In this document: positions 1-64,000 of the stretch, one piece after another | Numbering within the stretch: the first letter of the stretch is position 1 | Layout: each line of letters begins with the position of its first letter | NCBI GenBank assembly: GCA_002633005.1 | Contig: NMRA01000078.1 | Coordinates: 1,004,233-1,068,232, forward strand | Reading direction: 5' to 3' | Length of the DNA stretch: 64,000 nucleotides | From: Phoronis australis | Taxonomy: Eukaryota; Animalia; Phoronida | Program-made: the position numbers and the translations under genes | Notes under the pieces: generated by a model | What the model was told of the DNA's origin: nothing | The model's database searches: none | Seen by the model: the letters and a program-made list of their open reading frames with translations, nothing else

Positions 1-2
1 AG

Positions 3-62
3 GTAAAAACAAAAAATGGCCAGGACTTGGAGATCGAGATAAATCCGCAACTCCGCGTCAAG
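3..62 (+). CDS. Candidate coding exon VKTKNGQDLEIEINPQLRVK, resembling the N-terminal half of a ubiquitin-like domain
   Basis: AG at 1-2 and donor AAG|GTTAGT at 63; 60 nt, open, phase 0-0. Matches NEDD8-type [20 protein letters not shown] (recalled from memory) at 9/20 positions. The acceptor context lies outside the window and a second frame is also open. Confidence 0.45.
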
Positions 63-3000
63 GTTAGTATGAAAGACCCTTTAAAGTGTTAAAAATTTGT
101 TATTCCTGTTGTCACAAATTGTCTTTAGGATGCATAGCTGTTCCTCATCAAGCCATAGTAAAATTTCACCAATTTAAGACACAATATGACTGGTAAGTGA
201 AATTTAATTTTTTAATTTTCATAAAAGAGACAGTATCACAATTGTATTCTATACCTTTTTTAAGGTCTAGGCCACAGGCTACTGTCTGACAATGATTCTG
301 AGAAATTGTGGATATCACAAAGTTAGACGCGTTTGAGAAACGAAGAAAGATCAATTATGGCAATTATTTTTGTCCGAAATTGTTGATCTTTTACCACACT
401 GGTGTACCTAGCATCTGTATTGTTTGTTGTGACCCGAATTGTCTTGCATTGGTATAGCACTGTGCCTGCACTTGTTTTTAAACTATTCATTACATCCTTG
501 TTGGTATCACTTTGGTGTCAAAAATGTCTAAATTTATCTTTTAATGATATTTTGAAGGTACTACAGTCATTATTTATCTATAATTTAAATATTATAGTCA
601 AATTTCCGTGCTTAAATTGACATGCAGTAAAAGCAGTTGTGAACCCGGCTCTTAGGCATGCAACTGTCCCATTTGGCTGGTGTAAGTCGACACAACTTAA
701 CAAAGGTTTTATTTTCTTGGCTGAGAAAATGATTGCTTTATTACCCCCATGAGTTTTGAATAACCCAGCCCGAAATGTGAACTTTGACAACATGTCAGCT
801 GTTAGGGGTTGACTATGTCACTGCTTTTTTCGATAATGGATCAGCCGATCAGCTTAAATATATTCCTCGGAACTTGGATTGAACATGTGCTTGCTATCTT
901 CTTCGTTTTTGGAGTGCTCCAATAATGAAGTTGTCTAATTCGCATAGCAAAATGTTTTTCCTTGGTATGATATATCGGACATGTCTGCCAGTCATGCACA
1001 ATCAACTGGATCATTCATGGGTAACAGGGGGAGATAAGTAATGTATTGTTGTTGGCATGTAGGCAGCGTTACATCACGGTAAGTAAAATGGTTTTCAAAA
1101 ATCTAAAGGCAACGCTTCACATAAGCTGCGCCCTCTAGTCAGGCTATGTTATTCTTATCGTTGTTTTGTTAACGATGTACCCTTCTTGTTTTTGCTAAAT
1201 TTTACTAAAGGACATGGTCACATATCACTTAGTTAAAATCTGTTGTTGTGTTAGTTGATATTTGGCTAAATACAGTGACTTAGATAAGGTCCTACCATAA
1301 CATGATTGCATAGCAAAAATTGGACGTGGTCACATAATTGTAATGCTGTAACTTAGTGACACTGAAGGTATCAGCCTGTTTGACTTGTTTCTTTATTTTT
1401 GGGACTTGTACCAAACTATCTGTTAAAGCTGCTGTGCGGCATACTGCGCTTGACAGCAATGCTGCCTCAATGCTCGACACATCTTGGTGTTGGGTGACTA
1501 ATATGAACTCATGATGAAAAAAAATTGGCAAGAGAGCAACAAAATCAGTTCTAAAACTTAGAAAACATTTCCTAGACGTTCTTAAAAACTGAAACTGTGA
1601 TCAATTATCCGCTACATGAGAGGAATCAATAAGGAAATCTCAAAAGGCTTTGAATTAACTCAGTTCAAATACGTTGTAAAGTTTGGTTAAAAAATATGCC
1701 ATCTGATGAGTCCTTTAAGTAATTATCAAGAGTTGTTGACGTACATGAGTTTATAAAGTACACCAGAAATTCCTAATAGCAACTGTGCTTGGCTTGTTGG
1801 TAGTCTATAGTTACAAACTGACACACCATCACCAACAAAATCTGCAAAATAGCAAATCTTGCAAAAGATGATACTCGGAATTCATATTTACAAAAGCGAT
1901 TCCTGAAATGTTTGAGTCGTACTATGAGGTAAAATTCTTCAGTTTGGGACACAATATTGGCTGACAGATGAAATTTTATTTTGTTTAATTTCTCAACAAA
2001 AGTAACCTTTCAGAAAAATTTATTTTTTTTTAGTATGGTTTGTATAGTGTAGCTATTACCAAACAACATTTGCTAAAATTGTGAGCATTTGCAACAATTT
2101 TGAAGTCCCTGAAAAATAGAAATTAGGCAATTTAATATATAGGAATTTTTTGTCCCAAATTCAAGAATTTTGAACATAATTGGCAGACAAGTCCTGTAAC
2201 CCTAGTATAAACGTCATTTCTATCATGCCCACTGAATGCATGCTAATGCGTTTGTCATAAATGATGTATGATCATATTAGTGCTCTTTGTTTTGGTTCGT
2301 CACTACGTCGAGTTTGAATTTTGTCATGACCCTTACTTGCGTCAGGTTTGAAAACCTATGCAACGACTTAAAAATATCAGGGGATTAATAATTTGTTAAG
2401 CAAAAATTTTGGAACATTTTGGATTTTTGGTAGCAGTTAATTGCATTTATTTCAAGACTTAACACGCAGCTTCCCACAGTGTGGGTAGACATGGACGTTC
2501 AAATATGCATGAATTTTGTAATTCCAGTCACATTTGAAGTTTCTGTTGTGGAGAAAACTGGATACCTATAGAATCGTGTCAGACTTTGCTCATATATGAC
2601 ACCATGCAATCAGTGTTTGTACTAAAATGTACTATTGGTACTCAAATCACTGGGATGTGTCCAAGATTGCCTTAACGCAAATGATGGGACCGGAGAAAAA
2701 AAAACGCAATAAGACCCTTAACTTTGAGGCCTCATTGAGCCTCAATGCCACTTCCTTCACAATTATAAATGGATAACTGTTTTATCTTGCAACAGTTTTA
2801 ACTTTGTGAGTCACTTTGCAAGCCAAGCACCAACTGTATTTTACAAAACCATTGAACAAACATAAAATTTTAAAACGTGTATAAAGCTGCATCAATGACA
2901 TTTTGTTGATCAGTTTTAGCATTATTCAAACTTTAAGCAGATGTGTCATGAGTATGACAATGTATTTGGTTTCTGTTTTTTTTGTTGTTTATTTAAGTGC

Positions 3001-4152
3001 TATCACAACCATTTATGTGACATCATGGCTGCCTGAATTGTGAAATACGTGAACAATGAACCAGTGTCACCTGCCCCCACCTGAAGACCTGAGGCCCACC
3101 TGACCCGTGACTCCAGGAGTGCATCTTCTAATTGGCTAGATTCGAGTCACATGACCTGGCCATCTGAGTTGGACATTTGATTGGCTTTTTCTTTATCAAG
3201 CTTGTGTGATTCAATTTATTAAATTTTGTTCCTAAATTGTTCCCAGAACATGGCTAGTCTGCCTGTAGTTGAGACTGTTTGGGTTAAAGGGTGTTTTTGC
3301 TGACTTAGAGCATTTAGATAAAGATCTACCATATTATGGACAAGGGTAGATAGTTAGAAATTATATAATGTGCAGTCCAAGAACATATCGTATGTTGTTG
3401 CATGCACACATTTGTTTTTTATCTTTTACTATAGGTTGTGTAAAAATTATGCACAACTTTTGACATAAATTTATGTTGTTTGTAAGTCGTATATTAGAAC
3501 CAGGACACAATCCTTGGGGTTAGGTATTTACAGTCTTGCAGTATCTACTGTGGTTATAACTTGAGCTGAGTTCAGTGAAGCATTAAGGTCAAATAGCTAC
3601 CATGACAATCAGTTCTGTGACTTGAAAACAATGTTGAACTTGTGTGTTGAAGATAATGCACTGGAGTTGGTGTGTTTTTCATGCTGGTCCTTTCAACTTG
3701 CCTGTATAGGTGGCTACTTGGACTTCCTAAACAGTGAAATAGAAAAACAAACATGTCAGCTGCAGCCTCAATTCAAGTTAGGTCAATTTTGCTCCACCAT
3801 TCAACAATTGACTGGTCATTCAAACTTTGCTTCAGATATTGAAAAGGTGATGATTATATGTTTGGTCAAACTAGGTCCGAAACCCTGGGTGGGTGTTTTG
3901 TTCCCCAAAACTGTGTGGGTTTTCATATAATGGTAGGGTTTTGTTGCCTGACCTTCAAAGTCCATATTACCGAGTTTCCTAGGCAAATGAGTAGAGTACC
4001 TGAGGCAATATCAAATGAAAAAGGTTTTTTGAGATAATATCAAGTGATGAGAATGTTTCTGAGGCTGTACCAAATGGTGAAGTAGCCTTACCGCTGAGCC
4101 TTGTAACATGCAAGACTCAATCTGCTCAGCAATGTATTACCAAACAATTTCT

Positions 4153-4309
4153 AGCCAGTGGGTTAGTCCCAAACATTCCAGCCAGTGGGTAAGACCCAAA
4201 CATTCCAGCCAGTGGGTTAGTCCCAAACATCCCAGCCAGTGGGTTAGTCCCAAACATTCCAGCCAGTGGGTTAGTCCCAAACATTCCAGCCAGTGGGTTA
4301 GTCCCAAAC
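4153..4309. repeat. 27-bp minisatellite, about 5.8 copies (AGCCAGTGGGTTAGTCCCAAACATTCC)
   Basis: Units start at 4153, 4180, 4207, 4234, 4261 and 4288; near-identical, head-to-tail, no spacers. Confidence 0.95.
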
Positions 4310-5278
4310 TGACAATCGCCCCTTCATCGATATTTTTTAAGTAATTAAAGTTCACAAGTGAACAGAAATACAATTTCCAAAATTAAACTTTTTTCATTTT
4401 TCAAAGCTTCTACCCAATGAACAAGGGGCCTAAATTTTAGGTTCTGATTTGACCCCCTTTTCTGGAAAAATGCTCCGAAATGATAGAAACCCCCTTCACA
4501 AATTTCCATCTTGTAGGTGTATGCGCATTCTTTTTCCACAAACATGTTCTAAAAATACTTGCTTTCTCCCAGGCGCTATTGTAGGATCAGTTGAGATACA
4601 AAATATGAGACCCTTTCCATGAAATTCTCTGAATTTTTAATACCTTTTTTACTGAATCAATTTTTTCGGGAATTGACTTCACGGACCACAAAAACAACTC
4701 CTTTTTCTCGTTAATTCTTGTTTGCATATGCATACCAGTGTACCCACAGGAAATTCCCCCCCCCCGCGAAATTCCCTTGTCTGCCATATTGTGTCTTAAA
4801 TTGGTGCAAATTTACTGTGGTGGAGCTATGTGTGCCATCGCGTGCTCCTAAAACTACGTTGCTAGTCTACGCGAGCTGGCATTGTCTATAGTCGCGCTCA
4901 TTTTCTATGTACACCCTGCTGTCTAGAACTAAATACCATTAAATATTAATTAACATGTACTGTCATGACCTCTGGCCTGTAGCAAGCAGAATCATTGTCA
5001 TATGGCAGTTGGATACTGGAAACTTTTCAATGATTGGTAAAGGGAGAAATCAGAAAGATAAAAGCTGTTATATGAAATAACTGCTCGACAAGTTTTTTGT
5101 TCAAAGGCAATTTAGGTGAGAGACCATATAGAATTTAGTGGGTGGTAAACATTCATTAATTTGTAAGGAAAAACAATTGCAAAATTGCCATTTTCATCTA
5201 TTCTGACAATAACGTTGTGGTCGCATCTGTAAGCCAACATCCTGTGTGTCCGTTGTTACCTCTGTTAGTCCATTAATT

Positions 5279-6636
5279 ACGGTAAACATTCTCTAGTTTG
5301 GAACAATGTCAATTTTGGGACATGGAAATTCAACCACAGTTGATTCTGAAGATTGGGAAATGAGCAATTTTGGCGTGGATTATATTTCTCAAATATCAGA
5401 TTCCGCGTCCTGTATCCGTAACGTGAAATGATCGTGATAGAATTTTTTGGGGTTATATGGATTATATACTTGACACGCTTTTATCAGTGATTTCAGAACT
5501 AATGTTTCACATGCGTGTTTGTGGATGGTATAACCACCAAATAACTATGTCGGGTCGAACCGCTGTTCAGCATTGATCGTAGTGTGGTGGTCTTAAACAA
5601 TAATTTTCGAGGAAAATAGATGGAATTTTGAAGCAAAAATTTTCGATAAATTTTCCACAATTTTAGTGTCATTTTTCGTCCAACTTCCTTCCAGATTTTC
5701 GCCATGACTTACTACAAAAATTGTTAACGCTTGAAATCAGTGTCATTTTTGGTCAGATTTTCATCGGGATTTTCGCTTTACGACAAAAATGTATTATGTG
5801 CTTGAACACGGTCACCTGTCGCTCTCATTTTGAAACGGCAAAAAATGACGAAATTTCACAGCTCACACATGTGATCATGACACCGAAGAGAGTGGATTAC
5901 TTGGAACACTGTGACACTGTGCGGATTCATAAATTCGTGAAATTTGTTACTTTCTCAGGAATTTTAACTCGGGTTTATTGATATTCCACGCAAATTTCTG
6001 TGAATTTACTTTGAAATTATCAGTGTAAATTGAAGTCTTAACGAATATTAAAATTGAAAACAAAGGAAACTGCTTTGCCGCGTACTAATACTAAAAGTTA
6101 CTTCAAACTAGGCTGATCTGACCGAAGTGACCTCGGCTAAAACATACTTCACCGATATTTACGGAGAGAGCACGTACGAAGGTCAAAAGTTTATGAAGAT
6201 TTCGAATATTCTATTTAAATCCATCAGAAGAGCGAAAAAGTGAAAACAGACGTGTTGTTTTGTTAGGGAACTCTTATCTTAACCCCATCATCTAATGTGT
6301 ATTAGCGTGAAAATCGCATGTTACCCGCCAAATAAATGCATGTGGTTTACTCAGGAATTTTGACGGACCTGAAAATGAGGGGAGGATTTTCGGGTGGTCT
6401 ATCACAACCATAACACGTTATGCAACAGAGCCGGATAATAGACTTGTCAGTTGTTAAAATTGCCAATTCGCATCTCCACCATGTGTAACATCAAAGTGAA
6501 CGACTGGTCATGTTGCTGATGTTAATTCTTGAATTTGAGATGACCAATATTGCTCATTTCTAAAGTTTGGCCCAAGCTCCAGCCTTGAGCAAAATAATGA
6601 ATTTCTCAACGTCTGAAATTGGAGAATTTTTACGAA
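5279..6636. mobile_element. Degenerate non-autonomous DNA transposon with inverted ends (CGGTAAA..TTCTC.A.TTT family, probably Tc1/mariner-type)
   Basis: Left end CGGTAAACATTCTCTAGTTT...AAATGAGCAATTTTGG is mirrored by CCAATATTGCTCATTTC...AAATTGGAGAATTTTTACG at 6544-6633. Related ends at 29901-30143 and a related left arm near 31442-31585. Boundaries approximate. Confidence 0.5.
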
Positions 6637-6700
6637 ATATCTCGAAATGATGTAATTTGGTAGTAACACATCAGATAACACCGCAAAAGTGGATACGGAT

Positions 6701-6906
6701 CAGTTGACACGGAACAGGATGATCGAAGGCGCAAGTATGTGTGTAAAGCGACGGGCTGACACGGAGCAAATTGACACCATGGTGACGGCTTTTGTCACCT
6801 GGTTGTGAGGTAGAGCAAATTGCGCCTGGTCGTCTTGCTCCGTGTCAACTATATGTCTAAATTCGAAACTGGGGAAAGACGGAAAGCATCCTCTGTATTG
6901 CGCTTG
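6701..6906. repeat. Dispersed repeat (CTGACACGGAGCAA-motif MITE family), homologous to 19124-19277
   Basis: Colinear match including GGAGCAAA(T/C)TGACACC, TTGTGAGGTAGAGCAA, TCTTGCTCC(G/A)TGTCAA and CGAAACTGGGG. Confidence 0.8.
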
Positions 6907-7794
6907 CACAAAAAATGGACATATATACATGTGATCATTGTGGCGTAATTTCTATGATTTGCCAGTGAGGTGTTCAGTGCCTTGTCTTCTAACTATCACC
7001 ATTTATTTTATTAGGAAATTATCAGAATATTACACACAGTTTACAGTCAAGACTGGGTTCATTTCAAATACTTGGTGATGTACAGTAGGTCTACAGATGA
7101 AAGCGTTAATCAGCTGATTAAAAAATTATTGAAGCAAAACTGAATGTCACGACTAGTTGGTGAACCAAACCTCAACTAATGTGGGAAGTCGGCACTGTGA
7201 AAAGTGTAGAAGCAAGTGCCATACATGTCACACAACCATTAACTTGCAGGCATCGAAATTGCGATCTCGTGAACACATTTATCTTGAGAAATAATATAGC
7301 AAATATAAGTGCATGAAAATCAAGCCCTTCCAAAGAACATATTCACTCGAAGATTCGACTTTTTATATTTCGCTTGTCACTCCGTCATTTGCTTTTTTTA
7401 CCTACCGATGTACTCAAGGACGGAAGCATTCACTGGGCTCATTGGCTGGCATTCGGGTCACCACATGACATCGTTAGGTAAAAAACTTAAGAGTAGAAGA
7501 TGGCAGACGATTTGATTCGCTGTTGTTAGAGGAAGGTTAAAAGATTCGAAATGTAACCAGTAAGACCGTTTGCGGTTTTCTAAACATGTCAAAGGAATTT
7601 GATTTTGTTAGATCAAACAGCATGAACAAAAATTTTCCCCCCATTTTTGTTTATATTCATTTCACCCAGTGGTGAAAAGCCCTGCAGTGGAACTTCAGCT
7701 CAGCTTAAGAGCTGAGTATTGGCTATGTCACAAATAATTGGAGAAATTAGAAGCACCGTAACAACAACAACAGTAACGCTTCACACCGATCATC

Positions 7795-7934
7795 TTGCGC
7801 CGTGTCAGTTGCGCCATGTCAGTTGCGCCATGTCAGTTGCACCGTGTCAGTTGCGCCGTGTCAGCAGTGCCGTGTCAGTAGTGCGGTGTCAGTCGCGCTG
7901 TGTCAGTTGCGTCATGTCAGTTGCGTCGTGTCAA
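7795..7934. repeat. 14-bp minisatellite x10 (TTGCGCCGTGTCAG) at the end of a MITE-like element
   Basis: Ten tandem units followed by AAGTTAATGTCTAAAGGG. The same unit and a similar tail (AAAAGTTGATGTCTAATCGGG) end the 19124-19463 element. Confidence 0.9.
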
Positions 7935-10900
7935 AAGTTAATGTCTAAAGGGTCTCTTGTCCCTTGTTTTTCTCACAAGAGGATTTGAGGGATTTTGACG
8001 TCTTTTGACGCCGGGATACATGTCAGAGAGACATTCTGGTAGCCATATTTGTACCATACACACTTTGCTGACAAAAGGGAAAACATTCCAATGAGATATT
8101 TTAGTCAAAAAAATTGGCAAATATAAATTCCACTGAGATGTAGTGAATAGTTTTTGCAGTCTGTCTATTTTCTTCCATGACGCTTTTGGGACAGAGTAAA
8201 CAATATATGAATTTCTAATTCTTAAACCAGTATGGAAATGTTAATCACAAACATTTTTACGTCTGGTCAGCACCTGCGACAGTAAACAATATTCAAAATT
8301 TGGTAAACCAAAATTGGAGAGGACCAGAACCAGACCATAACTTTTGAAATACATAAAGCAACATTTTTTCTTGGAATGAACCTAAATGACACTTCGATTT
8401 CTGGAAGTTTTCTGTGATTTTTAGAATTTGCCATGGTCTTCATGCAATAATTGTTCTTGAGTTATCAGATCCAAAGGCAATGGCCACACTACGATCTTTG
8501 CAATGTCTTGGAGATACCCTCAATGAAAGCAGACATTTGAACCCGTCCAACCGAGAAATTTTCTTGGAGACATTTTGAAATATACCTCCCTCATCAAAAA
8601 TGCCCTTTTTGTTTCATATTGGGAAACTTGTAGCAATTTCAGTGAACAATTATCAAATCAAATTAACCAAGTTAATATGTGGAAAGCTACATTTGCCAAT
8701 CAAATTTGTGCAGACTACTCTATTTTCAATACACGATTGATACATCTTGGTTTTACAGTTAGAAAAGATGTCTGTGCCCTAGGTTATGGCACATCATGTA
8801 CATCGGAAGATTCCTTCTGTAAATTAGGCTTCTATGGCTAAACTAGCAAAGTCACTGTATAGTTCTAGTTTAGGTGGATACCTTTTGAGGCATTTAGGGT
8901 CTTGAAATCCTTCCAACTCAAACAAATGCTTTTTATCGACACTGTCCATCGTTCCATCAACGAAATTGAACACGGAATGCCATTATAGTCAGTGTGTTCG
9001 AGGTCAAGCGGAAACGTACAGAAAGTTATGGGGGAGGCCATGGGTCATCTGCTAGCCACGCAAATGTTGCGCTATAGGAAAAGTGCAAGAGTATTGCTAA
9101 CTGAGGTCATAGGTTTGAATCCAGTTAATGGCATGTACTTTTTGTGAATATCATTTGAAAATAATATTTTCGTGTTCGGTTTGCTATTCATTGACTAAGT
9201 TCTGGAAAGTCTTTATTTGTGAAAACGAAATTAGAACAATTTAATTGACGGTAAATTTTTCACTATTTCGCACAAAAATAATTGTTAAAATTTTTATTTT
9301 TCTGTTCAAAGGCTGGTTACTTGAAAATGTGTGTTACATTTACTAAATGTTGTTTTGAGACGTCCGGATTCTACAAACCAAGCTAACACGGACTGAAATT
9401 TTCATAAGATTTATTTTTTAAGAAATGTGACGAAATGAAATTTCATTTGTCAGCCATACTGTCTGCTAAATAGATGCACAAGTATTGCGTCGCCTCGTAT
9501 TTATGTGATATGGATAGTGGTGCTTCAGTTGTTTACTCTACAGTAATTCTCTTCTTGTTTTGTTCTTAGATAATTGTCAAAATTGCCATTTTCCACTTTT
9601 CCAATGTTCATTACTTCACTGCGTATAACAGAAAATTTATGCACTCGGTATAAACTGTTATGGACTAAAATTGTCAACTTTATTTTTGAGTAGAAATTCG
9701 ACAAAATACAACACTTGTCGGCTATATTGTGTGCTATGGTAATACGTAAGTGAAGAATTACTGTTCCATGCGTTTTCGCAGTGTTCACCTCCATGATGTA
9801 TCATCATCTCCTTTTTGTTCAGTTCTTTTTTATTTTCACCAGATGTGGCTCTCTGGAGCGCTTTCATATGTATTGTACGAATTGTTACTTTTTTGTGCTA
9901 ACGATTTCTCTGTTTTTAAGCATGATTTAATGGCTTGTGCGGATGATTCGAAGGTATCGTCGTAGGGGATGGTTTCAATTCTCTTGTGTTTTACGTACAT
10001 GTCGAGTTTTAAGCTCAAGCAAATAAAAGTGTACAGCTTTCATTGTAAGCGTGCAGTGTCTTTACACTTAACTTCGCAATTAAGTTGGCATTCTGTCCCA
10101 AAAAGTAAACTTTTAATGTAGTCCGTTTGTCACGGTTCCTTAGTCAGATGAGAAGTGATGATTCTGAGTTCGAAGAACTGACGGTTCGTATTTTGTTGGT
10201 AGACCATAGCCTGCACATAAAATGTTAGGTTGGTGACAAGTCAATTTGTAGTCTCTGAACTGAAGCAGTGACCAAACGTCAGTTTTTTTAGCGTGTACAT
10301 GACACATCATCCCTACCTTGCGATTACTTCGATGAAAACAGGGTCACTTACTGTTTACTTCGATATCCATTAACTTCCGAAGCCGAACGGTTCAGTTAAC
10401 TTTGCAGTTAAAGCCAATGCACCGCTCAGACTGGAGCTAAGTGATTATGAAAGGACCTGAAAACTGAAATCATCTCCAATTTTGACTAAGGAACAATTTG
10501 AAACCAATATTGTCATGTTAAGTTTTATGGATGGCGGGCTTATTGCTGCTTTAAAGGAAATCATAATTATCATATTTCTGTAGAAGAGTTGAATATGTAA
10601 AAAAGAATTACTTCCTTATGTACATTTACCACATTGGATAAAACTCGTGAAATTTGGAGCATTTTTTAGATTACAGCAAGCCTTTTGAATTGTTACAAGT
10701 CAAAGTTATGAGAAAAGTTCTGTATTAGTTATAAAACTCAATGTTTTGTATGTTATGTACAATAAAATGTTAATAGAATTCTTAAGAAGCCCAGGTAAGT
10801 TGACTACTATGTGTTTAAGGTAATTGCATTTGGCGTGGAAATTACCCATAATGACTTACTATTGGCACTAACACTAGATATAGTGAATAGTGTTGTGAAT

Positions 10901-11883
10901 GGGTTGCTTGTTAATTACCTTCTTAATGGGATTGCAATGACATTTTTCTTGACTGTAAATCACCGGGAATAATTTATGGGCATAAAAACATCCTATTTGC
11001 ACCTGACTGTATCAATAATTATTTGCCCACTTATCTGACGGAGATTTATCATCTTGTAAGATACTGGCGGATGCAATTGTTTTGATTTAAGGACCTTATG
11101 AACTACTTCCTGTATTTAGCAAAATGTGTAGATTTTAACTTCTTGGTAAAGGCATAGAACTCTGGGCTGATTGTAGAGACTGCCGAATCTGATTTTTGAC
11201 TTTTTACCAATCTGCTGTTAATTGGGTCACGTAACCAGGCCATGTTGGTAAAATTAAGCAAAAAGGAAAAATACATTGATAGAAAATCAATTGTATCAAT
11301 GACGTGACCAAATTTCATTCGATGTATTAATTTTCAAGGTGAGCTATTGAAAATGGTGTTACAGATTTCTAAAAAATCCTTTTGTTTCCATTTCATGCAA
11401 CATACGATTATTCACAAAAATCATTTAAGTCCTGTTTTGGTAGCCCCTCATGCAAAAGTGGAACGTTTTAAAAACAATTCCTACCTGCTTTCTGAGAACT
11501 GCACATAGTGCATAGTGTCTGAAAAGTTCACATGAATACGATCAGCCATTTCTGATATATAATGTTCCAAAGTCAAGTCAACTGTGGTCATTGTGATAAG
11601 ATCCTGCACAATCCTTAATGATATGTTTTAATACTGGAAATGCTTACAGTTGAACATAATGTTAGCTTAACAAGAAGGGAATAACGTTTCTTATGTACTG
11701 TAGTAGTTGGGTACAATTTCAGTGTCATATAAAGTCAAGAAGGTTTTGTGCTTGGAAATAACATCGTAAGTTCCAGACGTTATTTTTATTGTTACGTTAA
11801 TTAATTTAATTTCTGATTTGACTGCTCTTTTGATTTGGACAATTTTTAAGCTTAAAAATTTTGTTCTACATCCAGTCACCTCA

Positions 11884-13827
11884 TTTTTATGCACCTGCCA
11901 TATTATCGTCAGTTTTTCCGGGCATCTATCTGTCCGGTTGTCCGGATGTCTGCTTGTTGTTTCAAAAACCCCTTGTTGGTTTTTAACGAAATTTGACACA
12001 AGAGTGAAGCACATCACTAGAACAATAGGTGCCACTTTTGAATATGCTCCGCCCCTGATGAGTCATGGAATGCATGTTTTTTGTATTTTTATGTTTCTGG
12101 ATGATATCTAGAAACTGGACGGATTTCAATGAAACTTGACTCAAAGGTGTGTGATGTCAATGCACTGACACAATCAATTTTTCAGGGGAATTTGACCTTT
12201 TTGGCACTTCTTAGTGGCCATTTTGTTCTTGGGGAGGGGCTTTTCAATTGTTGTTATGGGGAGAAGAATGTTTCCGGATGATGTCTAGATAACTGAAGAG
12301 CAGACTGCATTGAAACTCGACACAGAGGTGTAGTATGATATTTCGGCAATATCATTTGATTTCCGGACACATTTGAGTACTGCAGTGCCTCCTAGTGGTA
12401 ATTATTTGAGAGAGTTTCCAGATGTCTAGAGAACGGACCGACAAATTTTAATGAAACTTGACACAATTAAAGGCGTGTGACATCTATATGCTGACACCAT
12501 TTAAATTTTGGCTAGATTCGACTACTGTAGCACCTCCTAGTGGTCATTTTGTTATCGACTAGAGCTTTTCAAGGGTTGTTTGGCGGAAGTTGTTTCCGGA
12601 TTATCTAGGGAACTGGTTGGAAGATTTCATTGAAACTTGACATGGAGGTATGTTATGAGATCATTATGACTTTCAGGTGGATTCATCTACTGTAGTGCCT
12701 CTTAAGTAGCCATTTTGTGTGAGACTGTTTCTGGATGATATGTGGAGAACTCAGAGTGCAGGATTTCTCAAGAATTAACACAGACTGAGAGGTTCGTGAT
12801 GACAGTGTGACAGCTCCATTAAATTGTCAGGCATATTCGACCACTGTAGCACCGAGAAGCCATTTTGTTTTTGACATGGGTTTTGTTTTGGGGAAGAGCA
12901 TTTCCAGATGATATATAAAGAACCGATTGACAGAGAGAGAAGGATTTCAATGCAAGGTGGCACAGATATGTTTGGGCAATGCCGCAGCACCATGAAGTTT
13001 CCAAGTGGATTTGGCCACTCTGGAGCACCCCTTAATAGCCATTTAGTTTTCGACGTGAGGGTTTTCTAGTTGTTTTGGGGGAACATCATTTCCAGATGAC
13101 AGCAAGAGAACCGACTGACGGATTTTGATAAAAGTTGACACAGAGGTATATGATGTTAGTGTGCCAGCACTATTTGATTTTCGGACAGATTCGACCAGTG
13201 CAACACCTAGTGGCTATTTCTGGAAGAACTGACTGAATGATGTCCTGCTCCGATTGATGGATTTTGACGAAACTCCACGCAGAGGCATGTGATGTCAATA
13301 CACCATAACCATTAAAATTTTCCATGGATTCGACTACTACAGTATCTCAGTGGCCATTTTGTTCTCATGGGTTTTCATGTGTTGTTTTGTGATGTCAACA
13401 AAACTTGACGTCACAGACATATGTGAAGTCATTGCGCCGGACCCCTCATTTCCGGTTAGGATTTGTCCATTACAGCATAGTGACAAGGAGCTGTTCACAT
13501 GTTGTTTGGGTCAATAGTGTTTCTGGATGGTATCTAGAGAATCGATCGATGGATTTTAATGAAACTTTACATTGCTATATATGTCGGCACCATTTTGTTC
13601 TCTTGAAGGGGCTTTTCAAGTTTTGTTTAGGCGAAGAGCGTTTCTGGTTTATATTGATAAAACTGATTGAAAAATTTCACTGAAACTTTACTCAGCGGTA
13701 ATGCGCCGGCAACATTTGATTTTCGGGCAAATTTATCTGCTACAGCACCTCCTGAGTAGTGGCCCTTGAAATCACACCGTATGTGATGTACCGTGGGAGC
13801 ATGTCAATGTCCCAGCGTTGAACTCAT
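11884..13827 (+). mobile_element. Helentron/DINE-like (HINE) non-autonomous element with internal ~145-180 bp tandem repeats
   Basis: T-run plus ATGCACC head, a TGTC/TCCG-like microsatellite at 11925-11952, and repeated units with GATTTCA..GAAACTTGAC and CCTCCTAGTGG. The 3' tail CACACCGT...CGTGGGAGCATGTCAATG resembles the tail of 41475-43262. Confidence 0.7.
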
Positions 13828-14829
13828 CCCGATTAAGGTCCATGTTTAGCATTGACAGCCAAAATTTTTAAGCTTTCACTTTTAAATGCCATGATGGACT
13901 TCTTGTTAAAATTGGCAATGTCTCAAAATGCCAATTTCACTGGAATTTTAGCTCCCAAAGCTTAGGCAACTCACATGCCTTTGAGAAGGACAGTTTCAGT
14001 AGCGACTTTGCCATATTTGGGCGAGAAAGTAACCACTTTGTTCTGAAACAGATGGGAAATGCTTCTTTTGCGCATTGTGGTACTTGTGTGTCGAAAATGG
14101 TGACACTATTTGTGGTTGTGAATCAACTGTTTGGATAAATGCCATTTCATTTTTAAACACTCAACTGGACTTAAAACCCACCCCCTGTTTTTTTAATTTC
14201 CCTTTGTAAGCACCCTTGATATTAACCCCGTTCTTCCAAGCAGGTAATGTACAGGTGCCAAGTAAACTTAATTAGAAGCATTTAGGGTAATTAACACTAT
14301 TAGTGCTATTAGTGCAAGCAGGATTGATGGACATAAAAAATACGGAAAAATTACTCAACTCTAGAGTCTAGTTTCTTTTAGCTAATGGGAATTGGATGTA
14401 AATAGTAATATGTCGTACATTTCCAAACAGTATGGACCCATCGTCCCACATTTTTTATGGTCCATTCCAATTTCTTGGGACCCCGAGAAAACATAATTTA
14501 CGTCACTTACAGGGGTCCCATATATTGAGAACCTGTTTGATACTAACGTTATTTAGTGGAGAGATCCCTGTACGTGATTTATTACATTTCGCAATTTGTT
14601 ACATTAGGTCAGAATGACGTACAAATTTTATTTGAAAATGTCAAGTGATGGTAACCACAGGATGATAGCTGTGTAATGAAACGTATGTCTCATCAAAATT
14701 GCATCCAAGGTGACCATCTTCGCGCCTTCTTTAGCTTATTTGCATCAAATTCTGGTCGAACACTGCGCCAGGTCACTTTCTCTTTTGGGAAACTTCAGTT
14801 AAGCAAAGCTTCGCTGAAACTTTACTTAC

Positions 14830-15274
14830 CTTTCCCACTTACTATTTATGTCGAAATTATCGCTAAGACAACAGACGATGCAGTTCATTCATACTCTCAA
14901 TCGAATATTGAGTAGTGGGTTTAAGGCTAACTGAAAATAATGCCTGTCATTTACGATTGTTTATGGAAATGATCAATTTATTTCCTCATCAGATATGCCT
15001 TTTTTGTTTATTTTTGTCTGTCTTGAGTGCACATCAGCTACGCTACAATAACACGCTTTGCGAGTCTTTCCGCAATCTCTACCGATAACTTCAATGAAGC
15101 CTTGCTTTGACTGTTCCCACTCCACTGAAGTTTTGGTGAGTACCGAAGCTTCACTTTAAAATCGTACTTTTTTAATAGCAGTTTCGATTGCAGAATAACT
15201 AACGGAGTTAATTTTTCTTACTTACAGAAACTTCGGTAAAAGCGAAATTTTGCCTCTAATGGGAAAGCGACTTA
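14830..15274 (+). repeat. Copy 1 of a ~440-bp MITE-like repeat
   Basis: Colinear with 15861-16313: TCGAATATTGAGTAGTG, ACTGAAAAT, GTACCGAA.CTTC, CTTACAGAAAC.TCGGTAAAAGCGAA and AATGGGAAAGCGACTTA. Confidence 0.8.
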
Positions 15275-15860
15275 CTGCATGGGCGGGTCTTTCCTCCCTG
15301 GGTTACTAATCTATGTAATTTGAGGGTGAGGCCTCAGGGCTCAACACAAATGCGAATCAGACTTCCCGGGACGACTGATTTTTAGATCAGGACAAGTTAC
15401 TAAATTAGTTACCACTAGAAAGGAGTAGTTAAATAGTAGTAGTAGTAGTAATACATTTTACTCAAAGATATACAACAAGTTAAAGCTTATGGAGACTCTG
15501 TGGAGGACCCGAACATTTTTTTGACCATGTAGCCACCAGAGAAACCGAAAAGTTTGCGTCAAGATAACTATGTCAATGTTTCCCATAGGTTTGCTGCAAA
15601 TTTGACAGTGCCAATCAAGAAATCGGTCAAGGAAATTCGCCCATCTATAAAGGTGTTTTTGTGTTCAACAATATCTTCATTAAAAACCTAAAAATGCAAA
15701 ATCAATGCCTATTTATACAAATTATTTATTACCAATCACAGATTTAAACCGTACTTAAGTTTATATCAAATTGTTTCGTGTTTAAAGCACATTCAATAAG
15801 ACTCTTCTTATTACCTATAGTGACACCTGGTGGACTCCATTTATAGGCACTTCGCTTAGC

Positions 15861-16313
15861 CTTTCCGACTAGACAGCGATATCAAAGTTATCACTAAAAT
15901 ACCAGACGGCACAGTTCGTTCGTACTATCAGTCGAATATTGAGTAGTGAGTTCGAGGCTTTAACTGAAAATTGTTCTCTTGCTAGTTCCGATATTTATGA
16001 AAATGATCTGTGTCATTCTTCATCATATATGCTTTCTTGTATTTATTTACGTGTGTCTATTGAGAACACGTTGACTACAGTAACAAAGAACACACTTTAC
16101 AAGTTTCACGATTGTATATCGTTGCCGCCACCTCTACCAGTAACTTCGACTGTTCCGACTACGCTGAAGTTTTGGAGGGTACCGAAACTTCGGTTTTAAA
16201 TCGTATTGTTTTCAGCGAAGTTTCACTTGCAGATCAACTACCAGAGTTAACCTTTTGCACTTACAGAAACCTCGGTAAAAGCGAAGTTTCGCCTTGAATG
16301 GGAAAGCGACTTA
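15861..16313 (+). repeat. Copy 2 of the ~440-bp MITE-like repeat
   Basis: Diverged direct repeat of 14830-15274, about 1030 bp downstream. Confidence 0.8.
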
Positions 16314-18635
16314 AGTTACTTCCAGTAGTTGAGAAAGCTCATTGGCCTGTCCAAAATTAATTAGTTAGTTTGAAGGGACACTAAATATGCGATGTGTTAT
16401 TTGATAAACTTCATTACGGAGCAGTTGACGGGATCTTTTGGTGCCAGGTGTGTAGATGACGTTTTTCGTGCATCCCAAATTTTTTTGAAAATTAGAATTT
16501 CATCAAACTCGAAATTAATGTTGACATTTCCGTTCTTTTACATGAAGTCAAGATAAGTCGTGTCTAATTTCTTTGATTTTTTCTTATGAATGTGTCGTCC
16601 ATGTTTGTATTTGATGACCCCTACATTCACGCTACAAACTTGAGTAAAATCTCAAGATATCGAGTAAAAACTCATGATTTTGAGGAGATACTCGAGATTT
16701 TGAGTTCACGCTTGAACATAAGAGTATTAATGCTGGGGTCATCAAGTGCAAACTAGAATTAGAAAGTCATCCGTGTGGACATACTGTAGTGCACTCAAGC
16801 ACAAAATAACAGACACTTATCTTGAGTTCCTCCAAAGTAGAATAGAAAATGCCAGAAATGATATTAATTTAGAGTTTAATTTCCAGTTCATAGATCAGTC
16901 TTCGCGTCTTGGTCTGCTCAGACATTGTTATGAAACCTTTTAGTTGCAGGTCTAGCACTCACCAGCTTCACTCTAGACAATTGATTTTTCTTGTTTTGAA
17001 GAAAGCTGCCACATTGCTCTATATATATAGATCGTTTTGCTGTGATTTTTTCTAGGAATAGAAATTTTGAGGCATCTTTTGCATTGCATAAAGCATACCT
17101 CAGCTGTTGTCAGTCTTTGCTACTGTTCATGAGTAGCAAACTATGTAGTGTGACAAACAGTTGGCACACTGTATTTACTGTTAACGGTAAATCTAGATTT
17201 ATCTAATCTCATCTTGCGGTGAAGCGCTGAACTTCATTGTGTCTAATTTTTCTGGTTTTTGGCAAGTCGAATTTGTCACTTCTTGGTATCTTTTCATGCC
17301 ACCCTCCGAAATTTCGGAATTTCCTTTGAAAAAACATCTGCTTATGTGCTCTTGGTAATAATAATGCTCTGAAGGATATCTTGATAATGTTACGTACATA
17401 CTCTCCAATTTTTGGTCGCTTTCGCTTAATCTAGTGAACGTTGCAAATTGATGTGCATGCGTCGGTTGTGTATCCTGCTTGGCTTTTTTAATACGTTCAA
17501 ACCAGCAATTGACGTCATTGAGGGAAGTGAATTCGCCACGTTTATCAATACTTCACCAGATTAGCCACATACTTTGACTGGGATCACTCCAAATGATTGT
17601 TAATTGAATTTTACTAGACATCATTGTTGTCCAGGGCATTTTTTTATAATTGGGGCACGAATTAAGTGTCCATATCGTTTTTTAAAATCAAACTTTAAGG
17701 CTGATCATTTCAAGCCGAGTTTGATTGACTTTGTCTCATAATGTCCCCTCTAGCCAATATAGTCATTATTAGTTTTCCAGTTCATCACGTTTCTGGTGAG
17801 GGAATTATCCAATTTCTCTATGCGCCTGGCTGCCTAAAAATTTTATCATCCACAAAATTTTGTAGCTGCTTGCCTTCATGGTACATCAACAAAACCCTCA
17901 ATTATCTCTCCAACTCTTAGGGCTTGGTGAGTTTTTTCTCTGAGGTTTTGACAGTAAAATAGACCATTGCTAGCAATGAAACCAAAAAATCCTGAATGTG
18001 AATTTTTGTGTAGAAATTTGTGGAAAGTTTATTTTTTTGTTTCTTACCTTGTCACTCCCGAATTAAAGTCACTGTTAACTGCAAAAGATGCATTTAGGGC
18101 ACCTACCATTTTGGAGTTTGTCTGAAATTGTTTCGTTGTCAGATTGGATGTAATTTGATGGACTTGGAAAGAACGGACTGTTGCTGTTTGCTTGAGACTT
18201 GGCTCTCCAAGTTGGCTTGTAGTGGTGTCTCATTTTATGTGCTGATCAAGATCTCTTGGAATAATGGACTCTGCGTTTCCACAAGCCCACAAATGACTTC
18301 TCCTTAGAGAAAGGAACTTGTTGAAATCAATGTTATGATGGTAATTAGTCTGTTTCAAGAGTAGCCACTTTACATAGTGTAGGACATTGTTGAGAAGGCT
18401 GTATATTTAGTCAAAGATCAACTAAGCTATTATATTTGTTGATGGATTTAAGTCAACAGATCTCATTCTTCATTACATTTGGCATTTCATGGAATTGGTG
18501 TTCTCTGATTGATGCTCAAAATTTATCCTAGCAACCAATGTCACCTGTTTTACCATGATGTAAGTGCCCTTTACACTTCAAAAGTTGACATGGATCAGCT
18601 GACACGGAACGAGTTGTTCCAGTGTGTAAACAACA

Positions 18636-19120
18636 AGAAATTTAGACATAATTTTAATAATATTTCGGCTCTGTGTTCCTGTGGAGATACCCAGACATAT
18701 CCTCATGTTTTCTTTGCTTGTGAGGTATGCAAGGAGGAGAGGGTACAGCTCTTCCAGGCACTCGAACAATGCCCCAATGTTTATAAAAATACTCTGAAAT
18801 TCCGCAATTGTACAACAAAATTAATTTCTTTCTATATGGATGTCAAGAACTTAACTCAAACGAAAATATGGTTTTATTTGAAATAGTATCAGAATTTCTT
18901 TATAACATCTCTTTGTGTGAGTGGATAGAATTTTATACATCTGTATGAAAATGAATTATTTTCATTCATTGTCATATATCATTGTATTCTTAACATCAGT
19001 TTTTTTTATTTATGTATTCGTATATAATCATTGTATATAGACTTCTTTGTATTTTTTTACCCAGATCTAATGCCTCTTGGGTTATGTATATTCATTGTAT
19101 TCTGAAGATTTCGTAATAAA
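18636..19120 (+). mobile_element. 5'-truncated LINE (CR1/L2-group) remnant: ORF2 C-terminus plus AT-rich 3' UTR
   Basis: FRHNFNNISALCSCGDTQTYPHVFFACEVCKEERVQLFQAL, then after a frameshift INFFLYGCQELNSNENMVLFEIVSEFL. This matches the CxCG..H..C / LLxG...N..LF..V..F tail typical of these ORF2 proteins. It is followed by a TGTA-rich UTR and AATAAA. Confidence 0.75.
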
Positions 19121-19123
19121 CCG

Positions 19124-19463
19124 ACTGAAGCGGAGCAAACTGACACCGCGGTGACAAGTTTTGCCACCCGTTTGTGAGGTAGAGCAATTTGCGTCCGAAC
19201 ATCTTGCTCCATGTCAATTGTATGTTTAAACACGAAACTGGGGCAAGGCGGAAAGGATCATCTCTACTGCTCTTGCCTAATGACCTACGTACGGATCTCT
19301 GCAATTCTCGTCATTTGTAAACCTGCGCATGTACGATCCAGTCTCTCCAGCCTTTAATTTCCGTCTTGCCACGATTAGTGAGTTGTGTATGTAAACGGCT
19401 GCTTGACACGGGTCAGTTTGCTCCGTGTCAGTTGCGCCGGGCCAAAAGTTGATGTCTAATCGG
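19124..19463. mobile_element. MITE-like element with inverted CTGACACGGAGCAA-type motifs
   Basis: CGGAGCAAACTGAC at 19131 is inverted as GTCAGTTTGCTCCG at 19412. Shares its left arm with 6701-6906 and its right end with 7795-7951. Confidence 0.7.
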
Positions 19464-21330
19464 GACTGTAGACTTTAAGATGAGAAATGTTTTACCATCA
19501 TGTCGTGGAAAAACATCGACAAACTTGCTCATTGTTGCCATGCTATTGTTAAGCAAAGCCTTCCTCTAACTCCGAACGATACCTTTATAACAATTTTGTA
19601 TAAGGTTTGTCATATAATGTTCATATTTTTACATGGGTTTTCATGCTACCATGGCACATCTTTGCATGTTTGCATGATGACACAATTTAAACACTAACGT
19701 GGTATTTTTCTTCATGGATTACACTTTTTTACGGTTTGAATACTTGTTTCACACAATACACATTTTTGCCATGTTTTACGTGCTTTGAGTGTGTAAAATT
19801 CTTTCTCAGGTAACTACGCACAATTCCTGTGAAGCCCAAGACTGAGTTAGAGCTCAGCTAGAAGCATTATCGGTTTCTGAAAGGGCTCTGCAACTTTGTC
19901 TCAAATGATCCCCAAGGGCTCTATTTGGACGCAAAGTCACTTTGATATAGTGAATTTTTCCAAAGGAGCCCCTGCAGATGGCATTTCTGAGAATCCACAT
20001 TTCGTGACCAAGTCTGAGCACAGAAAGATTCCTGAATCTCACATGAAATTCTTGGAAACCCGTATAGTATGACAGTTGTCTCATCTGTTGTTGTTGATGC
20101 ATAACACACAGGAGGACTCAGAATATGATAGGTTCAAGGCAGCTAAGTTTCCAAATGACTCACAATAAAGATCATTTCTAGGGGTTGATGGCTGATTAAT
20201 ATTTAGGCTGGTTATCAGGGGTTACTATTTTGAGAAAGTGGATTGTAATTTAGGAACTTGATAAGCAAGTCACCGGAAATACAGTAGTCATGATGTAACC
20301 CTATGATGACCTGATATTTAGTGAGAAACTTCGATTAGTTTAACAATAAAATTAAATTTTTTTGGTAATATGGTAAAATTAGAATAGTCTGTGCAGGTCA
20401 GGTCAGTGAAATGTGTTGGAAAACGGACACATAAATTTACGCAACTCGCCAGATCCGACTTACCGAAAACCCCATGTCACCAACCGAAAACTGAGTTCAC
20501 CAAAACTGAGGTCAGCAGACGTTGACCAAAACAAACGAGTAATTACCTCAAAATTTTAAATGAATTTGGAGTGAATTATTGTGTGACTTTGATTTTCACT
20601 GTGGCAACTTTGTGGTGACGTGGAGAAAATTCCCAACAACATCTGAAGTCTCATTGGTGAGCTGCAGGTCGCCAAATTGAGTGCTCAATTTTTTGTGTGA
20701 GCAGGTTTTCTTCAGTAAAAGCTTTCTGAGGCCTATAAAATACCTAAAATATAACAACTGTCCTAAAATTTCCTATGCTTTTGTGAATTTTGGATATTTT
20801 ATTTTAAAATTCCTAATTTTCCTTAAAGTGTGAACTCCATTGGTCTCTGTTTCTTAATCAAATGGTCCTGTACACTCAACTGTTTGAAAATGGCCGACAG
20901 GACTGGTTTAGGAAATAACGTTCAACACTCATGCTTTTTTCCTGCATCATGTGGTGTTGGGGTTTTATCCCGTCTTGCTTTTTTGTTACGTAATCTCATA
21001 TTGAGAAGCTCCTATGAAAGATAAATTGAAAACTAAGCACGTTGGTTACGAAACCTTTTACGTGCTATCATTCATAGCAACTGAAAAGAAAGGCTTCAGT
21101 TTACACTGTGAGGTTCATTTTGAAATAAAATTACAGTACAACCTCACCAATTTGGGACAAAAATAATAATAATAAATACTAGTAATAAGATGGAATTTTG
21201 TAAAACCTTGATCTTCAAATTTAGTCTCATGTTATGGCCAAAACGAACACAATGACAAAAATATTTTTTTCAAATTTACTTCCAAACTTATGAAGGTTGT
21301 CGAGTGTTACAGAGCATTATTTTGTTTCAG

Positions 21331-21384
21331 AGAATTGGATGGGAAAGTTGTTTTTGATATCTGGCCAAAACCTGGTTTCAATTG
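21331..21384 (+). CDS. Candidate coding exon (R)ELDGKVVFDIWPKPGFN(W/C), followed by a U12-type donor
   Basis: Strong acceptor TTATTTTGTTTCAG|, 54 nt, open (phase 2-2), donor |GTATCCTTTT. Loose resemblance to the KQLEDGxTLxDY segment of ubiquitin-like domains. Confidence 0.55.
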
Positions 21385-21402
21385 GTATCCTTTTAAAGTA
21401 AA

Positions 21403-21420
21403 TGCCACTAGATGGCGCAC
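21403..21420 (+). promoter_or_regulatory. CTCF-consensus site TGCCACTAGATGGCGCAC
   Basis: Exact match to the CTCF core CCASYAGRKGGCRS at 21405-21418. Binding is untested. Confidence 0.5.
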
Positions 21421-23935
21421 TAAAATAATTGTGAAGGTTCTGCATACTTCTGCAAAATTGCCTATTTTATACTTTCCCTCTAGTGTTTTTGCATCCTGGA
21501 ATTTTTATTTACTTTCTGTTTTTCCGAGATGGATGTTGCCTGAGTGCCCAAAAGTACATTAATGTCACCTTAAGATAGAGATTATGAATATTGAATCCCT
21601 ATGGTTAGGTCACATGGTTGTGCTCTCAATCTATTCACTGACATTTTACTTTTAGTCTCATGACATTTAAAATTTGCCATTTGTTTTTCCAGTGGTGCCT
21701 TTTTGTGAAAATGTTAGCAACCCTGATCGCTTTCTCATGCTTATGTCCTTGGACGGTTGCCAGTACTTAGAGTATTTTGAATTGGGAGCTTATAAACCGA
21801 ATTTATGTCAGTAAAATTACTTTTTTATGCAGAGACCCCTAGTGTCCCTCTGGCATAGTTGCTCACTTCAAATCAACATCACCCAGATCTTATTCTTTGC
21901 TTAAGTTGTAATTGGATGCAATAAAATGTTTAGAATATCCCTGATGGCTATAGTGGTTGACAGCTGAACCCAACCCATAACGACATGCAAGCCTCATAAG
22001 CCTATTCTGTCACACATTAATAAACTCTGCGGTCTTCTTAAGCCTGGAAATAATGTCTTACTGTGCTACGGATGATGAGATTGATTTTATAACGGAAAGT
22101 CAAAGTCGTCTAAATCAAATGTTGTTTTTTGACAGCAGGCACGTTTTAATTGCACCTTTAATTGTATCTTTAATTCCTCATTTAATTATTAATGGACTGT
22201 ACTGTTAGGAAAGAGCAAATGAATGATAGCCGCGGCAATCAAATTTTAGAAATTTCATCGAAATACTAATTAATTCGGAAGACTTGATAGACGCTCTGGC
22301 AAAAAGCTCATTACTGATGCGAATGTAACTGTGTTAAGTTAGCAGGGTCAGTTTTTACCTGCGCTGGTTTTCTTGCATTCGCCTGCATCCCCATGTGTAC
22401 TGTGGCTTGTTGCCATGGTGCGTTGCCGTGGTGAGATCATATGTACTGACAGTGGAATCGGCTTAAACATGGGGTTGCCCTTATTCTGTATAGATGAGTG
22501 GCAAACAAGTGAAAAAATATTCTGTCATTTTTTCCATTAAGGTTACGTTTATCCATGATAATTGAAATTTTGTCTTTTCCATGCAATATTGAAGTATGTA
22601 GCGATTGTCAACTCATGAAAGCAAATTTCGGAAACATGAGTCGAGACAAATCTACTCATGCCATTTGGAACACTGTGCCCTTCTTGTCTTCGCTTGACAA
22701 TGCGTTTTTTTGGTGAAAAGGTTGTTTCCTGAAAGTTTTTTGTAGGGAAAAGTCCTTTCACCAGCATTCACCAAACTTTCTATATTAAAGGTTTGATTAA
22801 AATGCTCAAGAGCCGAGTCTGGGATTTTCCAAAGTTAGTGCCTGGTGAGTGTTTTTAATGGTATTTTTTGTCAAATAGGGTTACACGTTACCAAGTTCAA
22901 ATTTTCTCCATGTTCAAGTTCTGTGTCATAGCCACCACCACCAGCAATTGAAAAATAAAAAAGTCAATTTTGGCAATTATTTTTGTCCGAAATTGTAAGA
23001 TTTACTTTATGTCTGTAAGGCGTCTAGTGACATTGAATGTGGTTACCGACTATACAATAAGAAAATGACATTAAAATCTTCAATTTGGGACAAAAATAAT
23101 TATTGCTGAAATAAGCTGCGTTTTTTAATCTTACTATGGCGTATTTCCGCAAATGATCAGTTTTACCACACCTTGTTTGGTGATGATAGAACCACGCCAG
23201 CTTTGCTAACAATTTTAAGCCACTTTTTAAAATTATAGTATTTGAGAAATTTGACAAAATGAAATTTCACCTGTTTCTCATATTTTGTCACAATTTAATT
23301 TAAAGAACCTTGTAGTAGTTTTCCTGATTCATGGAAAATGAAAGAGGACGCAACCTTATGAAACACAAAGAAAGTCTCAAGAGTATAGACGACAACCTTC
23401 ATTTTGAAACTATAAATTTAAAACAAATGTTGATATGAAATAGTAAAAAATCCATCATTTTGATAATTGCTCTGTCTAAGGTTTGACAGTCTGTTAGCAC
23501 AGTTTTTCCTCCCATTTTTAGCACACAACGTGGCGGATTCTGCTATGTTTCTCCAGAAAAATGAAGATTAAGAAAGTTTTAATCTATTACAAGCACGGAT
23601 TGCTAGTGTGCAGATGTCATAAAACAACATTTGTTGAAACTCCTATTATTCGCAGAAAGGTAACCGGCCATTGAAAAGTGGAAAAAATAATCATTTTGGC
23701 AATTAATTTTTGTGCGGAATAAGTGGAGCGATGACCATGTTTTGGGTCCAGCGGTCATGTTGTTTCTCACCTGTGTGCTTGGGCTTCTTGGTCACTCATG
23801 GGATCATTTAACGAAACCTTACTGTGTCATAAAACTGTGTGCCTGTTAAATGTTGGCAGCCCAGCCAGATGGCTCTCTACTGTGTTGGCTGGAATGGAGT
23901 AGTTGAAACTTGGCCTTCAGTTCACAAACTTAATT

Positions 23936-25616
23936 ACTTGGCGAAGTACGTCTCTGACGTCAATTTTTTTGTTTGCACTCTATAGGTCGCAATTTTTGTC
24001 TTATCCACACAAAATTTACACACAACGCGTAGCTCCGGAAGTGCTGGAAGCGTATTGGTTTTGGTCATGATCGGTTCCAAGATGGTGGACATGGTGGCCA
24101 TTTTTTTTTCCGATTTCTGATTCAGTTGCTCATAGAACCCCTCAATTTTTGACGTATTGGGCTCAAAATTGGCACAAATATGAAACTATACAGGTCCTCT
24201 GACTATGCTAGAAATTGACCTATCGCCAGGATTTTGAGTGACAGCTTAATTGACCAATCAGAACGCATCATTCTTGACACACCTTCATTTCCAAGCTGCC
24301 GTTTTACCCGACAAACAACACGTTGCCAGGTAAAACTTATTGTTTGTTAGCCGACAGAGCTTGCGACAGGTCAATTATTTACTTCCTGTCAAAAATGGCA
24401 GAAATATTGACAACGGCGCATACGCACCTCGATTTCGGGAAAAAAGGTTTTGTCTTGTAGAGGGCGCTTTAAAGGACCAATTGCTTTGAAATTTTTCAGG
24501 TATTAGTTTTATGTTGCCGGTTATTATCCAATCCTAAAAAAGCATAAGTTGATTCCAAGATGGTGGATTTGGCGCATGTTGACCCATTTTCAGTCATGCC
24601 ATTTTAAAAGCATTTTTTGTCCAATTTTCACAAAATTTTCACACAACTTGTAGTCCCGTAAGTACTGGAATTCTATTGTTTTTGGTCTTGATCGGGTCCA
24701 AGATGGCGGATGTGGTGGCCATTTTGTTTCCAATTTCTGATCAGTTGCTCATAGAGACTGTAATTTTTTACGTATCAGCACAAATATAAAATTATAAATG
24801 TTCTACAACTATGCCAGAAATCATTTACTTCTGGTTAAAGATGGTGGAAATATCGGCAATTACGCATACGCACTTCGATTTTGGGCAAAAAAATTTTCTC
24901 CTGCCAAGAGGACGCACTATTCCCTGTTGAAATGAAGTTCATGAGCTATGAAATATTCATGAACATTTATGAACTGGTTCATGAACATTCATGAAAAGTT
25001 CATAATCCAAGTTCATGAAATTTTTAGGTGTTAGTTTTACATGACACCCTATTACGCAATTTTCAAAAACCGGAGGTTGCTTTCAAGATGGTGGATCTGG
25101 CACACTTTGACCCATTTTTAGTTGTGCTGGGGTGCCATTTTGAATGGGAAGAGAAAATGACGTTAATTTTTGCATGTGGATTCTCTAAAGTATGTTCTTT
25201 TAAATGAACTGTAACAATTTTTTTCTCAGACTTACCGTTTTCGAGTTATTTGACTTTGAATTTAAAAAAAAAAACATTTCTTTTCGAAAAATTTACGGAA
25301 TGTTGCAAAACTATCAATTTTGATAGAGTTTTGAATGGGCTTTCAGATTAGGTATTTCCCATTTTTCGGTAGATGTCTACTTTTGAATTATCCGTGATTT
25401 TCTGATAGCGCTGTGAATCCTTTGTTGTCTGCGCTCTTGCTGCATTGATGTTGGTTTGGCTTCTGTTGAACAAGACTGTGAGCCTATTTCTTACTGATTT
25501 ATGAATCTAAGTTCGTCATATGAATGTTATGTTGTTCATCATCGCCACCATCATCATCATATTCGTCTTCTTAATCATCATCTCCGTCATCGTCTTTTCA
25601 GTTAATTTCGCCAAGT
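23936..25616 (+). mobile_element. Helentron/HINE-like element with an internal ~620-bp tandem duplication rich in CAAGATGG(C/T)GG
   Basis: Inverted pair ACTTGGCGAA (23936) and TTCGCCAAGT (25607). The unit at ~24011 repeats at ~24632. The second unit carries an inserted ATGAA/TTCAT-rich fragment at ~24916-25022. Confidence 0.65.
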
Positions 25617-26865
25617 GTCGCTCAAGACTGTAGCCTATTTCTTACTGATTTCTGACTAATGTGGTCATATTCATCATCTTGGTCGTCATCTCTATTCTCG
25701 TCTTTTCTGTTAATTTCTCCACGTTTCGCTCCTCGGAGCCCTTTCATTTTAGGTTTTGGCTTGAATTTTCACCAGTACTAGGTTGGTCATGTTGCGTGGC
25801 ATGCATAGGTTGTATTAGCTCAGCTCTATTGGTCAAAAATGGAGCATACATGCCGTGTTCTTCAAGCACATCGCTGTCGTTTCTACAGGATAATTAAAAA
25901 CGGAATACCCTTCAGTGTTATGCTGTTTTCAAATATTAGTCTATCAAAAATGTAAATTAGTCAAAGTTCAGATAGCTTTTTAAACATGCCTCAAGTGTTT
26001 CAAACTTGGTGTAGGGATATTTAATCTCTCGCTCTAGTAGTCTATTCAAACATTGTTCAGTCTCTCTAAACAGTGTTCAGGGTTTTTCAAACATGTCTCA
26101 GTGTCATTTTTTCTATCTATACTAATACCCTAATTTAAATTTTGTAACTAATCACTAAAGCTCCTTGACGGTCGTAGTTTTTTGTGTCGAATCTTCATCC
26201 AATGTTGACGTACAGTTTATTTTGAAAACCACTGTTGATTCCCTGCAGCTTAGTTGTTCCAATAACCATTTTCCGACATAGTGGGGAATGGGGATATGTT
26301 GAAAGTTGCGATGTCACTTAATGGCGCCAGAGAATTTTGTATAAAAATGTTCAGTTTCTGCACCTATAGTTTAATTGGAACTTGGATTTAGATTTTAAAG
26401 CACTGAAATTTTGCAGCACGTTGCAGCATTCTAAAATTCTTAGCTATCAACCCATCAAGTCACCACTGCTGTACTGTTGGATGTTCAAATGATTCACCTG
26501 ATAAGACCAAGGCCAAATTTGTTGAAAGCCCGCAAGTTAAAGAAATATTGCATTTCGTCTTTGTTAACTCTGGTCTCCTAAATTTGAAGTTGGATCGGAT
26601 ACTGCTTTTGTGTTCTTGCCACAGCAAAGAGTTTTATTACAAAGAGCTGCCTGAAAACTGCTCAAAGAAATAAACATATGTTGATCAGTTTTCAAATCTA
26701 TTGGCAAATCTGCCGTGAAAAGGCCACATTCCAATGGCGCAACCTGAGGTTAAACTCTGCTTCTGCATGACGATTACACGTGGTTAGCCAAAATGTGAGC
26801 ATTTGGCAGGTGACAAATTCGGTGGCAGTGTGAGTATTTTTAAACTAACAGTAATTATTTGCTCA

Positions 26866-27130
26866 TTATTTATTTATTTATTTATTTATTTATTGTAATA
26901 TTTAAAACGAGGATGGCCTCTTCAGTGACAGCACTACTTTCCAAGAGGGCCCTCAACAACAAAACTATAAAGCAGTAATATAATACAATAAAGTAGTAAA
27001 ACAATAATTAAATACATGTAACAAAAAAACAATTAAAACAGGTTGAGAATTTAGATAATAAATAAATGCCAAAGGATGATGAAAATTTGACTAAGAGGTG
27101 ATACTATATAGATTATTTACAGCAATGAAA
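26866..27130 (-). mobile_element. LINE (CR1/L2-group) 3' end with a (TAAA)n tail
   Basis: (TTTA)n at 26866-26894. The minus strand reads GAGGGCCCTCTTGGAAAGTAGTGCTGTCACTGAAGAGGCCATCCTCG...AATAAATAAATAAA, a typical CR1-like 3' terminus, preceded by T/TGT-rich UTR. Confidence 0.6.
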
Positions 27131-27228
27131 ATTGTTATAATTAAGATAGGTAAGGTGGACAAGTGACATTTTATTTTTCAAATTTCTCAACAAAAACAAA
27201 AGTAATCAAGATGTAGTAAACTATTATA

Positions 27229-29647
27229 CCGTAATCGTTCGGGTTAACGCCCTGGGCGGTTAAATTGGCGAATCCAAAAAATCGGGGGAGGGCGGTTAAC
27301 TGAGCAGTGGGCGGTTAAATCGAAAATCCACCTAAAGTAGGGGATGGGCGGTTAACCGAACATGGGCGCTTATTACGACAGACAACCGCCCTGGGCGGTT
27401 AATCTTACCTGGCGATCTAAATCCCGACACGACAATCATACTCGGAACGCGTAGCCCTTTTCAAAGAGCTTTATCGTCACGTCGCCAAATGACTGTGAAA
27501 ACGTCATAACAGCGGATGATCCCAACAAAGGTTCTCTTGCCCTCAGATTAGTCATTCACTATTAAATTTACAAAATTGCTGAGTAATAGCCCCGTGCCGT
27601 CCTGCGGTGCGCAGACGACCAGTCACCACGCAGCCTCCACTAGAATTAAAACTGTTTCAAGATGTGACCCTGCTTAAGTGCGCGCGTGCAAGCTTCACGT
27701 GTTGCAGAGGTCAGACATCAAATTTATGGTTACAGTCTCGTACTATATGTAGCTGTCAAGTTCTGAGTCAGAGAGCAGTTTTAAAATTGGTTGTAATAAA
27801 AGTTTGAAAAACTTAACTCTGTTTTTTTTTGTGTTTGGGATGTTATAGTCGACACTCCGTGACTCAATGACATTTTCAGCGTATGGTTCTGCGGCTAGCT
27901 GTCTTATCTCGACAGCCCGGCATTGCTCTCTTGCCGTTGCGCCAAACATGCTATGCAAAGAAGTAAGACAAGGATCGGGGGTGGTCGAGCCAGTCGTCGA
28001 TCAAGAATAAAATTTCAAGCAACTGCATAAATATGTTACAAAATGTCAGAAAACAGCAATGTTTCAATTCATTATTCTAAACGATCACCTTACCAAACTT
28101 CGTGGTGGAAAAACATTTATTTTCATGCAAGATGTCCAGATTATCCTATTCATATCACTCGTAATATCGCACTGTGGCACTGTTCGGTCCCGCTGTTATC
28201 GCGCAATGTCTCAGTCGGCTGACAATCGTGACTTGGAAATGCCGTCAAGTAATATAACGGCCTCTTTCAATATGCATCTCGTTTTTTATGGCCAAAGATA
28301 GTGGCGGTATTCAGCACGCACGTAGGGCCTACGTGTGAGTCACCTGTCAATCACATGTTGGTGTCAAGGTAACATGCACTCCAAAGTGTGGGAACTTGCG
28401 CACGTGCACCACTACAAATCAGTCACACATAGCGACAGTCCGACGAAGTAACAAAAACGGGCGTGACTATGTACTTTTAAGCTGTTGTTACGAAAGACCC
28501 AGTTCTTTACGATATTCCTCCGTTGCCAATGTTCCCCAAAACTGCGATGTCAAGTCTATTCCCATATTTCCCGGCTCGATGCTCCCTAAGCCCATCCCTG
28601 TAACTAGCTGCGTGAATCTCCTACCCACTATCGTCAAGCAGTCTACGTCGTAGATATTTCAGACTCGAATGGTAAGAATTTTTGTTCAGGCTGAAAATGG
28701 CCAATGTATAAACAAAATTATTCTGGTTGGCTAAAAAGGGGATGTGGAAACGATAATTCACACAGTCACGCTTACGTGGAGGCTGACGCAAGAAATAGTA
28801 AAGAACAGCCAGCGACATTAGTTAAATCTGCCAACCAGTTTGACTGAGATGCAATAAGCAAAAAACAAAATTTGACAAGTCGTTTTTTATTACTTCAAGA
28901 TCATACACAAACATACATTATTGCCAACGTTTGAATTCACAAATCGACAGGCAGCAACGAAATCGGTAACCCAGTAAGGCACTTCTACTGTCCCTTCTGT
29001 CGCCCCACATCCTCTATAACCCGGTAGTTATACTCATCAAAATATTGAGAATTTGACATCTTTACGTGAGTTGTGAGATTTCTTCAAAATACGAGAGCTT
29101 CCCACCTTAATAGAATTTGGAGGGTTGGAAAAAACATTGTCACATTTCTCTGGCCTGATTTTTTCGAATATATGTTTTATCTAGTGCACTGCAGACGGAA
29201 ACTCAGCGCGGCAGACAAAGTCGATGAAAGCGGAGGTTTTGACCCCGGCGGCGTTCTTAAACTTTGCAAACAAGGGAAGAAAATAAAGTGACAAAAAGGT
29301 TCGAGTATTATGTTTTGAAGTGAGTTCATGACCCAAGACAATAACTCGTTAACTGTATTATAATTCAGATTGCTAAACCACCGTCTCGGAGTCCCGGCGT
29401 CGTCGCACTCATTGTGATCATCGATCTTTTTCTAAAAGTTGGGGAATCGCGCGTTTCCTTAGCACCAGGCGCTAAATCTTCATTCTTTAAAAGTCGGGGA
29501 TGGGCGCTTAACCGAGAGGTGGGCGCTTAACTGGAAATATTCAAAAATCGCAGGGAGGCGCTTAAGCGAGCAGTGGGCGGTTAAATCGAAAATGAAGTCG
29601 GGGATGGGCGGTTAACTGAGCATGGGCGTTAACCCGAACGATTACGG
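27229..29647. mobile_element. Non-autonomous Tc1/mariner (pogo-like) DNA transposon, 2419 bp, perfect 24-bp TIRs and TA TSD
   Basis: CCGTAATCGTTCGGGTTAACGCCC (27229) and GGGCGTTAACCCGAACGATTACGG (29624-29647). TA at 27227-28 and 29648-49. Many GGGCG(G/C)TTAA subterminal motifs; no transposase ORF seen. Confidence 0.92.
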
Positions 29648-29900
29648 TAGCTAAGATTGAACAGTCTAGGTGTTCCCATTAATTGCAGCCTTTGAAAAAT
29701 AGAAAAAGTGACCTTTTTGGCTATAATTTTGTTCATGTGAAGAATTACCATGGTCATAAGACAACTTTGTAAGCTGCTGATTGGCTGGCTGATACAGATA
29801 TTCTATTTGTCATCCGATAAACTTTCACTTGTGAGGGGCCCAGTCTCTAGCACAAGATATACGAGAGTGTTAGCTAGTTTGATCACTCGCAAAAACCTTT

Positions 29901-30143
29901 GGTAAAAAATACTCCAATTTCAGACATTTTTTGCTCAAGGTCAGAGCTTGTCTCAAATTCCAGATTCGTATATACAATATCGACTGTCCCAAATTTTTGA
30001 ATTCCCGTATAATGAATGCCAAAACCCCCTCGTCCCAAATTCCAGAGTGCAGAAAACTGAAATTTTTGTATGAGCTTGCGCGTCCAAATTATAACGACTT
30101 CCCTAATTATATTGACTTCCCAAATTGGAGAATTTTTACCGTA
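29901..30143. mobile_element. Short MITE of the CGGTAAAAATTCTCCAATTT family
   Basis: GGTAAAAAATACTCCAATTT on the left and AAATTGGAGAATTTTTACCGTA on the right (imperfect inverted repeats). Confidence 0.65.
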
Positions 30144-30537
30144 GCGTTAGAAACGCTGAAATCATCAACTTTCGGACACTGCTGTTGACTATACTAGTTA
30201 TCCAGTTGAGCACAATGTCTCCATGACAACACTGGGTATAACTTGATCTCTTCTCTTAATACCATCATTTAAAACACGCACTAGAAGTTACGTTTGCGTT
30301 GTGTATTTTCTCTGTTCAAATCGACATTGCCCACAACCCTTGATCAAACCTTGCAAAACATGTTTTTTGTACACTCAAAGGGACATTAGCAATTTATTTT
30401 GTTTTGCTACATGCTTGAGACAGAACTCTGAATCCCTCCATCATCTCTTGTATGTTGATTTTTATTTGCCTAATCCAAAATAAACAGTGTGATCGGCCTG
30501 TTAATGACAGCACATAAACGTACGTCTCGTGTTTCAG

Positions 30538-30562
30538 GAACTTGAAATCCTTCACATGTAAG
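30538..30562 (+). CDS. Possible micro-exon (x)NLKSFTCK upstream of the IL-17R-like exons
   Basis: Acceptor TCTCGTGTTTCAG| and donor AAG|GTAGTA; phase 2-0 fits the phase-0 start of 45466. Very short and could be chance. Confidence 0.25.
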
Positions 30563-33500
30563 GTAGTATTACGATTATGTTACCTGAATGGTACTAATTA
30601 CTATGTTCAGCGACATGTCTGGTTAATTAGTAGCAGCTAATTTGCTTTCATCTTTATTCGTCATCGAACAAAGCATTCCTCTGAGTGGAACAAACGCTGT
30701 CAAGAGAATCTATTCTTTTTCTGCTTGGAAGAACGAATTGATTATATATGACAAGTCCAGCGAATGGGCTTAGTCCGGTCCTAGCTGATGTCTTCGTTAG
30801 TTAATGCAGTTAACTCTAGCATGGCTGCCTCCTTTCAGAGTCTTCGCAACTTGTAATGGAGACGTGTTTGGTTTCTGTTTGGTCTTCATTGCGTAGTTAC
30901 GCCTTAGTTCAGTCTAAAATAAGTCTTTGTGACTCAGGGGAATATCTACCGTACTCCGAAGGTTATTAAGGACGTAGTGAATGGTTTCGAATAAATTACC
31001 GAACTAACAATGATGACTGTTTTCTAGTCACCTCCTGTCCAATTTTGAGTTTTATGTTGGCATGGTAATTGTCATGAAAAATATTGGGTTAGGCAATTTT
31101 CCTTGAAAAGTAATGGGTGGTAAATGATTTTGGAGCATCTTCGAACAAAAGGACATGGCATCGTGCTGGTGTTCCACCCAGCTCGTCAGATCTCTTGAGG
31201 CTGGCTAGTTACGGTTCGTTGTGCAACAATAAAACTTTATTCGCACTTGAGTGACGAATGATAATTTTGCTGTAAAAAGTGATTGGCTCTGTGGGGATGT
31301 ACTGTAGTGATGACAAGTGTGTAAACAGAGCGCTTCTTTTGAAAATACTGGAGAATCAGAGCGTCATTTAGGTATCTAGAGGTGGGTCTAATGGTAGCTC
31401 TTCCTTGGTGACTCTTAACATGTGATAATAATAGGATAAAAGTTCTCTAGTTTGGAACAGCATCTGAAATTTGGTACGTTGAAATTCAAGCCATTTTATT
31501 GAATTTTATTGATTCAGAAGGTTTGTACATGGGTAATGTTGGCATTCATTACATTTTTCAAGTATTGGACACTGCAATTTGTATCAACTAAGTCTGCAAA
31601 GTGTGGGATAAAATCGTCGAAATTAGCTACCAATGCAAAACCCCTCTCATGGACAGCCAGTAGTGCTTAGTTCTAAATTTTAATACGAGCTCCGACCTTG
31701 ACCTAATTAATTAACATTTCACTGTCCACAAAATGGACAATTTTTACCATTTACTTTCCTGCTTGAGTTCTTCACTTGCTTAGCACTTGTTAAATTTCTC
31801 CACAAAAGTGACGATCAAGAGCGTTTTAGTCTGTTGCAAGCATGGGTTGTAGTGTACAGATGTCATAAAACAACATTTATTAAATTTGCCTGTATACTTC
31901 TTGCTCAAAACATGAACGAATGTAAATCATCAATGCCAGCGATAGTCATCATGTAGGCTTACAGTCCTCTTGATAATTTTCAGAAATAGTTCTGTCTTAA
32001 GTCTTGCTTAAGGTTATCTCAAACCTTATTTAGTGGCCTCTAGTGTTACTCGTATATTAAAAAACTAAGCTTTGTCAACTAGTAAAGTAAATATTTTCTG
32101 AAAGACAACAGATAAGGGAATATAATTGTGTACCATTATTATTATTATAACGTTAACACCTTTTTAAGTTCAATTTCATTTTTAAGAAAGATTCATCCAT
32201 AGTTTAATAACCCCTCATTTTTAAACAAAAACTTCACCTGAGTTACCTCAAAAATTTTTTGTTTAGTCTTTTGGTTCAGTTTCTATGACAAATCAACTCG
32301 CAAAATTAAGGTATTTCTTTAAAAATAAAAGTCATATTTGTCTTTCATTGTGCAAAAACTAGGTCTTTATATTAACAGTGTTTTTGGAGATTTATGAATA
32401 AATATTAAGTTTGGAAATATCAGTGAAATCCATCAAGCCATTTTCGAGAAGTCGTGTTCCTAAGTTCAAATTAAGTCGATTAAACTGGGACGAGTGAAAG
32501 TCACAAGGTCTTCGGTTAATTATTCAGTGAAAAGTTGTTTTCGGTAAATGTACGTATTCACTCTTTAGCCATGATAGCTATTTCAAAATTTACTATCAAC
32601 TATGAACTGAATTTGCAGTTCGTATTAACTTAATTATCGCTAAAACTTTAATTCTTTTTACCGTTCCCAGCCGAGAGGTCAGGGATCAACTTTTGACCTA
32701 CTTAAAAGCAGGTCAACAGTTCATTAGTATACGTAGGCACCATGTGCCGGGAGACTGATACGAAACCAAGTAAGAGATGGATAACAGAAATTGTGTTGGT
32801 GGTGAAAACACGTCGTTAGCATGAGATCGAAACAGCAGCGAAATGTCAAATGGCCTATCGAATTAAGGAATGTGGGTGAGGAGTTATCTCTTTTCACAGC
32901 TTTCTGCGTTCATGTCCACAGAGGGGTGAGGTGACTGTTGGAGCTTTCATTCTCAATGATCATATGCCCAACTCCCTCAGGATCAAAACTACATTTGTCC
33001 TTGTTTTCCCTGGCATCTTTGTACACCTCATTGACTCAGTATTACGGCGACTCAGTGAATGAAAGGACTGAGGGTACATACGAAGCTGCTCTGTACCTGG
33101 CGGGAGATTCAGTTTGAGTGCCCTGTACCCTTTGACCTCGCATGAATGATAAAAAATTTCATTGCAGTTTTTTGGTTCCAAGGTGGTTCTACTACATCTC
33201 TTTTCTCGCTACACGGTATAAAATTTCGTATTTGAAGTTTCTCGAGAATGAAGATAAGTATTTTGTTAGAGACGTGAAATATTGCAAAAATGTCCAATTT
33301 TCGTGAATAAGGTTTGATATTCTTATGTCACGATTATATCACTTTTCATGAAACACGCCTAGTAGTTTGCTGGGGAGACAGTCTTGGACACTCAGTCTGT
33401 TTTGTAAATATTAACTTAGATCAAATTCCAAGTGCATAGAAAACGAATGTGACCTGACTCTTACATGGCTGTGACTTTTTCAACCTTCTGAGAAATAGCC

Positions 33501-36500
33501 TAATGACTATATACACAATAGAGGAAATTCTCACAAGTTTTAAATCAGATGTTTCATGCAATGGGCCCGACCTTTGTGTGCGCTTGTGGCTTGGGCACGT
33601 CCTCCGATACAATTTATGCATCAGACCACCTGCACTCTTGTTTTTAAAATTCTGGACCACCCCAGTCTGTTCCACAATGAGATTGTACTTCTTAAAGTGC
33701 TCAATTTATTGTGTTGTCAAGCACTACATTGTAAGTTTTGGTTCAGAGAAAAGACACTTGAGGTTTTGTGTTACAAAAGTGTATTTTACTAATTGCAACA
33801 TCTCTTGGCGATCCTTTTTACATAGGTTTGGCAATGAGGTGCTTGCGCAAATGTGATAAAAGAACACAAAGCGGGTTAGTTTGTTAAGACATTATTGCAC
33901 CTCGTGACTCCAGGCAATGACATAGATTTCGAAGGCCCTAGCTTTAAAAGTCATTGACAACAATGGTTGCATTTTAACTAAGTAGGATCTTTTGCAATCT
34001 CTAGTTCTCAATTCTCATGCACCTTAGAGCAATTCTGAATTGTTATAAAATCTTCATTTGTTTTCGACCAAGTGTGCCTTTTAGCAGTAATTTGTGTTCG
34101 TGAGGTAGTTGTTTGCCTTTAATGTGCGGTAGTTCCTGGCGAATGGGGGAGGATGTGTGCTGATGGAAAATTAGGATACCCACCCATTTTGAGAGTGAGC
34201 TTGAAAAAGAAAACCCATTTATTGGAAGCCTAATTTAAAAAGTCCTGGACCAGCTTTCGTAAGGATTTGGTCCAGAAACACCACGATTTTGTAAGGTACG
34301 CTCTTTTTTGTTTATTTAGCACAGACTGAATATGTCTGACAAATGAAATGTGTATTGTCAAATTTCTTCACTAAAGTAAATAAAAAGAGAACTATCGTTT
34401 ATCGTTCATGATCTTATCCTAATCTGTAAGGAATTTTTGACAACTGTCCTTTCAACTCATTTTGTCCTGCAACAGTACACGAGGTGACATTATGTTATTA
34501 AAATAAGTGGATATTTTGCAGCCAAAGTTTTGAAAATATTGTTATGAAAAGGGAAAATACTCTGTTATGACGCACTCATATTTTGAGAACCAGTTGATGC
34601 CCGTTATTTACCGGAGAAAACTTGTTCTCAAAATGCGGTTACGTTTTATCAGACTGTTGCCGGAAAAGGACCTGTCTTAGAATCTTAAGCTCCCTAAGTA
34701 AACTTTTTTGTTGGGAATGAATTGGAAATGCACCCTGTGGTAGGGAATTTTAGAGAAAAGCATTCTCTTTAGGGAAACTGTGAAAGGTCACCCATTGTAG
34801 TGACAGGTCAATCACAGGGAGTACCCCCCTGGGATGTAGTCTCATTCTTACAAAACATGTCTGGCTTTATAAAACCCACTGGTGTTCAGCTTCGGCTTAA
34901 TGGAATGGCCTAAAGCCAATGACAATGTTACAGTTTTAAATAGAACAAATAAAAGACATCTTTATTTGCCTGTAGTGTGCTGTTGGCCATGATTAGAATT
35001 ATTCGTGGATGCAAGTGGCTGGCGGCAGTGTTACACATCCACGGCTGTTCCCTGGAGCTTGTGTTGCATATTAGCATTAGGCGAGGCACCTGCTATTAGT
35101 GTACATTTGTGACTCTGACGCTTGTGGAATGTTTTTACATGCTTCTAATTAAAGCTGTATTGCATTTGCTTTTCCAGGAGCTGAACCAAAACAAATCCTA
35201 ACATTTTGAGTTAATGGCCATGCCACCATGCATGATGTTTAAAACGAAAACTTAACATAAAAGTGCTTGGGCACTGTGCCATGCATTTCCATTTGACTTT
35301 GAACATAATAGTCACAATGTTCTCCCATACGTCTAACTCTGGTTAATTCCCAAGAGATGGTGTTCATGTCAGCTTCTTTGGAAAAGCAACACGTGTTAGT
35401 TTGCGCTCTTTCAAAGACAGTTATTGCATTCTTATCCTTTCTTTGAGTTGAAATAAGCTATAATAGATCACCTGGAAGTATACTGATCGCCATCAACTTC
35501 TTTGGGAATTGAAGCACACTCTTTGCAACAAGTGACATGGGCTCTGTAGGATCATCAAAAATTCCAATTTTGGCCAACTTCGAACATCGTATCCCAGAAA
35601 TGGCTGATTAGATTCACATGGAACTTCCAGATACATATAGGTCATCCCTCCTACATAGAAATACTAGTGCCATGACTTATCGAAACCTGCTTTTTCAGGG
35701 ACGACGCCTTGAATTAATGATTGACGTAACTCAAATGAATAAAGTCAGTCAAATATCACGTTGCACGCGCGAAGTTACCCAACCGTAAAATACGGCTTAC
35801 CGTTGTATATGGATTGGTTCTACTTCACAGTTAATAACGCGACGTATTTTCATATACGCGTGAAGGTATGAGCTTCTAACATTTATTTTGTGCAACTTAT
35901 ATTTTATGAAAAAGTGAAAAAATAAATTGTTAGCAATATCGTGTTTCAAGTTGGTGGAATTTTTCTGTTACTCCCTTTATTGAAATTTAACTCGGTTAGT
36001 CAAGTTGGCACTCGCAAAATGTACTCAGGAGGCACAAATCCATCCAAATCCTTTGGGAAAACCCCAATGAACAGCCTATTGCACACAGATAAAGCCATAA
36101 TTAATACAAGTGTCACTACGTGAATTTAACCAGACAATTCACTAAAAACAAATTTAAAAGAAACATATTTAATTGAAGCTTCCAAGTTAAAGTTTTACAC
36201 AGTCACAAACACTAACATTTAGTATCATAACTAGGCCAACCACACTCTATGCATGCACCAAACTTATGGTCAGTACCATTCCTTTCAACATCCGACTTTC
36301 AACACCATCATCTTGCAGTCCCTAATTTGTCCGCTGAATGTTACAAGTCTTCATTGCCGGCACAAACGTTCCACTGTATCCAAACATCTTCTAAACACGT
36401 CTACACCTTGTCACGGCTGGCTCTCAACTGAGGTGCACGCAGATCAAACATTTGAATGCTCCAACAGTCTTGATAACAATACTGAGCACACCGGTGACCT

Positions 36501-36877
36501 AACCGACTATGTTTACAGTTGTCTATTCTTTACAACAAGTTCTCACAATGTTTCTCAAACCGTTAAATTCTTGTATATTTTATTTACGATAATCTACTTT
36601 TACCAGCTGTTCATGCATTTTGAAGCTGTGTATGCTGCCCATTGTTTTTCACACAGAGAAATCCTTTTGTTTGGCGTTTTCAAATTGATGTTTGTATTTA
36701 GCAAAACCTTTTTTTGTACACTGTTCACCAATTTAGAATATACCTTACTGCTTATTCAGTATTTTATGAATGATTTAAAAGTCTCACTGGTTTTGTACAT
36801 AATAATTGCCAAAACTGCCCTTTTTGAATTTTCAGCAGCTTCTAAGGTTATTGTGAGTGTTCACATCATTTTAAAAG

Positions 36878-37377
36878 GGCCCTTTCTTGCTGTCTTAACT
36901 GCGGTGTGAGCGGAGCATTGAATGTAAACTGTGAAGTTAACTGAACCCTTCATACCAGCTTTGGTAGTTAACGGACATCGAAGTAAACAGTAGGTGATGC
37001 ACAGTCGTCATCTAAGTAATCGCAAGGTCAACACTGATGTATCTCATGTGCGCTAATATTTTTTTGATGTGACAATTTGGAAACATTCACATGATTGTTC
37101 TAATTGACATAAAACTTAGTTCTAATTCGATTGGGGATTATTTGTGCAAAACAACACTGTCCTGTAATTGTTGACGGGTAATAATGGTCCCTGACGATAA
37201 CTTCGATGGGACCGAAGTTGACCGTTCATACGGCACCGCAGCGATCCGCTGTTAAATGCACCTGTTTACTGCGAAGTTAACGGGCACTGTTAACTTTAAT
37301 CCAGGACTGAAGTTAAGGGTTCATACTGACTGTAACTCCCAAAAACATCGCCACCTCGACATTAGTATGAAAGGGCC
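36878..37377. mobile_element. PIF/Harbinger-type MITE, ~500 bp
   Basis: Termini GGCCCTTTC and GAAAGGGCC, followed by TAA. Internal repeated GAAGTTAA and TTCATAC motifs. Confidence 0.6.
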
Positions 37378-39289
37378 TAAAACCTTGTGTGCTGGTACCT
37401 GTGGTTTAAAACTTGAACTGGCACTGCACGTTTCATTGAAAAAAACGACTAAATGAAATTTCAGTAGTCATCCATATTGTGTCCTGGTTCAATATGATTT
37501 TACATGTTAAATGTTCATCAGAAAACAGAATTTTTTAAGTTTTCATTTTTTATCCCATCCGCGTTGAATCATTCGAGTGTAATACGGCCCTGTGATATTG
37601 TTTTTCCGTATTCAAACACCCGCACTAATTCAACTGTGCCCGTGGAAAGTTCAAAAGGTATGTTAATGTTGACTCGACGTCATTAACCTGTTTGATCATC
37701 AAACTTTCCCAAAATAGTTTAAAGTGGTACAATTGCAACTGTATAAATAACACTCAACATGCACTCAGGTCCCAAATGTAACATTTGGTACAAAACTGTT
37801 AATTATATGACACTTCTGTCTCAGTTTTCAATTGCTAAATCATATATCGTCTGCAACTCAGGTGCCGATTCCTCGGTAATACAATTATATCAAATGTACT
37901 GAAAAAAGATATATTTCTATTTATATCAAATCTTGTTATTTAATATTTTCAGGAAAGGTTACTTTAGTTCAATGCACAATTACCATTGTTTTCTTCTTTG
38001 TTATCTCTTTTCAAGTAATAAATCGTTACATTTAAAACTGTTTCTTTTTACTAGAGAAAACTTGCAACCTAATGCACAAGTACATACATGTAGGATGTGA
38101 TCTGCCATGTGAACAGTGTGGGCGAAGTATTTGCAAAATCTGCCTCAAAATGAAAAATCTTAGAAGTTTGAAGGTGTATGGGAAAAATGCAAAACGTACC
38201 TCGATTGGCGTAGATGAAGTAATATCCCACTTGATATTATTCCGCAAATCAACCTCGACTTTCGGTCTCAGTTGATACGCAGAATGTCTCGTGGGATATC
38301 ACGTCACGTACGCCACTCTCGGTATGTTTTGTGTATATATGCAGGCAAATTTGCATTAACACAGGGTCCGAGGGCTTTTTACTATTTGCTGTGTATCATT
38401 TACTGAGTGTCCCAAATGTTGACATTAACAGTCTCTCGACGTACACGTGCTACGGTCATATTGGGTTGAAGTTGTTCTGAATTGACCGAACACTATTTCC
38501 GTGTTTCCTTCATGTTTGCTTAACACTGTTGCCGGTAGTTTTGTTGTGAACTTGAACACATTAAGTAGAGTTTTAAAGTAGTGCTTATACTGGTTAAACT
38601 TTGTTTTGAAATGTAATACACTTTTGTAGTTGATCAACAAAAGAGTGTGTTGTATGGAAGATGGGATGACATTTATGCGGTGGTAATAATTTTTTCATTA
38701 CCTTTAGATACGGTAAAGTTAATATTTTCATAGCAATGTTAGAACTTGTTGCTGCTATTGATTATTAAAAAAATGGTATCTCAATAAAAAAACGTATTTG
38801 CAACTGTTCAAAAGGAGATAAACCAACCAATAGTTTTGCAGGTTTATTTTTCCATAGCCACATTCAAGAACAGTTGACGAGTTTCGTTGTGTAATTTTTC
38901 TAACTTCATCAAAGTCACGGTGAAAATGCAGATTGCAAACAAACAAAAATAACATGAAATAATTTGAAAGTTAGCTGCAGAATTTTGCCTCAAAATTTCT
39001 ACCATTTTTGCTCTGAAGAACTATTTTGGCAACTTGTTTGTAATTCTACTGTAGCTCCACCTAGTTTGCTTTAGACCACTTTGGCCCGCTAAAAAATTGG
39101 TATTGGCTTGTTCCCAACTCAGATTAGGAAGGATTTTATTTTTGACCATGCAGAGAAGTCACTGTGACAATTCATTATTAAAAAAATAATAATTGCACGT
39201 GGTCTGACACACATACCAGCCATGTGCAGGCCACGCATGAGGGAGTATTGCACTGACCACCTGGAACCATTTTTATGCTATATTAATAA

Positions 39290-39417
39290 ATAGTTAAAAC
39301 GGATCTGAGGAGCTAGAAACCTGACTCAAGGGTCTAGCACTGTGACCCAGTGGGACTCCGATCCACGACCTCAAGTAAAGAAAGCGGGCACCTATCACAC
39401 TAGGCCACGCCTCTTCC
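39290..39417 (-). mobile_element. tRNA-derived SINE fragment (degenerate head with A and B boxes)
   Basis: The minus strand reads GGCGTGGCCTAGTGTGATAGG (A box), then GAGGTCGTGGATCGGAGTCCC (B-box-like), then ACTGGGTCAC..GTGCTAGACCCTTGAG, a typical SINE2 body. It does not appear to form a complete tRNA. Confidence 0.65.
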
Positions 39418-41474
39418 TACAATTCATTATTGGTCGAGACCATGTTCTGTGTATGAAATCAGACATGGCACGACCAGTCAACTTGCTAAGTCAGATCACA
39501 GACAATAACGAGATGCGATTTCTTTGTAAGCCTATGAATTACATCTGTTTTTATCGAGGAAAGTTTGAGAGTAATTTCATAACGATGAATGGTCAAAATC
39601 AAAAGTTTTTTTGTGGCGGAAGGTGGAAATTAAAACCATTTTCAGTGCCATTACAGAGGTATCAGGTGTAGTTTCAAGTTAATCGCTGGTGGTGACGTCA
39701 TTAAAAAGTTACGCTGAGTGGAATCGAGTGCTGTCAGGGTCTGTGTTGGTATTAAATATTGATCAGTTGTGGATCAAATGAAAAACGACAGTCCTAATTA
39801 TTATACTTAGATACAGCTGAGCTTGAATGTCAAATTCAATTCCTTCAACATGATTCCAGTTTAACAAGAAGAGCCTTGTCTGTGTCTGTTTTGTGGCAAT
39901 GCCTGAGGCAGAGCCGTGGGGGGGGGGTTTGAGCGGGTTAACTAATTTTGTATTGCTACATTGGGGGAATACTAAGTAGTCCTGGGTGTCTGCACATTGT
40001 GAGATGGTAGTGACATCTGGTGGCATTGTTGAACCACTGCCTGCTAGTTATAGTAGTTCTTTCAATAGTCGTACAAAATTAGATGTAGTCTTTCGGTAGA
40101 CTAGTGCAGATGAATGGGTAGGGACTATTAAGTGCACTTGTACATAAATACGGAGTTTATTTATTCCTTTAGTACTCTGCACTCTAGTCCAATGCACTCT
40201 AGTCCAATGCCTAGTGTTGAAGAATTAGTTAGTGCATTACTGCGGACGACTTGTTGGTAATGATATCTTGTCTTAATAACAAAACCGTTGGGAATATGTG
40301 ACATGACATGCTTCCGAGATGGAAAGAAATCTTAATGTCTGTTGTCACTACTATGCTACAACACTAGACAGACTTGATTGATTAATTGATTGATTTTTCA
40401 ATTGGCCTCAGAAGTAATGCAGTACCACACAATAAATATTAAATACTATTCTGAACAAAGACTGAGATGAACTTAAAGTAAGAATGACAAATAAGACCAA
40501 GGTACAAGTAAAAAATAACTAAAGGACAATCGATGTACGGATGATGCAAATAGGTAGAAATTCTTCAATTTGGGAAAAAAGTAGTTAGAAAAATTGCCAT
40601 ATTTCTATTTTTCAGAGGAGTTCCACTTTGTTCCAAATTTTGTTTGGTAAGCTACGCCATACAAACCATGTCAAAATTGTCCTGAAAATTTATTTTTCTT
40701 GAGAAATTTGACAAAACGAAATTTCACATGTCCACTTGCTTCTAAAAGAGGGCAATGAAAAATTTTCTGCGTAATAATAGCACTGGCAAAAATGGCTAAC
40801 GTTGATTTCCCCACGATATCTGAAATGTGTTGAACTGAACTAATCTGAGAACTCGGCAAATTATTTGCTGCCCAATGTGCTGTGCCATGTTTTAAGGGAC
40901 TTTTGGTGATGGTCAGCAACAGTACTGTGCGACAGGCTTTAATTTTAACTTCTTGAGGGCATGCTCAAGATTTTGAGGGTTACTGAGTGTGTCATGCGTT
41001 ACCTTTCTAATACATCTGGCAGCTTTGCTTTCAGTTGCAAACATTTGACATTGAAATCTTTAGTGTTTTGAGAGCACAAACATGGCAGCCTCTTCACACA
41101 GTTACAAAGTGTGGTGTGTAAGAATAACCTTGTGGACTGGGACTAAATGTAGTTTGTTCATTCTTGGACGTGTTAGGAAAAATTTCTGCTACACAACAGT
41201 GAGAACTTAAAGGCATGACTTTTGCAAAGAGTATGATGAAAGAAATGTAAAATCGCACTGTATAAAATCCCAACTCAAGAACGCCGAATTGTGAACAGCA
41301 CCTACTTCATTGCCATCTAGCAACAAAACGTATTGCATGTCGCCACCTTATAGTTAGACTGGCTTATTGAATTGCTGATAGATATTTTTGTGCTAGTAAC
41401 ATTGTCTTGCCCAAATGTACCAATTCTTGTTGTGGAATTTTTATTTAAACTACGCTGAATCCATCAGAGTTGCA

Positions 41475-43262
41475 TTTTTATGCGCCCACATATTTTATAT
41501 GTGTACACATTATGCCGTCATCTCCGTCCTTTTGTCTGTCTGTCCTGTTTCTGTGCGGCGTTTGTCGGGCGTCCGGCATCCGATGCTCTATCACCAAAAC
41601 CCTTTGATATACGTTCATGAAATTTGGCACATATGTTCCTTTCATGAATGGGACGACATGAGCAAACTTTTGGACGGATCCGACTACTGGTGTGCCTCTT
41701 AGCGGCAATTTTTGTTTTTTACGCTTACCTAGTATATCTTCAAAGGACCTCTACCTATTTTCATAAAATTTGACATTTAGGCATGTATTAGTGAGATGAC
41801 GCTATCCTTTTGTTTTCGGATGGATTCGACGAAGTTTGCGCCACCTAGTGGCCATTTTCGCTGTTTTCGAATCTTATTTTTTGGCATCCACCACTCTGTC
41901 AACCAAACCTCTCTAAGGATGATTGTTAAATTTGGCATATATGTTTTTACTATGAAAAGGACGGCTGGCGATGATTTTCTGGTGATTTCGTCTACTGTGG
42001 CGCCTCCTAGTGGTAATTCTTTTTGCACCCATGGCTGTATCTCCTAAACCGTTGGCAGGATCTTTACTAAATTTACCAAGTCTATTTATATGATGTTGAC
42101 AATGGATGACGATGACTTTTGGATGCATCTGACTACCGGTGTGCCCCCTAGTGGTAGTTTAATTTTTTACGTTTACCTCTGTATCTTCAAAGGTCCTCAA
42201 CATATTGTCATAAAATGTGGCGTATCTATTAGTGAGATGACGCTTTCATCCCGTTTTTGGATGGATTTGACGTAGTTTGTGCTACCTATAGCCAGTTTTA
42301 CTGTTTTTAGTCTGTTTTTTTGGCATCCAGCCCTCTATAAACCAAACGGCTCTAACGACTATTGTGAAAATTGGCATGTATGTTCTCACTACAAAGCTGT
42401 CGATGATTTTTTGACGATTTTGACTACTGTGGTGCCTCCTAGTGGCAGTTTTGATTTTTTGCGCCCATGGCTGTATCTCCTAAGCTGTTTACAGGATCTT
42501 TGCTAAATTTTGTAAGTGTATTTATGATATGTTCACAACAGATGACAACAACTTTCGGAAGGATTTGACTTCCACTGTGTCCCCTAGTGGCAATTTTAGT
42601 TTATTAGGTTTACCTCTGTATCTTCAATGGTCCTCAACAGATTTTCAGAAAATTTGAATTTGTGCGTCTATTGATGAGATGAGGCTATCCTCCTGTTTTC
42701 GGATGGAATCAACATACGTTGCGCCACCTAGTGGCCATTATTCCTGTTTTCGAGTCTGTTTTTTGGCGTCCATCCCTTGATCAACCAAACCATTCTAAGG
42801 ATGTTTTGAAAATTTGCGTGTATGTTCTCAGTGTGAAGATGGCAGTTGACTATAACGTATTCAACTACTGTGGTGCCTCCCAGTGATAGTTTTGTTTTGT
42901 TTTGCGCCCATAGCTGCATCTCCTTAACACACTGCATGATCTTTATTAAATTTAGTAATTGTATTTATATGAAGCTAACATCAGACGACGTCTTTCAGGC
43001 CGATCCAATGAACGCTGTGCCCCATAGTGGCAATTTCATTTTTTCCGTTTGCCTTCGTTTCTCTGAAGTTCCTTGACAAATTTTTATGAAATTTGGTAAA
43101 TAGCTTTCTATTAAAAAAGCAATGCCCTTTTTTGTTTTCAGGTGGATTGGATGTTTTTGCGCCACCTAATGGCTGTTTTTATGAAACAAATAAACAACCG
43201 TAGAAGCACACCGTTTGCGGTGCATTCGTGGGCACATTTCAATGCTCACCGTTGCTCTTGTT
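41475..43262 (+). mobile_element. Complete Helentron/DINE-like (HINE) element with a ~440-bp three-subunit higher-order internal repeat
   Basis: 5' T-run plus subterminal ATGCGCCCAC (41480), inverted as GTGGGCACAT (43228). (TGTC/CGTC)-type microsatellite at 41515-41582. Repeat anchors at 41838, 42279, 42721 and 43159. 3' hairpin CACCG-TTTG-CGGTG and end CTCTTGTT. Confidence 0.85.
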
Positions 43263-45044
43263 CGTTCAGTGTGCTAAACTAGTTTTTACCTGATGCAAGC
43301 ATACAAAATTATTATTTAGGAAATGTATGTCTCTGCACTCAACCTATGTCATCGTTCCCAGACATTTTCCAACTCATCAAGTGAATTGTGCAGTGTATGT
43401 GAAGCTTTCTGCTGGTCCAGAGTGAACATTTCTACAAGAGCAATTCTTTGACATATTGGATTGGGGTGACAAATTCTAATCTTTAAATGGGTAGCGCACC
43501 ACAGGGGGGCTAGATAGGGCTATAGCCCCCCCACTTTTTTAGCGCTGCGCCACCCATGCTTAGTCCATGAATGATGTCGGGTGCTTGTATTTACATGCTG
43601 AGATAAAAATGTTGTGGGCACTGAGTAGCGAGAATTTACTTTAAACTCCATTTGTCTAGTTCTATGGACATATATACTGAAGATTTTAAAGACGTTAGAA
43701 TCGGGAAGATGTGTCTTTAATGTTTGACACTAAAGCTTGAACACCATATGCAAGCATGTTTCCAAAATTTCGTTTTAATTATGTCTGGTGTCTAGTGACC
43801 TATACCCCTATTTCTTGCCAATGGTCTGTCATTTCCATTGTTTTGATTTGATTAAAATGCTGTTCACACTTGGTGGTTCCAATAAGACCTTTAAAATGTC
43901 AAGCCTCTGCATAAAATGATGGTACAGCTATCTTTCTTCTGTCTTATAATAACATGGGCATCACAGTCTGACACAGACGCTTGTTTACTTGAAATAAATA
44001 TACAGGGTCTACCAAAAATGTTCGCTAAAATTCTAAACTAGAACCACAGGATGGTTTATTGCAGACTATTGGTGCTTTTTTATTGCAGCGATCCCAGTTA
44101 GTTTTGCGGTGTTTTGAAATATCGGTGTTGAGTAACTTCAATTTTTTTGCTAGTTTGGCACCAAACTGAACCGTTCGTACCATTCCATTGCAGATATCAA
44201 AAAGCTGATGACAGACCATGTCTGCGTAAAAAGACCTGTGTCAATTTCTGTTTTTGGAAATAATGTTCGATATGAACATAGTATGCCGTCTGTGAGAAGT
44301 CCTTGTTCTGCACAGCAATGACAGAATAAGCCGTGCCTAGGTTGAAAAATGCGCACGTGGTTTTGCTGCAATTAATGCCACCTGTGACACCTTACCTAAC
44401 GTCTGTGGTAAAAGAAACCTTGGTGTTCATGGATGGTGAAAAACACCTTCACTTCCCACTAAAGTCATTTCCCGGTATTCATATTTCTGAGTTAAGATTT
44501 TTGATACACCCTATACGTAACATTTTTGTCTTGTAGCTTAATGATTTGTCACCTGTCTCAAGTTGGCATTTTGGCTTTGTGCCAACCTTTTCAACAAGTT
44601 AATTAGCCATCAAAGGCGAATGGAACAAGTAAAAAGTGATATCCCAGGCCCTGGAGCAGCTTGCCAATTTCCGTGTCAATTACCAGAGTGTTCATTGTTC
44701 AACTGTAAAAGTTTATAAAGCATTAGAAGGACAAGTGTCAATATAATTTTGCTGTAAACTAGCAATTAGCACAACTGCAGTGAACTGCATGTGGAACAAA
44801 GCCATCTCAATGTGCGGCATTGTGGGTAAAGCATTACAGAATCTGAGTGGCGCTTTGGTATTTCGGGGTATGTCTACGGATTGGCATACGCAGCCCAGAT
44901 AATATTCAGTATGCTAAGTCTAAGTATCACTTTCAAACATGGGCCAAACAAGCACTGGCATTATTAACCGCTTCTTTTGCAAGAAACTTAGGAAATGCTT
45001 GCATGGCTACCGCTTGCCAAATGTGACCATGTAGTTTTCAAGCT

Positions 45045-45130
45045 GCCAAATGTGAAACGAACTCGCCAAATGTGAAACGAACTCGCCAAATGTGAAACGA
45101 ACTCGCCAAATGTGAAACGAACTCGCCAAA
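45045..45130. repeat. 20-bp minisatellite, 4 perfect copies plus a partial (GCCAAATGTGAAACGAACTC)
   Basis: Units at 45045, 45065, 45085, 45105 and partial at 45125. Confidence 0.95.
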
Positions 45131-45465
45131 AGGAAACCCCATGTGTGGCAGCCCCTATTGCAAAAGTTTTGTTTGTAGTATAAAAATAGTGACAAATTAT
45201 GCGTTCAATGACCAACGCATTGTGTATGAGAAAAAATGCTATCAATTTAAGCTCGGAAACCACCACAAAGTTCAAAGCAAATTACAGTTGAATTGACATC
45301 TGTCCGACTTCTTCTGGCTTGGTTTCAGCTTGCAAAAAATGGTGACATCTTTGTGATTCAAGATTTTTACCAAGTCGCCAAACAAAATCACATTGTCAAG
45401 ATACAGGTCACCAAATTGAGCCCTGATTGATGTTGTTTCATAGCCTTGCCTGTTCTTAATTACAG

Positions 45466-45520
45466 GTGACACCTCCAGGTAACATCAGTCACTGCGTTGT
45501 TTCTCAAGATTGCAAGAGAG
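45466..45520 (+). CDS. IL-17 receptor-like gene exon VTPPGNISHCVVSQDCKR(A)
   Basis: TTCTTAATTACAG| acceptor and GAG|GTAAGT donor; 55 nt, phase 0-1; joins 50913 in frame. Has a Cys pair and an NIS sequon. Confidence 0.75.
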
Positions 45521-48500
45521 GTAAGTGTACAATTCATCACGATTTTGTATCTTTTTTGACTTTACCTTAATACCGTGTGATGCAATAACACTGAAGTCCA
45601 TCTCATAGTCGCTGGGTGGAACTGGAGACCATCATCGGAGTTGTCAGTATGACTGGTTTTTGGAGGAACTTTGGCGATCATGACAAGAAAACAGAGAATT
45701 TTAGGTTTTTACGCTTTTCTACTTGTTGTTCAAAAGTAAAAAGTAACTGTGCAATTTGAAAAGTGTGTTAGATTTTCATGCTACCAATGAAAATTGTGAT
45801 AGGTTTTCATGCTAACATTACTTTTACCTGTATCTCAAAAGCGACGACCAAATTGAGACCTGTAATTGTGTTGCAGGTCCACACTGTATGTAGTGCATTT
45901 AAGTTTTCTCACCATAGAAATGGTAATTTATGGCCTGCGTTCAGAATGCGTAAGGGCTTGGTGCCCTATCACATGCATGTGCAGTGCATATTATTGAGCC
46001 AAACCTAGGCCATGACAATCTGGCAACTGCAGTGGAGGTCAGTTCTGATCGAGAGTCACATACAGATGAGCTGGTTGAAAAGTTTGGAAATCATGATTGA
46101 AGGACTAAATTCTTAGTAATTGTAGGCGACATGTTATATTTCAAATCTGGATTGTCGGTGGGCTTAAGTGACAAAATGTCGCTTAATGACTTTATTAACA
46201 AAAGAAAGAAGTTTTCAAGTTATGTTTGTCCGCCATCTTATGAGTAGAAATCTTTTGTTTTCGGTCTGAAACAGCAGTGTCGTAAGAACCAATCTCGTGG
46301 CGTTATATGTAAAGGTAAAATGGTATGTAGAATCTGAAGCTCTTTTTTTTCTTCATTATCTTGGATTTTTAGTTTACACCAAACGGACGGTGTCAACCAT
46401 AATCATAATAAAGGTTATTCAAATAATTGCCAAAAATGCCTTTTTCCCATTTTCATTTTTTCCATTTTCAAAATGTTTTCCATTTTCAAGAGCTTCTACT
46501 TACATTGCTGTGATCTCGCAATTGTTCAGAACTTTATCCAACGGCTGCTGTGGAACCAATCTTGAACAAGGAAAAGCATTTAACCATAATTATAACTATA
46601 CTGTCTGGTAAATTTGCCTTCTTGCGCTAATCGCCATGACAACCTCAGACAACTTTGTTTTCGCATTTGATTCCGGGATCAACACATATGGTGCTTTGTC
46701 ATTGAAGGCTAAATTGTGTCCCCTCTGCATATTTAATGTCTTAAATACCATTGATGGGTTTTTGTTTCTCACAAGGATGTGGTACTCCACTTCTTTTTGT
46801 GGAGTGTTTTTTTCTGTTTCCTGCATAACTGTGAATCACGTTAGGTAATGTATCCATGGCCTCGGGTTTTCACAAGATAATGCAAAAAATTAGTGCCCGA
46901 CGCATGCCAATTTCACGTAAAACTGCCTTCATGTTTATAGTGGAAATCCATGAAGTTTTGTTATTTGTTAGAAATGGCCTTGACCCACTAAAGGCTAAGT
47001 AATTCCCACTATGCATTTTTAGCTTCTTAAATGCATTAAGTGTTAAATGTTCATATTGTTCGTGAGAAAAAACGTGGTGGTCATGTTTTTTTAAAGAGTG
47101 CCTTTGCTCTCCGTGTACACTTCGGAATCACATTATACAACGAATCAATAGCCTTGGTTTGGTTTTCACAAGATATTATAAGTACTGAAGCCAGACGCAT
47201 GTGAGTTTCAGCAGAAACTAGTAGGGATCTGCAACGTAAAGTCACCCCTAACTTTTCAAAAATTTTGTTTTTAAACACACATACTTGGCTTTTTAGATTT
47301 CCCACTTTAAACGCTCTTGCGTTAACCGCAAGATTACATTGCTTGTTTAGTCGAAATAACTTTTGTCTGTAATGACGGGTAGTTAACGGTCGTCATGGTT
47401 ACGGTAAGGTGTACCAGTATTTTTTGCTTGTACCTAAACGTGTTCTGTCATTTCCATAATATGTACACATTAAAGCACACTTCATCAATGTACAATACCG
47501 AGATATGAGTAATACAGATTTTTTTGCAATCACCATATTCTGAGTCAATGTAAGTATTTGTGTTTTGAGGCGTGGTAATATTAATTAATTAAATAAGTGT
47601 GATATCACTTTCCAACGCCCAGTGAGAGCACCTGGGGTGAGATACTTTAATGACCGTAATTTTTTTTTTTGTTAGCAAGAATTGCTTTGTGAGCAAAACC
47701 ATGGGTCGGTTCTTTCTGTTCAGGGTGTTAAGTCAAGCAAAAGTGATACACAAGAGTCTTGGGGTATTTTAATGGGAGGTTCAACGAGGAGATGAAATTT
47801 TAGGCCATCTCAAAAATTTTCAATAATCTATTGAAAGATGTGGTTTTAGTGACAACTGCTGGGTTTTTGTTGTTCCAGAATCCAAAGTTAAGTTTTGCAA
47901 TGTTGAGAAGTTGCTGCTGCAGCTATGATTCATGGTAGAGGAAAATTTTTTTAGTTTTGGCGTCAAACGCCGCCAGTTGCTCAGCTTCTGTGCCGATTTC
48001 AAGGATTTTTCAACGACGCCGGTGTTGTACAAGTCAAAAGTAATAAGACTAAATACCGTTTTCTCATTGTGACGGTTAATTCAATCTGTAAATAGCAAAA
48101 ATGACTGGTAATAGCTGTTGCGGCAGCAAAAGTCTAATCACAGAATGGGTTTAAGCTGCCTTCAACTTGCCTGTTAATTCAGTCTTAGTCGTGAGAGAAA
48201 ACTGTTCTGACGTTGAATTCGGATTCCTCCCAACTGTCGTGACAGGGAATTCTGGGTCATTTTGTTCAAATACTTTTGGCTCGTACTGTATTTCAAGGTG
48301 GAGAGCATCTGAAATTACAGTCTCGGTCTATGTTGTCTGCAATGGAAATTCTCCTTGATTTGAGGCCAGGTTGAGAAGTGCTTGTTGTATAGAGCATTAG
48401 ATGGCAGAGAGACAGCTGTGTTATTTGAGTCTGCCGTGTCATTTTACGTAATGTCTATATACTGTATTCACAACTTACCTGGCGGCCATATTTAAAGCAA

Positions 48501-48642
48501 TTTCCTGTATAGGGCTTCCGGTCAGCGTCGTACAATAACATGTGTTACTGTGTGTACATTGAAACTTGCGAAATTTGCCAAGATAACGGAAAATACGCCA
48601 GAAGGTGAACAGAAAAAGTATAGAAAATTAAGCAGTGGATAA

Positions 48643-48896
48643 CATTGTGCGATGAAGGATTGCACTAACAATCGTAGGAAACTCTGGAAACTGGAGACTT
48701 GTGAATCTCACGGAGTTGTTCACGATGACTGTCCGTGCCCCCTGCTATACCAACTTCACCTGATTCCACAAGACAAAGATAAAAGGAGATTGTGGTTGTC
48801 AGCAACCAATCGAAATGATCCACCAAAATATATCTTTGTATGCTCTGAACATATTTTGGATAAACTGAGATTCCTGGAACATAAAAAACATGATTA
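48643..48896 (+). pseudogene. Decayed THAP zinc-finger coding remnant, probably from a DNA transposon, interrupted by a MITE
   Basis: HCAMKDCTN...CESH...CPC...LHLIPQDKDKRRLWLSATNR...FVCSEHI shows the THAP C2CH pattern with the conserved P, W and CSxH(F). There is an in-frame TAA just upstream and the frame is cut by the 48897 insertion. Confidence 0.75.
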
Positions 48897-50276
48897 CCGT
48901 ACTCATCCGAGTTACGCCCCATGCTCGACTTACTGCCCACCCCCGAAAATTTCAATTTTTCATAAGCGCCCATGCTCGGCTTACCGTCCACCCCCAATTT
49001 TTCATGATCGAGACTTCCGTAAAAGTATCAGTATGCTTCTGTGAAGGTTTGACGCACAAAATTAAGATTCCAAAATGTTCGCAACTCGCTTACCTTTCGC
49101 TGACAATCAATCAGTTTTAGCGGAATCGGAACCTTTGCCTTACTATGGCGGTAACATATCTGTATTCTCATGCCCTTTACTGAAGGAAACACAATTATTT
49201 CCTTTGGCTCGCGTGCGGAACTCGTGTCGGCATGTACTGATCACTGAGACAACGCTTGTCCAATGTATTTCGTTTGCAGTTTAAGAACCAGCAAAGCAGT
49301 ACCTGACACTGCTGATGTCAAGTCCGTGGACAACCTTTCTGTGATTCCCCGTGACAGTACACGAAACATAACACCACCCTGAGCATTGAAATAAGAAAAG
49401 ACATGATCCATTGTGACAAGCCAACTTGCCTTGCTTTTCCGGTCTTGGTTAAACGCATGTTTTTAATGACTTTCACTCCAGAGTGACACCAAAATGAAAG
49501 CACCCAACCAAAGGCAAGTGCCCCAAAAATCAACTTGTTATTAGCCCAAGTCGAACATTCTGTCCACGTTCTATGCGGTCAAAATTTTATTTTTTTGAAC
49601 ATTTGATTTGCCTGATGACTTATTACAAGATGTGTTTTTGCTTCATTATTTTGGCAGCTCACCGAGTACCCTTTTGCCTAATAATAGTATGGTCCGATTG
49701 TTGAGCACTGCTTTGAACAACAGCAGTGTTGCCTTTGAGCTCAAAAAGAAATATAATGTATATAAAATGTTACATTGTTCAAAGTATTCAATAAGAAGAC
49801 CTGTCAATCATCAGCAGTGCTTGGTTGCCTAAGTTCAAGCAAATCTTTACACAATCAAGTGCTTCCCTTAAAATACACCACGAACTACCGGAGTCTTGTT
49901 AGATCTGTCTTTTCTCTCAAGAAACTTGCTCTACTGAATGCATGCCTACCTGTAGGAATACCTCAGTTCTAAGAGATAACCAGCAGCGAGGTACGTAAAA
50001 ACCCAATCAGGCTCAGGATTGCGACGTCACTGTATCGTGTGCGTCAGCCGTCAAAGTCCGTTAGTTCAATCCCCCGACTTATATTTTAACTAGTATGATT
50101 GAAGTCCAACATCAGTGTAACTCCGTTTGGGTAAAATCGGTACTCCGTGCAGTAAGCAACAACTCACGACTTTTCAAAAATTTTGATTTTAACAGCCCAT
50201 GCTTGGCTTACCACCCACCCCTGTTTTTTTAGATTCCCAATTTAAGCGCCCTGGGCGGTAACACTGATGAGTACGG
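48897..50276. mobile_element. Non-autonomous Tc1/mariner (pogo-like) element, 1380 bp, TA TSD
   Basis: TA|CCGTACTCATC ... GATGAGTACGG|TA, with subterminal CCCATGCT(C/T)GGCTTAC repeats. Older relatives of the right arm lie at ~14150-14230 and ~47250-47340. Confidence 0.88.
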
Positions 50277-50912
50277 TAGTTCCCAGCCAAAACCATTCTG
50301 ATCAGTGTGTTCACATTTCAAAGTATCACTCGTGGACCCACTGTTTTCACACCTTAGAAAATATTAATGATGGTCATGATTCTAGAGTTACCAAATGAAT
50401 GGAAATTTCAGAACAGAAAGTCACATTCTAGTTCTGTGTGCTGAGCTATGAGCAATGACCGCATTTATGACTGCTATTTTTTGGTGAATTGCCAAGACAT
50501 TTGGAAAGTTAATGTGATAACATTTTGATGGTGTGGTGCTTTGCGCTATTTCATATAAATAACCAAAAAGGTTGATTAACTAGGCAAAATATTAATTGTC
50601 CAAAAGGCAAAAAACTGACTACAAAAATTAGAATCAGAAGGGGCAAGAAGGCACAAAAGCAGACGAGCTGACAACAAAACTTTGAAGAACAAAGCACAGT
50701 CATCAGGTTTAAATATCTGAATGCATTGCTTACCTTTTAAGAACTTTCATGTGAATGAGAGTTCTACTTTTCTACTACACGCGTGCTAAAGTTTTCTGCA
50801 AGGTGAAGTGTACACATCCTGTAGTATGAGTTATCTCCCCTTGTATACACTGGTAAGTTTGGTGGACCAGTACCCCTCTAGCATCATTTACTCTGTCCTT
50901 TGTTTTCTACAG

Positions 50913-51038
50913 CGGCAAGCGTGTTCCGCCGTTTGCCCAATGCCTGGGACCATGCCTCCTTGCGTGGAATCAACGGATCGAGAACTGACCGCGTCTACCG
51001 TCTCAGTTTCTCATGGTTGCCTCCAGTTCTGGGCGAAG
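50913..51038 (+). CDS. IL-17 receptor-like gene exon ASVFRRLPNAWDHASLRGINGSRTDRVYRLSFSWLPPVLGE
   Basis: TTTGTTTTCTACAG| acceptor and AAG|GTAACT donor; 126 nt, phase 1-1. LSFSWLPPVLG resembles IL17RD VTILWSPGALG (recalled from memory). The true frame differs from the ORF-track frame. Confidence 0.85.
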
Positions 51039-52600
51039 GTAACTATAACAGTCAGTGATGTGAAGTAACCTTTGAAGTGAGGCCAAAAAATAACAGAATT
51101 GTTTCTGGTCTGCATCCAACTCCTTTTGAAACCTTTGCCTCGCAACTCGCATCAGGGGACCCTGAGTGCGAAAGGGATTGTGCCACGCATTTCAGCTGAC
51201 TAAGTGATGGTGAGGACAAAAAATAAATGAAATGTCCTTACCAATTTCAAGTGGCTTTATCTGATTGGACAAATAAAAATGAGTAACTCACAAATGTTGA
51301 AAAGGGAGACCAGAGTTATGCTGTTTTCTTTGGCCTGGGAATGTTGTGGATTTTGTAAAACTTGTCTTACTCGGAACAGACTCAGGTAGAAGCATGTGCA
51401 AAAATAGTGCTCGGTACTAGCGGCATTTGTCTGATTTTTGGTTAGATTTCTGTGTCTGGCATTAGAGCTATGATTACATCCGAAACGAGGATCTGACCTC
51501 TGGGCGCTGCATCTGTAAGACGTATCCATTTTGAATGTTGTCATAGTTACAAAGCCAGGTATAGAAACTCACTTGAAAAATGCAGGATGTGTACGGTGTA
51601 CGAAAAATACTGCTTTTTACTTTCAATACTTTGGCAGAAACTTATGTACAAATGTCCACTGCTGACTTCAAAAGGGCTTTTCACACTACAGTTACCCTAG
51701 ACTAAGTTACTTTTGAAACAAGTTGTGACTGGGTTTAGTGGTACTGTGGACACTACTTTCACTGGGACAATTTAACATGCGTGTGACCACCTACCCCAGC
51801 TTATGGGTGTAAGGTAAATTGTTCTAAGGGTAATTTGCTTCAGTGCAAGTTGTGGTGTGGACACAAACCTGCTGACGAGGCGAAAGAAACTACCATCTGT
51901 GCGCTTGCTCAGTTACACCCTTAGGGATGTCTATTATTTTTTGCATCAGGTTTGTCACACAGTGTAGGGTGTATAGTAGAGAAGTTTGACTGAACAGGGT
52001 CAAGTTGCAATACGACAAGGGTAACTGACATAGTTTGGAGACGACTTACATTGAAGTCATATAGTTAGCCGGAATGATAAATATCATCCACACTGGACCG
52101 CCTTTTTATTAGAAGCAGTACACCTGGTATTGGCCAAGATGAGTGTATCGTCAGGTGTATTTATATTTTAATATGGCAAATTATTTATAAGCTGGGTATA
52201 TGAAGGTGGGTGCTCAATTTACACGTTAACCTTAGTGGAAGTGTTTTTGCGGGCTTGTGATTGTTTTGGCTACAACCAGACTGATACGAGCTTTAAAACG
52301 CACCTTCAGCCTGGGTTTAAATTGAGAAATTCAAGTCAGGGAGTGGATGAATGGAACACTTAACTTGATTCGCTGATTGACCTTTTCGCGGATGGAAGAT
52401 GATATGAAATAGCCCTGCCACAGCTGACGAAACACATTCGGTGCAATCACTAGGTGGTGGGGTGGCTGGATATCCCATAATTCTGGGCTCTATGATTTGC
52501 ATGCATGCAGTTTTCACCATTCATTGATGTGACAACTCATGACGACTTCATGCACAACCGATAAAATGAACTCTTGGATAAGTGCCAATTTCTTCTCCAG

Positions 52601-52704
52601 TCGCAGCCAAGGTGTCAGCGTTCCTGCTAACATTTCGTAATCGTCAGAGCAATTTGTCGCGATGTTACTTTGTGGAGGTCCAAGGAGAAATGACTTCTGA
52701 TCAG
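52601..52704 (+). CDS. IL-17 receptor-like gene exon (V)AAKVSAFLLTFRNRQSNLSRCYFVEVQGEMTSDQ
   Basis: TTTCTTCTCCAG| acceptor and CAG|GTACGT donor; 104 nt, phase 1-0, exactly bridging its neighbours. Absent from the ORF track. Confidence 0.85.
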
Positions 52705-54472
52705 GTACGTGATGCAGAAAAGTGGGTAACTCAAAAGTCACCCATAGGTGGCGCTTAATGGAAACAGTAGTCTTTAATTTACCTGTGTATCCATGCATTC
52801 AGGAGTTGGGCTGGCTGAGCATGTTTAAGAATTATCAAATATTGCAGTCTGATGATAATATTTTGGTATTGCTTTGATATTTTATAGATACTTCGAGTGA
52901 GATATGTGGGTGTGCTTAATACCTGAGCTTTGCAGTGTTGTTGTTGGTATTGACCTTGGTTTGTCACATGTATGGACTGGACAAACAAGACTTATATAAA
53001 CTAGTGACCAGCATATTGCAGTAATACCGCTTTGTTATGTATTCCAAGGAAGGGGGGGTCATAGGAGAAATTATGTTAATACTCATTTAGCATGCCATTT
53101 GTGGCTAACTGAGAGTAATACTTCATAGTGGTCCGAGGCAACTAATAATATCTTGCATATTGCTTTCTCCATTCATGGCAAAGAGTGGGTTTTACAGAAC
53201 TTAACCCTCTGAAATTATCAATCCAGGACTAAGTTTTTGTACAATATTATGAGCAGGTGGAAGCCTTCGCCAAAATAATATAAAACAGTCATAAAGTAGA
53301 TTTTCTGTCTTTATACAAGCATCCATATTTGGCTTTGTGCAATTTGAGCGTAGTTGCTTATAATTTTGGGGATGGATTAAGTCATGGGTGTTGTTCACAC
53401 CTAACAGGCCTTTTGAAATTGTCCTAGGAGGTCTATGGAAGCAGTTCTTTGTGAACACTGCAACTGTCTCAGTTGGATTGTGGAAGTAAACACAGATTAA
53501 CCAAGGGTTTATGGTCATGACTGATAAGATAATTGTTTTATTACTCCCCATGAATTATGAATAGCTGAGCCTGGAATGTTTAACATTCCCTAACCTAGGC
53601 TTCCTACAGATCAGGGTGTACTACCCTTTTCCTGCATGACTCTTACTTGCATTCTCATTGACAACATCCTTTCCCATGTGCGATGTTCTTTTGCTTATGG
53701 GCTGTGGGACTTTTCTCTTAAAGTGTTGTTCAGTTCTTGTGAACTTCATCTTTTTCTCATAAGCCATATTAAACGTAGCCGAACCGTATTCAGATACAGT
53801 CTAAGTCAATGTTCTTCGACTCAAACATTGTATGGAATATGTGATCTCTCAGATATCTCAATAGAAAAGTTAATGTTAGGATGATTTTAGAACTGTCACT
53901 GGTAGATAATTGGTGATTCGTGACGAATGACAAAGGGCACGGGGAGACTTAGAATGTAGTAGTTGATATCTGAGCTAAGTTCAATTTATAAACAGCTGCC
54001 ATTTGATGTTGAAACAAAATTGTAATGTCTTATCCGTGCTACTAATGGCAAAGATTAATCCACAAAATGGTGTTTGTCATAGTTCAAGTTTTGGCTCGTA
54101 ACTCTTGTCGTGCTCGTGTCTGCACATCTGTCAAGTGCGGTCTTCCGGAATGTTATCTAACACCCTTTAACTACAGGGGATTCAGTCAGCCCAGAATCGT
54201 GGAAGAAGTACCACAAAGTGCTATATATTTTGTTGAAAAACATCTTTCAAAGTGTGGATTACGAGAAGAGCACTGATTTCGTAGAAATTCTATTGGAGTT
54301 TTCAATAAAAGCACTGTACAGATTGTGAGAAAAGAATTTCTGATATAATGTGAATGCATATGCAAGCAATGAGGGAGAGAAATGGCTTTACCTACAGATG
54401 TCGCCACTGTGCAAAGTGGCCAAATCTATGCACAGACTGACGTTTGACTCACATTTCCTTCTTTCGTTCCAG

Positions 54473-54590
54473 ATATTCTCCTCCAACTGTTTTCCAGTTG
54501 AAAAACAGAGCAAGCACATTCTTGACCTCACTATCTTACCGCAAGGGACGACCACACGCTACTACGCCACCGTACCGGACAATATTGATG
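54473..54590 (+). CDS. IL-17 receptor-like gene exon IFSSNCFPVEKQSKHILDLTILPQGTTTRYYATVPDNID(E)
   Basis: TTCCTTCTTTCGTTCCAG| acceptor and ATG|GTAATT donor; 118 nt, phase 0-1. Shows the F..C......l.l..LP pattern of the IL-17R N-terminal FN3-like domain. Confidence 0.88.
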
Positions 54591-55863
54591 GTAATTATCT
54601 TTATTTCATCCCATAATGCATTCTGACCTGGGAAAAAGTAGAGACTTTTCACTCTTCCGAATCAAAAAAATATTGTTCAAAATAAGCAAAACTACATTCC
54701 TAGAACAGTAAGTTTATTCGGTACACTGACACCAGATGGATGGTTGCCAAAATTCTAAATTTCTGCGATGACAGAAAACGATGTTTGACATGGAGTTAAT
54801 TGAGTTTATGAAATTGTCATATTTCAGTAATGTTTCATTGAGACCGCATTGTGATTGACAATGAAATTAGAAACAAATAGATTTTATCTTTTGACGACAG
54901 GAAGTGAGGTTCGGAAGCACGTTGAGGTTTTGTATTTTGAATTACATATAACGATTTTTGTTGGCTAGTTGTACCAAATGATGTTACGATCGTTCTTAGT
55001 TTTTTCCATGGAATGCCATTTTTACAGTGGCTAAATTGTCTCAGAATTAAAATGCGTAAAGCTGCAATGTAGTTGTGGATTTGATCCCTGATTTCATGTT
55101 GGTTTGGGCTAAAGGTTGGAATATGGGGCTCCTGATTTTTTAAAAAAGCTTGATTTGATCAGAAATAAATATTACGTGGTGGTCGTGCAAAGATGACACG
55201 GAATTTATGGTTTCTGCCCAGAAGGTGCATTCATTATCAGGTATTATTACACAACCAACCAATGGTACATCATTTAGGCATGATATCTTGAGATAAACTT
55301 TAACATTGCCCAAGCCGGTTGTGGAATACCATTTCATTCATGCCACCCGGAGGTCAGAGGTTGCTATTCGCGACCTGACCAATGGAACGCTGTAGAAACC
55401 ACTGACCCTGACTACAAAGCAAGCAGACGATCAAAGCAGGTAGATGAAAAGTGACTGAAAGAACCTTCAGTGGTTGTAAAATAAACAAAATATACGTCGA
55501 TCCCTCAGGCATATCAAATCATGTGTACCTTTGTCAGTCCATATGACCCGACATCAGATTCCACATTTTGCGTTTTTGTATCGTGTAAGGTTGGCGAGAT
55601 CTTGCGAGACCATGGTTAAGTGCACTGCAAGATTTCACTGGTGCTTTGCGAGCAGTAGTCTTGGATGTTTCTAGTGTGCATCAGGCATAATTTCAATGTT
55701 GAGTTGGAGAAAATGATGTGCAAAGACGGAGTTTATAACCAATATTGACGTTCCGTCACGAAAATTACTCGGTCTCGCATGATAGTAGCGTTATACAATT
55801 ACAACACGCCATTGTTTAACTATGAGCCGATATTTTAATTGATTGTTTGTCGCCTGTTATCAG

Positions 55864-56024
55864 AGTCTCATAGTGCCAGGCTGTGGAAACCCGTCATAGT
55901 GCGCCGTGTGGCGTACGCTACAAAGGAACTCACCATCTACATCAACCCAGCCCCACCCAAATTCGGTTTCCAGTGGTATGAAATGTACCTAGTGAGACTA
56001 CCTGATTACTATAAAGCTGGCCAG
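55864..56024 (+). CDS. IL-17 receptor-like gene exon A (second FN3-like domain) SHSARLWKPVIVRRVAYATKELTIYINPAPPKFGFQWYEMYLVRLPDYYKAGQ
   Basis: CCTGTTATCAG| acceptor and donor CAG|GTAGTT (an alternative in-frame GTATGA lies at 56037); phase 1-0. WKP...AP..FGF matches IL17RD FWKP...HAPHNFGFRFFYL (recalled from memory). Confidence 0.88.
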
Positions 56025-59000
56025 GTAGTTGACTTCGTATGACCATGTATCTGTTTCATGAAAACTGACTTGAAACTTTTGTCTAAAATTTCGTTTTACA
56101 CTCTCACTTCTAGATATTATTTTTACGTAAATTTTAGCACCTCAAAAGTTATAGTAATATTTTGTACACATCATTTAGTTACCCAGCGACAGTGGTTATA
56201 TGTTGTGAGACTTTTTACCTTGCTCAAGTCAGATTGAATTATTTTTCGTAAATACGTGCGTGAAGCAAAAGACGAAATATCTGACCCAAGTCTTAGGTCA
56301 CTTCTCATGAAACAGACCCCATATCTCGTGTTTGTTGTGTGTGTGGTTTGGGGACACCTGGGCTGGCTTACATAAAACTTCCAAGATTTAGCTGTTGGAT
56401 AATTTTGATTGTTGAAAGACGACAAGTGCATTCTCAACAAAGGTGATGCGACACGAGAAAACGCGATGTCAGTGTTTATATCCAGCTTATAACCTCATGC
56501 AGAAAGGCTTTTACATCCTGCAGAAGATATGACAGTCTTTCTGCTGTTGTTCACTTTGGGAGATAAGGGATTCGATCTCATGAGCAGCTGAGAAAATTTA
56601 TTAAAAGCTACAACTGACTCAGAGTTAGATAAAGTGGTTGAATTGGATACATTTGTTTGACAGCTGCCTTGCTATTTAGGGTATTCGTTTTAGAAGATCT
56701 AACAATTAGTTTCAAAATAATCGGAGTTCATTCCTCTTGCAAAAATGTTTGAAATAAAAATGTTATTGATGAAATTAAACCTTATCTAATCATGATCTTT
56801 TATTGCAAATTGTTAAATTAAAAAAAAATTCACCCCAGTTCTGGCACAAACGCTGATATAGTATTCAAGCTACATTTCATCCTGTTCAGCTGGCTAAAAA
56901 CTGAAAATCAAATGAGGGCCTTTGTCTCGTTATCAAGACTGAAGAACATACAAATCCAGGACAGGTCGAGAAACCCCTTGGAAAACCGTTGATTTTTATT
57001 GGAGGTGGCTAACTTCGAAATTCGAAAATGGCGTGCAGGAACTTCCATTCAAAACTAAATCAGTCATGTGAGACAACTCTGATCAGCTTTAGTTTTGACT
57101 CTAACGTCTCTTGGTCAAAGAACTCTATGTTAAGCTCTTTCACTGACGCCACCTTTTGGCGACTCCACTACACGACTCACTTGAATGCCAACGTCACAGT
57201 TTGTCTATTTTTAGCTGTACAAGCAGGGGCTATTTACAACATTTACGACCACCTTGTGTTGGTCTTTTGCTTGACAGAAAATATTTTTTTGAGAATTAGT
57301 GATTTTTTTCTTGAACATGATTCAGATTTATGCCAACCAGACTTGAGTTTCAACTACCTGACAATGTACGCAAACATTTAGTATCATAGAATTTTCGATT
57401 TTCTGTTTGCAAATATCAACAATTTTGTAGTCTTTTTTGTTTGTGCTCTCAATTTTTTTTATTTATTTGGCACTGGAAAGTGTGCCACGCACTAGAAAGT
57501 TGACAGGGAGAGAGTTAAAGTGACCACTAAACAGGGTGACTGCAGCTTTAACCAAAGCGCTTTGGGCCACTGTTTAAAAACATTACCACACTTGTCCAAT
57601 TTTGAAGTGTTGCCGAATGTGCCGACAACTCAAGTCAGGGGCAAAGAATGTGGCATTTTCAAATTCGCTTCCTTAGGATCAGCTAGTCAGTTAAGTATTG
57701 AGGCGTTTCCTTGAGTCATTGATCAGGTGTCAATGTTCTTGTTTGTCATGGAAATGGAATCCTATCACTCTGAGGACCATTATGAGAATAAAAGGCTTAA
57801 TTTGGTTTTTGTTTTTGGCCAGCATATACAAAAATGTTGATGAAACTCCAAGATGTGTGCTTTATACACTGGTCTCTAAAACGCTTTTTAGGAATTGTTT
57901 TAAACTGTTCTCCATGTCTGCATAGCAAGTAGCACCATGTAGTAATAAAAACAACAATAGTTGTAAAACGGCTTGACATATTTCGGTGTCATTTATGTTC
58001 TACTTTTTCGTAAGGAGCTATCATCAAAAATTAGGACTTTATGATTTTGATGAAAAAATTAATTAGTTATAATTGCATAAAACTAAAACGAAATGATAAT
58101 TTAGAAAACTGTAACAGTGTCTTGATATTTTACGAAATTTTGTCTAGTTGTTATTAATCCTACTGTTTTGCTATGATGAATATATCTTTCTTTTTTTGCT
58201 AAATTTCCTTAAAAACAAGAGCCTATTAAGTGGCAGATTGGTATAATGTCAATAATCAAATTCTACGGAATTGATGCTTTCAGAAAATAATATATATTTT
58301 ATCCGAGTTAAATTCTATATTTTGGGAGATATTTAGCTAAATGCACAAACCCATCGACGTTTTTATAAGAACTCGGTGTATTTTTAAGGGTTTTACATCG
58401 AAATTGATGATTTATAAACAATGAATTTTCAAACGATAAGCCGACACCAATAACCCGTGTTGTGAACTGCTGAACTGTTAGACTGCATGTGAAACCAATT
58501 ACGTCATTGAATAATTTCAAAACCTCCGTCTGCCGTCAGGTATCAGGTAACGCAACCGAACCTGCCGTTATCAAGTAGAACTACTCGATCTAAATTGATA
58601 CAGAATAGGTTGTTTTTTGGGTGGCATTCTCCTTTAATTTCCTTTTTTCTGCGTTATTGTCACGTAGCCAGTACCTGGGAGATCTCTCCAAAGCACACAG
58701 TCACTCACATGTTACTGAATTGCTAAATGCTGCATTGTGGGATGTCCATGGTCATGTGATATGCAATTGGTGGTGGTGATTGGTAATGATTGACTTGCTG
58801 CTTGTACCCGTCTCCTGACACTCTGGCTAGCAGTTTTATGTGCTTCACAGTGTATGTCTAGACCTCGTCGCAAAACTGAAGTGAATGGTCTTTCTCTGTT
58901 TACTGCTTGGGCAGTCAACGTGCACGTGACAAGTCAATTCTCTGCCTAAGATTTTTCCGTGTTATATTTCGTATGAGCAGTGAAGAGCTTTCCGGCACTG

Positions 59001-61270
59001 ATGCTGCGCTTTTTCAAAATTCACACAAGCTGTCTTTAGTCTTACATAACTATTGATTTCGGCCAATTTACCATGGTAACACTGATCTGAAGTTGTCCAC
59101 ACACAGTTCACAGCTGATTTTTGGGCTTGTAAAAATCTGGAGCTCATTATTTTAGGAGGTTAGGCTCAATAAGGCAGCTAGACCGTGCATGTTACTGTGT
59201 GCATTTTTGATACAGTACAGCCCCTGACTTATTAGATGTCCGGGCTGCATCCAGTCTGGTTAGTCATGACCTTAACTGGAGACAGACCGGAGAGTGAGGT
59301 GTGAATCGACCATGACAACTGGCATGAGCGTCAGCGTGACTGTGCCTGGAGCTTACTGTGAGTTATGCGTGAACAAAGCGCGAGCCTTGAGCGGGGCAGG
59401 AGTTTCCCTGCCTGCACTGCAGCCGAGACAGTCTTAACTGCTATCCTCACTAGTTTATCTTGACAAAACACCGTATCGTATTTCTGGTGATGTTTCTCGT
59501 CTTGACTAGGACACTATTTTAAATTAAGATTTAATTTAGCTTTGTCTCAGCACGTTACCAAGAGAGTTTATTACGACCAAATTGTTTGCCATTGAATAGA
59601 AGAGAAATCAAGAGCCTTGAAATATGAAGTAATGCGCTTAAAACAAAAGATGCGCTTGCGACATTACAAAATCGGAATTTCTAGCTACTCAATACTTATA
59701 ATTGTTTGAAAACTTGATAGTTTCAAGGTTGCTGTGCAGGGATTTTGAACTTTGAACTGTTTAAAGCGTGACAAAAAGGAAAAAGTCGATGGAAATGGTA
59801 ACTAATGGCTATACACAAAAGAAGGAATGTGACAAGCAAAAAACACAGTCAAGTAGTTACAGTATTGGTAATGAGGAAAGAAAATGATTCCAAAATACTT
59901 TTCATTTCAACATGGTCATTCCTTGCGTCAGTACTTTACACTTAGCTGAACTCGCCCATCCCAGGTCGCCAAATGAAAACAGATCACCGAAATTGAGATC
60001 ATAAATTGACTTATTATTGTGTTTTCTTAGAGCGATAGGTCCAAACACACGTTGATTTTAAACTTTTTCCGATTTATTCGCTGTAGTAATTTTGACATGG
60101 ACAGTGTTGGATTTTGTTGCCCGTTGTGTTTGTTACTGCGGAATGTTACAGTTGCCAGAGGCAAATAACTAATAGTCGGATACAGGAGGATAACAGCAAC
60201 AGACCCCACACTCTTGGGCCAAGTTTTAGAGACAGTTAAAATTTGGGTATATGAAAAATTAGAGGAAAGCTTAAGTTTTGAGTGCAAGTTGAAAACTTAA
60301 AGCTTCTGTAGTTACACCCAATTGAACACAAAATAATATTTAATCATTTTTCATGAGAATCTAATTGACTGTAAACGTGTAAAACTTAAAATTTGAAGTA
60401 CTGTAAGTAAAGGTTTATTTTGGGGTGGTATGGTTCACAAACGGATAGAGCAGTATCGGATTCAGTTTTGCTAGTCCCCGACAGAAATTGAGGAAGAAAT
60501 ATGTAGCGCTTCTTTAATTAAGAGCTAAATACACGAGAAAAACAAATGGATAACTTTCTTGGTCTAAAGCATTACAATCCTACTGTGACACTCAGATGAA
60601 TAGCTTTCAAAGTCAACTGAATCATTTGTATTCCGTACACTAATTTATTTGGGAGTAAATTCCACAGCCCAACACCTATCTAGCTCGGGCACTTCTGGCT
60701 TATGTTTTGATATGAAAATCTGGTATTTGGTAGTTCTTACATGTCAGAGCATAGCACGTGACTTCTGCGAACATTTATCCCAAATTCCGGCATCATGCAT
60801 TTGACGTATCAAACAAGTGACCGCTATTAATATTTTACTGAAGAAAGGGATGGTGCTACAAATTATTAAATCGCACTAGGGGTTGTAGGGAATGGGGATG
60901 CCAGGTGAGGTGCCGTCACCTGCAGAAGAGCGCTTATTGAAATTTTTTGTTCTCGAGTGCGGAGCAAAAATCTACAGAGTGACAATACATGCACATGTAT
61001 CAAGATGCGTAGGCTATTTTAGGGCGAATTAACTATATCCAGCTGTCACGAGTTTCACAGAGTCCTCTGTAAACACGGCTGTGAACTCGGGGTGCGTGTG
61101 TTTGTCTTTACGAACCACGGTTTAGTCGTTGATGGGACAGGCTTTGTAATCATAAATGGGAAAACAATTGCATGTAATTGTAATGCCAGACGATCTGAAA
61201 GATTACTTTTGAGTTTGACCAACACGTGAAATTACGGAGTTTAAGTCGGAAGCCAGTGTTGAAAGATGAT

Positions 61271-61492
61271 TACTCAGCCATAACGACGCGCAGATCTAGA
61301 TGTTACATGTATTTTTATTGGTCCGGTGCACCATCACGGTTACCACATCTACCGAAGGCGTGAAAAAAGCATGAGGGAAGTGCGAGGAAAGCATGAGGGA
61401 GGCATGAGGAAGGCATTAACCGGAGGTAAGCGTGAGAAGGCCGTGACTGATTTTGCTCACGCCTGCGTTCTGGTTACGCTCCTGTCTGAGTA
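61271..61492. mobile_element. Small MITE-like element with GC(A/G)TGAG repeats
   Basis: Imperfect inverted ends TACTCAGCCA and TGTCTGAGTA; internal GCATGAGG/GCGTGA repeats and an inverted CTCACGC. Confidence 0.45.
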
Positions 61493-61746
61493 GCCGTGAG
61501 GCAGACAGGGCCAAGTCTAATAATTCAGTGGCTGTACTGTAAATAAGGCACAATAATTATTACTAGCTGTCTTAGAAACAGTTTCTACCTTCTCCATTGG
61601 CAGAGTCACTGTAGAAGCACCAACATACAAACATACTACTATAGTCACCAACTCCACCTTTTGCATTATTCACAGAACGTCATCTTGTAATGGTGGCATG
61701 GTGTTCACGTGCATTCAAACATTGTAAACGGTCTTATTTTAATTAG

Positions 61747-61922
61747 AGAATCGTGTTCCGGCTAATGCATGGAAGCCCAGCATGGCAAGACGTGTTAATT
61801 ACAAACGCCGTGAGGTGACTATCTACATTCAACCAGCTCCGAAGAGATATCAATTCAACAACTTTGAACTGATCCTGTTTAAGAAAGACATTGATATGCA
61901 GCACGGATGTTATGATTTACCG
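61747..61922 (+). CDS. IL-17 receptor-like gene exon B, paralog of exon A: NRVPANAWKPSMARRVNYKRREVTIYIQPAPKRYQFNNFELILFKKDIDMQHGCYDLP
   Basis: CTTATTTTAATTAG| acceptor and CCG|GTTTGT donor; 176 nt, phase 1-0. 18/36 ungapped identities to exon A from WKP to the conserved Leu. Confidence 0.85.
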
Positions 61923-62517
61923 GTTTGTGTAAAGTTGAACGAAATTTGCCAGTCAGCCAGTTGGCCACCAGTCCATCAGTGTAGCCAGTCTGTCAGTGTG
62001 AGTTGTGAAATACCAACAATTTTGGCAAACTAATGAAACGTTTCGTTTTTGGGGGTCATTTTTGCTTAGAAGTGATAACGTCTGCAGCCACATTCCATCC
62101 TAGACTAGTGCTATCACATGACTGCGTGGCCCGAGACTGTCTGACTGTTTGTTGGTAGGGGTATGCCATTTCATCTCATTACATTATTGCCTTTCCAATT
62201 TCTATTGCTGCTAGATTGTGTCTGATGTGATCTCTACTCTGTTCACAGCTAAGCGAGCTTATCTGCTCTATGTATTTAATGTTTTGAGTAGACAGACGCG
62301 CAAGTCTGTGATTCGTCTATTTCTGACCCATGTGTGTGAACCCGCGCCATTCACTGGCAATGCTGAGGTAATTGTCCTTTGTATGGATAACGAAAATCGA
62401 CGCGTACGCATCCTTGAGCATAGATTTCATACGAGTCCTCTAATTCAGAAAACAGAAAGTGTCTTGCTTGCCATCGTCTGCTTGGTAAGTTGGCTGTGTA
62501 CTTGTATCTATGATAAA

Positions 62518-62548
62518 CCTAGGAACCAATCTCATATTGGTTCCTAGG
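62518..62548. other. Perfect 13-bp-stem hairpin CCTAGGAACCAAT-CTCAT-ATTGGTTCCTAGG
   Basis: Read directly from the sequence; flanked by a GATAAAC direct repeat (62512-62518 and 62548-62554). Confidence 0.85.
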
Positions 62549-63467
62549 ATAAACTGAACGTCAGACAGCTTAAAATACTGCTCAAGATCCTATATCTTTG
62601 TCTGCTAGCGGTTCTGCTTAATATATTGCTGTCCCACAATCCTTTGTGTTTTTGACGTCTTTCGCTATCCGTAAAAAGTTCAGTGTTATAATTAGTCTTT
62701 CTGTCAACTTTATGTTCTCACCGTCACACAAGGTCGCGTTTGGAGACCGTATGAGACGCTATTACTCAGATTTTTACTTTAATGTTAGTTGTTTATTTTT
62801 TATTTATTATTTAAGTACAGTATTTCTGGTACTAATATGAAGTTTTTCGCGATTATTCTCAATCTGATCTTCAAGTTTAAATAAATTTTAGTCCAGTGTA
62901 TTATTAATATTCCGTTTTCTTTCAAACCTCTTCTTCAGCAGTGACTGCTATAGTTAGTATTGTCGTTTTAAAGTAGCGTCATCATTATGTCACCAAAGGT
63001 GTTGTTGATTTTTATTTTAATTGTAATTATTGCACAGTCTTTCATGGGGAATTATTTTTTAATTCTATCCAGCGGTGCAGATGCTCGAAATGTTACAATG
63101 TGTCAAAATACGGTTTCCACAAGGAAATCCTTTGCGCAAACTTGAATGATGAATATTGTATTGATGAGCGTGCGATCTAGGTTTAAGGCTTATCCGCTAA
63201 CGGGTTTTTTGGTCTATGATGGGTTTCATTACTACCTAGGTCTGTAAACGGTTAAAAAACTTCTTGGTCAATTCCATCACTAACCACACCTTTGGTGACA
63301 TCATGTTGAATTATTTTAGTCTGAGCTTGCATTCAGTGGCTAAATCTTACTTCTGTATATTTAGTTAAGTGTAATCCCAAGACACTTCTAGTACCCCTGC
63401 TGATAGGTGGCTCTGTGTTCTGCCGGTTGTTATAGTCCAGCAGTAATCGTGTGTGTAAACTTTGCAG

Positions 63468-63530
63468 ACGCAAACAACGACGCTGAACTTCACCTTCAAG
63501 GGTGTGTCTCAGGGAAGGTACTTCCTACGG
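63468..63530 (+). CDS. IL-17 receptor-like gene exon TQTTTLNFTFKGVSQGRYFLR
   Basis: AACTTTGCAG| acceptor and CGG|GTAAGG donor; 63 nt, phase 0-0. F..V..G.Y is the FN3 tyrosine-corner motif (compare IL17RD LLQNVSPGDY, recalled from memory); NFT sequon. Confidence 0.85.
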
Positions 63531-64000
63531 GTAAGGACATAGTTCATAGCACGACCTCTAACTCATAATTTCATCATAGGACTTTTAGCGAGAGATCAGG
63601 TCCACTGTTCACAGCATGTCAAGGTGACGTCTTTGTACGATCATTTTTCTTGTGTTGTACGTTAAATGTATTTAGCCACATGTCATTCAGATGGTGTCAC
63701 CTGGTAAGAGCTGAAGTGATGCTGAACTTTTTTCTCTTAGCATATCACCGGTCCAGTGTTATGCAGTTGGCTGACAGCAAGGTGATTTGCTAAGTAGCCA
63801 AGCTTTTTAGTGAAAAGCTACCTTACGTTGTCGTAGATTCTAAACAAATAAACTTCACTATCAGTAATGCGGGTGGTTACTGTTTTCTTTAAAAAAGGTA
63901 AACGTTTCAAAATTAGTTGGGTGCAGACCAGAACGAATTACTAATTTTCATTGGCCTTACCCAGATTTCTTGAGAGACATAGCTTGTGTCAGTTTCATGC

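What the first reader, a model, noticed from the sequence alone, without database searches (positions are those of the whole stretch)
55864..61922. Duplicated same-phase exons: candidate mutually exclusive splicing in the IL-17R-like ectodomain
Seen: exons A and B are ungapped paralogs (18/36 identical), both phase 1-0. Both begin AG, completing the same Glu codon from the 54590 donor, and either joins the single downstream G.Y exon (63468) in frame. Splicing A directly to B at 61747 shifts frame. I found no intact copy of the F..V..G.Y exon between them. Knowledge: this layout is the hallmark of mutually exclusive exons (FGFR IIIb/IIIc, Dscam). Inference: two receptor isoforms swapping the N-terminal half of the second FN3-like domain, potentially switching ligand or co-receptor specificity; I know of no description of this for IL-17 receptors. 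The alternative is a tandem domain repeat whose small linking exons I missed.
Basis: partly seen in the sequence, partly recalled or inferred. Interest (0 to 1): 0.8.

Follow-up and report, generated by a model that had tools for sequence, protein, structure and literature searches.

The report
Either-or exons in IL-17-type receptor
An animal gene for a probable IL-17-type cytokine receptor carries two diverged copies of one exon, and RNA reads show it splices in either one while skipping the other, giving two receptor versions that likely differ at a predicted cytokine-contact surface.

Summary
Confirmed, with RNA support. Exons A (55864-56024) and B (61747-61922) are paralogous phase 1-to-0 exons (18/36 identical residues in an ungapped core; 14/41 third codon positions alike; no flanking similarity). 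Both match the first half of Pfam Ig_ILCR1, but only B passes the cut-off. In three RNA runs of one study, junction reads were U-A 5, A-C 5, U-B 21 and B-C 28. No A-B or U-C joint was listed, although joints with 2 or fewer reads per run stay hidden. A uses the 56024 donor and makes up 10 of 59 reads. This meets published criteria for mutually exclusive exons. A+B would shift frame and stop early, so decay of double-inclusion mRNA likely helps; a docking/selector pairing did not exceed shuffles. By analogy with IL-25-IL-17RB, the swapped part probably covers ligand site 3, not the co-receptor contact; no binding was tested. SEFIR and transmembrane parts lie outside the window, so a Torso-like kinase is not excluded. 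No orthologue was found. Ten paper searches and two human catalogues showed no IL-17R case; the scan had not noted one, but noted similar pairs in Trk and EGFR. A known device in a new receptor family.

The parts
45466..45520 (+). Upstream coding exon E1 (55 nt, phase 0 to 1); first exon of the gene that I could place
   Evidence: Joint E1-E2 in 5/12/20 reads; boundaries
50913..51038 (+). Coding exon E2 (126 nt), probably the start of the first FN3-like domain (D1; inferred from position, no Pfam match)
   Evidence: Joints E1-E2 and E2-E3 (16/11/7 reads); no Pfam hit
52601..52704 (+). Coding exon E3 (104 nt), probably D1
   Evidence: Joint E3-U 12/16/9 reads
54473..54590 (+). Constitutive exon U (118 nt, ends in phase 1): probable end of D1 and start of the D1-D2 linker
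   Evidence: Joints to A (5 reads) and B (21 reads)
55864..56024 (+). Alternative exon A (161 nt, phase 1 to 0; 54 codons with the shared Glu; no Cys): minor form, 10 of 59 junction reads
   Evidence: U-A 1/0/4 and A-C 0/3/2 reads; Pfam PF23608 positions 3-41 of 114, 21.3 bits, E 2.9e-4, below the 27-bit cut-off
56025..61746 (+). Intron between A and B (5722 nt), with high sense-strand read depth and repeat remnants; never listed as spliced out on its own
61747..61922 (+). Alternative exon B (176 nt, phase 1 to 0; 59 codons with the shared Glu; one Cys): major form, 49 of 59 junction reads
   Evidence: U-B 12/3/6 and B-C 8/8/12 reads; Pfam PF23608 positions 2-47 of 114, 27.5 bits, E 3.6e-6, passes the cut-off of 27
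63468..63530 (+). Constitutive exon C (63 nt, phase 0 to 0): continuation of the second domain; the rest of the gene lies beyond the window
   Evidence: Receives joints from A and B; boundaries

Best explanation
Exons A and B are tandem-duplicated exons of a probable IL-17-receptor-like gene, and RNA shows each spliced between U and C with the other skipped, so the gene likely makes two receptor ectodomains that differ in the D1-D2 linker end and the first half of D2. Shown: both single-exon splice paths exist, B about five times as often as A; both keep the frame; A+B gives an early stop. Inferred, splicing: the two exons compete through middling-to-weak splice sites, the introns around them are removed late, and double inclusion or double skipping is likely cleared by nonsense-mediated decay rather than blocked by sterics or a docking hairpin. 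Inferred, protein: the swapped stretch probably carries part of the cytokine-contact site that IL-17RB forms from its helical linker and first D2 loops, so the two forms would differ in affinity or preference for IL-17-type ligands (about 0.35 for a real ligand difference; about 0.9 for two productive single-exon mRNAs).
For: Junctions U-A 5, A-C 5, U-B 21, B-C 28; all 9 listed joints were shown and none was A-B or U-C. Each path appears in at least 2 of 3 runs. Hatje et al. criteria (PMC5740500 passages) are met at the 3-read level. Divergence is old and codon-patterned: identity 25/41, 25/41, 14/41 at codon positions 1, 2, 3; dN 0.63, dS 1.48 (41 codons, noisy); 400-nt flanks no more alike than shuffles; neutral decay of A kept an open frame and 19/41 residues in 0 of 3000 runs at 0.75 substitutions per site or more. 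Both exons match the start of Pfam Ig_ILCR1. Both fragment models place a short helical turn and two strands at equivalent positions. The A+B stop lies 104 nt before the B-C junction. In C. elegans 14 of 19 clusters with non-3n exons rely on decay (PMC4165533 passage). Site 3 of IL-25-IL-17RB, the largest of three (760 square angstroms), is made of the helical linker and D2 loops 10, 11, 12, 15, 18 (PMC9477748 passage).
Against: A rests on 10 reads from about 8 start places, in one study, from 18-19% of each run. Joints with 2 or fewer reads per run are not listed, so up to 6 A-B and 6 U-C reads could be hidden; in that worst case independence of A and B is not rejected (Fisher p 0.24; p 1.5e-5 if both are truly zero). 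No long reads and no protein evidence. A falls below the Pfam cut-off, and its model drew no FN3 matches. At 0.3-0.5 substitutions per site neutral decay still passes in 20% and 3% of runs. No orthologue was found, so conservation of the pair is untested. Usage did not differ significantly between runs (chi-square p 0.17). The mapping to site 3 rests on domain position and loop numbering, not on an alignment to IL-17RB (one search found no PDB sequence match). Intronic depth between U and C is about as high as the junction counts, so many transcripts are unspliced here.
Confidence: 0.75

Rival explanations
1. B is the real exon and A is a fading duplicate that is spliced in at a low rate without a function of its own.
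For: A is minor (10 of 59 reads; 1 of 21 in run X1), scores below the Pfam cut-off, lacks B's Cys and is five codons shorter; a repeat-like hairpin starts 26 nt behind its donor.
Against: A has an open frame, both splice sites in phase, higher site scores than B in a rough matrix, and codon-patterned divergence after the flanks lost all similarity. A 17% share (Wilson interval 9-28%) is high for noise.
Confidence: 0.1
2. The receptor is not an IL-17R but another double-FN3 receptor, most plausibly a Torso-like tyrosine kinase; the exon swap would then tune binding of Trunk-type ligands. The splicing result stands either way.
For: Torso and IL-17R share the double-FN3 ectodomain (PMC11087794 passages). 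No transmembrane or SEFIR sequence is in the window. E2, E3 and U have no Pfam match.
Against: The only family matched by A and B is Ig_ILCR1, and B passes its curated cut-off. I could not test whether Torso ectodomains also match this model.
Confidence: 0.15
3. The main role of the region is unproductive splicing: introns around A and B are detained or polyadenylated within, which limits receptor level or yields soluble, truncated decoy ectodomains; the A/B swap is secondary.
For: Sense-strand depth is 3.8-5.3 in the U-A, A-B and B-C introns against 0.05-1.2 in three upstream introns (selected bins). Read-through of U, A or B stops after 9, 5 or 36 further codons. Eleven poly(A)-signal hexamers lie in these introns.
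Against: No place where many molecules end was listed. Hexamers are expected in A+T-rich DNA. Late removal of introns around alternative exons is ordinary (own knowledge). Library type is unspecified. The reading does not explain why two exons stayed intact.
Confidence: 0.1
4. Exclusion is strict and structural, as in Dscam: one docking site pairs with selector sequences next to A or B.
For: This mechanism is common for duplicated exons in long introns (PMC6071210, PMC9013439; search listing and abstract start only). No A-B joint was listed. Three inverted repeats of -33 to -40 kcal/mol lie near A, B and C.
Against: The best shared partner for regions next to both exons did not beat shuffles: upstream model -23.7 kcal/mol, 28% of 36 shuffles as good; downstream model -22.9, 20% of 30. 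The inverted repeats pair within one intron, none competes for both exons, and they look like transposon ends.
Confidence: 0.2
5. A and B belong to two successive domains of one long ectodomain, joined through small exons that were missed.
For: None found.
Against: U-B and A-C joints skip the other exon; no joint into or out of the A-B intron interior with GT-AG ends was listed; no remnant of C, U, E2 or E3 between A and B.
Confidence: 0.02

Closest known systems
FGFR2 exons IIIb/IIIc (listed as a tandem-duplicated event in the supplements of PMC8373072 and PMC5740500; ligand switch recalled)
   Same: Two homologous, non-3n exons that each encode half of a membrane-proximal beta-sandwich domain of a receptor and are used one at a time.
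   Different: Here the domain is FN3-like, the N-terminal half is swapped (FGFR: C-terminal half of Ig3), and neither tissue-specific switching nor a ligand difference is shown.
Homologous mutually exclusive exons whose fidelity depends on nonsense-mediated decay (C. elegans, PMC4165533; human, PMC5740500; passages)
   Same: Both exons are 3n+2 nt, joint inclusion shifts frame, the intervening intron is long, and all sites are GT-AG.
   Different: Dependence on decay was not tested here; no IL-17R gene name occurred in the texts or supplement files searched.
Human and mouse IL-17RC splice isoforms (PMC2596096 passages, citing Kuestner 2007)
   Same: Alternative splicing of an IL-17R ectodomain changes ligand binding: loss of exon 12 abolishes it; mouse IL-17F binds only full-length forms.
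   Different: Those are exon deletions. Here one homologous exon replaces another, so both forms keep a whole domain.
Sea urchin SpIL17R1 (PMC5457136 passages)
   Same: An invertebrate IL-17R with many exons and alternative splicing.
   Different: Its alternative exon 16 is a cassette between the membrane helix and SEFIR, not a duplicated ectodomain exon.
IL-25-IL-17RB-IL-17RA structure (PMC9477748 passages)
   Same: Gives the layout used here: linker plus D2 loops form ligand site 3; D1 tips form the co-receptor contact.
   Different: No sequence match to these chains was found, so the correspondence is by domain position only.
Dscam exon clusters with docking and selector pairings
   Same: Tandem homologous exons, each encoding part of an extracellular beta-sandwich domain.
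   Different: Two exons rather than arrays; no docking/selector signal above shuffles.

Membership tests
Mutually exclusive exons (criteria of Hatje et al. 2017, PMC5740500) | Neighbouring internal exons with sequence similarity, same frame, no in-frame stop, lengths within 60 nt in steps of three | tested here: met
   18/36 identity, score 91 vs shuffled maximum 41; 161 and 176 nt; both phase 1 to 0
Mutually exclusive exons (criteria of Hatje et al. 2017, PMC5740500) | Junction reads from every exon that bridge the other exon (at least 3 for high confidence) | tested here: met
   A-C 5 reads (0/3/2), U-B 21 reads (12/3/6)
Mutually exclusive exons (criteria of Hatje et al. 2017, PMC5740500) | No reads joining the two exons, unless joint inclusion shifts frame | tested here: met
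   No A-B joint listed (2 or fewer reads per run would be hidden); joint inclusion shifts frame in any case
Exclusion by steric hindrance | Donor of the first exon within about 50 nt of the branch point of the second | tested here: inconclusive
   The intron is 5722 nt, so the simple case is excluded; a distant branch point near A's donor was not mapped (looked only 120 nt upstream of each acceptor)
Exclusion by U2/U12 incompatibility | U12-type sites on one side of the exons | tested here: not met
   All joints are GT-AG and none of the donors shows the U12 consensus (recalled)
Exclusion aided by nonsense-mediated decay | Double inclusion creates a stop more than about 50 nt before a downstream junction | tested here: met
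   Stop 104 nt before the B-C junction. For U-C the frame shifts, but the stop would lie beyond the window
Exclusion aided by nonsense-mediated decay | Double-inclusion mRNA rises when decay is blocked | not testable with these tools
   Needs UPF1 knockdown or translation block
Dscam-type docking/selector clusters | One site complementary to sequences next to each exon | tested here: inconclusive
   No better than shuffles in two layouts, 300-nt selector windows only
Dscam-type docking/selector clusters | Conservation and covariation of the pairing across species | not testable with these tools
   No orthologous DNA found
IL-17 receptor family (definition in PMC11087794, section 8) | Extracellular double-FN3 of IL-17R type | tested here: inconclusive
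   Second domain: Pfam Ig_ILCR1, B passes the cut-off, A does not; 47 of 50 fold rows for B's model are FN3-bearing proteins by title, but Z is at most 2.9 and no IL-17R is listed. First domain: no Pfam or PDB match for E2, E3, U taken singly
IL-17 receptor family (definition in PMC11087794, section 8) | Signal peptide and single transmembrane helix | not testable with these tools
   No upstream exon identified in 1-45400; the window ends 470 nt after exon C; no genome held
IL-17 receptor family (definition in PMC11087794, section 8) | Intracellular SEFIR domain | not testable with these tools
   Outside the window
FGFR IIIb/IIIc-like ligand switch | Cell-type-specific choice of exon | tested here: inconclusive
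   A share 1/21, 3/14, 6/24 in three runs; chi-square p 0.17; tissues not known
FGFR IIIb/IIIc-like ligand switch | The two forms bind different ligands | not testable with these tools
   No ligand of this species is at hand; needs binding assays

The most novel reading that the evidence does not exclude
An FGFR IIIb/IIIc-style switch in the IL-17 system: one invertebrate IL-17 receptor gene builds two versions of cytokine site 3 by exon choice, so that cells pick which IL-17-type ligands they hear. This would be a way for animals with many IL-17 ligands and few receptors to keep specificity without duplicating the receptor gene.
Probability: 0.3. Interest if true: 0.72.

Novelty: new member of a known kind. 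Interest (0 to 1): 0.5.

Why it matters
Invertebrates can have many IL-17 ligands and few receptors: the purple sea urchin has 35 IL17 genes and 2 receptors (PMC5457136, abstract). IL-17R ectodomains also diverge fast, possibly with their ligands (PMC11087794, section 8). A duplicated, exchangeable half-domain at a predicted ligand-contact site would be a concrete way for one gene to serve two ligand classes, and gives a clean natural experiment: two ectodomains that differ in one 54-59-residue stretch. The splice variants of IL-17 receptors that I found in print delete exons; none swaps homologous ones. The device itself is well known, and the case rests on one species with no ligand data.

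Tried and rejected
No genome held, so the 3' part of the gene could not be read. The run search listed no RNA holder by index; runs came by species label. Run X4 (contigs) gave no exon joints. Homologue searches found nothing usable: word-index search with B and with the A/B alignment, longer proteins only; full HMMER library, one repeat-type chance hit, P0003; metagenome contigs, two 15-residue matches, taken as chance and not followed; ESM Atlas, best scores 0.79 and 0.85, unrelated bacterial clusters; PDB sequences. The third word-index search was left unused. Foldseek with B's model gave nothing at E 0.001; VIA-align with A's model gave mixed folds, Z at most 3.2. Half-domain models are weak (mean pLDDT 69 and 65; pTM 0.44 and 0.38). 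Docking/selector scan not above shuffles. Rfam: no match in 44000-64000. A rough splice-site scan of 1-45400 gave 15 candidate exons; 6 of them plus 5 other upstream frames went to Pfam, with no receptor domain. Rejected: the 56036 donor (not listed; weak score); A and B as two alleles placed in tandem (64/123 nt identical in the core); missing linker exons. Ten literature searches listed no paper on duplicated or mutually exclusive exons in an IL-17 receptor; the library lacks most subscription papers. 'IL17R' had 0 hits in the 1 supplement file of PMC8373072 and the 10 files of PMC5740500 held as text (FGFR2 found as control); files not held or cut could differ.
Full report
1. Observation. 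The window is intron-rich animal DNA of about 38% G+C. Earlier scan notes on the same genome call it a marine invertebrate; I did not test that. Exon U (54473-54590) ends with one base of a split codon. Exons A (from 55864) and B (from 61747) each follow an AG acceptor and begin with AG, which completes the same Glu. B ends at 61922 and A at 56024 or 56036, all in phase 0, and exon C (63468-63530) starts in phase 0. The core of A and B aligns without gaps, 18 of 36 residues identical; the global score is 91 against 10 +/- 5 for 2000 shuffles. U-A-C and U-B-C are open. U-A-B-C shifts frame and stops 104 nt before the B-C junction; U-C shifts frame too. No further copy of any of the seven exons scored above shuffles in the three introns between U and C (21 tests, lowest p 0.09).

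2. RNA. Three raw RNA-seq runs with the same species label and from one study were laid on the window; 18-19% of each run was read. Upstream, reads join 45520-50913 (37 reads), 51038-52601 (34) and 52704-54473 (37), all GT-AG and on the sense strand. On 54251-63550 all 9 listed joints were shown. Four are GT-AG: U-A 1/0/4, U-B 12/3/6, A-C 0/3/2 and B-C 8/8/12 reads. The A-C joint skips 7443 nt, which fixes A's donor at 56024. No A-B or U-C joint, and no GT-AG joint into the interior of the A-B intron, was listed. The other five joints have non-canonical ends or change strand and look like repeats or allelic deletions. A accounts for 10 of 59 junction reads (17%, Wilson interval 9-28%; 8 of 48 by start places). 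The share was 1/21, 3/14 and 6/24 per run, not significantly different (p 0.17). The limit of this test is the listing threshold of three reads from two starts in one run: up to 6 A-B and 6 U-C reads could be hidden. If both are zero, independent inclusion is rejected (p 1.5e-5); in the worst case it is not (p 0.24). What is shown without that caveat is that each exon is spliced in with the other skipped, and that only those two forms keep the frame. This meets the validation rules of Hatje et al. at the three-read level: bridging reads for each exon, and no joining reads unless joining shifts frame (PMC5740500, passages).

3. Age and selection. In the 41-codon core, identity by codon position is 25, 25 and 14 of 41; dN is 0.63 and dS 1.48, a rough ratio of 0.43. 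The 400 nt on either side of the two exons are no more alike than shuffles. In a simulation, neutral change of A kept an open frame and 19 of 41 residues in 0 of 3000 runs at 0.75 substitutions per site or more, in 3% at 0.5 and in 20% at 0.3. The duplication is therefore old and both exons were probably kept by selection, though 41 codons give a noisy estimate and no second species is available.

4. Protein. Both exons match the start of Pfam PF23608 Ig_ILCR1: B at 27.5 bits (cut-off 27; model positions 2-47 of 114), A at 21.3 bits (E 2.9e-4; positions 3-41). Fragment models give both a short helical turn followed by two strands at equivalent positions. For B's model, 47 of the 50 rows shown are FN3-bearing proteins by title, but Z never exceeds 2.9 and no IL-17R is among them; A's model gave mixed folds. 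These folds are weak support. E2, E3 and U have no Pfam or PDB match singly; reading them as the first FN3-like domain is inference from position. B is five residues longer and has one Cys; A has none. The transmembrane and cytoplasmic parts lie beyond the window and no genome is held. IL-17R is defined by double-FN3 plus SEFIR, and the kinase Torso has a similar ectodomain (PMC11087794, section 8 and passages), so the name 'IL-17R-like' is supported but membership is not complete.

5. How it most likely works. Splicing: the A-B intron is 5722 nt and all sites are GT-AG, so simple steric or U2/U12 exclusion does not apply. A scan for one site able to pair next to both exons was no better than shuffles (28% of 36 and 20% of 30 shuffles as good). 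In a rough matrix of my own, the donors of U, A and B (1.7, 2.9, 1.5) score below those of E1, E2, E3 and C (4.4-7.9), and B's acceptor is the weakest of all. Sense-strand depth in the U-A, A-B and B-C introns averages 4.6, 5.3 and 3.8, against 0.05, 1.2 and 0.8 in three upstream introns; I chose bins by hand and left out those with repeat coverage on both strands. The simplest reading is slow, competitive splicing of two weak exons, with decay removing the frame-shifted products. In C. elegans, 14 of 19 clusters with non-3n exons depend on decay in this way (PMC4165533, passages). That step is inferred, not shown. [quoted passage not shown] A and B encode the end of the linker and the first 40% of the second domain, so they probably carry the linker end and the first of those loops. 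The likely effect is on ligand binding rather than co-receptor choice. This is an analogy by domain position; no alignment to IL-17RB could be made.

6. Rivals. A as a fading duplicate (0.10): it is minor, but intact and codon-conserved. A Torso-like or other receptor (0.15): this changes the ligand, not the splicing. Unproductive splicing or soluble decoys as the main role (0.10): intronic depth is high and read-through stops soon after each exon, but no transcript ends were listed. Strict structural exclusion (0.20): possible, no signal found. Tandem domains with missed linkers (0.02): contradicted by the skipping joints. These overlap and do not sum to one.

7. Comparison and novelty. The device is the known tandem-duplicated mutually exclusive exon, closest in logic to FGFR2 IIIb/IIIc. 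Alternative splicing of IL-17 receptors is known, and can change binding: human IL-17RC has at least 13 isoforms, and loss of exon 12 abolishes binding (PMC2596096, passages); sea urchin IL17R1 has a cassette exon on the cytoplasmic side (PMC5457136, passages). Those are deletions, not swaps. Ten searches and the supplement files of two human catalogues showed no IL-17R with duplicated alternative exons; subscription papers and database isoform records were not covered. The scan's own notes held no IL-17R case but several similar exon pairs in other receptors, and in two other genes of this genome; these are unchecked notes and suggest that the pattern is not rare in invertebrates. No orthologue was found.

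8. Verdict. The feature is real and expressed: two productive single-exon mRNAs, about 0.9. It is a new member of a known kind. The ligand-switch reading is plausible and testable but unshown, about 0.3. Interest 0.5.

Noticed in passing
window 54591-63467: Sense-strand read depth in the three introns around A and B is several times that of upstream introns (about 4-5 against 0-1.2), which suggests detained or late-spliced introns.
   Followed up: partly
window 56050-56097 and 56269-56316: 48-nt inverted repeat (77% complementary, duplex -40.5 kcal/mol; region z -2.2) starting 26 nt behind A's donor; the 3' arm draws reads from both strands, so it is probably a small transposon. It could affect use of A's donor.
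   Followed up: partly
window 59198-59236 and 61516-61552: 39-nt inverted repeat (85%) that could loop out 2.3 kb and ends 195 nt before B's acceptor; 12 reads join 59267 and 61514 on opposite strands, probably from other copies of the repeat or from template switching.
   Followed up: partly
window 62979-63006 and 63282-63309: 28-nt inverted repeat (89%) ending 158 nt before exon C.
   Followed up: partly
window 48643-49044 (+): Frame with a THAP zinc-finger domain (Pfam PF05485, 29.7 bits, passes cut-off) inside the E1-E2 intron, in a stretch with reads on both strands; probably a transposon remnant.
   Followed up: partly
window 57971-58640: High-copy repeat with deep coverage on both strands; 5 reads join 58633 back to 57691, which may reflect a tandem copy in another allele or a circular form.
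   Followed up: no
window 55119-55168: 8 reads skip 48 nt with non-canonical ends and 5 shared letters; probably an allelic deletion in the U-A intron.
   Followed up: no
window 1-45400: No upstream exon or signal-peptide exon of the gene could be identified by a rough scan; no RNA was laid here.
   Followed up: partly
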